Below the pieces are notes generated by a model. That model was not told the DNA's origin, made no database searches, and worked only from the letters and a program-made list of their open reading frames with translations. Position numbers and translations under genes: made by a program. 64,000 bases of DNA from Octopus sinensis (Eukaryota), in the NCBI RefSeq assembly GCF_006345805.1, contig NC_043002.1:72664001-72728000 (forward strand), read 5' to 3'. Below are positions 1 to 64,000 of the stretch, piece after piece. How positions within the stretch are numbered: the first letter of the stretch is position 1; every line of letters starts with the position of its first letter.

Positions 1-120
1 AAGAAGAAGAAGAAGAAGAAGAAAGAAGAAGAAGGAGAAGATGACGATGATGTGATGGTAGTGATGATTATGACACGATGATGATGATGAGAAGAAGAGG
101 AATAAGGAGAAAAACACAGA
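1..120. repeat. (GAA)n/(GAT)n purine-rich simple repeat
   Basis: Directly visible trinucleotide runs. Confidence 0.9.
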
Positions 121-269
121 GAAGGGAGAATATGAATGGGTTAAAGTAGTGAGGTATTGTATGATTTGAAGTTGGCATGTTATGGATTTAGCTGTGATTT
201 TAGCTGTGATTAGTAATGGATTCTTTGGAATGTAATATTTGTGTGTGAATATTTCTTTTATTCTAAAGT

Positions 270-3085
270 TGAGGTATATTATTGTTTGTCGTAAACCCGT
301 TAAGAAGTGGCCTGTATTTTGCAATAAAGAGAGTTTCTTTACTTATTCGTTGTCTCGAGGTTGTATCGTCCCTAAATGGTAGAGGGGGAAAATCCTGAAG
401 CTTGGTGTTTTTTTGTTGGCGCAAGTATCTATGTGTTGGCTAAAAGCTATTTTTCTGTTTTGGGGAATTTTTATCTGGGATCTGTGCAGGGCCATTCGTT
501 TACGCAAACTATTTTTTGTTTGGCCTATGTACTGCTCTTGACACCCGGAGCAGGTTAGTGAGTATATTAGGTTCTCCGAAGCACATGTGAAGTTGCTTTT
601 CACTGTAAACCGTTGTCCCTGTTTGAAGGAGAACTCTGATCCCTCAATTAGATAGTCGCATATCCCGCAATTGGGTCTTCCACATTTTTTTACTGTCAGC
701 TTCTGTGTTGAAGAGTGAATTCGGGCTTGTGTTAGGAGACTTTTCATGGATTTAGGCTGTCTCTTGCTTTTATGATCGTGTGTGTTTGGAGGATTGTGTT
801 CATTCTGTGGTCTTTTTTTAGGAGGGGTATGTTGTGGAGGATGGTGCCGAAGGCTTCGTTATTGAGAGGGTTGTGTGTGGAGATGTATGGTAAGGCTTTT
901 GGTTGTAAGTTTTTCTTTGATTTGGGATGTCTCAGTTCCTTGATGTTAAGTTGAAGGGCACGTTGAATGCACTTGTCAATAAGTGAAGGTGGATAGTTCC
1001 TGGTGATAAGGGTATCTTTTAGTTCTTGTAGTCGTGTGTCTCTGGTGTTTGCGTTCGAGACTATAGTGCATATCCTTTTTGCTAGGTTGAAGGGGATATT
1101 CATCCTGTGTGTCTGGGGTGGCATGAATTGAATGGAAGATATTGCTTAGAGTCTGTAGGCTTATAATATATGTCTGTTTCTATTATATTATTAGCTTTCT
1201 TAATGAGGATATCGAGGAAGGGGAGTTGTTGCTGGCTATATTCCATCGTGAATTGGATGTTTACGTCCAGTCCGTTTTAAATTTCCTGGAATTCTATGAG
1301 TTTTTCTATTTTTTATGCCAAGGATGAAACAGTCATCTAGATATCTCTTCCAGTTGTTTTCTATGTAGATGGAGAAAGGGCTGCCATATCTTTCTAGAAC
1401 CTTACGATACAGACTGATCTCTAGATATCCTATGACTAGGTTGGCAAAGGAGGGGGCCATTCGTGTACCCATCGCAGTCCCCGATTTTTGTCGGTAGAAG
1501 TTGTCATTGAAGGCGAAGTTATTTTCCAGGATGAATTTAACCCCTTCTATCACGAATTCTTTTTGATGCGATGTGGTAGTTCGTTGGCGTGATTTTCTAG
1601 CCAGAATTGGATTGCCTCTAGTCCTAGGTTGTGGGGGATATTGGAGTAGAGGTTGACTAATCGAAGGATACCAGTATGGTGGTTTTTTGTTTATAGTATT
1701 CGGTAGGTGATTGAGCATATCTAAGTCGTCCCTTATATAGCTTTTGACATGTTTTAGGAGTGGTTTTAACAGGGTGTCTAAAAAGTTACTGAGGCGGTGG
1801 GTTTCGCATGCGGGACCTGCTATTATGGGTCTCAATTTGAGGTCATTAGGATTAGGGACTTTAATTTTTGTCTGTAGCTATCTTGCATGCGTTGCTTATT
1901 TTCTCACTTTTGTGGATCTTAGGTATACCGTAGAATTGGCTGGTTTTGCTTGTGAAATTGGTCATATAATCATATTCTTTGTCGGTGAGCCCTGCTTGTA
2001 TGGGTTTAATATGGATTTTAGTTCCCTCATTATTTTTTTGTTTGACTGTAGGTTTGTGCCTTTTCATAGTATGTTGTGTCTTCCAGCATAGAAGTACCAA
2101 AGTTATGTAAAATGTCGTATCCATTAAGACAACAGCACTCCCTTTATCGGCCTCTTTGATTGTTATTGTTTTATCTAGTTTTAATTTGTTCAACTCAGCC
2201 CATTCTTTTTTGCTGAAGTTTGGTTTGTGTTTTTGTTTGTGCATATGTTGATATGGGTAATTGATATGTGGTCACAGAATCATCAAGTGTTTTTGTTCTT
2301 ACCTTCGAGGGGGTGTAGTTACTCCTATTTCTGGCTAACGATTCGTCCTCGTTGTATTTATCGTATAGCTCCTCAGTAAGTCTTAATTTTCTGCAGAATT
2401 CTGCGATGTCTTCTTTCATTTCATTGTAGTTGGGGTGTTGTGGGGTGGGTGTAAACTTGAGTCCTTTGGAAAGTATGTTATTTGGTTTGCTGTTAGTTCC
2501 TTGTGAGTTAGATTGATAATTTTTATTACTTTTGGTTCCTCCTGCTTGTTTGGTGCTATCTTGTGTCTCTGTGTTGCGTATTGGGTCTAAAAAATGAATG
2601 CGGTGGTTGGGACGGTAGCTAGTATATAGTTGTTCTTTGTTGATGTGGGGTCTCCTGTTGTGATTTATGGTGTGTGTTCTTGGAGCAGTATTGAGGAGAG
2701 CATCCCGATATCCCATATTCGGGTGTGGTGTTCTAGGAGGCCTTCGTTGGTAATCATTGCAAGTGGTGTGGGTTTGTTGTGCATGGTTGTTTAACCGGTT
2801 GATGGGACGAAGATTTCGTTGGTAACTCCTTTGGGTGGGGATAAGGTTGCAGTGTCTATGCTGTGGGTGTTGATTTATTCTTTCTCTGCTTGAAGTGGGG
2901 GTATTCCTGGTATTGTATCGCTGGCTGTTTACAGAGTTAGGGTTAGGTCCTGTATTCTTTTTTTGATAGTAGTAAAGGTTCCGATTTTTAGACAGGTGTG
3001 TATCGGTGTTTGGGTGTTGTTTTGGTTTTCTTATTTTCTGGAAAGGGTTCTTCTAATTTTTCTAAATTTAATTATTTAATCGTTA
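270..3085 (-). mobile_element. Penelope-like retroelement (Neptune-type), RT + GIY-YIG endonuclease, frameshifted, probably 5'-truncated
   Basis: Consecutive minus-strand ORF pieces in PLE order: N-terminal ILSKGLKFTPTP (2195-2716), IKEADKGSAVV and FYGIPKIHK (1861-2244), RT RPII..GTAMGTRMAPSFANL..WKRYLDD (1236-1835), thumb/linker NIPFNLAKRICTIVS (744-1124), Cys motif CGRPNCGIC plus GIY-YIG NLIYSLTC..YIGQT..LRKR..H (343-747). The C-terminus KETLFIAKYRPLLN continues in another frame to about 270. Confidence 0.92.
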
Positions 3086-3123
3086 CAGTTTAAAAGGTCT
3101 CAAAATGACCGAAACCGGTACTG
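3086..3123 (+). ncRNA. Minimal type-I hammerhead ribozyme, degenerate core (HHR1)
   Basis: CAG-[TTTAAAA instead of CTGANGA]-GGTC/tcaaaat/GACC-GAAAC-cg-GTA-CTG; stems I and II pair; palindromic ACCGGT in stem III. Confidence 0.6.
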
Positions 3124-3210
3124 AAATGTTCACTATAAAATTATTTTAGCATTTTCTATTTTTGACTTGTTTTTTCATATATATCAACTCGTGTGTTCCT
3201 TTTCACCCTT

Positions 3211-3214
3211 ATAC

Positions 3215-3267
<53 letters not shown>

Positions 3268-3689
3268 TATATGTATGTATGTATGTATATATGTATGTAT
3301 GTATGTATATATGTATGTATGTATATATGTATGTATGTATGTATGTATATATGTATGTATGTATATATGTATATATATATATATGTGTGTGTATGTATGT
3401 ATATATATGTATGTATGTATATATATATGTATGTATATATATATATGTATATATATGTATGTATATATATATATATGTATGTATGTTATATAATATGTAT
3501 GTATATATGTATGTATGTATGTATGTATTATATATTATATATGTATGTATATATAGTTATGTATGTATGTATGTATGTATGTATATATATGTATGTATGT
3601 ATGTATATATGTATGTATGTATATATGTATGTATGTATGTATATATGTATGTATGTAGATATGTATATATATATATATATATATGCATG

Positions 3690-3721
<32 letters not shown>

Positions 3722-4281
3722 TATATATAATATATATGTATGTATATATATATATGTATGTATATATATATGTATGTATATATATATATATGTATGTATA
3801 TATATATATGTATGTATGTATGTATATATATGTATGTATGTATATATGTATGTATGTATGTATGTATATATATATATATATGTATGTAGTATATATATAT
3901 ATATGTATGTATGTATGCATATATATATATATATGTATGTATGTATATATGTATGTATGTATGTATATATATATGTATGTATATATATATATATGTATAT
4001 ATATATGTATGTATATATACATATGTATAATATATTATATATATATATGTATGTATGTATATATATATTATATATATATATATGTATGTATATATGTATG
4101 TATGTATGTAGATATATATATATGTATGTATGTATATATATATGCATGTATATTATATATATGTATGTATATATATATATGTATGTATGTATATATATAT
4201 ATATGTATGTATGCATATATATATGTATGTATGTATGTATATATAATGTATGTATATATAATATGTATGTATGCATGTATG

Positions 4282-4325
<44 letters not shown>

Positions 4326-4446
4326 ATGTATGTATGTATATATATATATATATGTATGTATGTATATATATATATATATGTATGTATGTATATATGTATG
4401 CATATATATATATGTATGTATGTATATATATATGTATGTATGTATA
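3211..4446. repeat. Compound (TA)n/(TATG)n microsatellite, about 1.2 kb
   Basis: Directly visible; source of the spurious Y/I/C/M-rich ORFs. Confidence 0.98.
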
Positions 4447-4695
4447 AATCTTTAAATCCTTTAAAATGTTTTAGCCCGAAGGCCGCGGCCATGCTGGGGC
4501 ACTACCGCTGAATGAGCTACACTAATTTGTGAATCCACCTCTGATACGTGGCACTTGATCAACAAGGGAGTTCGATGCTGCTGCCCGCATCCGCGTCTCC
4601 TGTCGTGAGGTAGGTTCATCTGGGACTCCCGACAAGAAGAGATCCAGTTTAGTTTTAAAGAAACCCACATCCACACCATGCAAGTCTCTCAGGCA
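4447..4695 (-). mobile_element. CR1-like LINE 3' end fragment (second copy of the tail of the element at 5306-7659)
   Basis: Near-identical to 5306-5547; encodes [36 protein letters not shown]. Confidence 0.9.
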
Positions 4696-4829
4696 TATAT
4701 ATATATGTATGTATATATGTATGTATGTATGTATATATGTATGTATGTATGTATATATATATATGTATGTATATATATATATATGTATGTATGTATATAT
4801 ATATGTATGTATATATATATATATGTATG

Positions 4830-4913
<84 letters not shown>

Positions 4914-5067
4914 TGTATGTATGTATGCATGTATGTATGTATGTATGTATATATATATATATGTATATGTATGTATGTATATATATATATATGTATGTAT
5001 GTATGTATATATGTATGTATATATATATATGTATGTATATATATATGTATGTATATATATATGTATG

Positions 5068-5100
<33 letters not shown>

Positions 5101-5149
5101 GTATGTATATATATATATATGTATGTATATATATATATATATATGTATG

Positions 5150-5181
<32 letters not shown>

Positions 5182-5267
5182 GTATGTATGTATGTATATA
5201 TATATATGTATTATATATAATATATATATATATATATATGTATGTATATATATATATATATGTATGT

Positions 5268-5305
<38 letters not shown>
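4696..5305. repeat. Compound (TA)n/(TATG)n microsatellite
   Basis: Directly visible. Confidence 0.98.
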
Positions 5306-5306
<1 letters not shown>

Positions 5307-7657
5307 AATCCTTAAAAAATGTTTTAGCCCGAAGGCCGCGGCCATGCTGGGGCACCACCGCTGAATGAGCTACACTAGTTTGTGAATCCACCTCTGATAC
5401 GTGGCACTTGATCAACAAGGGAGTTCGATGCTGCTGCCCGCATCCGTGTCTCCTGTCGTGAGGTAGGTTCATCTGGGACTCCCAACAAGAAGAGATCCAG
5501 TTTAGTTTTAAAGAAACCCACATCCACACCATGTAAGTCTCTCAGGCATTTAGGGAGGATGTTAAAGAGCTGTGGTCCTCTGAAACCCAAGCTGTTGCAG
5601 TATCTGGACCTGTATTTTGATGGTGATGTTGGAATCTTGGCACCACGCAGCGGCGCCCCGTTCTGCGGTTGGAGTAACTTTGAATGCCAAAGTTTGGGAC
5701 AAGACCCTCCAGGATTTTCCAGATGTATATCACTGCATATCTCTCCCGCCTCCGCTCCAGGGAGAAGAGGTTTAATACCTTCAGTCTTCTCAGTAGCTGA
5801 CATTTTGCATTGAGACGATTTTCTTTGTGTAGCTTCTCTGAGTTGCTTCGAGTTCTGTTGTTAGTTTTATATTGTGTGGTGACCAAAGTTGGGAGCAGTA
5901 GTCCAAGCGGCTGAGGACGAATGTTTTCCATAGGACCATCAGCCGTCTGCATTTTATCACCAGATTAGCAATATGCATTTGGAAAGATGCATCATTGCTC
6001 ATGTCAATGCCCAGGTCACGCACTGATTTTGACTCAGGGATTGCAATTCTTCCTGGGCCAGTGTATCCAGTCTTCACGTCATTTACCTTTGTGTGCCAGT
6101 AGCGCAGGGCCTGGAACTTACCTGCATTAAACTGCATGTTGTTGTCCTCAGCCCACCTGTATATTGTGTCCAGCTCATGTTGCAGATGCGCAATATTTTC
6201 AGGGTTTTGTATTGCGTGGGAGACTTTTGTGTCATCTGCATAGCTAGCAAGGGTGGTCATCGTAGCAACTGAAGGCATGTCTGAAAGGGCCACTATGAAC
6301 ATCAGTGGCCCCAAGACAGTGCCCTGTGGGACACCGCTTGTTATTTGCGTTTCCTTGGAGGTGGCTCCATTGCTCACAACTGCCTGTTTTCTGTCTTTTA
6401 GGAAGTTGTGCAGCCACTCTCCAAGTTTCCCGCCTATGCCGAGACCACGCAGTTTGTGACAGATCATACCATGGTCGACTTTATCAAAGGCTTTTGCAAA
6501 GTCGAGATATATTACATCCACATTTGAGCCATTTAGTAGCTGTTTCAACACCCAGTCATAGTGTTGCAGGAGCTGTGTTAGGCAGCCTCTACCTGGTCGA
6601 AATCCATGCTGGGGGTCAGACAGTAAGTCATTTTCTTCAAGGAACATGATTAGTTTCTTACGGACTATTCGTCCATGACTTTGCTGATGTGTGAGGTCAG
6701 AGAGATAGGCCTATAATTTTTAGCATCTGCTCTGCTACCTCCCTTATGGATAGGGCATATTACCCCCTCTTTCAGTTTGACTGGGAGCTTACCACTTGCA
6801 AGAAAGCTCTGAAAAAGAAGCTGTAGCGGTTTGCAAGGGCTCGTTTGCACGATTTGAGAAGGATCGCTGGGAATCCATCAGGTCCAGCAGCTGAGTTTGT
6901 GTCAATCTCATCAATGGCTAGTGTGATATCATCATCTTCGATGTTGATGTACTCAATTTTTGTCTCTTTGGCCGCTGGTAAAGTGGCAAAGAATTCTTCT
7001 GGGTTGTTACTTGCCTGTGTCCTAGAGGTGTAGTGAACACACTTGGGAACTGTTCGTTCAGTATTTCACTTATCCTCGTGGGATTTCCTGTGAGAGAGCC
7101 ATCTTTTGGAAGAGAGGTCCTATTCTCTGGTGCACTGTGGCTGTCTCTTTGGCAAACTTAAAGAAAGCTTTAGGGTTTGATTTTATATTTTCTATTACCC
7201 AAGCTTCTTTATCTGCTCTCTCCTTTTCATGGGACTGATGTAGACTTTTCTCAGTTTCCATTAGCATTCTTTCGAGCCGAGACTTCTCACCACTTTTGGT
7301 GTGCTTGCTCAGGCGGTTTGCAATCCTTGTCCGTCGTCTCATAAGAATCCTCCTTTCTCTAGGGATCCTGTTTTTGTTCTTGTGTGTGCTGGCCCTGCAC
7401 ATTGGGACATATTTGTCACATATGGCTTGTATTATGGACATGAAGTGTTTGTGTTTCATGTTTATGTCCGGTGTGGAGAGACATTCAGGCCAATCCTGTT
7501 TGAGGATCTCTTTCTCAATCGACTTCCAGTTGGCTTTATGAAAGTTTAAGTTGGAGAGATGGTGGGTGCTTCGTATAGGCTGTGTGTCTGCGGGGCTTTT
7601 GTTCCATACATAGACAGCTCTATTATGTTGTGATCCGAGATCATTGTCGGCATCACA

Positions 7658-7659
<2 letters not shown>
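5306..7659 (-). mobile_element. CR1/L2-group LINE, 5'-truncated ORF2 (end of APE domain + RT), frameshifted
   Basis: RT motifs QHGFRPGR, YLDFAKAFDKVDH, SGVPQGTVLGP, YADD (5790-6647); NYRPISLTS (6665-6850); SDHN near 7630; C-terminal LERRRERY..IWKILEG. Confidence 0.93.

Positions 7660-7716
<57 letters not shown>
7658..7716. repeat. (TA)n microsatellite at the LINE 5' junction
   Basis: Directly visible. Confidence 0.95.
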
Positions 7717-7721
<5 letters not shown>

Positions 7722-9900
7722 AGTTTTAGTTGTATAATTTATTTATCTGTATGAGTGTGGGTGTGTAAATATTGTTGTATATATCGAGTTTAGTGAGTAT
7801 GTATATGCGTATATGTGAGGGAGTATATGTATCTGTTTGTGTGTGTGTTTTGTGTGTGTGTGGTGTTTGTGTGTGAATGTGTATATGGGTTTGTTATATA
7901 GGTTTGGGGATGTATGTGTTAATTTGTCTGTGTGGGGAGGGAGTGGGTTTTTGGTGTATATTGAGGTTATAAGTTAGTATAGGTATGTGTGAGTGAGGTG
8001 GGTATTTGTATAAGTCGTGGGTCTGTGGTTTACGTGTGTGTGTATTTGCGTGTGAATGTTTAGGTTAGGGGGATTGCTATATAGGTTTGTTATAGAGTTA
8101 GCAAAGGGAGATTTTATCGTTATATGTTTTTAAGAGTTTTGTTTATCATGGTTTTTTTAGGGAATTCGTGGTAATTTGTCTATGTTAGATGTTTGTTGTT
8201 TTTTACATTGTTTCATTCATAATTTTGAGTGGTGTTCGTTTTGCCACGTGAATATTATTTTTAATTCCATTTATTCCATTTCTCCATTCATAATTTTAAA
8301 AGATGTTCGTTTCCAGAGCGGTAATACTTTTTATACATATGTTAAGTTCCTGGGTAACGTAATTTTGTTGGTGTATATGTGAGGCTTATATGTACTTGTG
8401 GGTGTGTGGAGTGGGGTGGGGTGTTTGTATTTGTTATGGGGTGTGTGGTTTACGTGTGTGTATTTGTGTGTGAATGTATAGGTTAAAGGGATTGCTATAT
8501 AAGTATGTTATAGTGTTTAGTAAAGGGAGGTTTTATCATTTATGTTTTTGTGAGTTTTAGTTTATCATGGTAGTATATATATAAAAGAATCCATTCATAA
8601 TTTTTTTTAATAATGTTGGTTTACCGCGTGTATATATTTTTAATTCCATTTATTCTATTTCTCCAATCATAATTTTAAGTGAGGTTTGCTTCCATAGCGC
8701 GTATTCTTTTTATACATAAGTTATGTTCCTATGGTAACGTAATTTGGTTTGATGTTTTTAACGGATTAGAATTTAATTTCACTTCATAATTTGAAACTGA
8801 CTTGAAAGTATGTATATTATTTCTCCTTATGTCATATTATTATTTTTGATATTTGGTTACTTACGATGTATTTTATATATCGTATTATGTGTAATAATGT
8901 TGTTTTTCTTTGGAGTGTTATGTATGTGGGATTGTGTGTGAGTGGGTGCGTATTTTGGTTGTGTAGTTTGTTTATCTGTATGAATGTGGGTGTGTTAATA
9001 TTGTTGTATATGTCGAGTTTGGTGAGTATGTATATGTATATGGTGTGTGTTTTACGTATGTATATTGTGTGTGAATGTGTTTATGGGTTTGCTATTTAGG
9101 TTTGGGGATGTATGTGTTTATTTGTCTGTGTGGGGTTGAGTGGGTTTTTGGAGTATATGTTGAGGTTTATATGTATGTATAGGTATGTGTAAGTGGGGTG
9201 GGTATTTGTATATGTCGTGGGTGTGTGTTGTTTACGTGTGTGTATTTGTGTGTGAATGTTTAGGTTAGGGGGATTGCTATATAGGTTGTTATAGAGTTTA
9301 GTAAAGGGAGATTTTATCATTATATGTTTTATGAGTTTTGGGTTATCATGGTAGGTTTGTTAAGGAATTCGTAGTAATTGTGTCTATTTGCGATGTCTGT
9401 TGTTTTATTGCATTGTTTCATTCATAATTTTTAAGTAGTGTTCGTTTTACCAAGTGAATATAATTTTTAATTCCATTTATTCCATTTCTCCGTTCATAAT
9501 TTTAAGTGATGTCCGTTTCTAGAGCGGGAATGTGGGTTGTATGTGTGTGTGTGGGAGTATGAATAAGTATTGTGTTGAAGTATTTAGCTATTTTATTTAT
9601 TTATAGTTGCCTAGACGTTTTTATGTGTATGTATAGGGATATTATATAGGTGTGTGATTTAGTGTATGTAGTTAGATATGGTTATATATAATTAGTATAT
9701 GTGTATGGGTGTATATATAGTTTATTATTATATATTATTATTATTTTTTTGTTTTGTTTTATATGTTATATTTTATATTTTATATTTTATATTAATTGTT
9801 GATAGGTTTATTTTAGTTTATATATTGTTTATATATTGATTATATATGGATTATATATAGGTTATATATGGATTATATATTTATATTTTTTCATTAATAC
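7717..9900. repeat. T/G-rich, C-poor diverged direct repeats (7745-8330 similar to 8970-9530; partial copy about 8400-8750)
   Basis: Shared blocks such as gtgtgaatgtttaggttagggggattgctatatagg and ttttaattccatttattccatttctcc occur three times. Origin uncertain (decayed retroelement 3' region). Confidence 0.7.
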
Positions 9901-9961
9901 TTTAATTATTTTAAAATTATTATTTTTATATTTTAAAATATTGATATTTTAGATTGGAAGT

Positions 9962-10004
9962 CCACCTGAAGATTGTCGATCAAGACAAGAAACAATTGTA
10001 GTGG
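9962..10004 (+). ncRNA. Minimal type-I hammerhead ribozyme, intact core (HHR2)
   Basis: CCAC-CTGAAGA-TTGTC/gatcaa/GACAA-GAAAC-aatt-GTA-GTGG: 4-bp stem I, 5-bp stem II, palindromic ACAATTGT stem III, GUA cleavage triplet at 9998-10000. Confidence 0.85.
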
Positions 10005-10181
10005 CGGTTTTTTTGACTATTATTAAAATTTTATGTATTGATTAAGTCTTTCCTTGTTTGTTTTGCAAAATAGTGGTTGTCTCTAATAATATTTTATAAT
10101 ATTTTACTATAAAATTGGATTTAATCCTAAATCTGATTTTTTTCCCTGTAAATTTGGATTTATTCCCTAATATTTATTATT

Positions 10182-10182
<1 letters not shown>

Positions 10183-10221
<39 letters not shown>

Positions 10222-10308
10222 ATATATATATGTATGTATATATATATGTATGTATATATATATATGTATGTATGTATATATATCTATGTATATATATATG
10301 TATGTATG

Positions 10309-10341
<33 letters not shown>

Positions 10342-10376
10342 ATATACGTATGTATGTATATATATATGTATGTATG

Positions 10377-10407
<31 letters not shown>

Positions 10408-10745
10408 ATGTATGTATATATATATATATGTATGTATGTGCATATATATATATATATGTATGTATGTATGTGCATATATATATGTATGTATGTATGTGTA
10501 TGCGTGTGTATGTATATATATGTGTGTATGTATATATTTATGTGTGTGTGTATGTATATATATATGTGTGTGTGTGTATGTATATATGTGTGTGTATGTG
10601 TGTATGTATATATGTGTGTATATATATATATGTATGTATATATATATACCTATGTATGTGTTTGTTGTTTGTATACATACATATATATATATATATATAC
10701 ATACGTATATATATACATATATATATGTATATATACATATGTATG
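10183..10745. repeat. Compound (TA)/(TATG)/(TG) microsatellite
   Basis: Directly visible. Confidence 0.97.
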
Positions 10746-10930
10746 TGTTTGTTTGTGTCTGTGTTTCTCACCACACCATCGCTTGACAACCGATGTTGGT
10801 GTGTTTACGGTTCCGTCACTTAGCCGTTCGGCTAAAGAGACCGATAGAATAAGTACTGGGCTTACAATGACTATGTCCTGGGGTTGATTTATTAGACTAA
10901 AGGCTGTGCTGCAGCAAAAGAGTAAAAGAA
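10745..10930 (+). mobile_element. SINE family A, 3' half
   Basis: catcgcttgacaaccgatg..gagaccgatagaataagtact..aaaagagtaaaag, shared with the full copy at 60356-60750. Confidence 0.85.
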
Positions 10931-11254
10931 TATGTACATGAAGACAACGGTATAACAAAAATCATACTGAAGAGTACTTCCTGACTAAATGGAATTATTT
11001 TCCCTTCGGGGGAAGAGTAAACAAGTTCCTTGTGGAATTTAACACTTATTCCAAATGAAAGGAAGAGATATTTTCAATTATCACAAATTCCCCGAAAGAA
11101 AAGGAGCCTCTGATTGAGATCAAGAGGACAACTGTGTCTACGTGGTTTGCTTCAATAAACGTCATCAGCACACCACTTGTTGCAACTTATTTCTTGCAGA
11201 TCACCTACTTAGATACAAAGAAAAAGAAAACATTCATGGTTGTGGGTAAATTGC

Positions 11255-11256
<2 letters not shown>

Positions 11257-11323
<67 letters not shown>
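11257..11323. repeat. (TG)n microsatellite
   Basis: Directly visible. Confidence 0.98.
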
Positions 11324-11326
<3 letters not shown>

Positions 11327-11619
11327 GTTAGTGGTAACAAATTGAGAGAAGAGTCTTCAAATCCAGAGAGTAAAAATGTTTAAGTAAATTATAGTCAGGC
11401 TCTCATCAGTTGTACTTTAGGTTTTCTGCACGTAGAATCGGTCTAGAGACACCCTTTCAGTCAGCTTGTGGCATTATTAAGTTGCAATTTATAGAACGAA
11501 TTACTGAATATTCTTAGATGGAGTGGAAAACATCAATTCAATGCTGATCCTACGCAAGTCACAACTCGAAGTTTCTCGTTCCCAGTCTGCGGGCGAATTA
11601 GGGCTGCAAAAAAAAAAAC

Positions 11620-12580
11620 TTCTTTCAGATGGAAATATTTTGGTGGTTGGAAGGTTGTATCTTTTGATGGTGTGAATGAGTTTTCAGTTTTGTTCCCTAC
11701 CGTTAGTGTTTAGTTGTGTTGAGATTTAACATATTATGGAAGAAGTTGACTGTCCCATTATTAGTTACTATGATAATAAACGCTCTTTCTTTAAAGATAC
11801 TAAATAAGTTTTTTCGCTATATTTATGCCCGTTTATTTTGCTAGAAATAACTAAAACGTTATCGCTATGCATGCTTAAATCTCCTAAGATCCACTTGTAG
11901 AAATAATCTAAGGGCGTAGCGAGGAGGAGGTTGTTATTTGCATCTAGAGTTATAATTAATTTTATTAAACCTGCTTGTCTATTTGATGTTCGACAAAAAA
12001 ATGTCTATAGGCAATATACACGCAAGAATAATTAAAGAAACATCGAAATTATTAGGAATAAAATTTGCCTAGAAGTACAGTTTTCGTTGTAAGTAAGAAA
12101 CAAGATGAACTGAACACCACATATTTGTTGTGCACAGTGCAATGCTGTCTTAGCAGTTTGACTGAAAAGTAAAAGAAATAATGTCATTCGCAATTGCCGT
12201 GTTTAATGTGAGGTTACAAATTAAATGGGTGATACCTTTGGTTGTTAAAAATAACAAAAATACATCGAACGTTGATATCTTTTAGCTGTTTCAATCTTCT
12301 GACTGCGGTCATGCTAGGGTTTAAAATTTTTCATGGATACATAGAGCTAAAACCTATTGTGAACTGGCAGGTAATATGATAAAATATTATGAAAGAAAAC
12401 GATGGTGGATGTTCCTTGAATTTTATTTTTTATATTCTTCACTTCTTCCTTACCAAACTTGGGGCTATAATTGAAGAGCATGGTACAAATTTCCACTAGC
12501 AGATCTCTGTTGTGGAAAGCAGAAATGGGAACTTCAATCGAAATATAATGCTTGATTCTAACAGAAAGAGAGCTCTTTCA
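11620..12580 (+). pseudogene. Heavily decayed DNA-transposon transposase remnant (superfamily not assigned)
   Basis: Manual translation gives WKYFGGWKVVS, TYCELAGNMIKYY..MFLEFYFL and HFFLTKLGAIIEEHGTNFH*QISVVESR. These resemble a transposase family I recall with the motifs WNICGDLKVV and HFLHSHLDFFPENLGAVSDEHGERFHQDI. Confidence 0.5.
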
Positions 12581-13116
12581 ATGATTATGTGTCCAGAATG
12601 CCAGTTCGCTGGTGAAATATTACGGTGTGTCTGAAGAGCAACCCTCTTAATATTATTTAAATCAAACCAACATAAAGCATGGCACAGGCAAGTAACTTAG
12701 TCTGTTGATGCAATAAATCCGAGAAACTAAGAAAACAGCGTGATACTTGGTTACACAAAATCTGGACACGATAAGGAAATCTAATTCACAGATCTGAATT
12801 CAACATCACGGATTTAGTAGGGAACGGTAATTCTTGTCTGTAACAGAGAAAAGTTGAGATTTTCTTACAAATGTAATCAATAGCATTAAGTTAATTTAAC
12901 ATATACGTCTCTTATCCATATGTTACTTTGAATAAATGGCCTTTGCCTTAATTGAATGATTAGCTACGGAAACTGTTTCATATAAAGTCCTGTTTCAGTG
13001 TCAAAAAATGATAGCTGCAGGTTTCAACTGATCAAGAGATCATAAAATCATTCCATAAGTGATTATATCTCTCTGCACGCAGTATTTAAAAAAAAATTTT
13101 TTTTTATTTTTTTTTT

Positions 13117-13123
13117 GTTATTA

Positions 13124-13180
<57 letters not shown>

Positions 13181-13219
13181 TACTATTATTATTATTATTA
13201 TTATTACTATTACTATTAC

Positions 13220-13272
<53 letters not shown>
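13117..13272. repeat. (ATT)n microsatellite
   Basis: Directly visible. Confidence 0.98.
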
Positions 13273-13273
<1 letters not shown>

Positions 13274-14065
13274 GGGGTCGAGCTGGCAGAAACGTTAGCA
13301 CGCCGGGCGAAATGCTGAACGGTATTTCGTCTGCGATTACGTTCTGAGTTCAAATTTCGCCGAGGTCGACTTTGCCTTTCATCCATTCGGGGTCGATTAA
13401 ATAAGTACCAGTTACGCAGTGGGGTCGATATAATCGACTCGATCCGTTTGTCTGTCCTTGTTTGTCCCCTCTATGTTTAGCCCCTTGTGGCTAGTAAAGA
13501 AATAGTTATTTCGTCTGCCGCTACGTTCTGAGATCAAATTCTGCCGAGGTCGACTTTGCCTTTCATCCTTTCGGGGTCGATAAATTAAGTACCAGTTACG
13601 CACTGGGGTCGATGTAATCGACTTAATCTGTTTGTCTGCCCTTGTTTGGCCCCTCTGTGTTTAGCCCCTTGTGGGTAGTAAAGAAATAGGTAGTAAAGAA
13701 ATAGGTATTTCGTCTGCCGCTACGTTCTGAGTTCAAATTCCGCCGAGGTCGACTTTGCCTTTCATCCTTTCGGGGTCGATTAAATAAGTACCAGTTACGC
13801 ACTGGGGTTGATATAATCGACTTAATCCGTTTGTCCCCTCTGTGTTTAGCCCCTTGTGGGCAATAAAGAAATAAAAATCGTAAGCACGTCGGAAGAAATG
13901 CTTAGTGGAAGTTCGTCTGTGTTTACGCTCTTTGTTTAAATTCCTCCGAGGTCGACTTTGTCTTTTAACCTTTCGGTGTCGATAAAATAAATACCAGTTG
14001 AGCACTGGGGTCGATGCAATTGACTTACCCACCCTTGAAATTGATGGCCTTGTGCCAAAATTTGA
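13273..14065 (+). mobile_element. SINE family B, tandem array of about four 190-bp units
   Basis: Repeated gttctgagttcaaatt..ccgaggtcgactttgcctttcatcctttcggggtcgat..aagtaccag; B-box-like gagttcaaattc. Confidence 0.88.
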
Positions 14066-14174
14066 AATCAATTATGAGGAGTCTTCGAAATTGAGAAACG
14101 TTAGTAACATACAATTTTAGGATACCCATATTATCGGGATTGATAAAATAAGTACCATTCGAATGCTGTGGGCT

Positions 14175-15360
14175 TGTAGCTGTGTACAGTCGTGAGGTGC
14201 TTTGGAAGATCATGGAAAAGTTCGGCTGCCCAGACAAATTAGTGCAACAGTTTATTGATAGCAGGCTCACTTGGGTGCTGGGCCGTGGAGATTCTTCTGA
14301 CGCATTCCCAGTCACTGAGTGAAGTAGGGCTGTGTACTCGCACCTATGCAGCTTAGCATGATGTTCTCGACCATGATGTCAGATGTTTTCCACAACATCG
14401 ATGAAACCAGAGCCAAGATCAGATTAAGGACTCATGGCAGACTCTTCAGCCTGCGAAGACTACAGGCGAATAACAAGGTGAAAGAAGACTCAGTGCATGA
14501 CGTCCTGATTGCAGATGATTGCACACTCAACACTGCCACTGAGGCTCAGATGCAACAGAGTATTAACTGTTTTCCCACTGCCTGCAACAACTTTGGCCTC
14601 ATGATCAGTACTCAAAAGACAGAGCCTATGTACCAACCTGCTCAACAAATGCAACGTGTTAAACCAACTGTCCCTGTCGGAGAGGGGAAACCTTGAAGGC
14701 TGTTAGTAAGTTCATGCACCTCAGCAGCACACATTCCAGTTCTGAGAATATTGATAATGAAGCCAACACACACATCGCAAAGGGTATCTCAGCACTTGGA
14801 TGGCTGTTAGGAAAAGACAGCCATGAGGCTGGCTACCAAGCAGAAGGTGCACCAAGCAGTTGTACTCCCTACACTACTGTATGCCTGTGAGAAGTGGGCT
14901 GCACCAAACAGCTTCCACATGAACTGTCTGAGAATGCTGTTGAAAATCCCCTGGCAAGATAAGGTCACAGACAAGGAGGTTGTCTGCCGAGGTGTTGAGG
15001 AGAGAGTAGATCAGGTGGGCCGGGCACCTCGTTCAAATGATTGACGCACGATCTCCCCTCCAAAAACAAAACTGTTTCACAACGAACTGGCGGAAGGAAA
15101 GCGTACGCAAGGTGATCAGAAAAAAAGGGCTTCAAGGATACACTCAAAGCCTCACTGAAGTGCTTTGATATTAACCCCGACCCTTGGGAAATGCAAGAAC
15201 AAGCCCACCCTTCATGGTGAAACTGAGCCAGCAAGGGTACCACATACAAACAGAATAGGTTCGCAGGAGCACAAAAACGCGACCTACGAAAATCCATACC
15301 CAACTCCTTGTCTTCAGTCCTAGAAGACCACCAATGCCCGAGCTGCGGTAGAGCTTTAGC
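14175..15360 (+). mobile_element. RTE (BovB-like) LINE RT and C-terminal fragment, decayed
   Basis: GRLFSLRRLQA..LIADDCTL..FGLMISTQKTE, VVLPTLLYACEKW, terminal CPSCGR zinc-finger remnant. Confidence 0.85.
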
Positions 15361-15527
15361 GGCCGCGAGAAAAGCCTTTGTGGTTGCGTATATAACAAGT
15401 TCGCTTTGCATCCACGCGGTTCCATGTTCGAACACACTGCGATGCACTGTGACTAAACTTTGTTGGATGGAAGCTGTACAGAAGTTCATCAAACACAAAC
15501 ACATATGTATGTATGTATATATATATA

Positions 15528-15896
15528 TCTCTATATATAAACGGCAGTTTGTCTGTGTGTGTTTCTGTGTGTCTGTTAGGTTGTACCCTCACCCTGACCA
15601 CGGCTTTCAACCGATTCTGATGAAACTTGACACACACATAGCCCAATGTCATAATTCAAAACTAACGCAGCGAAAATTTTGAAATGTTCCCCCAGTTCTG
15701 AAAAAAATCGATAAATTCGACATGGGGTCGAGAATCAGAAACCCAAACCACAGACTGTCTAGGGGACGCAACTCGACCTTTTTAACTAAAAAAAAATTTA
15801 CCATCATTTTTTTTCCATTTTTTGGCTATAACTCTCTAAAAATGCTTTATAGTTATTTCCCTTACAAACCCGAGCAACGCCGGGCGATACTGCTAG
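15528..15896 (+). mobile_element. Non-autonomous Helitron-like element
   Basis: 5' TC, 3' CTAG, inserted between A and T, subterminal CCCG..CGGG hairpin (cccgagcaacgccggg); last about 70 bp shared with 41253-41766. Confidence 0.75.
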
Positions 15897-16435
15897 TATA
15901 TATTAAACGGCGATGCATCAGCATGGCCGCAGCTCTGAGCTGAAACTAGAGAGAGAAAAAATATATATATAAGAGAGATAGAGAGAGAGAGGAAGCGAGA
16001 GAGCGAAAGAGACAGACAAAAAGAAAGACAGAAAGAAGAGGAAGAGAGAGAATGGCTGTAATAATATATTTCTTTGATATATTAATCAATTGAAATGATT
16101 GTGCCGGCAGTAGAATTGTTGGGTAGCCAGAAACCAGTTTTGATGGAGCTGACCTCTCCTTCCGGTATCATCTTGTTAATTTAAGGTTAAGTACAACAGC
16201 ATTATCTAATGTGTCATTTCTTTATTTCAGACGGTGTAGTTTTATTTAAGGGAGATTTGGTTGCTATTTCTAACAGCAACGGAGACGGTCAGACAGACTG
16301 TTGCAAAGCACTTATTAAACAACGACGAACAATGGCTAATCAACCAATCACCATTCACTGTAATAATGATTTCAAACTTTGACACAAGGCCAGCAATTTC
16401 GGGATGGGGTGATTAAGTCGATTATAGTGACTCCA

Positions 16436-16508
16436 GCCGAGATAGCTCAGTTGGGAGAGCGTTAGACTGCAGATCTAAAGGTCTCTGGTTCGCTTCCGAG
16501 TTTCAGAA
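16436..16508 (+). pseudogene. tRNA-Phe-derived pseudogene carrying a GCA (Cys) anticodon
   Basis: GCCGAGATAGCTCAGTTGGGAGAGCGTTAGACT-GCA-GATCTAAAGGTCTCTGGTTCGCTTCCGAGTTTCAGAA against the metazoan tRNA-Phe(GAA) sequence. Two acceptor-stem mismatches, one T-stem mismatch and A58>C; T-runs downstream. Confidence 0.85.
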
Positions 16509-16879
16509 GTGTGTGCACGCTTGTTTATTTACGTTTTGTTTTTGTTTTTTACTTATTCAAAAACGCTTTTCTTGTGTGTGTCTTTACAAGGACGATTGGA
16601 TCCATATACCTAACAGGATTTCCAATTATTCATGTACGTAAGTGTGTGTGTGTGTGTGTGTAAACAGGAAAAATAGGATAAGCACTTTTTCTGAGTATAA
16701 ATAGAAACAAAGTCGACTTTGCCGTTCATCGTTGCGGGAAATATGAAATAAGAACAACTGATTGTACATTATCTACGCCATCAACACAGCTCTACTTTCA
16801 TTTAGAAACAAATTAAAATAAACACATTATTGACTTAGCAGGCACGTATGAAAGGCACTTTCATTTCTGACCAAGGATT

Positions 16880-17200
16880 GACCAACTTTTTTGTCTTCCT
16901 TCTACGAAGGAAGATAAGGTTAGAAAAGAAGTGTCTTTCATCGGACAGATTCGGTAAAAGGTGGATGCAAGTGGATCGCATGTTGGGAATGAATGGTCCT
17001 ACGTGAGTGCTATCCAGGAAAAGTTAAAACAAAAGGTTCAGTGGTGGAACGTGTCTTGCAGAGTCGGAACAGTTCCCCCACTGTGTTGTGATATGTCTGT
17101 CCCTTCATTCGTTTTATATTATCATAACATTTTTAGATACACTTTTGTGTAACAACATTCGGTACCCAGACCCATTTGTACTGTCCCCTTGTGGTTGGAA
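16880..17200 (+). mobile_element. Possible L1/Tx1-type LINE 3' end remnant
   Basis: Translation KIRLEKKCLSSDRFGKRWMQVDRML resembles Tx1-type ORF2 C-termini; AATAAA near 17199. Confidence 0.4.
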
Positions 17201-17454
17201 TAAAATGTATTCGCTATTTCTCCGTTCTGTTGATGTATTATACTGAAAGTTGCTGGTTATTGTTAATTTAATTGTTGAATTTGTTGTTGTTTCATTTGTT
17301 GTGTGTTTTTTTAAAAAAAAACACCTTGTTTTATCGCGTTTAGCAGAATTTTGAACGTTATTCCCCTCTTGAGGAGGGGAATTATTTATTCTCTTGTGCA
17401 AGGGCTTCTCTCCAACCCAAAAGAAAAAAATATATGAGGAAACCAATTTTAAAA

Positions 17455-18314
17455 TGCCTTCTGATAAAGTTTTGAACATGCCGTCGGGCGAAGAATTTTT
17501 GAACGGAAAAATTGTTGAAACAATTGAGTCTAATTTCGCTGCAGTAGCAAGACTAAAAGGAAAACCTTAAACATGACAAATGAATTGTTAAACCAATTCA
17601 AAAATATGTTCGAGAGGGAGGGGTATGATTTGAAAGCCACCTTTCTGAGTTAATTGAAAACACGGCAAAAAAATTGTTTTTAAATGTCTGAACATTAAAA
17701 CTAAAAAGTTGGATAATGCGTGAAGAGAGGGGGTCGAGAAATGCTTGCAACCAATATGGTGGGACATTGCATTTATCACCAAAGGTCGCAAATTTGCAAC
17801 CATTATCGTCCACCTAAAAAGTGAAGGGCGAAGGAGCTTTCAGTAATAGTACTGCTACTGACTGATTTAGGTAGACATACCTAAATATATCACAGTGGAG
17901 GAAATTCCACCAGAAATAGATGTAACATGACTCTGCGCTGCTCTAATCATGGGCCTCGAGGATAAAATAACAATTCTCGAGGTTAGTAAAATAGAGCAGC
18001 AACATTGGAAGGAACAAGGGCTAGAGATCATGATTCAAGCAGCTCAACAAACTCTTCAAGAGATAGTGGAAAACATCGTGATTAATGAGGAAACTACGTT
18101 GAGAGTGACGGTGGAGAGTAAGAGGCCACGGTGCTTCGAATGTGGGGGAAAAGGCCACATTCGGGTAAACTGCCCCGCCCTTAAAGAAGAAACAGCGCCG
18201 CCAGCAGAGTCTCCAACAAAAATCATAAAAGAGGAGACCATACCATCAACCGAAAACAAGGAAGACAATGAAGGATGGACTAATGTAACCCATAAAAAGA
18301 AAAAAAGTCCCTAA
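17455..18314 (+). pseudogene. LINE ORF1 (gag-like) remnant with CCHC zinc knuckle, probably L1/Tx1 group
   Basis: RPRCFECGGKGHIRVNCP (Cx2Cx4Hx4C) in ORF 17949-18314, followed by GWTNVTHKKKK; upstream part disrupted. Confidence 0.7.
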
Positions 18315-19329
18315 AAGAAAAACTGTCAACCTCACCCCTTCAACTTCCAGCAAAAGAAAAACACCCCCATCCGCAGACACACATGACCCCCCCCCCCCAC
18401 TTCAACCCAAACATGGACCCCAAAAAATCACCTGTAGAATCTACCAGTCTCGAAAAATATTTCCCCTCCCAACTAGAAACGAACCTGATAGCAGTGAATG
18501 CTAACAACCAGGCATTAAGAAAAAGATCCCATTTGTAACTGATGGTATAAAAACGATACAAGCATACCGGCTACAAGAAATGAACAGACGAAAAGTGGTT
18601 TGTGTCACCAATAAAAAAAAAAACAGCCATCAACCACGATCACAATCATGTATGTATGCTTTACATTAGCAAGAACATATAGATCTCAAATCAGTTTGTA
18701 TGTGTACTTGTGTAACTACTGCATCGAGAAGGTCATTGTTGGTAACGACCGACAACAAAGCAGAAGTGACTTGTATTAGAAACTGTTTTACGGTGAGTTG
18801 ACCCTATTATTACTGTACCCACATCGGATCATATTTTTAAACAGACTGAACAACATCCAGCTGCTGGGAGGATTCTATCAAGAAGCTTTGCAAGATGGCT
18901 CTCCTGCCAAACATGATTGAGAGGTTTGCTGCTGCCAAACTTCCCGAGGCCGTCGTCGGTTGCATGTTACAAACTACCTGTTTTAAAGTAATGTAAATAA
19001 GAACCTTCCATCAAAATTTCATGTTAATTTATGTCTTAAACACCAGCTTAATGATAACAATGTAATTTTATTAAATTCTAAGTTATACTCAAAATGAATT
19101 AAAACACAGGCAGTGTACTTCAACAGAAATACGCTAATAAAAGGGTCGACAGATTTGCTTCTGCTACTGATCTCAAGAACAGAGACTACAGCTGTGTGCA
19201 TGTTCATTGTCTTTCTCTCCTTTCTTCATATTCTGTTTCTCTCAAACTATCTCTCCTTGGCTCTCCTACCTCATTCCCCACATTTCTCTTTTTCTATGTG
19301 TTCTACTCCCTCACGCTTTACAGATAAAT

Positions 19330-19640
19330 CATCAACACCTTCGCCTTTGTCTATTCGCCATTAAAGAGCAAAAGTCCGAAACATTATCCACCATCTTTCC
19401 AGTAAGTCAGCTCCTTATTTCGAATTCTCTGCTACCCGTGAACATGATAAACCAATCAAAACAAAACAAAAAAAAACAACAGTGCAGCACCCTTGACTTT
19501 CAGAAACATTTTTCTCGTGTTCAGAATTGTCGAAACATGGAAAAAAACTACCCGCGTCAGGACATTGTATCCTTTAAAAATTCCATGCTTCCCAGAATTC
19601 ACCACTACTACTTCTGATGTGCCTCTGCGTTCTTTCCTCT
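19330..19640 (+). mobile_element. CR1-like LINE 3' fragment, decayed
   Basis: FRNIFLVFRIVETW..SFKNSMLP resembles the RKHFFSxRVVxxWNxLP C-terminal motif. Confidence 0.55.
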
Positions 19641-19644
19641 TTAT

Positions 19645-20015
19645 GGATATCATCATTACTCTTTTACTTGTTTCAGTCATTTGACTGTGGCCATGCTGGA
19701 GCACCACCTTTAGTCGAGGAAATCTACCCCAGGACTTATTCCTTGTAAGCCTAGTACTTATTTTATCGGTCTCTTTTTGCCGAACCGCTAAGTTACATAC
19801 CAGCATCGGTTGTCAAGCGATGTTGGGGGGAGGGGGCAAACACACACACATATATATATACATATACATTTATACGACGGGGTTTTTTTTTTCAGTTTCC
19901 GTCTACCAAATCCACTCACAAGGCTTTGGTCGGCCCGAGGCTATAGTAGAAGACACTTGCCCAAGGTTCCACGCAGTGGGACTGAATCCGGAACCATGTG
20001 GTTGGTAAGCAAGCT
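19645..20015 (-). mobile_element. SINE family A
   Basis: Reverse complement of the 60356-60750 family, CpGs retained. Confidence 0.9.
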
Positions 20016-20699
20016 ACTCCTGCTCATTTTTCAGTCGTTTCGTGTTTTATTTTGTGTACCGTGCATGCACGTTTTGCTATCGTTGCTGGTTTTCTATATA
20101 TGAATTATTGTTGCTTTCTGTCCTCTCTTTTACTCTTATCCAATCAGATGTACATCTAAGCACTGTACACTATAAGTTCATTATCAGCTTGGCTTTCCAC
20201 ACTTCATGGCAATCGAAATCAACCTCATTCTATAAATTGTTCTCTAACATGTAACGATAAGAATATTTCTGAGCGTGTGTCAGTAGTGTGATGATTTGAT
20301 TGAGTTCATGTCGATGGAAAAGAACACAAATTCCGTTAAGATTTTGAATACAAAAATATAAATTTTTATCGTTAACAAATTATGTACTGTCGTTACTACT
20401 AACGATTAAGAAATGATGTCTACACCAAGCTAATAGATCAATGTTTGTATGAGACGTTGTTGCGATCGAAAATGGTGCTAACTGTCATCATGTAATCCTA
20501 GCAGCTAGATGGTCTAAGCTGAATATTCGTCGTCGTCATTGTTGTTCATTGGTCTTGGCTGACGTACGGACACAGCTCACAGCTGACCAGTTTAAAGCGT
20601 GCGTCACTACTTCTGCAAGCAGAGATACAGTTGCATTTAGAACTGTTTCTTTCCAAAAGAAAACGGCACCAAAAGATAAAATTGTTAATGAGATGCTGT

Positions 20700-21304
20700 T
20701 GTAGTGATCCTATACAACGGCGCGCGCTCGCGCACCGTCCATTTTCTATTTCGCGCGTGTTGGTGCCTTTACCAAGAGAGAGAGAGGAAGGGCCCTCTCG
20801 CGCATGCGCGAAGCACCGGAAGAAGAACCCTTTTGCCTACGTAGCAGTTAGCCGAGGCAAGGGGGTCGTAAGACGTTGACCACCAGCGTCCAGCAAGCAG
20901 CGACTTGAGACAGCAGCGACTGAAGGCGACGGTCACGTATATTTTCTCTCCGTCCGAACTAGATTCTAGCAGCACCTTACCAAAAGGCCTTTAACCAAAT
21001 TGTTGCAGACAACATCGTCTCCATTGTTCGCCGCCATCTTTGACCAGTGTCGTTTTGCATTTGAACACGTTCTTATTTTACAGCGATAAGGTTCAGCACT
21101 GACACATTTATACCAAAGGGATACCAGATAACCACTTATTGTTACTGTTACCACATTAGAGAATAAAGTAGTATATATATCTTTTACGTCTGCGTCTTGT
21201 TGTTTCTGACTGGTAGAATTCTGGATAATTAAAGCAACGGCTAGTGATTGCCTCTTGTACCCCGAAAGTACAAGAGAAGATATATTCACACTAAGTTCCT
21301 TACA
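20700..21304 (+). repeat. 5' LTR
   Basis: TGTAGTGATCC...CCTTACA; CpG-rich U3; AATAAA near 21162; perfect 9-bp hairpin CTCTTGTAC/GTACAAGAG near the 3' end. Confidence 0.95.
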
Positions 21305-21305
21305 G

Positions 21306-21325
21306 TGGTGACCCCCGACGTGATT
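21306..21325 (+). promoter_or_regulatory. Primer-binding site complementary to the tRNA-Trp 3' end
   Basis: TGGTGACCCCCGACGTGATT (one extra C) against tRNA-Trp ...AATCACGTCGGGGTCA-CCA. Confidence 0.9.
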
Positions 21326-22487
21326 CTGGTCTAAAACCAGAGATCACTTAACAACAAAGAAATCCAGTTTTTCTGCGAAGTCGGAACACGATTTAACTCT
21401 ACGCATTCATCTTTCGACGATTTGTTTCCTGTCACCACAAACAGTTATAGAAGGAGCCTCTTTCTTATTCTTCAACATGATGACGGACACCATCATATCA
21501 TCGATGTTTTTTCTCTGCCTTCGTCATCATCATCGTCGTCTTTCTACTTCACGTCGTCGTTATCTTCGTCGCCATCACCACTAAGAACAATGTTGTCTCA
21601 AGTCCACTACAGTTGCCTTCCACCACCACCGTCGCCTTTCAACACCGTCGACCTCCACAAGATGTACATAGCAACTCGCGGAACTTTAGCGTGCACGCTG
21701 TTTGTGCATATGCACACCAAGGATTAACAGCACCGTCTATCTGCGAGATTCTTCTGTAACGATTTAACATGTCACAGCATCGAAGCTACAACCGCTACAC
21801 ATTGTGTTCAACCGGCATCTGCATTTTGTGATTTCAACATTTCTGTTACAGAACGAACTGCTATTGTGCATCAGGCTATTACAGACTGGTAAATTAACTC
21901 TTGTCTGAAATAACCATGAGAGACATTTTTTCTATGCGCTGTATTTTTATTTATTTTTATTTTGCTTGCATTCACCTTGTATGTATTTCTGTCGCACACA
22001 CGTACACACACATAAATGCTATCTCGCACATACATACGTCACACATGCTTTTCTCGCTTGTTTTTTTTTCCATGCTAAATTTGCCTTTGGTAGACACACC
22101 TCATTTCTGTAGACCCTAGGGGTCACGTATACATAGAGAGGGTTGTTTGTCCATTATAACGCGCCGGCATGCCATACTTTTGTTCCTGTACGAACGAGGC
22201 ATATAATCGCTCAACCACTGGCATATTCATTGCTGTTTTTTCGGTCTGGCAAGCTCTATTGCATTTCATGCGCCTTTGCTTCGCACGTGTATTGCCTTGT
22301 TTTTTGCAACACGTTGGCGTTAGCTTAATTCTTTTCCCGACTCATAGAATGTAGGATGTTCACATGCGCTGCGCCTATGTATGGGCGTAATTATTTTTCC
22401 CTGTTAGACTCCTGTTGGTCACGTAATTAACAGAGAAATTATCTGTGTCGCGCATCACACCAGCATGCTTGCACTTTTGCCTTTTGT

Positions 22488-22670
22488 GTTACTAGCGATC
22501 TATCTGTCGATTCCATTTCCTCTCCTGCAGCAATTGACTTAACTGCTATTTCGCAGGATCAACTACCTTTAGAGAAGTTGGATTTAATTTCGCCTAGGTT
22601 CATTAACTGTGAGTTTGCTTTCCTCCCGCTCCCTACAGCGGAAGGCTCTATACTTTGTGACGTATCCACT
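22488..22670 (+). pseudogene. Gypsy pol remnant (RNase H to integrase junction)
   Basis: VTSDLSVDSISSPAAIDLTAISQDQ..EGSILCDVST matches the ADALSR..IDL..Q..LCDVSTG junction motif. Confidence 0.65.
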
Positions 22671-22842
22671 TTCATGCATGCACTTTTGAATTTTGCTCAT
22701 ATTGAGTATTTTTTCCTTTAGTAAATTTCTTGTGTATGATGTAAATTTTGCCATTTTATTATATTGTGTGCTATTTTGGTTGTCTGGTATCCACCTTGAG
22801 TTTATAGTCACTACAGGGAATTTTGTGTCGTGCTTACGCACT

Positions 22843-22851
22843 GGGGTGGAG
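22843..22851 (+). promoter_or_regulatory. Polypurine tract
   Basis: GGGGTGGAG, 3 nt upstream of the 3' LTR. Confidence 0.75.
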
Positions 22852-22854
22852 CTC

Positions 22855-23460
22855 TGTAGTGATCCTATACAACGGCGCGCGCTCGCGCACCGTCCATTTT
22901 CTATTTCGCGCGTGTTGGTGCCTTTACCAAGAGAGAGAGAGGAAGGGCCCTCTCGCGCATGCGCGAAGCACCGGAAGAAGAACCCTTTTGCCTACGTAGC
23001 AGTTAGCCGAGGCAAGGGGGTCGTAAGACGTTGGCCACCAGCGTCCAGCAAGCAGCGACTTGAGACAGCAGCGACTGAAGGCGACGGTCACGTATATTTT
23101 CTCTCCGTCCGAACTAGATTCTAGCAGCACCTTACCAAAAGGCCTTTAACCAAATTGTTGCAGACCAACATCGTCTCCATTGTTCGCCGCCATCTTTGAC
23201 CAGTGTCGTTTTGCATTTGAACACTTTCTTATTTTACAGCGATAAGGTTCAGCACTGACACATTTATACCAAAGGGATACCAGATAACCACTTATTGTTA
23301 CTGTTACCACATTAGAGAATAAAGTAGTATATATATCTTTTACGTCTGCGTCTTGTTGTTTCTGACTGGTAGAATTCTGGATAATTAAAGCAACGGCTAG
23401 TGATTGCCTCTTGTACCCCGAAAGTACAAGAGAAGATATATTCACACTAAGATCGTTACA
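22855..23460 (+). repeat. 3' LTR
   Basis: TGTAGTGATCC...CGTTACA, near-identical to the 5' LTR. Confidence 0.95.
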
Positions 23461-23695
23461 CTGTTTTACAAGATGCTGACTAGTCAGTTTCTTGATTGAG
23501 CTATTCACGTTCGTCTTGTTTACGTGGTTTTTGCACCGAATACTGTGACCTGGTTTCGATTGCTAAGAAATAAGTTGATGTTTGGGACCACCAAATATTC
23601 CTGATACAGAATCATCAATTATTGCTAGTGATTAGGATGTGTGTATGCTTGTGTATTGTATAGTTATAAGTTGAAGAACGACTCCCACAAACATC

Positions 23696-24055
23696 TGTAG
23701 AGACGACCGTACGTAAAGGAGAATGGCGACAAATGTCTCTGCAAGTGGTGACCTCTCGTTTTCTAACATGTAGCTTCAAAATATACTCAGCCGACCTTAC
23801 GTCACTCGAACGTCTACAAAATGCTGACCCAGGGCCAGTTTAATTGACCAACCATTCTAATTTCACCTTTTCGCTACAGTTATGTCCATTTTTTTATTAT
23901 TGTCTCTTTGTCTCCTACAAAACGTCTGATAGGGGGCCCTGTAGCGTACCTCGGTGATATCCTCACTGCTTGAGAGATATAATACAAATCACGTCGGGGA
24001 CACTACTTGTAAAGACATTTGTCGCCATTCTCCTTTACGTACGGTTGTCTCTACA
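23696..24055. mobile_element. 360-bp inverted-repeat element with TG..CA ends, 4-bp TSD and PBS-like sequence inside each arm
   Basis: 48-bp arms 23696-23743 and 24008-24055 (45/48 identical in inverted orientation); TSD CATC (23692-23695, 24056-24059); AGTGGTGACC after the left arm and an 18/20 tRNA-Trp PBS match (23986-24005, minus strand) after the right arm. Confidence 0.85.
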
Positions 24056-24429
24056 CATCTATTGTAAGTTGAGCACTTGATTTTACCAAAACGCTGCACT
24101 GTAATGTAAACCTACGTTGTTACGACATACTGAAGCATTCTTCAAAGTTGCGTTGATTTGTTTTTAATATTCATATACATACACACGAATACAAACACAT
24201 ACATAAACACACACGCACTCACACATACACACACATAATGGAAAATCTAACATTATAGTCATTTATCGTTAGCAACATTATCGTTGATGTCTCGCGAATA
24301 TTTGTCTCCTGTGAGCACTAGAGATACCCTTTTACATCATAATATTTCTTATTCAGAAGTATTAGCCTCCTACAAGTGCTGTGTACATTTTACGCACTTA
24401 CGCTGTCGCCTACGTTCGTTTGTTAATTG

Positions 24430-24548
24430 ATACACACACACACACACACACACATATACATACATATGTATATGTATATATAAATATATATATATATAAA
24501 TATATATATGTGTGTGTGTGTGTGTGTGTATATGTATATATAAATATG

Positions 24549-24592
<44 letters not shown>

Positions 24593-24647
24593 TACATTAT
24601 ACATATATATATGCATATATATATATATACACACACATATATACATT

Positions 24648-24687
<40 letters not shown>

Positions 24688-25160
24688 TACATTTATACAT
24701 ATATACATATACATACATTTATATATATATACACACATATACATTTATACATATATACATATACATACATTTATACATATACATACATTTATACACACAT
24801 ATATACATTTATACATATATATATATATGCATATATATATATATATATATACATATATACAAGGACTGCCACTCTAGAATTGGACTGTTCAGTCACAGCA
24901 GACACTGCACATCATCAAAGTAGGCCCCACCCTTGGCGCAACCCATTGTCTATCAAGACAGACGGGGATAAAGAATACATTTATACATATATATATGCAT
25001 ATATATACATATATACATATGTATATATATGCATATATATACATATGTATATATATACACACATATATATATGCATATATATATACATATATACATATGT
25101 ATATATATACACACATATATATATGTATATATATATATATCAATTATATATATATATAAT
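24430..25160. repeat. (CA)/(TA)/(TACA) microsatellite complex, interrupted at about 24860-24985
   Basis: Directly visible. Confidence 0.95.
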
Positions 25161-26280
25161 TTATGGTACCAGTGCCGGTGGCACACACTTTGTGGTACCA
25201 GTGCCGGTGGCACACATGAGAACCATCCGAACGTGGCCGTAGCCAGTTCCGCATCGACCGGCCTCCGTGCTGTGGGCACGTAACAAACACCATCCGATCA
25301 TGGCCGTTCGCCAGCCTCATCTGGCACCTGTGTCGGTGGCACATAAAAACACCTTCCGAAGACCCGGCAAGACTAGTCAGTCCACCTGTGCATACCTTCC
25401 TTCTTGTGAAGACCGGTTGAGGCAAGTGAAAATCAAATCAAATCAAATCAAATCAAAATAGACAAAATAGATGAACATCAATGGAATTTGTATCTTGTGG
25501 TACCAGTGCCTGTGGCACACAAGAAATCCATCAGTGCCGTAGTCAGTGCGGTGGGCACATGACAAACACCATCCGATCGTGGCCGTTCGCCAGCCTCATC
25601 TAGCACCTGTGTCGGTGGCACATAAAAACACCATCCGAACACCCGGCAAGACTAGTCAGGCCATAACGCATGGCCCCTACCTGGGACGTAGTCAGTCCAC
25701 CTGTGCATACCTTCCTTCTTGTGACACTTGTGAAGACCTGTTGAGGCAAGTGAAAATCAAATCAAAACAAATCAAAATAGATGAACATCAATGGAATTTG
25801 TATCTTTGTGGCACGTGGCACATAAGAAAACCATCCGAACGTGGCCGTAGCCAGTACCGCATCGACTGGCCTCCGTGCTGTGGGCACGTAACAAGCACCA
25901 TCCGATCGTGGCCGTTTGCCAGCCTCATAAAAACACCATCCGAGCGTGGCCGTCTGCCAGCCTCGTCTGGCACCTGTGTCGGTGGCACATAAAAAACCAT
26001 CCGAGCGTGGCCGTCTGCCAGCCTCATCTGGCACCTGTGTCGGTGGCACATAAAAACACCATCCGAGCGCGGCCGTTTGCCAGCCTCGTCTGGCACCTGT
26101 GTCGGTGGCACATAAAATCACCCACTACACTCTCGGAGTGGTTGGCGTTAGGAAGGGCATCCAGCTGTAGAAACACTGCCAGATCTGACTGGACTGGTGC
26201 AGCTTTCGGGCTCCCCAGACCCCAGTTGAACCGTCCAACCCATGCTAGCATGGAAAGCGGACGTTAATTGATGATGATGA
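25160..26280 (+). mobile_element. RTE LINE 3' UTR with internal tandem 55-60 bp units and internal duplication
   Basis: Contains gaagacccggcaagactag (matches the ORF end of 36525-38052), repeated ccatccga..gccagcctc..ggcacctgtgtcggtggcacataaaa units, and the tail catgctagcatggaaagcggacgttaa(tga)n. Confidence 0.85.
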
Positions 26281-27339
26281 TATATATATATCAATTATAT
26301 ATATATATCAATTATATAATTTATATATACATATTAATTATTATATATATATATATAATTTATATATATATCAATTATATATATATAATTTATATATACA
26401 TATTAATTATTATATATATATAATTTATATATATATATATATTATTATTATTATTATATATATATACATACAATAATGCATCTATATACATACACACATA
26501 TATATATATCATCATCATCATTTAACGTCCGCTTTCCATGCTAGTATTTATGTATATGCATATATATATATATATATATATATATAAAGGTATGTATGCA
26601 TATAAATGTGTATGTGTGTGTGTGTTGTATAGATCTGAAAGACAGTTTTTCGTCATGCTCAATCTTAGATTATCTCATACGTAATGAATGGCAAATTGCC
26701 ACAAGTTTTTATAACTGGATAGTAAACGTTTAATGATCAATGGGATTTACTGTAAGTAAACATTAAACACCCTTTTGATTAGATGCTTACTTTATGATGC
26801 AATTTTCACGAGAATTTTGCAATATCCTTTTACATATTCATTTATTACCATTACACATAATACTCAAAATTGCTTAGCATCAGCAATATAAAATAATATG
26901 TATGTTGGACCTGAGGGAGCAGGCCACTTTTTCTAACAGTCATGTTCTCCTGTCAAGGATGTGGGTGTATGGTTTAGAAGCTTGATTCACAACCATGCAA
27001 GGTAAATGCCTTCTGCTATAGACTCGATTACCAGTCACTTTGTGAGAGGAAATTTAATGACTGGCAATTTTGAAGAAGCCCATAATATCTATAACTAATA
27101 AGCCTTTACTGAATTTTGTAGTTCAAATCTATGAAAGAAATGTGTCTTTCTTCTATTAGGAGTGTAGTGTGTGATTTGAAGGAGATTTGGCTGATAATTC
27201 TAGCCAGGATAAGCTGCATCTGATGAAGTAGGTTTCTTTCAGCCAACAAGTATTGCATTTCTTGGTTGTTTTCATCAAATCAGCCCTTATTCTTTTTTCA
27301 ATTTTTTTTTTTTTTTTTTTTTTAGGGAGACATTAGGAC

Positions 27340-27950
27340 TTTTACAGAGGATTGCAGATTGAATATTTTAGGTATTCCCACAACACTTATCGAAAGGGAT
27401 CCCTTTGGAAGCTGGAATCCTCAAGTGCCATCTGAACATCCTACTGGACAATGGCTTTCACTTTGTCAGACTGTATATTGGCAGCTTGAAACATTTCTAG
27501 AATTCCTCCTCTTTTTGGCTTCAGTTTGGAATGGAGATTGAGTTTACAGCAGACTTGACTAATAGTTCATATGAAACTCTGTACAGAGTATTACTTGGAT
27601 GGGTTTCTATCACACCAAAATGTAGTTTCTGGGGTGATAATACTTAGAATGCATCTGGGGTGATAATACTTAGACTGAGAATGCCTTCAGACTATCTTTC
27701 TGCTGGATGTTGGTGTTGGTGAATTGCTGCTACAGAAAAAACATGAGCAAAACTCACCTCATACCATTGCAGTTTCCAATGCCGTGTTTTCCAAGGACTC
27801 CTTTCCAGGCTTCTTAATTCTTACCTGCTCTGTCATTGAAATCACCAAGGATGATCTTGTCAACTTCAGAGGTACTCCACATGAGGAGATGCAATGAGTG
27901 TATAAGTTGTCTTCTATGCTGCAGGATCTACTTGAATAATGGAGGTATAA
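27340..27950 (-). mobile_element. RTE (BovB-like) AP-endonuclease fragment, decayed
   Basis: Minus-strand translation DKIILGDFNDRAG..WKGVLGKHGIGNCN. Confidence 0.7.
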
Positions 27951-28279
27951 TCACTGAAGAGTGTGGTATACCGCTTGGCTTGAATGGAAAACGGATGTTA
28001 AAAAGACGACGACAACGATGATGGCGATAATGATGATGGTGATAGCGATGATGGTGATGATGATGATGCAGTCGGAGTTATCCATTATACAAGTTTCCAA
28101 GCTTAGAAGCAATGGAATTCCTATTCATAATAGCAGCTTCGAACGTGCATCTTTTAATCTCTGCCTTTCTGTCAAACTCAAGTGGATGAAAATATAAAGT
28201 TGAGGCCATTGTTCGAGATATTTGGAAGCTCAGACGATGGAAATAAACACAACTTAGTCACTACTTGAGTTCTGTCCCT

Positions 28280-28725
28280 AAATATTCTTTACTACTCGAG
28301 GCACAAAGCCCGAAATTTTGGGGGAGGGGGCTAGTTCAATAGATCGACCCTAGTATGCAACTGGTACTTAATTTATCAACCCTGAAAGGGTGAAAGGCAA
28401 AGTCGACTTCAGCAGAATATGAACTCAGAACATAAAGATGGACAAAATACTGCTAAGCATATCACCTGGCGTGCTAATGTTTCTGCCAGCTCGCCACCTT
28501 AAAATATTTTTTTCTACTCTAGGCACACAGCTCAAAATTTTTGGGAAGGGGGCAAGTTGATTATATCAACCCCAGTACACAACTGGTACTTAATTTATCG
28601 ACCCTGAAAGGATGAAAGGCAAAGTCGACCTCAGCAGAATTTGAACTCAGAATGTAAAGACAGATGGAATACCACTGAGCATTTCGCTCGGCATGCTAAA
28701 GTTTCTGCCAGCTCACCACCATTCT
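28280..28725 (-). mobile_element. Two tandem SINE family B copies
   Basis: ggtacttaatttatc..gaaaggcaaagtcgac..gaactcagaa occurs twice. Confidence 0.88.
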
Positions 28726-28879
28726 ACCCCTAAATATTAATTATACCATTTGCTTTAGAATATATTCATTTTGCTAATTTAATCCAACAGGTAGCAGGTT
28801 GGAGTACTTTAAAAAAGTTGGATAACTATGTTAATTTTATTACCTTAGTCCTACGAGTAATAGGTAAGAAGAAATTTAA

Positions 28880-29367
28880 CCCTTTTGACACAAAACCACC
28901 TGAGATCACTCTTGGTTCTATGACACAAAACAACCTGTTTAAAGTAATCTAAATTAAAACCTTTCATAAAAATTTCATTTTGATTTATACTTCAAACACC
29001 ATTTTGATAATTGTGGGGTGACGTCAGCAGCTGGGGAGCTGACCAGAACAGAAAAGGGCATGAGTGACGTGCATGCAAGGGAAGCATTGGGCCTTTTTCA
29101 ATCGGGGTAGCCGACAAAGCTGGACATGTGAGCGCTTTGTCAAGGTAGGGGAAAAGCAGCTGCTATTTTTAACGTTCAGGTCGGGCCACATGGAAGGGTG
29201 CGTTACCACTGGAGAGGTCTGCATCGACGAAGAGAAGGTAGGTGTCCTTATTTCAAATCTCCTGCATACACCACAATAATGACAGTTATTTTATTAAATT
29301 CTTTATTATTTTCAAAATTATGTGAAATGAAGCAGTGAATACCAAAATAAAAATGGTATCAAAAGGA
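28880..29367. mobile_element. piggyBac-like MITE, interrupted by a solo LTR
   Basis: TTAA|CCCTTTTGACAC ... GGTATCAAAAGGA|TTAA; interior related to 42268-42489. Confidence 0.7.
29012..29275. mobile_element. Solo LTR, 264 bp
   Basis: TGTGGGGTG...CACCACA ends, 5-bp TSD ATAAT (29007-29011, 29276-29280), GC-rich relative to the host MITE. Confidence 0.8.
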
Positions 29368-29464
29368 TTAAAGAAGATGGAAGATTAAGTTAATTTCATT
29401 GACTTGGTCAAACAAGTAACAGTTATGAAGTGATTTAAAGAAGGTGGAAGGTTTAGTGTTTAGT

Positions 29465-29845
29465 TCATTCTCTCTTTATTCTTTTACTTGTCTCAGTCAT
29501 TTGACTGTGGCCATGCTGGAGCACCGCCTCTTAGTCGAGCAAATTGTAAACCTAGTACTTATTCTATCGATCTCTTTTGCCAAACCGCTAAGTTACGGGG
29601 ACGTAAACACACCAACATCGGTTCTCAAGCGATGTTGTGGGGGACAAACCCAGACACACAAACATGCACACACACATATATACATATACAAATATACGAT
29701 GGGCTTCTTTCAGTTTCTGTCTACCAAATCCACTCACAAGGCTTTGGTCGGCCTGAGGCTATAGTAGAAGACACTTGCCCAAGGAGTCACGCAGTGGGAC
29801 TGAACCCAGAACCATGTGGTTGGTAAGCAAGCTACTTATCACACA
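29465..29845 (-). mobile_element. SINE family A
   Basis: Family consensus blocks on the minus strand. Confidence 0.9.
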
Positions 29846-30689
29846 ACTGCTCCTATGCCTATGTGGTATTATCATGGAATTCTATTGACTAAATCTTACA
29901 CCTTCTTTAAAGTGCTTCTTACCTGCTACTTATATGTTATCAACCTATTTAATACCCCTTTATAACTTCCTTAAAATGTTTACTATTTATCTATGATTCC
30001 TACATCTCTACTTGTTTCAACTATTTTTTACTGACCACACATGTTCTTAACCAACCTAGTTTATTACCCCACATACCTACTTTACACTTTACACATATCC
30101 CTTAACATTTACTATCTTGCATGAACTTTTTACCTTTGCCTCCTATCTTACAATCAATTATCAATGACCTTTAGTTAGATTAGACCACTCTTCCTTCTTT
30201 TGGCAGTTTCCAAACTAGCTTACAAATCCTACATTAGCCTAAACTAATAATTTGATGGTTTCTTTGGTTCCACCTCATATTTTGATAAAATTTACATTTT
30301 GCCTTTATTCAAATATGAAATGCTAGTACAATTTACAAATGACCTTTTATGTAGGCTCACAGCATATATATTTTCTCTTTACTTAATTCCTATAATTCAT
30401 TATTCATGCAACCTACACTTAGATCACTATCCTGTTTTTTAACTTTCATCTAGTTTGACAATTTTAAACAGTTTCTGTTACTTTTGATTTAACTATTACT
30501 TTATTTTGCATGGATCCATAACTGTTGACGAGGTGACAAACTAGCAGATTTGTGAGCACATCAGACAAAAACGTCCCAATTTTAAACCTATGCAGAGACT
30601 TGAGACACGTTAAATCAAATTTTCAATTCTACCAGACCTTTATCAGAACCAAATTGATTTCAATGATATAATAATCTTACATATCTAAC

Positions 30690-31070
30690 ATTACCAACCA
30701 CATGGTTCCAGGTTCAGTCCCATTGTGTGGCATCTTGGGCAAGTGTCTTCTACTATAGCCTTGGGCCAACCAAAGCCTTGTAAGTGGATTTGGTAGACAA
30801 AAACTAAAAGAAGCCTGTCGTATATATGTGTATATATATGTGTTTATGTTTGTGTGTCTGTGTTTGTCCCCCCAACATCGCTTGATAACTGATGCTGGTG
30901 TGTTTACGTCCTTGTAACTTAGCTGTTCGGCAAAAGAGACTGATAAAATAAGTACTAGGCTTACGAAGAATAAGTCCCAGGTTCGATTTGCTCGACTAAA
31001 GGTAGTGCTCCAGCATGGCCACAGACAAATAAATGAAATAAGTAAAAATAAGTAAAAGGGAGTAACATTA
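30690..31070 (+). mobile_element. SINE family A
   Basis: ccacatggttccaggttcagtccca..gtgctccagcatggcc tail. Confidence 0.9.
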
Positions 31071-31924
31071 ACTAAATTCATAACAATACATAACACATAC
31101 CCTCATACAATTTATCTTTTCCCACAAAATCTCATTTTTATTTATGTATCCTTATATCACACCATTTTTCTTATTCAATATTCTTTTATAATAATCCTAT
31201 ATTCCATGATAATACCACATTAACAGATTTTTTTTCTCCTTCAGATAGCCACAACCAAGAGTCATTTCACCATGCCAACCAGGTATCTCTGTCTTCAAAT
31301 ATATTTGGTATGTCTTCAATTTCATGTTGTATATCTCAATCAACAACAATGTTAGTTGAGTGCTCTTCATCCTATTAGAGCAGTGTTTCTCAACCGGAGT
31401 TCCACAAAAGGTTCCTAGGGGTTCCGCGAGAAAGAGCGAGATAAGCTAATGCTAATTTCATGATCGTAATATTACTATACATGCACAGCATATTATTGGT
31501 TATTGTAGTATTGTAATATGGACATCATCCTATCTAACTTATTATTCTATCAAAAAAATATATATATAACAACCATATATATATATATATATATCATCGT
31601 TTAGCATCCACTTTCCATGCTAGCATGGGTTGGACGGTTCAACTGGGGTCTGGGAAGCCATCAGGCTGCACCAGGCCCAGTCTGATCTGGCAATGCTTCT
31701 ACGGCTATATGCCCTTCCTAATATATATATATATATATACTAAGCAATAAAGGGTTTAGCAACGAATTGCCTTACCACATACCGAATTTAGAAATAGCAG
31801 TCAAAGAGTTATAGCTATTTCTTCTACTAAAAAGGGAGATCTCAGTAAAAACAGCAATTGGAAGGCAGACACAAACAGGTAAGAGAGAATGAATTGACGG
31901 CAATCTATCATACAATTTTAAGTA

Positions 31925-32026
31925 TCTACGGACGTACGTTTCGAAATCAAGTCTTTAGGAAAGCATAAGAATTAAATATTAAATAATTCTATCTTACCAA
32001 AAACTTCTTTTTCTCTTCAGCGTAGA
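31925..32026 (-). ncRNA. Type-I hammerhead ribozyme with extended stem II, intact core (HHR3)
   Basis: Minus strand TCTACG-CTGAAGA-GAAA..(67 nt, self-complementary)..TTTC-GAAAC-gtac-GTC-CGTAGA: 6-bp stem I, palindromic ACGTACGT stem III, GUC triplet. Confidence 0.85.
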
Positions 32027-32514
32027 ATACTACAATCATAAATGATTATATATGGATTTTGAGATACTAGAAGGCACCAACTCAACTCAGTATCAGAGCG
32101 AGCTAGAATCCGCAACTAGTATCACCAAATCCAATGCGTGAATGAAAAGATTGTGTCACCAGCCCCTTCCCACCCGCGTGTAGCCAAAACAAGATGCTGT
32201 GGTCATCTACTGAGATAAAATATGGTTATCCGTAATAATGAAGGGTGAAATAATTAATTTGGAATAATTATCAATTACACCAAGTAGTCTTCGGCATGTA
32301 AAAGCCTCATTCGAGGAAAATTTAAGTAATACTAAGCAATAAAGGGTTTAGCAACGAATTGCCTTACCACATACCGAATTTAGAAATAGCAGTCAAAGAG
32401 TTATAGCTATTTCTTCTATAAAAGGGAGATCTCAGTAAAAACAGCAATTGGAAGGCAGACACAAACAGGTAAGAGAGAATGATTGACGGCAATCTATCAT
32501 ACAATTTTAAGTTA

Positions 32515-32612
32515 TCTACGGACGTACGTTTCGAAATAAGTCTTTAGGAAAGCATAAGAATAAATATTAAATAATTCTATCTTACCAAAAACTTCTTTTC
32601 TTTCAGCGTAGA
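32515..32612 (-). ncRNA. Second copy of the hammerhead (HHR4), core reads CTGAAAG
   Basis: Same stems as HHR3; a small deletion in the core and stem II junction, one of several 1-nt deletions in this repeat copy (possible assembly errors). Confidence 0.65.
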
Positions 32613-32652
32613 ATACTATAATCATAAATGATTATATATGAATTTTGAGATA

Positions 32653-32737
<85 letters not shown>

Positions 32738-32944
32738 CAATGAGAAAATGGAGGGAATCAATAGGTGGTTCCTCAACTTTTAGACATTATATTATGTTAA
32801 CTTATTTATTTACTAAACTGACAATCACAAGAATATATATACATGTATAACATATTATGCTTTACATATAAGATATAAAATATATTGATATATAAAGATA
32901 CCAGTAATTATTACAATATAACATACATGATTATAAATTGGGAA

Positions 32945-33072
32945 AATAACTTACAGCTGTTTCAGCCAAGAGGCAAAAATACCTCATTCTACCTTTATTA
33001 CTCAAGTAGACTGAAGTAATAAGTAAATGAAATTGAGGGAGTTGGGTGTTTCTCTAGGCTTCATCAGAGATT
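32945..33072 (-). ncRNA. Type-I hammerhead with ~93-nt stem II insert (HHR5)
   Basis: CT-CTGATGA-AGCC..GGCT-GAAAC-agct-GTA-AG; core intact, palindromic ACAGCTGT, stem I weak (2 bp, two mismatches, then 3 bp). Confidence 0.6.
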
Positions 33073-33139
33073 ATAAAGTACATAATGTTAAGTTATAAAT
33101 AAATTTTAAATAAATAAAAACACACACACATTTTTGCAA

Positions 33140-33869
33140 AATCAAATAACATCATAGATAGAAATCTGCTGACCAACTAACCTTTATATCTAAAATACAA
33201 AATAAACAAATTTCTATGTTAACAACACCTTGACCTGAAGTCAACGCCTTAATAAACACACCTAAATGCTGAATTTTTACATGCTTCACTGTTAACCTCC
33301 ACCTTCCCAAAACAAACAAATTAAATCTCCTAAATAACACCAACAATTAAGAAATCTGCTGACCGACTAACATTTCTACCTACTTATATCCCTTCCTGAA
33401 TCTTTAAAAGCACCATGACCTAAGAGTTGGCACACCTAAATAAACACACCTAATTACAAATGTCTAATTAATTGACTGAACTTTGAACTTTCACCTTCAC
33501 ACTCCCAAAAGAAAAGGTTAAATTTCCCATTAGCAGAGAAATAAAACCAACAACAATTTAATCTACTGGTGCATCTGCTGTCCAGCTAACCATTTCACCT
33601 ACCTACATTCTTTTGTAGACCCTTGAAAAATAACTCCAAGACTTGAAGCTGACACACTTAAATAGACACATACAATAACAAAGTTCTACATACATGACTG
33701 AATTCTGAAAATAACACAACCCCAAAGTTAATCAATAAAAATCTTCCATAATATCTTTTCATACTAACCTACCCTACAACCTAATTATCATTCAGCAAAG
33801 GTCTACCGACCCAGAAAATTTTAACTTAACAGAGACTGCATAAAACCAAGATGGACTCAAATGTACCAC
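33140..33869 (+). repeat. A/C-rich, G-poor diverged tandem repeats (about 200-bp units), possibly PLE-derived
   Basis: aaatctgctgacc(a/g)actaac and taaacacacctaa recur; one frame reads NLIYWCICC, reminiscent of the GIY strand. Confidence 0.4.
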
Positions 33870-33910
33870 AGTCTGATGATGGCTTAGCAGGCTAAAACTT
33901 TGAAGTCACT
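33870..33910 (+). ncRNA. CpG-decayed minimal hammerhead (HHR6)
   Basis: AGT-CTGATGA-T-GGC/ttagcag/GCT-AAAAC-tttgaa-GTC-ACT; reverting CpG decay gives GCC-GAAAC and the palindrome ACTTCGAAGT. Confidence 0.55.
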
Positions 33911-33969
33911 ATCAATATTAATATTGTTAAAGAATAATATATATATATATATATATATATATCATCATC

Positions 33970-33994
<25 letters not shown>

Positions 33995-34001
<7 letters not shown>

Positions 34002-34280
34002 CATCATTTAACGTCCGTTTTCCATGCTAGCATAGGTTGGACGGTTCGACCGGGGTCTGGTAAGCCGTAGAGGCTGCACCAGGCTCTAGTCTGATTTGGC
34101 AGTGCTTCTACAGCTGGATGCCCTTCTTAACACCAACCACTCCATGAGTGCAGTGGGTGTTTCTTACGTGCCACCGGAACAGGGGCCAGAGCAGCCAGGC
34201 AAATAGCCACGATCGGTTGGTGCTTTTACGTGTCACCGACACGGATGCCAGTCAGGCAGTGCTGGAATCTGCCATGTTTG
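33995..34280 (-). mobile_element. RTE 3' UTR/tail fragment
   Basis: (cat)n-tttaacgtccgttttccatgctagc tail in reverse orientation. Confidence 0.85.
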
Positions 34281-34498
34281 GACAGTGCTTATGCTTCAGT
34301 CTTTTGACTGTGGCCATGCTGGAGCACTGTCTTAAAGGGTTTTAGTCAAAGGAATCGACCCCAGGACTTGCAATGGTGGGGGAGGATCCCTCTGATGAGA
34401 ACCCAATAAGGTTCAAAAATCAATAAAGGTTGTTCATTTTTCCAGTCTGCAGAGAAATGGCTAAAATTTGCCCGGTTTATAATTATACCATATGCTAC

Positions 34499-35020
<522 letters not shown>

Positions 35021-35074
35021 CCATTCAAAAATAATAGTATTTTAAAAATATCAAACAATATAAACTAAATTATG

Positions 35075-35680
35075 GCTGGGTGATAACAGTTTACTCAAAG
35101 TAGCTGCCATCAGCCTCCCCCTTGGCCTCAAGATAGCTCCAGAACCTGATGCATATGTTCCTCACTGCATCCCTAGGAAGATTTTCGAACACCTCTTTGA
35201 TCTTGGTCACCAGTTTGGCCTTGGTGCTGCAGGCAGAGCAGTTGGTGTCTTTCCCAACTGCAACCCAAACATAGTAAGCCTAGGATTACAATTAGGGGAA
35301 TAAGGAGGCCAGAAATTGGGGCTGGTGAAATTCTTGTAGAAATTCTCAGTCAACCAGTTCTGACCACTAGCGTAGCTAGAGTGTGTGCCACCTGGGGTAG
35401 GCCTTCCAATTACCGTCCCTGGACCCCACAAAAAACACATATTGCCTACCGCAGACCCCAAAATGGAACCCCTTTTAAAGTGCCACCCCGTGCGGGCCAC
35501 ACCAGCCATCACCACTAGCTATGCTAGTGCTTCTGACTCTTTCTGGAGGTATGGCAAGAATCTGCTGCCACACACATGGCTTTCCAGCCAGGGTTTGATC
35601 TCAAGTTTTCATCAGCTTCACATAGCCATATGAATTGAGCTTAAGACCCTGTTCAAAAACTTGGGGATGAATTTAAGTAC
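35075..35680 (-). mobile_element. Tc1/mariner transposase C-terminal remnant
   Basis: WLTENFY..FTSPNFWPPYSPNCNP motif. Confidence 0.8.
35365..35529. mobile_element. hAT-like MITE inserted in the mariner remnant
   Basis: 15-bp TIRs CACTAGCGTAGCTAG / CTAGCTATGCTAGTG; 8-bp TSD gTTCTGAC / cTTCTGAC (7/8 match). Confidence 0.75.
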
Positions 35681-36524
35681 ACAGATGCAGTCAGAATCAC
35701 AGCTTGGTAGTCTCTGTTGCAGCTGTCCATGTCATGTCTTACAGTGTTCGCAGAGCTGTAATATTGATGACAAGTATTGTTGTTGCTACTGGTCTTGTTC
35801 TTGCTTTGATGCTATTGTTAATGGTCAGTATGGTGGCAGGTATGACAGTGGTGGTGGTTATGGTGGTAGTAGTGGTACAGCTATTGCTCCTGTTGCAGCT
35901 TTTGATGATGATGATGATGACGACGACAGCAGTGGTGGTGGGGGGGCATCAGCGGCGGCAGCGGTGAGGAGGGGGGAGGAGAAGGAGGACGACGACAACA
36001 ATGACGACAATAGCAACAAAAACAAACATTATTTTCATTTAAGGTTATGGAAAAGGTTATTTTCTACTGGCCATTTCTTTTGATAGGAAGTTCATCTATT
36101 TTACTTTTACAAGTTTCTAAGAAACTGTCTTTGCAAACTATCTCTAAAAGGCACAAAACGCTGCTTGTTGAACAACCATTCTCTATAAGATAGCTTTGCA
36201 GTTTATAATTAGCTTTTAAATAATACTGGTGGGAATTCCAGAGAAATAGAATACAATCCTGGAAATTCCTGATTCAATCTTTAACTAAATTTCCCCAAGA
36301 ATTCCCCTTTGCATTTCAACCAAATGTCTCAGGAATTTAGAACTCTGGAATCCCAGTGGAGAAACTCTAATATATACACACTACACATACGCACAAAAGT
36401 ATTTCAGGAATGCATAAGCACATAAGTATATACATACAAACAATTTTATTCACGTATACAAGTAAGTACATACACACTCATAAATACAAGTATATTTGCT
36501 CATATATAAACATGCATGGCTATA

Positions 36525-38052
36525 GCCTAGTCACCCGTATAGTTAACCAGGTGATACACGAAGGAGTCATACCCAATGACTGGTGTAGCAGCATAATAGT
36601 CAACTGCTACAAAGGTAAAGGTGACGCCCTAGATACAAATAACTACAGGGGTATCAAGCTGCTGGATCAGGTAATGAAGGTTACGGAGAGGGTTATAGCC
36701 CAACTAATTAGAGAGAGAGTTAGCTTAGATGAGATGCTGTTTGGGTTCGTGCCAGGGAAAAGTACTACTGATGCTATATTCCTGGTAAGACAGCTGCAGG
36801 AGAAATACCTAGCCAAAGATAAGCCCCTGTACCTGGCTTTTGTTGACATGGAGAAAGCCTTCAACAGGGTCCCCCAATCCCTTATCTGGTGGTCAATGAG
36901 GAAACTAGGGATAGATGAATGGTTAGTGAGAGCTGTGCGAGCCATGTACAGAGACGCTGCTAGTAAGGTGAGGGTTGGCAACGAGTACAGTGAAGAATTC
37001 CGGGTAGAGGTTGGGGTCCACCAAGGTTCAGTCCTCAGTCCCCTCCAATTTATCATAGTCCTCCGGGCAATAACGGAGGAATTCAAGATAGGATGCCCCT
37101 GGGAGCTCCTCTATGCTGATGACCTTGCTCTAATTGCTGAGTCTCTATCAGAACTGGAGGAGAAGTTTCAGGTGTGGAAGCAATGTTTAGAATCGAAGGG
37201 CCTTAGAATCAACCTAGCCAAAACCAAAGTCCTAATAAGTAGGAAGGTAGACCAATCACAAACGCCTTCAGGTAGATGGCCCTGCTCGATATGTAAAAAA
37301 GGCATAGGTAGAAACTCTATAAGGTGCACCAAGTGTAAGCTATGGACACATAAGAGGTGTAGCAATGTCAAAGGAAGGCTAACTAGGAAAATAGTTTTTG
37401 TCTGTGGCAGATGCTCAGGAGCAATAAACGCTGAAAATGTGAAGAGACCAACTTCTACCACGTTCCAGGGAGAAAAACTAGAAGTAGTTGATAGCTTCCG
37501 CTACCTAGGTGACCAAGTCAGTAGCGGGGGTGGGTGTGCTGAAAGTGTAACTGCTAGAGTAAGAATAGCCTGGGCAAAGTTTAGAGAGCTCTTACCCCTG
37601 CTGGTGACAAAAGGCCTCTCGCTCAGAGTAAAAGGCAGACTGTATGATGCATGTGTACGTACAGCCATGCTACATGGTAGTGAAACATGGAGGATATGCG
37701 TAAGCTCACAAGAAATGAAGCCAGTATGCTCCGATGGATGTGTAGTGTCAGTGTTCATAATCGACAGAGTGTAAGTACCTTGAGAGAAAAGTTGGACCTA
37801 AGAAGCATCAGTTGTGGTGTGCAAGAGAGACGTTTGCACTGGTATGGTCATGTGACGAGAATGGCTGAAGATAGTTGTGTGCAAAAGTGCCACACCCTAG
37901 CAGTTGAGGGAACCTGTGGAAGAGGTAGACCCAGGAAAACCTGGGACGAGGTGATGAAGCATGACCTTCGAACTTTAGGTCTCACCAAGGAAATGACTAG
38001 AGACCGAGACCTATGGAAGTATGCTGTGCGTGAGAAGACGCGGCAAGACTAG
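36525..38052 (+). mobile_element. RTE-clade LINE, 5'-truncated RT with an internal PHD-like zinc finger; 3' UTR absent
   Basis: NYRGIKLL, FGFVPGKSTTDAIF, FVDMEKAF, GVHQGSVLSP, LYADD, C4HC3 motif at 37277-37414, LHGSETW, WYGHV..GRGRPRKTW; one frameshift near 37690. Confidence 0.93.
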
Positions 38053-38118
38053 TGGTCACAAATTTCAGTATTCAGTACAAGATAGCTTTTAACAAGCTTT
38101 TATTTATACGATTTTTTC

Positions 38119-38158
38119 ATTTCATGTTTATTTCATTCATTGTCTGCAATGTTCTTTA

Positions 38159-38232
<74 letters not shown>
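38119..38232. repeat. (TC)n microsatellite
   Basis: Directly visible. Confidence 0.98.
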
Positions 38233-38237
<5 letters not shown>

Positions 38238-39009
38238 CTCTCTAATATAAACATACACTCTGTCTCTGTAATATAAACACACATGCACTCCAGGTTTGAT
38301 TTCATTATTACTCAAATATCACATTAGAATTTTGCAATTCAATGTAAAATACCATAAAAATTATTAGAATTGAGAATCAAATGTGAAAATATCAAATGGC
38401 TAGTAGAAAACTGCCTGGAGGGTGGCCTTTTTGCTAGTAATGATGATAAAAGTGATGAGGATGATGATGAGAGAGGCACAGAGAGAGAGAATGAAAGAGA
38501 GGGAGACAGGGAGAGAAAGAGGCAGAGAGAGTAGAGCATTCTATCATAGTTTCATTTAATACCTAATTAATTACAGCATTAATTATTTTTGCAATATATT
38601 TCCCCAGTAAAAAGAACTAAAAAAAACCCTGACTGATCCAAATCAATTTTTTATGAAATTTCCAAGATTTTAACAACTTTATTCACCAGACTATGAAACA
38701 ACAATTCATTATTGATGGCCTTCATAAATCTTGCTGGGTTTCAATGGAAATATCATGAGTAATAAGCTTGATAATAAATAATACATAATAAGCCTTGCGG
38801 CCCTCAGGCTGGTCATACTTAATTAACAAGACTTCTTTAGATTGTGATAAGCTGAACAGGATATATCTTTAAGCTATAAATATTGATGGATCATCTCTGG
38901 CTAATTAAAGATCTGAATAATTGAAGTTATTGATTTCTGATTTAATGAAGGCTGATACACACACACACACATACATACACACACATATAATAATAATAGA
39001 TATATCATC

Positions 39010-39590
39010 ATCACCATTGTTTAACGTCCGCTTTCCATGCTAGAATGGGTTGGATGATTTGACTGAGGACTGGCATGCTAGATGGCTGCACCAGTCTCCA
39101 ATCTTGATCTGGCAGAGTTTCTACAGCGGGATGCCCTTCCTAATGCCAACCACTCCAAGAGTGTAGTGGGTGCTTTTACGTGCCACCGGCATAAGAGCCA
39201 GTCTGGCGGTAATGGCAACGACCACATTCAAATGGTGTTTTTTTCATGCCACCTGCACAGGAGCCAGTCCTGCGGCACTGGTAATGACCTTGCTCGAACG
39301 TGTTTTCACATTCCACTGGCACAAGTGCCAGTAAGGCGACGCTGTTAACGATCACGCTCAAATGGTGCTTTTTACATGCTACTGGCATGGAAGCCAGTTA
39401 GCTGCTCTTGCAACGATCATGCTCGGATGGTGCTCTTAGCACTCCACTAGCATGGATGCTAGTCATCGAATTTGATTTCGATTTCACTTACCTCAACAGG
39501 TCTTCGCAAGCAGAGTTTAGTGTCCAATGAAGGAAAGGTATGCATAAGTGGGCTGGTTACACCCCTGGCATAGGCCACGAGGTTCAGGAC
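39010..39590 (-). mobile_element. RTE 3' UTR fragment with tandem units
   Basis: Same tail and gtgccaccggcac-type units on the minus strand. Confidence 0.85.
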
Positions 39591-39770
39591 ATCACCAATT
39601 GTGCAAACAATATGAAATACATAAACAAACGAGTTAAATGCATAAACAACAAGAAAAATATGGAAAACAGGACATGTAAACACAGAGAAAGGACCCTTCA
39701 TCAGTTGTCGGCAGAGAAAGAACTCTTGATCAGTTGTCAGCTGTCTATCTACTCTTCATATACTTACATG

Positions 39771-39840
<70 letters not shown>

Positions 39841-39869
39841 GTATGTATGTATGTATGTATGTATCATTA

Positions 39870-40170
39870 TCCTCATCATTTAATGTCCATTGTCCATGCT
39901 GGCATGGGTTGGACAGTTTGACTAGGGCTGGTAAGCTGGAAGGCTGCACCAGACTACAGCCTGATTTGGCATGGTTTTCTATAGCTGGATGCTCTTCCCA
40001 ATGCCAACCACTCCTAGAGTGTAATGGGTGTTTTTACGTGCCACTGGCATGGGTGTCATTTGCATGATACTGGTATCTGCCATGACTGCAATTTTGCTTG
40101 GCTTGATGGATATTTATCTCAAGCACAACATAATGCCAAAGGACTCATAGCCTCCATGAGGCCCAACTGT
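39870..40170 (-). mobile_element. RTE 3' UTR fragment
   Basis: catgctggcatgggttggacag..gatgctcttcccaatgccaacc tail. Confidence 0.8.
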
Positions 40171-40199
40171 TTTTCAAGTCTTCTGATGTTATCTGCTTT

Positions 40200-41220
40200 A
40201 TGTATGTAAACTTGGTCAAGGGATGCACTTTAATACTTGGTGGTTAAAAGATGTTGCCAAAGGGATATAAAGTAGTCTGGATAGATGTTAAGCCTCTGTT
40301 GCCTTGCTTTCATTTTAGGTAGGGGTGATCTACATTAACATTTATGTGAAAATCATTTGTGCTGGTCAGTATCTTCTGAGTTTTCACATCAACGGCTCAG
40401 ATCTCATCAAATGTCCAATTAAGTATCCCAAATATTGATATGACTATCAGTAGTGCAAACACATTGTGGGCCACTGTTTTATTGAATGCAGAAATTTCCA
40501 AGGCCCATATTTTTCTTACCCAGCTGTATTATTCTTTGGTGACATATTTCTTGCTACAGATACCAACGTATGATATATTTTCATCTAACCCTAGATTCCT
40601 GTATCATTCCTCATCAGATATAAGAGAATCAGTCAAGTCATTAATGGAGATGTTGCTAATCTGGTTTACAGTTTTCTCTCATTTCCAACGATACAGGACC
40701 ATTTATCCTCACCAAATTCCAACTCTATATTCTTTAAGAATGTTGTAACATGCTCAAGGCTCTTTTTTGTTTCATGCATAGTCCAGACATACAGCTTCAA
40801 GTCATCCTCAAAGAAGCAGTGTGTAATTTTGCTATTTTTATCTCCTTGTGAACTAGTGAGATACCTTTGAGATTTCCTCAGCATAAATGATAAGGGGTTT
40901 ACTGGAAGTATGAACAGCACCATAGAGAAGCCATCCACTTGGAATATACCTCTGCACTACTGTATTTTATCAGTGATAATGCAATCATTCCTTATATATA
41001 TTTCCAAGATAGTGGCCCATGAGGAAGTCAGATCAGCTATGGCTTTGACTATGCTTGCTGGAACTTTAGCAAGTAGATGGATTCTAATATCCGCAAGTGA
41101 AGGTTTGAGCCAAAGGTTTTCCTATAGTCCTCTGACATTATAGTTTTGTTTATCAACAATTACTTGGTACATTCTCAAACTCACTTCTCAGCTACTTGTT
41201 CTGCTGTGATGATGTTATTA
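40200..41220 (-). mobile_element. RLE-type (R4/Dong-like) LINE RT fragment, decayed
   Basis: LFILPVNPLSF..KITHCFFEDDLKLY..IELEFGEDKW corresponds to RT domains 4-6. Confidence 0.7.
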
Positions 41221-41252
41221 CTTGGAGGAATTGGTTTAAACACTTCTGTATA

Positions 41253-41766
41253 TCTATATATATAAAACTGTAGTTGTGTGAGTGTCTGTCCCCTTCGATT
41301 TAGATTCCTAACTACTTCCACATTTTGCGGTGCAGTTTAACCAAATTCGGGTATCTTATAGTCGTGATTCATATCGAGCCCGTCTGAGTATTTAGCGCGC
41401 GTCTACGATGAGTCTACGATTTAAAAAATAATTTAACATCATTTTTTATTCCATTTTAATGCATAATTTTTCGTGTGTTGATGGCGGCGGAGTTGGCGTC
41501 CATGGTCACACCTGCACCTGTTTGCTTCTCCCCCTTCTTCCCTCCCTCGTGAAGCTGTGGGGAAGGGAGTGTAAGGAAATCAACGTCGTAAAGCGTTGTC
41601 AAGGAGACCAGGGTTCTTTTAGAACAACGACTTCATGGCTTGAAGACACCAAAACAGAAATGGCTAAGAAAGCCCGAATTGGCATCTATAAGGGAAGTAA
41701 CTCTCTAAAAATGCTTATATAGTTATTTCCCTTACAAACCCGAGCAACACCGGGCGATACTGCTAG
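41253..41766 (+). mobile_element. Non-autonomous Helitron-like element
   Basis: A|TCTATATA...cccgagcaacaccggg...CTAG|T. Confidence 0.75.
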
Positions 41767-42267
41767 TATTTTATACATTAAATTCTGACCTTCAATTAGT
41801 TGATAGTTTTTTGCCACATGGTTCTGCTTTTGGGGATCAGTTTTGTCTTTGCCAGAGATAACCAGTGTGATATGCAACTATTCCCATTAAGAGCTTACTA
41901 GTACAGATTGATAAGATTTGGTTGACAGAAGACTAGCTCACCAGTGTCCAACATTCGAGTCCCTTCCTGGTGTTTTACTATCCTGAAGGTTTTAATTCTC
42001 GCTAGTTTCAGAAATATTTCAGTGGTTGCTAAAAGCATGATAAATAATTTCTGAATTTGTGTGTGTGAAAGGTGGAGGGAGGCAGATATATAGAGAGCAT
42101 GTGAAAGAAAAAAACAAAATGTGAGAAATTTGAGGTAAAAATTAGGCAACAGAAGTTTATCTAAATAGTAATGTCAGCTGGTAATTAGGTCAAACTTTAA
42201 GATCACTATTACAGTATTACTCCTTATTTATCTCTGAAATAGGAAAGATTTCTAAAATGAATTTTAA

Positions 42268-42489
42268 CCCTTTCGTTACCAACCCGGCTGAAACCAGCTC
42301 TGGCTCTGTAGTACAAATGTCTTGTTTCCATAAGTTTTGAATTAAATTCTTCCACCAAACCTTAGTCATAATTTATGTTCCTAACACCAGCTTAATGATA
42401 ACTAAGTTATTTTATAAAATTCTTTGTTTTATTTAAAGTAATTGAAAAAAAATACAGAGCATCTCAAAATAAATACAGTAATGAAAGGG
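42268..42489. mobile_element. piggyBac-like MITE
   Basis: TTAA|CCCTTTCGTTAC ... GTAATGAAAGGG|TTAA. Confidence 0.8.
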
Positions 42490-42504
42490 TTAACCCATTT
42501 AATA

Positions 42505-42810
42505 CCAACCCACCAAAGCCTTGTGAGTGGATTTGGTAGACGGAAACTGAAAGAAGCCTGTCGTGTATATGTACATATATGTGTAAGTGTGTGTATATGT
42601 TTGTGTGTCTGTGTTTGTCCCCCCACCATCGCTTGACAACCGATGCTGGTGTGTTTACTTCCCCGTAACTTAGCGGTTCGGCAAAAAGAGATCGATCGAA
42701 TAAGTACTAGGTTTACAAAGGATAAGTCCTGGAGTCGATTTGCTTGATTAAAGGTGGTGCTCCAGCATGGCCACAGTCAAATGAATGAAACAAGTAAAAG
42801 AGTAAAAATC
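42505..42810 (+). mobile_element. SINE family A (5'-truncated)
   Basis: Family consensus blocks and tail. Confidence 0.9.
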
Positions 42811-43239
42811 TGAAAAAAACTTTTGGCTAAACCTGGTGTATGTATAGAAATGCATATGTGTGTGAGTGTGTGTTTATGTTTCCTTGTCCTGATAGTTGTG
42901 GACAAGCAGTATCCTTCATTTCCAATGGCAATGTTTGAATTAAAGTCAGAACATCATCAAATACACCAAGCAGTAAAACAGATAGCAGATGAAGGTGTAA
43001 GGATTACTTGGCTGAGAACAATGCAGAGAGGAAGAGGAGCTCGTGACTTGATGAAGACTAAAACAGAAGCACAAAATAAACAAGGCTATTGAGAATAAGC
43101 AGAGACCCTTTACATCAAGATGTAGTGCAGGTAATGATAGTAAATAGTAAATGTAACCAATAAATCATCAAAGAAATTACTTTTATAATTGAAGCTGTTA
43201 CATTTCTAGCCACATAACTATGAAGTTTTTCAGTTAAAT

Positions 43240-43490
43240 TGACAGTTATATGTAATGTGAGAACGCACTGGCCTAGTGGTTAGGTAGTTACATTAACAAT
43301 TGCAAGATTGAGGTTTCAATTCCTAGACCAGGTGGTGCAATGAGTTCTCGAGCAAAACACTTCATTTCACACTGCTCTGCAATCATTTCAACACGTGACA
43401 CAGTGTGCCCCTGTTCAAACCTCATCAATTCAATGGAGAAAGTGAGCTAATGTACAGTACATACTTTTGATCACCATAAACAAATCATTT
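43240..43490 (+). mobile_element. tRNA-derived SINE (family C), decayed
   Basis: tggcctagtggttagg A-box, gtttcaattcc B-box, tcgagcaaaacacttcatttcac core; related to 53865-54215. Confidence 0.65.
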
Positions 43491-44089
43491 GTGCAGGTCA
43501 TTTGGCAAAAACTGAACAATCATACATCATTTTCGATGGGTGAGTCTATCATGTTAAGTAATGACATCTGTAATAGAGAGAGTATAAGTTATAGAGTAAA
43601 GTTTAATTCATTTATTATCACAACAGTCTGTCTTTCCTTCAGCCATATTTCCATACTTCATAAATTATCTTCAGTAGTATTTTGTAATCTAATGTATATA
43701 TTCTGATAACAAAGGTTAATAATTAAGAATAAGATTACATAGGGAACATAAAAGATGTTATTTTTAAAAGTCCTGTGAAAGTTTCATGGGAAAATATAGC
43801 TTATAGCAAGCAGAACAGTATTTTAATTTTAAATTTGTTTTTGTTGCTGACAAAGAACTACTAAGACACAGCAATGTTTCAAGACAAATTAAAGTTTTTA
43901 AAAGATCATATAAGGGTTTCTTTAAGCTAGTAACAGCCCCATTTCTTTGGATAGGAACTTAATAATCAACTGTGTGAAGACCCAATAAATAAAGTGAGTT
44001 CATGGCTGTATCCAACACCAGCTTCACACAACCAGCCCCAGCCCATTCAAAGTACTTTGGATCACAGGACGGCCTGCTGTACTTACCTT

Positions 44090-44505
44090 GGATTGTGGGG
44101 CGACTTGCTGTGCTTGAGGAGACCTATTGAATCAAGTACATCAACATCAAAATAAAAATCAAATGGAAATTGTAGTTGTGATACCCATGCCGGTGGCACG
44201 TAAAAAACACCATCTGAACGTGGCCGATGCCAGCTCCGCCCTGGCTGGCTTCCATGCCGGTGGCACATAAAAAGCACCAACCAATCGTGGCTGTGCCAGC
44301 CTCCTCTGGCCCCTGTGCCGGTGGCATGTAAAAAGCACCCACTACACTCACGGAATGGTTGGTGTTAGGAAGGGCATCCAGCTATAGAAATGCTGCCAGA
44401 TCAGACTGGGCCTGGTGCAGCCTCCTGGCTTCCCAGACCCCAGTCGAACCGTCCAACCCATGCTAGCATGGAAAACGGACGTTAAACGATAATGATGATG
44501 ATGAC
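44090..44505 (+). mobile_element. RTE 3' UTR fragment with tandem units
   Basis: Three (c)atgccggtggca units and the canonical tail ending in (gat)n. Confidence 0.88.
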
Positions 44506-44654
44506 TTGGTCCATTCTGCTAGACAGACAATGCTTCCCATTATACTCTTGTTCCTTCTGTCTTTCCTCCTATTCTGCTCCTTCTGGTATCATTGTTCTTT
44601 CTCTCTGGCATCAAATGATGATGATGATGATCTCCTTAGCCACATGAATAAATG

Positions 44655-45080
44655 TACCTACCAAGTGTGGCTGTGTGGTGAGAAGTTTGCCTCCCAGCTA
44701 CATGGTTCTGAGTTCAGTCCCACTGCGTGGCACTTTGGGCAAGTGTCTTCTACTAAAGCCTTAGGCCAACCAAAGCCTTGTGAGTGGATTTGGTTGATGG
44801 AAACTGAAAGAAGCCTATTGTGTGTGTGTGTATGTGTGCGTGTGTGTGCACGTGCGCATGCACAAGTGTATGTCTTTGTTGGTCCCCCATCACCAGCTGA
44901 CAACAGGTGTTGATGTATTTACAGCCTCATAACTTAGCAGTTTGGCATGAGACCGATAGAATAGGCACCAGGCTTTAAAGAAAAATAAATGCTGGGTTCA
45001 TTTCATTCAATTAAATCCTTGAAGGTTTTGCCCCATCACGGCCACAGCATAATGGCTGAAATAAATAAAAGTAAAAGACT
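44655..45080 (+). mobile_element. SINE family A, decayed
   Basis: gtggctgtgtggtgagaag head to gtaaaag tail. Confidence 0.85.
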
Positions 45081-45479
45081 TTCATTACACTCTGCATTTA
45101 CATTTACTCCCCTACCCTCACCTTTCTCTATTAACTATTTCTGGCTTTTCGCTTGTCATAGATCCCTTTCCAAATTTACATTTAACCAATCAACTAATCA
45201 TTTGATTATTCACTCAGTCAGACAAATAGATTTGTCAAAGTCCTTTCATTGCCACTTGTAACCTCATCAACAACATGTCTTCTCTACTCTGGGTCTGCTT
45301 CAGATCTATCTCTTGTGCAAAGATAGAAGAATCTTGCAAACTGAAGACATATATGAAATGCAAGAGTAATTCCAGAAGTTTTAAGACTCTCTCAGGAGAG
45401 GCAGTTATAATTGTCTTAGATTATTGCAATTTTAGTATATCATTATTATACATCTAATAAGCTGACATGTCAACTTTTG

Positions 45480-45880
45480 TCATTCCAGATAGGAGACAGC
45501 TGTAACGGCACTTTGAACACACCCTGTTCAACATTGCTTGTCACAATTCCATCCAAGTAATCAACCATTTCACAGAGATGGGCAACAAAACAGTTCTTCA
45601 GCTTCCCTATAGTCCAAACCTCTCTCCCTGTGGCTTGCGGCCATTCCCCAAGCTGAAGGGAAACCTCAGGTGTAGTCGTTTTGAAGACATTGAAAAGATG
45701 AAGTAACAAGAACTAACAAGATGTAACAAGAGCCATGGACACCTTCACAAAGTGGCTCGAGCGCCACAACAAACACACAGTGAAATCAGACGATCCTACT
45801 TTGAAGAAGATTTTGTACATATTTGAATTTAATAAATGTCTCTCCTGAAAATATCGCAAAACTTCTGGAATGCGCCTTGT
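45480..45880 (+). mobile_element. mariner transposase C-terminal remnant
   Basis: TVLQLPYSPNLSPCGLRPFPKLK (YSPDLAPxDF motif) and KWLER..YFEED. Confidence 0.75.
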
Positions 45881-46669
45881 TTAAGTATTATATCAGTCAA
45901 AACAGATGAAATAGTTTCGATCATATGTCTGAACAATTACGATACCGATAAAGTCCTAGTATACCTGTTGGTCCAGTACGGCTGAATGGTTAAGGCATTC
46001 GCTTCCCAACTGTGAGGTCTTGCTTTCAATCCCAGTGTAAAATTTCGAATAAATGCTTATTATCTTTTTATGGCCTTCGGTTTACCCATAATTAACGAAA
46101 TTGGTTAGATAGACACTGTAATTAAAAGGGGCCGCCAGCCAAATGTTCATTTAATGAAGAGGTATTTCAGTTGACCTAACAAGAACGATGGGGATAATAT
46201 CGAGTATATCTTACGCTTTTTAACAATGAGTTAAAGGGACTTAACTACAATAATTGTGCAACAGTTATCTCCCCTGTTAACCATACAAATTTTTACAAAA
46301 ATTCCATTATCTTTTAATGTCCGTTGGCAGGGGTTGGACGGTTTGACCAGGGTTGAGAAGCTGATGGGCTGCACTCGACTCCAGTTTGATTTGGCACCGT
46401 TTCAACGGCTAGATGCCCTTCCTAATGCCAACCACTCCGAGAATTTAATAGGTGCTATTACATGCCAGTTGCATGACACCAGTGTCCACCCCAACTTCGA
46501 TTTCACTTGGCTTGATGGGTCTTCTTCTCAAGCACGACATAATGCCAAAGGTCTTGGTCATTTGTCATTGCCTCTGGTGTTATGTCCGCTTATATACATG
46601 CAAGGACATGTGAAAAACATGGTACAAAAATCATTATTCACTCTAACCAATTTTGACATAAGGCCAGCG

Positions 46670-46835
46670 GGTTTAAGGGAGGGTCTGAGTCGATGATTAA
46701 ATCGACCCCAGTGCTTATTTTATAGACCCCCAAAAGGATGAAAGGCAAAGTAAACTCAGCAGAACTTGAACTCAGAACGTATAGATGGACGAAATGCCAC
46801 TAAGCATTTCAACCAGCATGCTAACAATTCTGCTA
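46670..46835 (-). mobile_element. SINE family B, decayed
   Basis: gatgaaaggcaaagt..gaactcagaacg. Confidence 0.8.
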
Positions 46836-47199
46836 CTCACAGCAATCATTTTAAATTTAATATTACTAACCAAGCACTTTGGAGAGTAATATTACTATTA
46901 GTGCTGGTGAATTTTGTGTGATTTAAGGGAGATTTAGCTGATGTTTTTAGCACATCTCATGACCACCTGATACCGTCCTCATTTCTTTGTCGCTCTGACA
47001 TGTATTGATGTTTTTCAATATTTTTCTCCCCATAAACACACTAATGGTCCATTGCTGGGTAGCAACAAAAATTTGGACTGTCTGTAATTTAAACTTTGAT
47101 GTAAAAAAAAAAAAAAAACGACAAAGAGCAGAGCTTTTAAGATTTATGGTGAAAGTGGGTTAAAAATTAGACAAAAACTCCCTTTAGACCATACACAAA

Positions 47200-48945
47200 T
47201 TTTTTTTTTTCCACGTCTCTGTACTTGGTTTTTGTTGAGTTGGAGAAAGCCTTCAACAGGGTTCTCTGATCCCTTATCTGGTGGTCAATGCAGAAACTGG
47301 GGATAGACAAGTGGCTGGTAAGAGATGTACAAGCCCTGAACAGGGATGCTGTCCATAAGATGAGGGTTGGCAACGAGTATAGTGAAGAATTCCAAGTAGA
47401 GCTAAGGATCCACCAAGGATCAGTCCACAGCCCCCTCTTATTCATTATAGTCCTCCATGAAATAACAGAGGAAGTCAAGACAGGCTGCTCCTGGGAGCTC
47501 CTCTATGCTGATGACCTTGCTCTAATAGCTGAGTCACTGCCAGAACTGAGATAAAGTTTAGGGTGTGGAAGCAAGGTCTAGAATCGAAGGACCTTGGAGT
47601 TAACCTAGCCAAATCCAAAGTCTTAGTAAGTAGGAAGGCTGTCAAATCACGACCCATTTCAGGTAGATAGCCCTGCTCGATCTGTAGAAAGGTGTGGGTA
47701 GAAACTCCATACGATGTACCCAGTGTAAGCTATGGACACATAAAAGGTGCCACAATATCAAAGGAAGGTTAACCAGGAAAATAGTTTTTGTGTGTGGCAG
47801 ATGCACTGGGACAATAAACACTGAAGATGTACAGAAAACAGATTCCATCACATACCAGGGAGAGAAACTAGAAGCTAATAGCTTCTGCTACCTAGGCGAC
47901 CAAATCTGTAGTGGGGGTAGTTGCTCTGAAAGTGTAGCGATTAGAGTAAGAATAGCCTGGGCAAAGTTCAGGGAGCACCTACCTCTGCTGGCAGCTAAGG
48001 GCCTCACACTCAGGGTGAAAGGTAGACTGTATGATGCATGTGTGTGAACTGCCATGCTACACGGCATTGAAACATTGGCCATGCTGAGGACATGTGTAGG
48101 CTTGAAAGAAATGAAGCTAATATGATCCGCTGGATATATACTGTTAGTGTGCATACACGACAGAGTGTAAGTGCCCTGAGAGAAAAGTTGGACATAAGAA
48201 GAATCAAATGTTGTGTGCAAGAGAGGCAACTGCGCTGGTATGGCCATGTGTTACGTATGAATGAAGACAGCTGTATGAGGAAGTGCCACTTCCTAACTGT
48301 AGAAGGAACCTGTGGAAGAGGTAGACCCAAGAAAACATGGGATGAGGTGGTGAAGCATGACCTTTGAACATTAAGCCTCACAGAGGCAATGACAGGAGAC
48401 CGGGACCTTTAGAGATATGCTGTGATTGAGAAAACTCAGCAACTAAAGTGAGATCGCAGCCATGCATGTCCAACCCTGTTAAGAATACCCCTGATGTGTT
48501 GGGCAATATGATATGCTTGAGAAGACCTGTTGAGTCAAGTAAAACCAATATCATAGCAGGGTCCAGCATCCCCTGACTGGCTCCTGTGCTGGTGGTACAT
48601 AAAACGCACCAACCAAACGTGGCCAATGCCAGTACCCACAGACTGGCTCCTGTGCCGGTAGTACATAAAACGCACCAACCAAATGTGGCCAATGCCAGTA
48701 CCCACAGACTGACTCCCATCCAAATGTGGTCAATACCAGGTCCACCTGACTGGCTCCCATGCCGGTGGCATGTAAAAAGTACCCATTACACTCTCAGAGT
48801 AGTTGGCATTAGGAAGGGAATCCAGCTGTAGAAACTTTGCCAGATCAAATTGGAGCCTGGTGCTCTCCAGACCTTGGCCAAACCGTCCAACCCATGCCTG
48901 CATGGAAAACAGATGTTAATTGATGATAATGATAATGATGATAAT
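47200..48945 (+). mobile_element. RTE-clade LINE (same family as 36525-38052), decayed, with attached 3' UTR and tail
   Basis: IHQGSV, LYADD, the same C4HC3 insert (about 47665-47810), WYGHV..GRGRPKKTW, then tandem 3' UTR units and a (gat)n tail. Links the scattered tail fragments to this LINE. Confidence 0.9.
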
Positions 48946-50030
48946 TTGTGTGAATTCCCAAATGTAGAATACAAATTTGCAAAAGATTTCACAAAATTCA
49001 AAAAAATAAAGTTATGAAGGGTTATATGGGATGCTTAAACCACAATTCCACCAAACACATTTCTAGAGGCAAAGTTTAAACTTATGATAGAGTTCAAACC
49101 ATGTTTCTTTGAATGAAGTAAAGTAATGCTTTAAGAAACCAGAGGTTTTGTCAATATAATACAAGCATAGCATATCAAAACCAAATCTTTCATATGGAAA
49201 GTAAAACAAAACAAATGAAATTTTCGAAATTTTATTTTTGAATTTGTGAAGAGAGAAAGTATTAACAGACAAAAAATATAATTACTAAGTAACTACACTT
49301 TTGTAAGATAATAAAATATCATAAAACTAAATGAAAACATTTTAAATATGAATGTATGTGTAAAAGTAAATATCCATAAATGTATACATATTACATTTCT
49401 ATATGTAAGACTTAATTGGATTTAGATTCGACTTGTTTACAGTTTATGCGTTTGACTTGATTAGGTTGACCTGGGTACAGATAATATTATATCTATCTAT
49501 CTTTCTCTCTCTCTCTCTCTCTTTCTTTCTACACACACACACACATATTGTAAATTTCATTTTCACTGGGTCCTTTAAGTTTCACCAAATGGCATATTAT
49601 TCAACCTGTCCCAATCGAAATTAATTTTATAACCTTTGACTCTCACAATGTCTCTCACAATCAGTAAATGGTTTATTATTCTAAAGCTTACTTTAAAATA
49701 ATGACCTTAAATTAACACTTATACAACACACACACACGCACACATATATATATATGCAATAGACTCTAATACTGATTTTTGACAGATTTTCAGTAATTCA
49801 ATCAATAGAAATATGTACGCAGTGAATCAAAATATAAATCTGATGAATATTCAACAAACATATGCAGACATTTACCATATGTTCTTCAATCAGAATTAAT
49901 GTGATATTGTGAGAGACATGACTGGGATCTTCTATCACAAGTATGGTCTATTCAATGGAGTTCCACAGTTTCCATCTACTCAATTCATCATATATACATA
50001 TATGTGTGTGTGTGTGTGTGTGTATTTATG

Positions 50031-50086
<56 letters not shown>

Positions 50087-50094
50087 ATAATAAT

Positions 50095-50585
50095 AATCTT
50101 AGGGAATATTATTCCAAACTTACAAGGAGAAATTGAATTTAGTAATGCTAAATCAAATTTCACAATATATAATATACGCATATAAATTAGAGAAGAACCA
50201 ACCTTTTATCAATTCAACAATGAAATAACAATGATATAATTAAATTATACCATATAGAAAAAAATTATATATACAATAAAAACAATAAAAACATATACCA
50301 ATGATTAAGTAAATAAAGTATACAATAATAAATAAAAAGTATATAATTGGTAAAAGGAATTTAATTTATATAATATTTATAAAGTAGATATATATATAAT
50401 TTATATAATATTATATGAAGTATATAATTTACCAATTATATACTTTTTATTTATCATTGTATACTTTACTTAATTATTTGTATATATGATTTTTTTCTAT
50501 ATGGTATAATTTAATTATATCATTGTTATTTCATTGTTGAACTGATAAACACTTGGTTCTTCTCTAATCTATATACATATATATA
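50095..50585. repeat. AT-rich fold-back palindrome between (TA)n tracts
   Basis: 50181-50354 is the reverse complement of 50428-50573, apart from a ~25-bp indel. Confidence 0.85.
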
Positions 50586-51759
50586 TATGTTACAGAGTTA
50601 AGGCAGCTTTGATATGTATAATCGTGTTCATCTTTAATGTGATAGGACGGAACATTATTTATTATTTAGTAATTTTCTTTTACTGTGAAAATACTTTATA
50701 TTTTGTGAAAATGCATGAGAAGGTGCTTTTATTTTCATTAAGTTAATCCATGAGATAAAGGTGGAAATAATACTGCAGTGGAATTTGATAATCTGGTAAG
50801 AGATCAAGAATGAATAAGCTAGTAATCAACAATTCCTAAATAATTCAAATATCTCAGTGTGATAAATAAAGGTTTGATCTAATAGAACTGCTTAATAGAT
50901 CGCAAGTACTATTTACATCTGCGTGAGTACGAATGAATTGTTTGATCAGCAAACACATCCCCACAATTCATCTAATGACAGACAGATGCTATCAAGGAAA
51001 ATAAGAAAAGAAAAAGAGAAAAGCATTTGTGTCATAGCATAAATTAATATAAAAAAAAAGATTGAGGATTTTTGCTTTTAAATTTTAAGTGTGGAATGAT
51101 TATGTGCAACTGGACGGACTTAACAGATGGACGGTTACCATTTGCATGGTTGCTATGCATCCTCAGTTTCTCTACATTATCTCTATGCATCCTCAGTTTC
51201 TTCATATCTAGGAAAAAAGAAAAGAAATTTAAGTTGTATTGATATGGTATTACAATCATTTTTTTATTAAGAAAAATTAAAAGTTGATAACTCATTGTGC
51301 TCTAACTGAAGACTTCAATTTGAGGTGAGTACAGGTATGACTGTAATGAGGAAATTTGTAAACTTTGTGGCACATTGACCGAATGCTTTCTATCACAGCT
51401 TCTGTTTGACAGATTGGAATTTGGTAGACACAACCTAGGTAAAAAACTTATCACAAACGTATGTATGTGTGCATGCATGCACACACACACACACACACAC
51501 ACATACACACACATCAGTATTTTCATCACTATCTAATGCCTACTTTTCCATGTAGAGGCAGATCACCAACCCTTCCCTGTTTCCAAGCAAAGCAATATCT
51601 TGCCATCACAATATTCACTCTCAAACCTATCTTTGAGTTCTTTATTCTAAGCGGCCACGCATAGCTTCTTTTGAACATGTCACTCCCTGGAATTAATGAG
51701 TGAACGGCGGCGGTGGTGACGACAATAACAACAACAGTAATAAAAATAATAATAATAAT

Positions 51760-52290
51760 AATACTGTCAAGACCTACCAAATGTATCTGTCAAGGCCTAC
51801 CATTCATATGACTGTCCCAATCGATATAAACGTATCTGTCAAAACCTACCAAAAACTGAGCAAGTATAAAGATCTTGAAATAGAAATTAGCAAAATATGG
51901 AACCTAAAGACTAAAACAATACCTGTTGTTATAGGTGTCCTGGGAATGATAGCAAAAGGGGCTGATTGCTACATAGCTCAGATACCAGGAAAGCCCAAAA
52001 CAGCAGAAATTCAAAAGATAGTGCTCATGGGAACTGCCCATATCCTATGCAAAATACTTTCTATGTAATCTCAAGTCTTAAAACAAACATAATTTTCTTA
52101 TGGTTTCTTAAACATTCTCTAGAACAACAACACTATGTACAAAACCAAATATATGGCACCCTAGGCATAACACCAACATGAACTTCCAACTTATTGTCTC
52201 TTGAGGTCTCTGGGTGAGACTTGGAGCCAACTTGTACAAATGTAAAGCAAAAGTCAAACATAAAATAATAATAATAATAATAATAACAAT
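51760..52290 (+). mobile_element. R4/Dong-like LINE 3' end (restriction-like endonuclease + 3' UTR) in (AAT)n
   Basis: MTVPIDINV..KLSKYKDLEIEI..IPVVIGVLG..GTAHIL; (AAT)n on both sides. Confidence 0.85.
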
Positions 52291-52529
52291 AATCATCATC
52301 ATTTACCATCTGTCTTCCATGCTGGCATGGGTTGGACAGTAGCTAGTAAGCTAGAGGGTGGCACCAAACTCCTATGTATGTTTTGGCATGGTTTCTACAA
52401 CTTGTGAGTATATATCAGCTTCATCATTGTCATTTATATAACCACTTTTCCCATGTTGGAACAGGTTGGATAAAACTTCTTGAAGGAGTATTTTACAACC
52501 AGACCTCATTTCTAATGCTTTCTTTCTAA

Positions 52530-52880
52530 GTATAACACTTTCTGGCACCTGTGCTAGTGGCACGTGAAAAAACATTCAAGCGAAGTTGTTGCCAGTGCCA
52601 CTGGACTGGCTCCTGTGCAGGTGGCATGTAAAAAAATACAACTTGAACGTGGCCATTGCCAGTACTGCCTGACTGGCCCTCGTGCCAGTGGCACGTAAAA
52701 GCACCCACTACACTCTTGGAGTGGTTGGCGTTAGGAAGGGCATCCAGCTGTAGAAACTCTGCCGGATCAGATTGGAGCCTGGTGCAGCCATCTGGCTCGC
52801 CAGTCCTCAGTCAAATCGTCTAACCTATGCTAGCAAGGAAAGCAGATGTTAAACAAGGATGATGATGATGATGATGATCA
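52530..52880 (+). mobile_element. RTE 3' UTR fragment
   Basis: Tandem gtgccagtggcac units and tail. Confidence 0.85.
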
Positions 52881-53010
52881 AACCCAGTGCTCAACTGGTA
52901 CTTATTTTATCAAGCATAAAAGGAAGAAAAACAAAGTCAACCATGGCAGAATTTGAACTCAGAACATAAAGACGGATGAAATGCTCCTACCGATTCTGCC
53001 AGCTTGCCGC
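52880..53010 (-). mobile_element. SINE family B, decayed
   Basis: ctggtacttattttatc..aaagtcaacc..gaactcagaac. Confidence 0.8.
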
Positions 53011-53864
53011 CTTCATCTTGCTACAGATATTAATACATATAAACATATAAAAGATTCCAAATCTCTACTTGGGGATTTAAAATGTAATGCTTTTACAATT
53101 TTTTAGATTATATAGCAAGGGAGTATTTTTTTTAATATTTACATTTACCCTACCTTTCAAGTAGCTTGCTCGTTGATCATAATTAGATGTCTTATTTCTC
53201 TATATGCATTTATACGTAGTAACCAAACCGAATTGAACTAGAAACATTCGTTCCTAAACCAAATAGCATAATGGATAAGAGAGTTACTGCCCTTAGTTAG
53301 GACAAAGGTTGGATTACTGATGTACAGAATAAACAGATTGAAATAAAGAGTACATGAAACAATTGAGGTTTAGTCCATGCCAGTATGAAAAGCAGATATG
53401 ATGATGATTGTGATGGTGCAGGTAATGATGTTGATTGGGGTGGTCGTGATGTTTTTTTTTAAACGATAAACTCATCTAAGACGACAACAATTGCAGCGTG
53501 GAAGGTGTTTATAAGCCATTTAAGAAACACACAAAAACTATTAGATTCACTTCAACATTTCAATTTAAATTGTCAAAATATTTTCGTCGTTTTGAGACCA
53601 TGACCTGTTCACTGACAAAATTCAGTGCTGCATCATCTAAGACGTTTATTCTAAAGCTTGATACAATTAATTCAGATTTCCTCCTCCTCATCATCATCAT
53701 TTAATGCCCCCTTTTCCCTGATGACGTGGGTTGGACAGTTCAGCAAGAACAGACAAGCCAGAGGGCTGCACCAGGTCAGCTGTGGCATGGCTTCTACAGT
53801 TGGATGCACTTCTTAATGCATATAATTAATAGAACATTCATGGCTAGCATGTGAAGGCGCACTG

Positions 53865-54215
53865 CTCAGTGGTTAGAGTGTCAAGCATACGATTGTGAGG
53901 TTGTAAATTCAATTTCCAGACCGGGCTGCATGTTGTGTTCTTGAGCAAGACACTTTATTTCACGTTGCTTCAGTTCACTTGGCTGTAGAAATTAGTTGCG
54001 ACGTCACTGGTGCCAAGCTGTATCTGCCTTTGCCTTTCCCTTGGATAACATCGGTGGCACAGAAAGGGGAGGCTGGTATGCATGGGTAACTGCCAGTCTT
54101 CTATAAAAACAACCCTAGGTTGTGCGTTTGCCAGTGAGGCAACTTTCCACCCAGACTTGTACCTCGGAGGGGAGCCTCTTACGTGCACCCATGGTCATTC
54201 ATGACAGATGGAGTC
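53865..54215 (+). mobile_element. tRNA-derived SINE (family C)
   Basis: tgctcagtggttagag A-box, ttcaatttcc B-box remnant, cttgagcaagacactttatttcac core. Confidence 0.7.
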
Positions 54216-54499
54216 AAGGCTTTTTTTTTTTAATAGCTAGCATACATGACTTCCAGTGTGTTTTGATGAAAATGCTGAATACAACTTCAGGGACAGAATA
54301 TGTGTGTGAGCACCTCAATGACAAATGACACACTGTTGTTAAGAATAGTAAGACACAACTGTAAACTCCATAATGTAATGTGATGTGAACCAATAAGAAT
54401 ATTGTTGTATATTTCACTTCTGAGAGCGCAATTTCAATTGCTCTGGTTAATTCTGTAAAAGTGGACAACAACCTGTTGTTAAGGGTCTCACAAGGTCTT

Positions 54500-54975
54500 C
54501 TTCCACAATACTTAACATCCAAATTTTTCTTAATCCTTTTGCCCCTTGTGGAGCATAGGGTCTCAACAGTTGTTTTCCACTTTTTGCAGTCATTGGTGTG
54601 TTTCTTGGCTGCTTCCCATGTCAGTTCAGTGGTCCTGAGCTCATCCAAAATGCTCTGCTTTCATGTCTGCTTCGAGCGTCCTCGCTTCCTTCTCCCCTGC
54701 GGGTTCCAGTCAAGTGCTTGTCGTGTCACATTTGAGGGTTCTTTCCGCAGTGTGTGTCCGATCCATCTCCATTTCCTTCGTCTAATCTGAACATGTATGG
54801 GCTCCTGGTTGGCCCTTTCCCACAGGTCGGTGTTTGGCACTCTGTCGAACCACTTCTGCCCGGAGACATTTGTTGATGAAGGTCTGGATCTTCTTGTAGT
54901 TGCTGCAGGTGGATCGCCATGTTTCAGAGCCATACAAAAGCACAGATTTTACATTTGAAATAAATAAGCAGAGCT
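54500..54975 (-). mobile_element. RTE LINE 3' ORF end (third subtype)
   Basis: VKSVLLYGSETW, RRRKWRWIGHTLRK, ALDWNPQGRRKRGR. Confidence 0.88.
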
Positions 54976-55029
54976 GTCCCCAATAAAGCCATTTTCTGAG
55001 CAAGTCCTACCCTCGTGTGAATCCAAACT

Positions 55030-55320
55030 TCTCAAATCTGATTGTTAATGCCCCTAAAACCCTACAATTATTTGGATGACAGTTACTTTCTTCACTGCCA
55101 ACATTCATGCAATCCCATCTTTTAATAGCTCGTACTTCTCAATCTTTTCCAGTTCTTTATCATCCACATGTACACCCCCAGGTATGGCAATATCTATGAA
55201 CTCAGTTTCCTTTGTCATTTCATCAACAACAATGTCTGGTCTTCATGCATCTATCACTGAATAACACTGGATTGTAAAATTTCACTAGATTTTATACTCA
55301 ATATTCTCAGTGACATACCA
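55030..55320 (-). mobile_element. RLE endonuclease fragment (R4/Dong-like)
   Basis: RPDIVVDE..FIDIAIPG..DKELEKIEKY..L by manual translation. Confidence 0.7.
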
Positions 55321-55465
55321 TTTCAATGCTCTTTTAATGCCCTTTTAAGACTGTACTTCTCACACATTTGGAACTTGGTGTAATTACAATTCTATATTTA
55401 AGAGATGAGGAATTATGTATATTATTTACATTTGATGGATATTTGTCCTCATCTTGTTTGTTGTT

Positions 55466-55511
55466 AACACGACATTTCGGCTGATATACCCTCCAGCCTT
55501 CATCAGGTGTC
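55466..55511 (-). ncRNA. Minimal type-I hammerhead (HHR7)
   Basis: GACAC-CTGATGA-A-GGCTG/gagggtatat/CAGCC-GAAA-T-GTC-GTGTT; extra nucleotide after A9; stem III has no loop (AUGU, from ACGU), so it should need dimerisation. Confidence 0.75.
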
Positions 55512-55752
55512 TTGGGGAAATTTCGAACCCGGGTTCTCATTCCTAAGGATTTTTTCGATGTTGTTGTTATTGTTATTATTATTATTCAAGTCACTGCCTG
55601 GAATCGAATGCCATATGCCAAGGGCATATGGCGTAGTGGTTAAGAGTGCAGGCTACTAACCCCAAGATTCCGAGTTCGATTCCAGGCAGTGACCTGAATA
55701 ATAACAATAACAACAACATCGAAAAAATACCTTAGGTTCAAAATTTCCCCAA

Positions 55753-55797
55753 GACACCTAATGAAGGCTGGAAGGTACATGAGCCAAAACGTTTTAA
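55753..55797 (+). ncRNA. Degenerate hammerhead on the right arm (HHR8)
   Basis: GACAC-CTAATGA-A-GGCT..AGCC-AAAAC-GTT; G5 and G12 mutated to A. Confidence 0.55.
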
Positions 55798-56071
55798 TAA
55801 CAAACAAGATGAGGACAAATATCTGTCAAATGTAAATAATGTTGGTGTAATTAGTTTTCAAAGCTTGTTCCTGAGCACTACAAATCAATACCTTAGAGCA
55901 TCCTTTCAGATCACTTTCTTGAACCACCTCCAGTTGTTGGTCTTGTCTTCCACTTCCATTTCTCTGAGGTTTTGCCCATACATTGCTTACACTTTCCACT
56001 TGTTCAGTCTATGCTCTCAATTTGTTTATTAAATTCTTTTGGATGTGTCACATTTTCACTTATTATTATCA

Positions 56072-56116
<45 letters not shown>

Positions 56117-56117
<1 letters not shown>

Positions 56118-56340
56118 GGTGGCAAGCTGGCAGAATTGTTCACACACCAGGAAAAATGCTTAGCAGCATTTCATCCATTTTCACGTTCTGAACTCAAATT
56201 CTGCTGAGGTCAACTTTGCCTTTCATCCTTTAGGGTTGATAAATTAAGTACCAGTAAAACACCGGGGTCGATGTAATCAACTACTCCTGCCACCAAAACA
56301 ATTTCAGGACTTGTGCCTCCAGCAGAAAGGATTATTATTA
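56117..56340 (+). mobile_element. SINE family B after (ATT)n
   Basis: Complete head-to-tail copy, CpG-decayed. Confidence 0.88.
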
Positions 56341-57439
56341 TAACTGAAATAACAAAATTGATTCTGTCCCTGAAGTTGTATTTACCATCTTCATCAAAAC
56401 ATACTGGAAGTCATGGATGTTAGCCATTAATGTTCAATTAATTATATGCATTATAATAATAACAATGAAATTAGTGTATAGTGCTCCGGTGCACTACAAC
56501 TCATCAAAGGTTCATGTACAGTACATAGAATTATGTACAAAAGTTAGCTTTGGCATGGCTTCTTAGGAACAATGTGTATGTGTATGATTGTGCATGTGTG
56601 AGTGTGTCTGTAAGTGAAAGAGAGTTCACATGTGTATGTAGAAGAATACGTGTGCATGTATGAAAATGAAAGTTGACAGTCTAGAGTTTCACTGGTCACC
56701 ATCTGAGCAAAGCAGTGATATGTGTTGATATTCCTTGTTGATATAACAATCAGTCCCTCTACACTTTTGAAGACCAGGGGAAAAAATTCTTTATTTGAAA
56801 GATAAGTAAAGGTTGGCAACAAGAAGGGTATCCTGCTGCAAGATGTTGTCACAAATAGTCCTGTTCGAACCATGCTTGCAAGGGAAAATGGATGTTAAAA
56901 GAATGAACAAACATAGAAGAAATGGTTTTGTACAAAATTAATTAGGAAATGAAATAGCTTTATTCTTACTTTGATAATCTTTGCCTCAATTCTTTTATCT
57001 GCTCGTTTTTCTTCTGTAGCATTGATTTGAGATTTTTGAAAGGTGCTGTCTGGGATACCTTCTTCTCCATTTCCTGTAGACAGAATGGCAGTTGAAAAAA
57101 AAAGTAAAAAGCAAAGCAAAATTAATAAAAATTAAATTTATAGATAATAACAGCATTAGTGTTAACATATGCAACCCCTTTGTAACCAAGCTGAATGAGA
57201 TTAACCCTGGTTCTATAATACAAGTTTTTTAATTTTAAAATGATTCAAATTAATTCCTTCCATCAAAATTTCATGTTTGGACTTCACTTTGTAACCAGAT
57301 GGTAGTTTTATCTTACTGCATGACACTTTCAGCATGTGTCTTCTATTGTAGCCTTGGGCCAACCGATGGCTTGTGAGTGGACTGGGCAAATGGAAAGTGT
57401 ATGGAAACCTGCTGTGCATGTGTGTGTGTATGTTTGCAT

Positions 57440-57662
57440 GTGTTATAATGATTTTGAATTTTGGCACAAGGCTAGTAGTTTCAGGGAGCAGGTAAGTTAA
57501 TTACATCAATCTCAGTGGTCAACTGGTACTTATTTTATCGACCCAGAAAGGATGAAAAGTAAAGTCAACCTCTATGAAATCTGAATTCAGAACATAAAGA
57601 TGGACAAAATGTCACAAAGCATTTTGCCCAGTGTGCTAATGATTCTGCCAGTTTGCCACCTA
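57440..57662 (-). mobile_element. SINE family B, decayed
   Basis: Family blocks on the minus strand. Confidence 0.82.
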
Positions 57663-58127
57663 ATATTGAAAACACAACAATGTCCCAACTTATCTTTTTT
57701 TATTACAGCTTTTTCAAATCTGTATATCAAAACTTTATTGTTCATTTGAAACAATAAAGTACCTATATTCATATTTAGCACAATTTCCAGACTATCTCAG
57801 CCTCATCATAAGGATTTGGAGTGCTTTCAACTTCTTTATCTTTTTTATAGAAGGTGGCTTATGTTTATACAGACACCGCCCCTAGAATTTGTCCATCAGA
57901 ACATTAGGCTTTACTGCATCAGATTCACATTAGTGATGTATGTATGTTGCATGTTAATTATAGCCTTATATTGTGATATTAGTATTGTTTTCCTATTCAA
58001 TTGTCTATTTCTGTGGTGTATCCTATAAGGAATTTTCTGTTAATATTTTCCTATTTAGTTTTGTTCTATGGTGTGCAGTATAATGCTTCTATTAAAGCAG
58101 AATACTATTTTCTTTGTAAAACTCTCA

Positions 58128-58187
<60 letters not shown>

Positions 58188-59629
58188 TAAAACAGTTTGA
58201 TTTGGTTCTGTGCAACTTAAAGTTTCTATGGCCCCTTACAGGAGTCTCAGAAGGTAGGCTGCAATTGGTCAAGGCAGGTCACATGGTGTTGTGAAAGAAT
58301 ATTGTCAAAGAATATCAGATGCTTACTGAGCAACAGCAGTTCCATTAGAAAAAGGAATTTCTTTGACCCCCGTGGCTGGACAGGAGGCAGTATCTACATA
58401 TGACGTATATATGAAACAAGGTAAATAATGACAAATTCTTTTAGTATAAGGCAATTGTTTACCTTTTCAGCTAACTCCAACATTTCATTTACTTTCAGCA
58501 GTTCCTGTTTGGTATCAGAAAGATCAGATTCAACAGCCAGCAATTTCGGTTGTGTGTCTTTGTTCTGAAAATTTAAAGAAATGAAAACTTTTATTCAAAT
58601 GCTTCCTGGGACATTTTTCATTCCCAGCAACCAAATGTTTTTCTTCATTTTGTTTTTAACGTGTATAGTGAATTTATTTGCTTTGAATAATGAAATTCAT
58701 AGACTTATACATAGTTTTAAAAAGATACTATTCAGTACCATTTAAAAAATAAAATAATTCTAAGTGAAACCACATGGATTTATTTATGCAAAATAAATAT
58801 TTATACCATCATCAATTTTACATCGGCTTTTCCATTCATGCAGCATGAGTTGGAAATGTCAGCAATTGGCATAAGTGGCAGCAGCAGCATGGGTGGAGCC
58901 GCAATGGCAGTGGACTCGCAGTTGTAAGAACGCAGTTTCAATTCCCATTGTGAGTGTTTATTGAGCAAAAACACCTAAGCTCCACGAGGCTGTGGCAGGG
59001 AGGGGTGGTGAACCCCACTGTACTCTTTTACCACAACTTTCTCTCACTCTTTCTTCTTACTTCTGCCACAAAGCAGAGGAACCATGGTGTAATCCACTAT
59101 GGTGTGGTAAAACTTTCAGACCCTAGTCTAGATTGCGAATCCTCTGTACCCCAGGATGGTTCAGCTCTCCACCCGTTAAAAGCCACCGTTTATGGAATGA
59201 GGATAACAACGTAGCTTTCACGCCCGTGCAACCGCCAGTCTATCGCGTGTGGTGGGTGGATCTTCAAGTTGCCACACACATTCTTAGTAGCTTAGAGTAG
59301 GCTCAAATTAGAGATTATTCTTTGTGGCTAATGGTGTGAGTCCTGATTGGAAGAAGAAGCAGTAGCATGGTGATGGATGTGGTGATGCCACTGCCAATAC
59401 ACTGATGCTAACGCCAACAATGACAATGTATTTCTGTCATTTCTTTCAGTAAACTCAGAAATTGGTAAAATTACCGAAGTGTCAAATTCCCTTTGAACAG
59501 AATAAGCCTTGAAACAAATGTACATATGAAATAGCTTTCATTTTAATGAAATTCCACTCATCTCCATTTAGCTGCACATTCATTTCTTTTAACTTCAATT
59601 ATAAATCTGACATTTAAGTTACACAACTT

Positions 59630-59850
59630 CCCACTTTTTAGCATTTAAATAGACTGTATCCGATCAAATTTTCAACCTGTTTTATGTTGAAACTGGCCAG
59701 ATCCAGCCTCTTACACATAACCTACAGTGTAATTCTAAAAATAAACAAATACACCATCAGTCTTGAAGGTATGGGATAATGCATGAATAATCAAAACAAT
59801 GAATAAATAAGCGTTGCATTTGACAGAGTAATCCGAATGTTAAATGGTTA
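59630..59850. mobile_element. piggyBac-like MITE (second family), decayed
   Basis: ttttagcattt..gaatgttaaatgg|ttaa; right end retains TTAA. Confidence 0.5.
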
Positions 59851-60074
59851 AAATTCTTCAAATTGTCTTGTGTCAAAACAACTTTGTCTTCAAAAATTCC
59901 AAAACTATTTAAAAAAACAAACTATAAAAAAATTATTCAGAGTGGTACTCAGGCAGACAACCAGAATACTTCACTGTGGAATAGCAAGCAATTAAATTTC
60001 TTTCTTTTGTCACACAACTATTCAGCTAATCAGTCATTGAAATAATTGTTCCTGGTTTTGTTAATTATTTTAAT

Positions 60075-60355
60075 TAAAGTAATAAAGTATTACGGAGTCC
60101 TATGTAGGTGATTCTTAAAGTTTCAGAGGTGGTTTTGCAATCAAACATTGGCAATGAATCCCATAATACACCTTCAATACATTCAGTACAGACACTTTTA
60201 AGTGTACAGTGGATCCATTGTACAATATGGCAGTCCACCATTATAAGAGTTCCATCAGTTGCAGATATCGTTATATTTGCAAGAGGAATCCCCTTTGATT
60301 TAGAAAATTCTTCCTCAACAAGACATATAAACACTCCTTTAGTATCTGTTATAGG
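60075..60355 (-). pseudogene. hAT (Charlie-like) transposase fragment
   Basis: TDTKGVF..IPLANITISATDGT..IHC resembles the hAT TDGA..HC segment. Confidence 0.55.
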
Positions 60356-60750
60356 CACAGGAGTGGCTGTGTGGTAAGTAGCTAGCTTACCAACCACATG
60401 GTTCCAGGTTCAGTCCCACTGCATAGTAGCTTGGGCAAGTGTCTTCTACTATAGCCTCAGCCCGACCAAAGGCTTGTGAGTGGATTTGGTAGACGGAAAC
60501 TGAAAGAAGCCCGTTGTATATATGTATGTGTGTGTATATGTTTGTGTGTCTGTGTTTGTCCCCCACCACCATCGCTTGACAACAGATGCTGGTGTGTTTA
60601 CATCCCCGTAACTTAGTGGTTCGGCAAAAAGAGACCAATAGAATAAGTAGTAGGCTTACAAAGAATAAGTCCTGGAGTCGATTTGCTCAACTAAAGGTGG
60701 TGCTCCAGCATGGCTGCAGTCAAATGACTGAAACAAGTAAAAGAGTAAAG
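60356..60750 (+). mobile_element. SINE family A, full length (tRNA-like head, central microsatellite, LINE-like tail)
   Basis: ggagtggctgtgtggtaag..ggttcagtccca head; ggtgctccagcatggctgcagtcaaatgactgaaacaagtaaaagag tail. Confidence 0.92.
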
Positions 60751-62089
60751 GTCTGGCAAATAATGATAATAATAATAGCTGTTATTGCTATGATCATTTT
60801 AAAGTCCACTTTTTCATGCTCACACGGCTTGGATGGTATTCATTGAAGCAGATTTTCTATAGTCTGAGGCCCTTCCTGTTGCCAACTTCACCTGTTTCCA
60901 AGATAGGTAATATTTCTCCATATCCAGAAATATATGCATGGAAGATTATACATGAAAAGAAAGGCAGTGCATTTCGATAGAAATTTGGTAAGAAAAAGGG
61001 TTATATCAAGTTAAAACAAATTGCTTTTCAATATTTGTACAAACCTAAGCCACATGGCCCTGTATTTACTTGAGCTCTATTATAACTCATCTCATTATCA
61101 AAGAGTCCCACACAAGCCACTATTTAAATCTGCTCTCTACAACATCGAAATGCATAATAGCAAAAATACAAACCATCTGGAGTTCAGACTTCAAATCAGT
61201 CATTTGTTTTTCCAGGTCTTGGATGATCCCATCATCATCTGGTTTCTTAAAAAAAAAATTAAAAAAATTTTTTTTTAAAGTCATCATCATCATCAATGAA
61301 ATTTAAATTATTGCACCATAACAAAATTACCAATTAACAGATAACAATCAGGTACCGTAAGCCAATTTGAAAAATGAAAAATGTACTAGAATCTTTATCC
61401 CCTTCAAGCTTTAACATAACAACTGTGGGTGTTAGGTGCTTCATACATAAATTATGTATAGTGAAGTGAGTGATAGCATATTTGATATATTAAGTCAAGA
61501 AATTTAAATTATTAAAATTACATGTTTAATGATGTAAGCATTCATTTTCATAAAAGACTAATTCTGGTAAAAAAAAAAAAGAGGAAAACAACCGCTAAAC
61601 TATAAAACTACATATTGTATACAATAGGATATGAGACTGATGTTTAGCAGTATGTTGACATGTTTCAGTATTATTGAACCTCTTCAGCCAGCACTACATA
61701 GTTTAACTCATTAGTGCAGACCTTAGCTGACTAGGAGACACTTTCCACATCAGAGGTTCTTAATATGGGCAGTAACATCCCCTAAGGAAGAATGGGACAG
61801 TAAATGTCAAGGGGACATTATGGCTGTGGATGTTTAGAGCAGTCATGAGTTTACTTGGAAATTAAATATTTAAATCAAATACAATACTTATAGTTTAAAT
61901 GCATTTTCAAAAAAAAATCTTTGTTGTGCCTCATGATGCACCTAGCCCCAATGTAATTTCAACATATAAATCCTCACCTTCTTCAATTATTCATATAAAA
62001 CTTTAAGTAGCCCATGCAAATGAAGACCATACTGGATGATGATGATGATGATGATAATGATGGTGGTGGTGGTGGTGGTGGTCATCATC

Positions 62090-62600
62090 ATCATCACTAT
62101 CATTTAACATCTGATCTCCATGCTGGCATGGGTTGGACGGTTTGACATATTGAGCTGGCTCGCCGAGAGCTGTCCAGACCCCAAATGTCTATTGTGGCAT
62201 GGTTTCTACAACTGGTTGCTCTTCCTAACGTCAACCACTTATCAGAGTGTGCTGGGTGCTTTTTATGTGCCGCCAGCACAGGTGTGTTTACATAACACCA
62301 GCATGGGTGCTTTTTATGTGCCGCCAGCACAGGTGTGTTTACATAACACCAGCACGGGTGCTTTTTAACTGGCATCAGTTCCTGAAAGGACAAGCCTGTA
62401 CGAGTACTTAGCCTGACATTGCTTTATCAAGTACAGCAAATTACCATATCTCTTGGTCCCTTGTCATTTCCTCAGTGAGGCCCAGCATCTGAAGATCCTT
62501 TCTCATCACTTCGTCCCACGTCTTCCTGGGTCTACCCCTTCCACAGGTACCCTCCATAATTTGAGCTCAGCACTTCTTTATGCAGCTGTCCTCATCCAGC
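62090..62600 (-). mobile_element. RTE ORF end plus 3' UTR
   Basis: ggtacctgtggaaggggtagacccaggaagacgtgggacgaagtg (GTCGRGRPRKTWDEV) joined to tandem units and the tail. Confidence 0.88.
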
Positions 62601-63509
62601 TTACTAAATACATTTAGATTTTTCATAAACCACCATACAAAATTAATTGTAGTTTGATTAACATAATCTGCATTTCTTTTTTTCAAATCATGGAGAGGGG
62701 CTGTTCGTAAAATGCCATTCTGTATAAGGGAGCATTCAGCTACAATGGGTTAAGAACCACTGCTCTATCTAGTTGCTTGGCCTTCTAGAAATAGGAGCCA
62801 AATCACCCTCAGATCACACCCTATTACCTTAAAAAGAAAGAGGGAGACTTTGAACAATGTAGACAGATGTATAAAGAGATAGCTGTGTCTGGAATTCCTC
62901 TGATCAAAAGCCTGGTCAATCCTCTGGCTAAGGTCTGGTGTGGGAATTAAACAACAGCAGTTGCAGCCACACCCACTACCACCACCATCTACAACATGAA
63001 GAGTTGCCAACTTGAAAGATTTCAGTTAAGTGGAGCAATTTGAGCCAAAAAATAGTTTGATTGCACTAACTCAGAAATACAAGCTACCTTAATATCCCAT
63101 CTTCACTGTGTATCTTGAGATTTAGTATGTCTATATATAACAATACGCCTGAAACAATAAATAAAAATCTTTCCTAAGTGGTAAGTAATCCATTTCCCAT
63201 ATCAATGCAACTATTCACTTTCATATTCACATTTCCATGCAAGCATGGATTGGACAGGAATTTGGTGGTCAGAGTTTTACAGCCAAGTGCTCTTCTTGAT
63301 GCCCACTTTTTTATAGCCTCATACAATACACAGGTATATGGTGTAACTATTCTAAAATCCAGCATGTATCAAAATATACACAACTGATAACAGGTTACTT
63401 AATTTAGCAGTCGTTGTCAAAGTTATTTGCTTTGCAACCTCTTCCATACTTTTCCTCCAGGAATCACAGTAATAACTAAACTTTGTTTAAATGATATAAC
63501 ATACAACAT

Positions 63510-63865
63510 AGGTGTAGGAGTTGCTGTGCGGTAAGTAGTTTGCTTACAAACTACATGGTTCCAGGTTCAGTCCCACTGTATGGTGGCACCTTGGGCAAGT
63601 GTCTTCTCGGGCCAACCAAAGCCTTGTGAATAGATTTGGTAGACGGAAACTGAAAGAAGCCCGTCGTATGTATATGTGTGTGTGTATTTGTGTTTGTCCC
63701 CCCAATAACGATTGACAACCAATGCTGGTGTGTTTACATCCTCGTAACTTAGCAGTTCGGCAAAAGAGACCGACAGAATAAGTACTAGGCTTACAAAGAA
63801 TAAGTCAGTCCTGGGGTCAATTTGCTCGACTAAAGGCAGTGCTCCAGCACAGCTGCAGTCACATA
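63510..63865 (+). mobile_element. SINE family A
   Basis: Head and tail as in 60356-60750. Confidence 0.9.
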
Positions 63866-64000
63866 ACATAAAAAAAAAACATTTTGGTATTGCTGTGTCG
63901 CAAGGAGATAGTCAATTAGTTAGTTTAGTTAGTTCTCTTTGTGCCATGAAGTACAAGCAGCTGCAACACAATCTCTCCAACCAAATCTGTTTTTTTTGCC

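What the first reader, a model, noticed from the sequence alone, without database searches (positions are those of the whole stretch)
23692..24059. MITE-like element whose inverted ends are 48-bp mini-LTRs each followed by a tRNA-Trp PBS
Seen: TG..CA 48-bp arms in inverted orientation, a 4-bp TSD (CATC), a PBS-like sequence immediately inside each arm (8 nt on the left, 18/20 on the right) and an internal PPT-like AGGGGGCCC followed by TGTAG. It lies 235 bp from a Gypsy derivative that also starts TGTAG, uses PBS-Trp and has a 4-bp TSD. Established: Gypsy integrases process TG..CA ends and make 4-bp TSDs; Ginger DNA transposons use Gypsy-like integrases with TGT termini and 4-bp TSDs. Inference: an LTR-retrotransposon end rearranged into a TIR element, either a retro-to-DNA-transposon intermediate or an element primed by tRNA from both ends.
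Basis: partly seen in the sequence, partly recalled or inferred. Interest (0 to 1): 0.75.

Follow-up and report, generated by a model that had tools for sequence, protein, structure and literature searches.

The report
Inverted LTR-plus-primer-site ends on a mini-transposon
A 360-bp non-coding mobile element in an octopus genome has inverted ends that are each the start of a tRNA-Trp-primed LTR retrotransposon (a 48-bp LTR-like unit plus its primer-binding site); this is unusual and hints at how retrotransposon ends can turn into DNA-transposon-like ends, but only one copy could be examined.

Summary
The element at 23696-24055 (360 bp) starts TGTAG, ends CTACA, and is flanked by a perfect 4-bp duplication (CATC). 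Its 48-bp inverted arms match at 45/48; the inverted repeat continues to 58 bp (53/58). Two bases inside the right arm lies an 18-mer matching the tRNA-Trp primer-binding site at 16/18 (19/21 if extended). The left arm keeps TGGTGACC plus a decayed remainder. Each arm has its own 9-10-bp terminal inverted repeat, as an LTR does. A G-run followed by TGTAG lies inside. The neighbouring 2.76-kb non-autonomous LTR element shares TGTAG ends, a tRNA-Trp site and a 4-bp duplication.

There is no direct repeat, so this is not an ordinary miniature LTR element. CATC fits neither Ginger1 nor Ginger2 target preferences, but it fits CsRn1-type Gypsy integrases.

My best reading is a retro-derived chimera whose 3' LTR was replaced by an inverted LTR-plus-primer-site module, inserted as one unit by a Gypsy-type integrase. 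Whether it is a one-off or a multi-copy family could not be tested, because no searchable collection holds octopus genomic DNA beyond 76 kb. Interest is moderate.

The parts
23692..23695 (.). Left copy of the 4-bp target-site duplication, CATC
   Evidence: Read directly. It is identical to 24056-24059, and the inverted repeat ends exactly here.
23696..23743 (+). Left 48-bp arm, an LTR-like unit TGTAGAGAC...GTCTCTGCA
   Evidence: Its own terminal inverted repeat matches at 8/9.
23744..23765 (+). Spacer AG, then the left tRNA-Trp primer-binding-site remnant: TGGTGACC intact (23746-23753), the rest decayed
   Evidence: About 14/20 to the tRNA-Trp complement, with one gap.
23766..23930 (+). AT-rich non-coding interior. 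It holds extra end-like pentamers: TGTAG at 23769, and CTACA at 23814, 23874 and 23915. It also holds TTGTCTCCTACA (23908-23919), which resembles the right terminus.
   Evidence: 7 TGTAG/CTACA pentamers against 0.71 expected, and no other 360-bp stretch of the window has more than 4. No open reading frame longer than 54 aa.
23931..23944 (+). G-run resembling a polypurine tract (AGGGGG), then CCC, then TGTAG. This looks like the junction between a polypurine tract and a 3' LTR.
   Evidence: The neighbour has the same layout at 22837-22859: GGGGTGGAG, CTC, TGTAG.
23956..23980 (-). Stem-loop (GATATCCTCA / CTGCT / TGAGAGATAT) lying 5 nt downstream of the right-hand primer-binding site when read on the minus strand. 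It is likely a leader hairpin of the inverted module.
   Evidence: the fold shows this local hairpin. The neighbour also has a hairpin just after its primer-binding site (context).
23985..24007 (-). Right tRNA-Trp primer-binding site (23988-24005, 16/18; with 23985-23987, 19/21) plus the 2-nt spacer (24006-24007)
24008..24055 (-). Right 48-bp arm, an LTR-like unit in inverted orientation
   Evidence: Its own terminal inverted repeat matches at 9/10.
24056..24059 (.). Right copy of the target-site duplication, CATC
20696..23464 (+). Context, not part of the element: a non-autonomous LTR element. LTRs at 20700-21304 and 22855-23460, tRNA-Trp primer-binding site at 21306-21324, duplication CTGT.
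   Evidence: (repeat families D7 and D8).

Best explanation
The element is a non-coding chimera derived from a very small tRNA-Trp-primed LTR retroelement.

Its left roughly 250 bp keep the normal order of parts: LTR-like unit, 2-nt spacer, primer-binding site, AT-rich interior, G-run, TGTAG. Where the 3' LTR should be, there is instead an inverted copy of the 5' module: the 48-bp LTR-like unit, spacer, primer-binding site, and about 40 nt of leader with a hairpin. Both outer ends therefore present the same integrase substrate (...GTCTCTACA-3').

The whole piece was inserted once, as a unit, by a Gypsy-type DDE integrase that makes 4-bp staggered cuts. That integrase is probably of the CsRn1-like kind that also inserted the neighbouring element.

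The most likely origin of the inversion is an error of reverse transcription. Plus-strand strong-stop DNA consists of exactly LTR plus primer-binding site. It was either used as a primer or copied after a template switch, which produced a cDNA with inverted LTR-plus-primer-site termini.

- **Shown:** the anatomy, the retro origin of the arms, and the unit insertion.
- **Inferred:** the reverse-transcription error, the identity of the integrase, and the idea that this copy is a dead-end or low-copy product rather than a member of an amplified family.
For: - The inverted repeat and duplication are far beyond chance.
- The primer-binding site is 16/18 at a fixed place 2 nt inside the arm. It contains the complement of CCA. 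There is no similarity to the rest of tRNA-Trp and no tRNA or Rfam hit. This points to a primer-binding-site origin, not a tRNA-gene origin.
- Each arm has LTR-type 9-10-bp terminal inverted repeats (chance 3e-5).
- The G-run plus TGTAG has the same layout as the neighbour's junction between polypurine tract and LTR.
- The inverted repeat ends where strong-stop DNA would end, that is LTR plus primer-binding site. No interior inverted similarity was found.
- A 4-bp duplication with no target motif, combined with a tRNA-Trp site, matches the CsRn1 clade (PMC2582038). A neighbour with the same hallmarks and 99-100% identical LTRs shows that such machinery was recently active here.
- An inverted TRIM dimer flanked by a single duplication has been validated by PCR in maize (PMC4717578, Fig. 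2C).
- Tandem TRIM arrays are common. They would explain the extra internal TGTAG/CTACA motifs.
Against: - No parent family with 48-bp direct LTRs was seen, and an LTR that short is unprecedented. It is unclear how such a unit could supply a promoter, R and U5.
- The arms are better conserved (3/48 differences) than the adjoining primer-binding-site segments (8/25; Fisher p=0.006). Simple neutral decay of one perfect inverted duplication does not predict this. Selection on the terminal inverted repeats in an amplifying family would.
- The enrichment of internal end-like pentamers could equally be subterminal transposase-binding repeats.
- Copy number is unknown.
- The similarity of a putative second internal LTR-like unit is not significant (p about 0.03-0.1).
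Confidence: 0.42

Rival explanations
1. It is a member of a multi-copy MITE-like family that is cut and pasted by an integrase-derived transposase, either Ginger-like or a new lineage recently derived from a CsRn1-like Gypsy element. The LTR end plus primer-binding site in the inverted ends would be a relic of the family's retrotransposon ancestor.
For: - Size, lack of coding capacity, 48-58-bp inverted ends, TGTNR termini and a 4-bp duplication all fit the Ginger descriptions (PMC2836005). That paper includes a 252-bp non-autonomous Ginger2 element with 52-bp inverted ends.
- Ginger elements occur in molluscs (Aplysia and Littorina; PMC2836005).
- The arms are significantly better conserved than the adjoining primer-binding-site segments.
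- The terminal pentamer is repeated five more times inside, resembling subterminal binding sites.
- Almost all small elements with inverted ends and a target duplication belong to families (general knowledge).
Against: - CATC fits neither the Ginger1 target (CCGG/CCGT, 99% of cases) nor the Ginger2 target (RTATAY) (PMC2836005).
- There is no second copy in the 64-kb window or in 76 kb of other octopus DNA. This is a very weak test.
- No integrase-type transposase was seen in the window.
- As far as I could find, no Ginger element has been reported with a primer-binding site in its inverted ends.
Confidence: 0.3
2. The whole 360 bp is a solo LTR of an unusual Gypsy family whose LTR carries long terminal inverted repeats. 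The tRNA-like stretch in its U5 part could pair with the element's own primer-binding site.
For: - TG...CA ends, 360 bp length and a 4-bp duplication are the standard signature of a solo LTR.
- The neighbour shows that this kind of element is active at the locus.
Against: - LTR terminal inverted repeats are normally a few bases long; the neighbour has about 5.
- A 58-70-bp inverted repeat containing a primer-binding site is not a known LTR feature.
- No primer-binding site follows the right end, and no polypurine tract precedes the left end.
- No second copy lies within the window to serve as a partner LTR.
Confidence: 0.1
3. Two unrelated, oppositely oriented truncated insertions of a short-LTR element happen to lie 264 bp apart, and the CATC repeat is coincidental. 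Alternatively, the structure is an assembly artefact.
For: Only one locus could be examined. The interiors next to the two primer-binding sites are unrelated.
Against: - Both arms end at exactly the same terminal nucleotide.
- They are flanked by the same 4 bp in direct orientation (chance 1/256).
- Two independent integrations would each carry their own duplication and their own 3' ends.
- The flanks are unique and continuous.
- Palindromic assembly artefacts do not produce 58-bp imperfect arms with target duplications.
Confidence: 0.05

Closest known systems
TRIM / SMART miniature LTR retrotransposons, including tandem and inverted 'TA-TRIM' arrays (PMC4717578)
   Same: - Tiny and non-coding, with TG..CA ends.
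- A primer-binding site right after the 5' terminal repeat, and a purine run before a TG further in.
- A short target duplication.
- Complex arrays are known, including two inverted TRIMs inside one duplication.
   Different: - There is no direct terminal repeat here; the terminal repeats are inverted.
- The LTR-like unit is only 48 bp, which I believe is shorter than any described LTR.
- The inverted partner is only LTR, primer-binding site and leader, not a whole element.
Ginger1 and Ginger2/TDD DNA transposons and their non-autonomous derivatives (PMC2836005)
   Same: - Terminal inverted repeats of 40-270 bp (Ginger1) or 50-180 bp (Ginger2).
- Termini of the form TGTNR.
- 4-bp target duplication.
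- Present in molluscs, with MITE-sized derivatives.
   Different: - The target CATC does not fit CCGG/CCGT or RTATAY.
- No autonomous partner is known here.
- Primer-binding sites inside the inverted ends are not described for Ginger.
CsRn1-clade Ty3/Gypsy LTR retrotransposons (PMC2582038)
   Same: A tRNA-Trp primer-binding site, 4-bp duplications without target preference, and TGT...ACA-type LTR ends. These are the same hallmarks as the neighbouring element at 20700-23460.
   Different: There is no gag or pol, and no direct LTRs. Assignment of the integrase to this clade is inferred from these hallmarks only.
Plus-strand strong-stop DNA of retroviruses and LTR retrotransposons (textbook reverse-transcription intermediate)
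   Same: The repeated module is exactly what this intermediate contains: a complete LTR followed by the copy of the primer tRNA's 3' end.
   Different: - The module is normally transferred to regenerate a direct LTR. Here it sits inverted at the far end.
- The match is 21 nt, which runs past the usual 18-nt stop.

Membership tests
MITE (miniature inverted-repeat transposable element) | Small (<800 bp), non-coding, terminal inverted repeats, flanking target-site duplication | tested here: met
   360 bp; no ORF longer than 54 aa; inverted ends 45/48 and 53/58; duplication CATC.
MITE (miniature inverted-repeat transposable element) | Multi-copy family with different target-site duplications | not testable with these tools
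   - Only 2 arms (1 element) in the window.
- None in 76 kb of O. bimaculoides and O. vulgaris DNA.
- Metagenome scans found 0.
- The protein-collection trick found 0, but the collection holds only annotated octopus proteins.
Ginger1 | Inverted ends of 40-270 bp, TGTNR termini, 4-bp duplication | tested here: met
   against PMC2836005.
Ginger1 | Target specificity CCGG (75%) or CCGT/ACGG (24%) | tested here: not met
   The duplication is CATC. This is a single case.
Ginger2/TDD | Inverted ends of 50-180 bp, TGTNR termini, 4-bp duplication in metazoans | tested here: met
   48-58 bp, TGTAG, 4 bp.
Ginger2/TDD | AT-rich target RTATAY | tested here: not met
   The target context is ACAAA-CATC-TATTG. 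This is a single case.
Ginger1 / Ginger2 | Autonomous relative that encodes a Gypsy-integrase-like transposase and shares the inverted ends | not testable with these tools
   No octopus genome is searchable by DNA here. No integrase was seen in the window's large ORFs.
TRIM / LTR retrotransposon | Direct long terminal repeats | tested here: not met
   No direct repeat in the self-BLAST. The best direct alignment of arm against interior is not significant.
TRIM / LTR retrotransposon | Primer-binding site next to the 5' repeat, polypurine tract before the 3' repeat, TG..CA ends, 4-6-bp duplication | tested here: met
   Primer-binding site. G-run plus TGTAG: (a weak polypurine tract, only 6 purines). 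Ends and duplication.
Solo LTR | The same sequence occurs elsewhere as paired direct LTRs around an internal region | not testable with these tools
   No other copy in the sequence available.
CsRn1-clade Gypsy (source of the integrase) | tRNA-Trp primer-binding site, 4-bp duplication without target preference, TGT..ACA ends | tested here: met
   against PMC2582038.
CsRn1-clade Gypsy (source of the integrase) | Characteristic Gag and Pol proteins | tested here: not met
   Neither this element nor the neighbour encodes any. An autonomous partner would have to lie elsewhere in the genome.

The most novel reading that the evidence does not exclude
The element belongs to an amplifying family whose terminal inverted repeats were built from the LTR-plus-primer-binding-site module of a Gypsy retrotransposon. 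The family would be mobilised through those ends by a Gypsy or Gypsy-derived integrase. That would make it a living intermediate showing how an LTR retrotransposon can give rise to a Ginger-like DNA transposon (or its non-autonomous parasites), with the primer-binding site still legible in the inverted ends.
Probability: 0.22. Interest if true: 0.8.

Novelty: new variant of a known kind. Interest (0 to 1): 0.5.

Why it matters
Ginger DNA transposons and Gypsy retrotransposons share an integrase and the same TGTNR ends. No element has been described that documents the change of end architecture from direct LTRs to inverted repeats. An element whose inverted ends are visibly 'LTR end plus tRNA primer site', and which was inserted as one unit with a Gypsy-type 4-bp duplication, shows that such substrates do form and are accepted by an integrase.

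If it proves to be a family, it would be a direct example of a class I to class II transition and would make that long-standing hypothesis testable in octopus genomes. If it is a one-off, it is still a clean natural record of an aberrant reverse-transcription product, and a caution for annotation pipelines that would call it a MITE or a solo LTR.

Tried and rejected
1. **tRNA-derived SINE or tRNA pseudogene in the right half.** Rejected. ARAGORN and Rfam find nothing.
2. **Ordinary TRIM with direct LTRs (123 bp and 116 bp, using the internal CTACA and TGTAG).** Rejected. No direct similarity was found.
3. **A second internal mini-LTR plus primer-binding site at 23769-23835.** Suggestive by eye but not significant (p about 0.03 against shuffles and against genomic controls). 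Not claimed.
4. **Copy census, all attempts.** The census remains open.
   - Two exact-pattern scans of the JGI metagenomes found 0.
   - A composite of the element's open translations searched against 5.8 billion proteins found 0.
   - The control with SINE and LTR peptides hit only annotated Octopus bimaculoides proteins, and none of the window's ORFs are in the collection. The negative result is therefore uninformative.
   - 76 kb of O. bimaculoides and O. vulgaris DNA fetched around three genes hold no copy. This is far too small a sample.
5. **Paralogous empty site in the window.** None; the flanks are unique.
6. **Other elements in the window with TGT..ACA ends, inverted repeats and a 4-bp duplication.** Only microsatellite noise and one unrelated structure at 55559-55718.
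7. **Literature search for inverted LTR-plus-primer-site elements or MITEs derived from LTRs.** No direct precedent except the inverted TA-TRIM.
8. **Housekeeping.** A scratch file holding the gene-less neighbouring LTR element, made for one BLAST, was deleted.

Full report
**Setting.** The window is eukaryotic, repeat-rich DNA from an octopus or a close relative.
- Peptides translated from a SINE present twice in the window (19653-20018 and 29473-29836) hit only annotated Octopus bimaculoides proteins.
- A reverse-transcriptase ORF at 36410-37774 has its closest named relatives in O. vulgaris (85% identity) and O. bimaculoides (82%).
- Repeats in the window match fetched octopus loci at about 80-94%.

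**Check of the observation.**
- The element spans 23696-24055 (360 bp), begins TGTAG, ends CTACA, and is flanked by CATC on both sides.
- A 43-nt core of the arm occurs exactly twice in 64 kb, in inverted orientation, with 0 and 1 mismatch against 0.00 expected. Over 48 bp the arms agree at 45 positions.
- A self-BLAST shows the inverted repeat continues to 58 bp at 91%. It therefore runs through the 2-nt spacer into the primer-binding-site-like segment.
- On the minus strand, 23988-24005 reads TAGTGTCCCCGACGTGAT, which is 16/18 to the tRNA-Trp primer-binding site. The window expectation is 0.02, and the chance at one fixed position is 2e-8. With three more bases the match to the tRNA 3' end is 19/21.
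- The left arm is followed by AG and TGGTGACC. After that comes a stretch that aligns to the rest of the site only with gaps.
- AGGGGGCCC followed by TGTAG lies at 23931-23944.
- The neighbouring element has LTRs at 20700-21304 and 22855-23460 that are 99-100% identical. It has TGTAG...TTACA ends, TGGTGACCCCCGACGTGAT at 21306-21324 and the duplication CTGT. It has no meaningful ORF, so it is a non-autonomous derivative. Its 'Gypsy' label is an inference.

**What the parts are.**
- The tRNA-related stretch is a primer-binding site, not a piece of a tRNA gene or a SINE head. It includes the complement of the CCA tail, which eukaryotic tRNA genes do not encode. Similarity to tRNA-Trp stops after about 21 nt. 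ARAGORN and Rfam find no tRNA.
- Each 48-bp arm is itself bounded by a 9-10-bp inverted repeat: TGTAGAGAC(A)...(T)GTCTCTNCA, matching at 8/9 on the left and 9/10 on the right. The chance is about 3e-5. This is how an LTR is built, with an integrase site at each end.
- The arm is followed by a 2-nt spacer and TGG..., as at a junction between a 5' LTR and its primer-binding site.
- The right-hand module continues for about 40 nt with a stable hairpin at 23956-23980. It sits in about the same place as a hairpin after the neighbour's primer-binding site (context).
- The G-run plus three pyrimidines plus TGTAG copies the layout of the neighbour's junction between polypurine tract and 3' LTR.
- Read left to right, the order is therefore: LTR-like unit, primer-binding site, interior, polypurine tract, TGTAG, and then an inverted leader, primer-binding site and LTR-like unit.
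- There is no direct repeat between the two ends. It is therefore not a normal miniature LTR element.
- The pentamer TGTAG/CTACA occurs 7 times in the element against 0.71 expected. No other 360-bp stretch of the window has more than 4. One internal copy, TTGTCTCCTACA at 23908-23919, nearly repeats the right terminus. A putative second internal 'mini-LTR plus primer-binding site' at 23769-23835 is not statistically secure.

**How it got there.** The perfect 4-bp duplication sits at ends defined independently by the inverted repeat. Together with the TG...CA termini, this means the 360 bp were inserted as one piece by an integrase-type DDE enzyme making a 4-bp stagger.
- Ginger1 inserts almost only at CCGG/CCGT, and Ginger2 at RTATAY (PMC2836005). 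CATC fits neither.
- CsRn1-clade Gypsy elements combine a tRNA-Trp primer-binding site with 4-bp duplications and no target preference (PMC2582038). This is the profile of both this element and its young neighbour.
- I therefore attribute the insertion to a Gypsy-type integrase. This is an inference.

**How the inverted ends arose.** The repeated module, a complete LTR-like unit plus primer-binding site, is what plus-strand strong-stop DNA contains. The inverted repeat does not extend beyond it.
- The simplest route is an error of reverse transcription. Strong-stop DNA was either used as a primer on the 3' part of a template or copied after a template switch. Either way the result is a cDNA with inverted LTR-plus-primer-site termini. 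Both of those termini are good integrase substrates because the unit's two ends are nearly the same.
- A structural precedent exists. Among the tandem arrays of the maize SMART TRIM, one PCR-validated case consists of two inverted TRIMs inside a single duplication (PMC4717578, Fig. 2C).
- I give this model about 0.4.

**What argues the other way.**
- The arms differ at 3/48 positions, but the adjoining primer-binding-site segments differ at 8/25 (p=0.006). Selection on the inverted ends in an amplifying family predicts this. Neutral decay of one duplication does not, although a single complex indel in the left site could mimic it.
- The internal end-like pentamers could be subterminal binding sites.
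- Nearly all small elements with inverted ends and a target duplication belong to families.
- A functional retroelement with a 48-bp LTR is unprecedented.
- For these reasons the MITE-family reading remains a strong rival at about 0.3. It could be Ginger-like, or a new lineage derived from a CsRn1-like integrase.
- A solo LTR with abnormally long terminal inverted repeats (about 0.1), and coincidence or artefact (about 0.05), are less likely.

**What could not be done.** The decisive test is a genome-wide copy census. No collection available here holds octopus genomic DNA that can be searched by nucleotide sequence.
- Two metagenome scans were empty.
- A search of the protein collection with the element's open translations was empty. 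The control showed that only annotated octopus proteins are present, so that result says nothing about copy number.
- 76 kb of octopus DNA fetched around three genes contain no copy. This excludes only very high abundance.
- The flanks are unique within the window.

**Verdict.**
- The anatomical half of the interpretation, an LTR-retrotransposon end turned into a terminal inverted repeat and inserted as a unit, is supported.
- The evolutionary half is untested. This covers the claims of a retro-to-DNA-transposon intermediate, a Ginger connection, and priming from both ends. In the Ginger detail it is not favoured.
- The element is best filed as a new variant of known kinds, lying between a miniature LTR retroelement and an integrase-type MITE. 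Interest is moderate and would rise sharply if a family is found.

Noticed in passing
window 55480-55790: A long palindromic, foldback-like structure. Its inner part (55559-55718) has 20/20 inverted ends (TGTTGTTGTTATTGTTATTA) with TCGA on both sides, and it encloses a tRNA-like segment (GGCGTAGTGGTTAAGAGTGCAGGC...GTTCGATTCCAGGCAGTGACC). The flanks outside it are themselves inverted repeats.
   Followed up: partly
window 20696-23464: A young non-autonomous LTR element (2.76 kb). Its LTRs are about 605 bp and 99-100% identical. Its tRNA-Trp primer-binding site has one extra C. The duplication is CTGT, and the interior has no coding capacity. The last bases of the two LTRs differ (TTCCTTACA against ATCGTTACA).
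   Followed up: partly
window 17949-18314: A 121-aa ORF with a CCHC zinc knuckle (CFECGGKGHIRVNCP), resembling a Gag fragment, upstream of the LTR element. It was not assigned to any element.
   Followed up: no
window 19653-20018 and 29473-29836: Two copies of a SINE of about 365 bp, each with an internal microsatellite. Pieces of this SINE are translated in annotated Octopus bimaculoides proteins (a Myb-like protein and actin-related protein 10 isoform X1), which suggests exonisation or annotation artefacts.
   Followed up: partly
window 36410-37774 (also 5790-6647): Reverse-transcriptase ORFs. The 454-aa one has an RVT_1 domain plus a PHD/C1-like zinc finger. Its relatives at 50-60% identity are abundant in marine metagenome contigs and in Hydractinia, Mercenaria and Branchiostoma. 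The top hit (74%) is labelled as a Herbaspirillum MAG protein on a 1.5-kb contig, which is almost certainly eukaryotic contamination.
   Followed up: no
window 16436-16508: A tRNA-Cys(GCA) gene predicted by ARAGORN. It is the only tRNA in the window.
   Followed up: no
window 24160-25160 and 25164-26150: Large compound TA/CA/TATG microsatellite blocks immediately downstream of the element. Next to them is a family of repeats of about 280 bp period, with copies at 93% identity (repeat families D6, D10 and D12).
   Followed up: no
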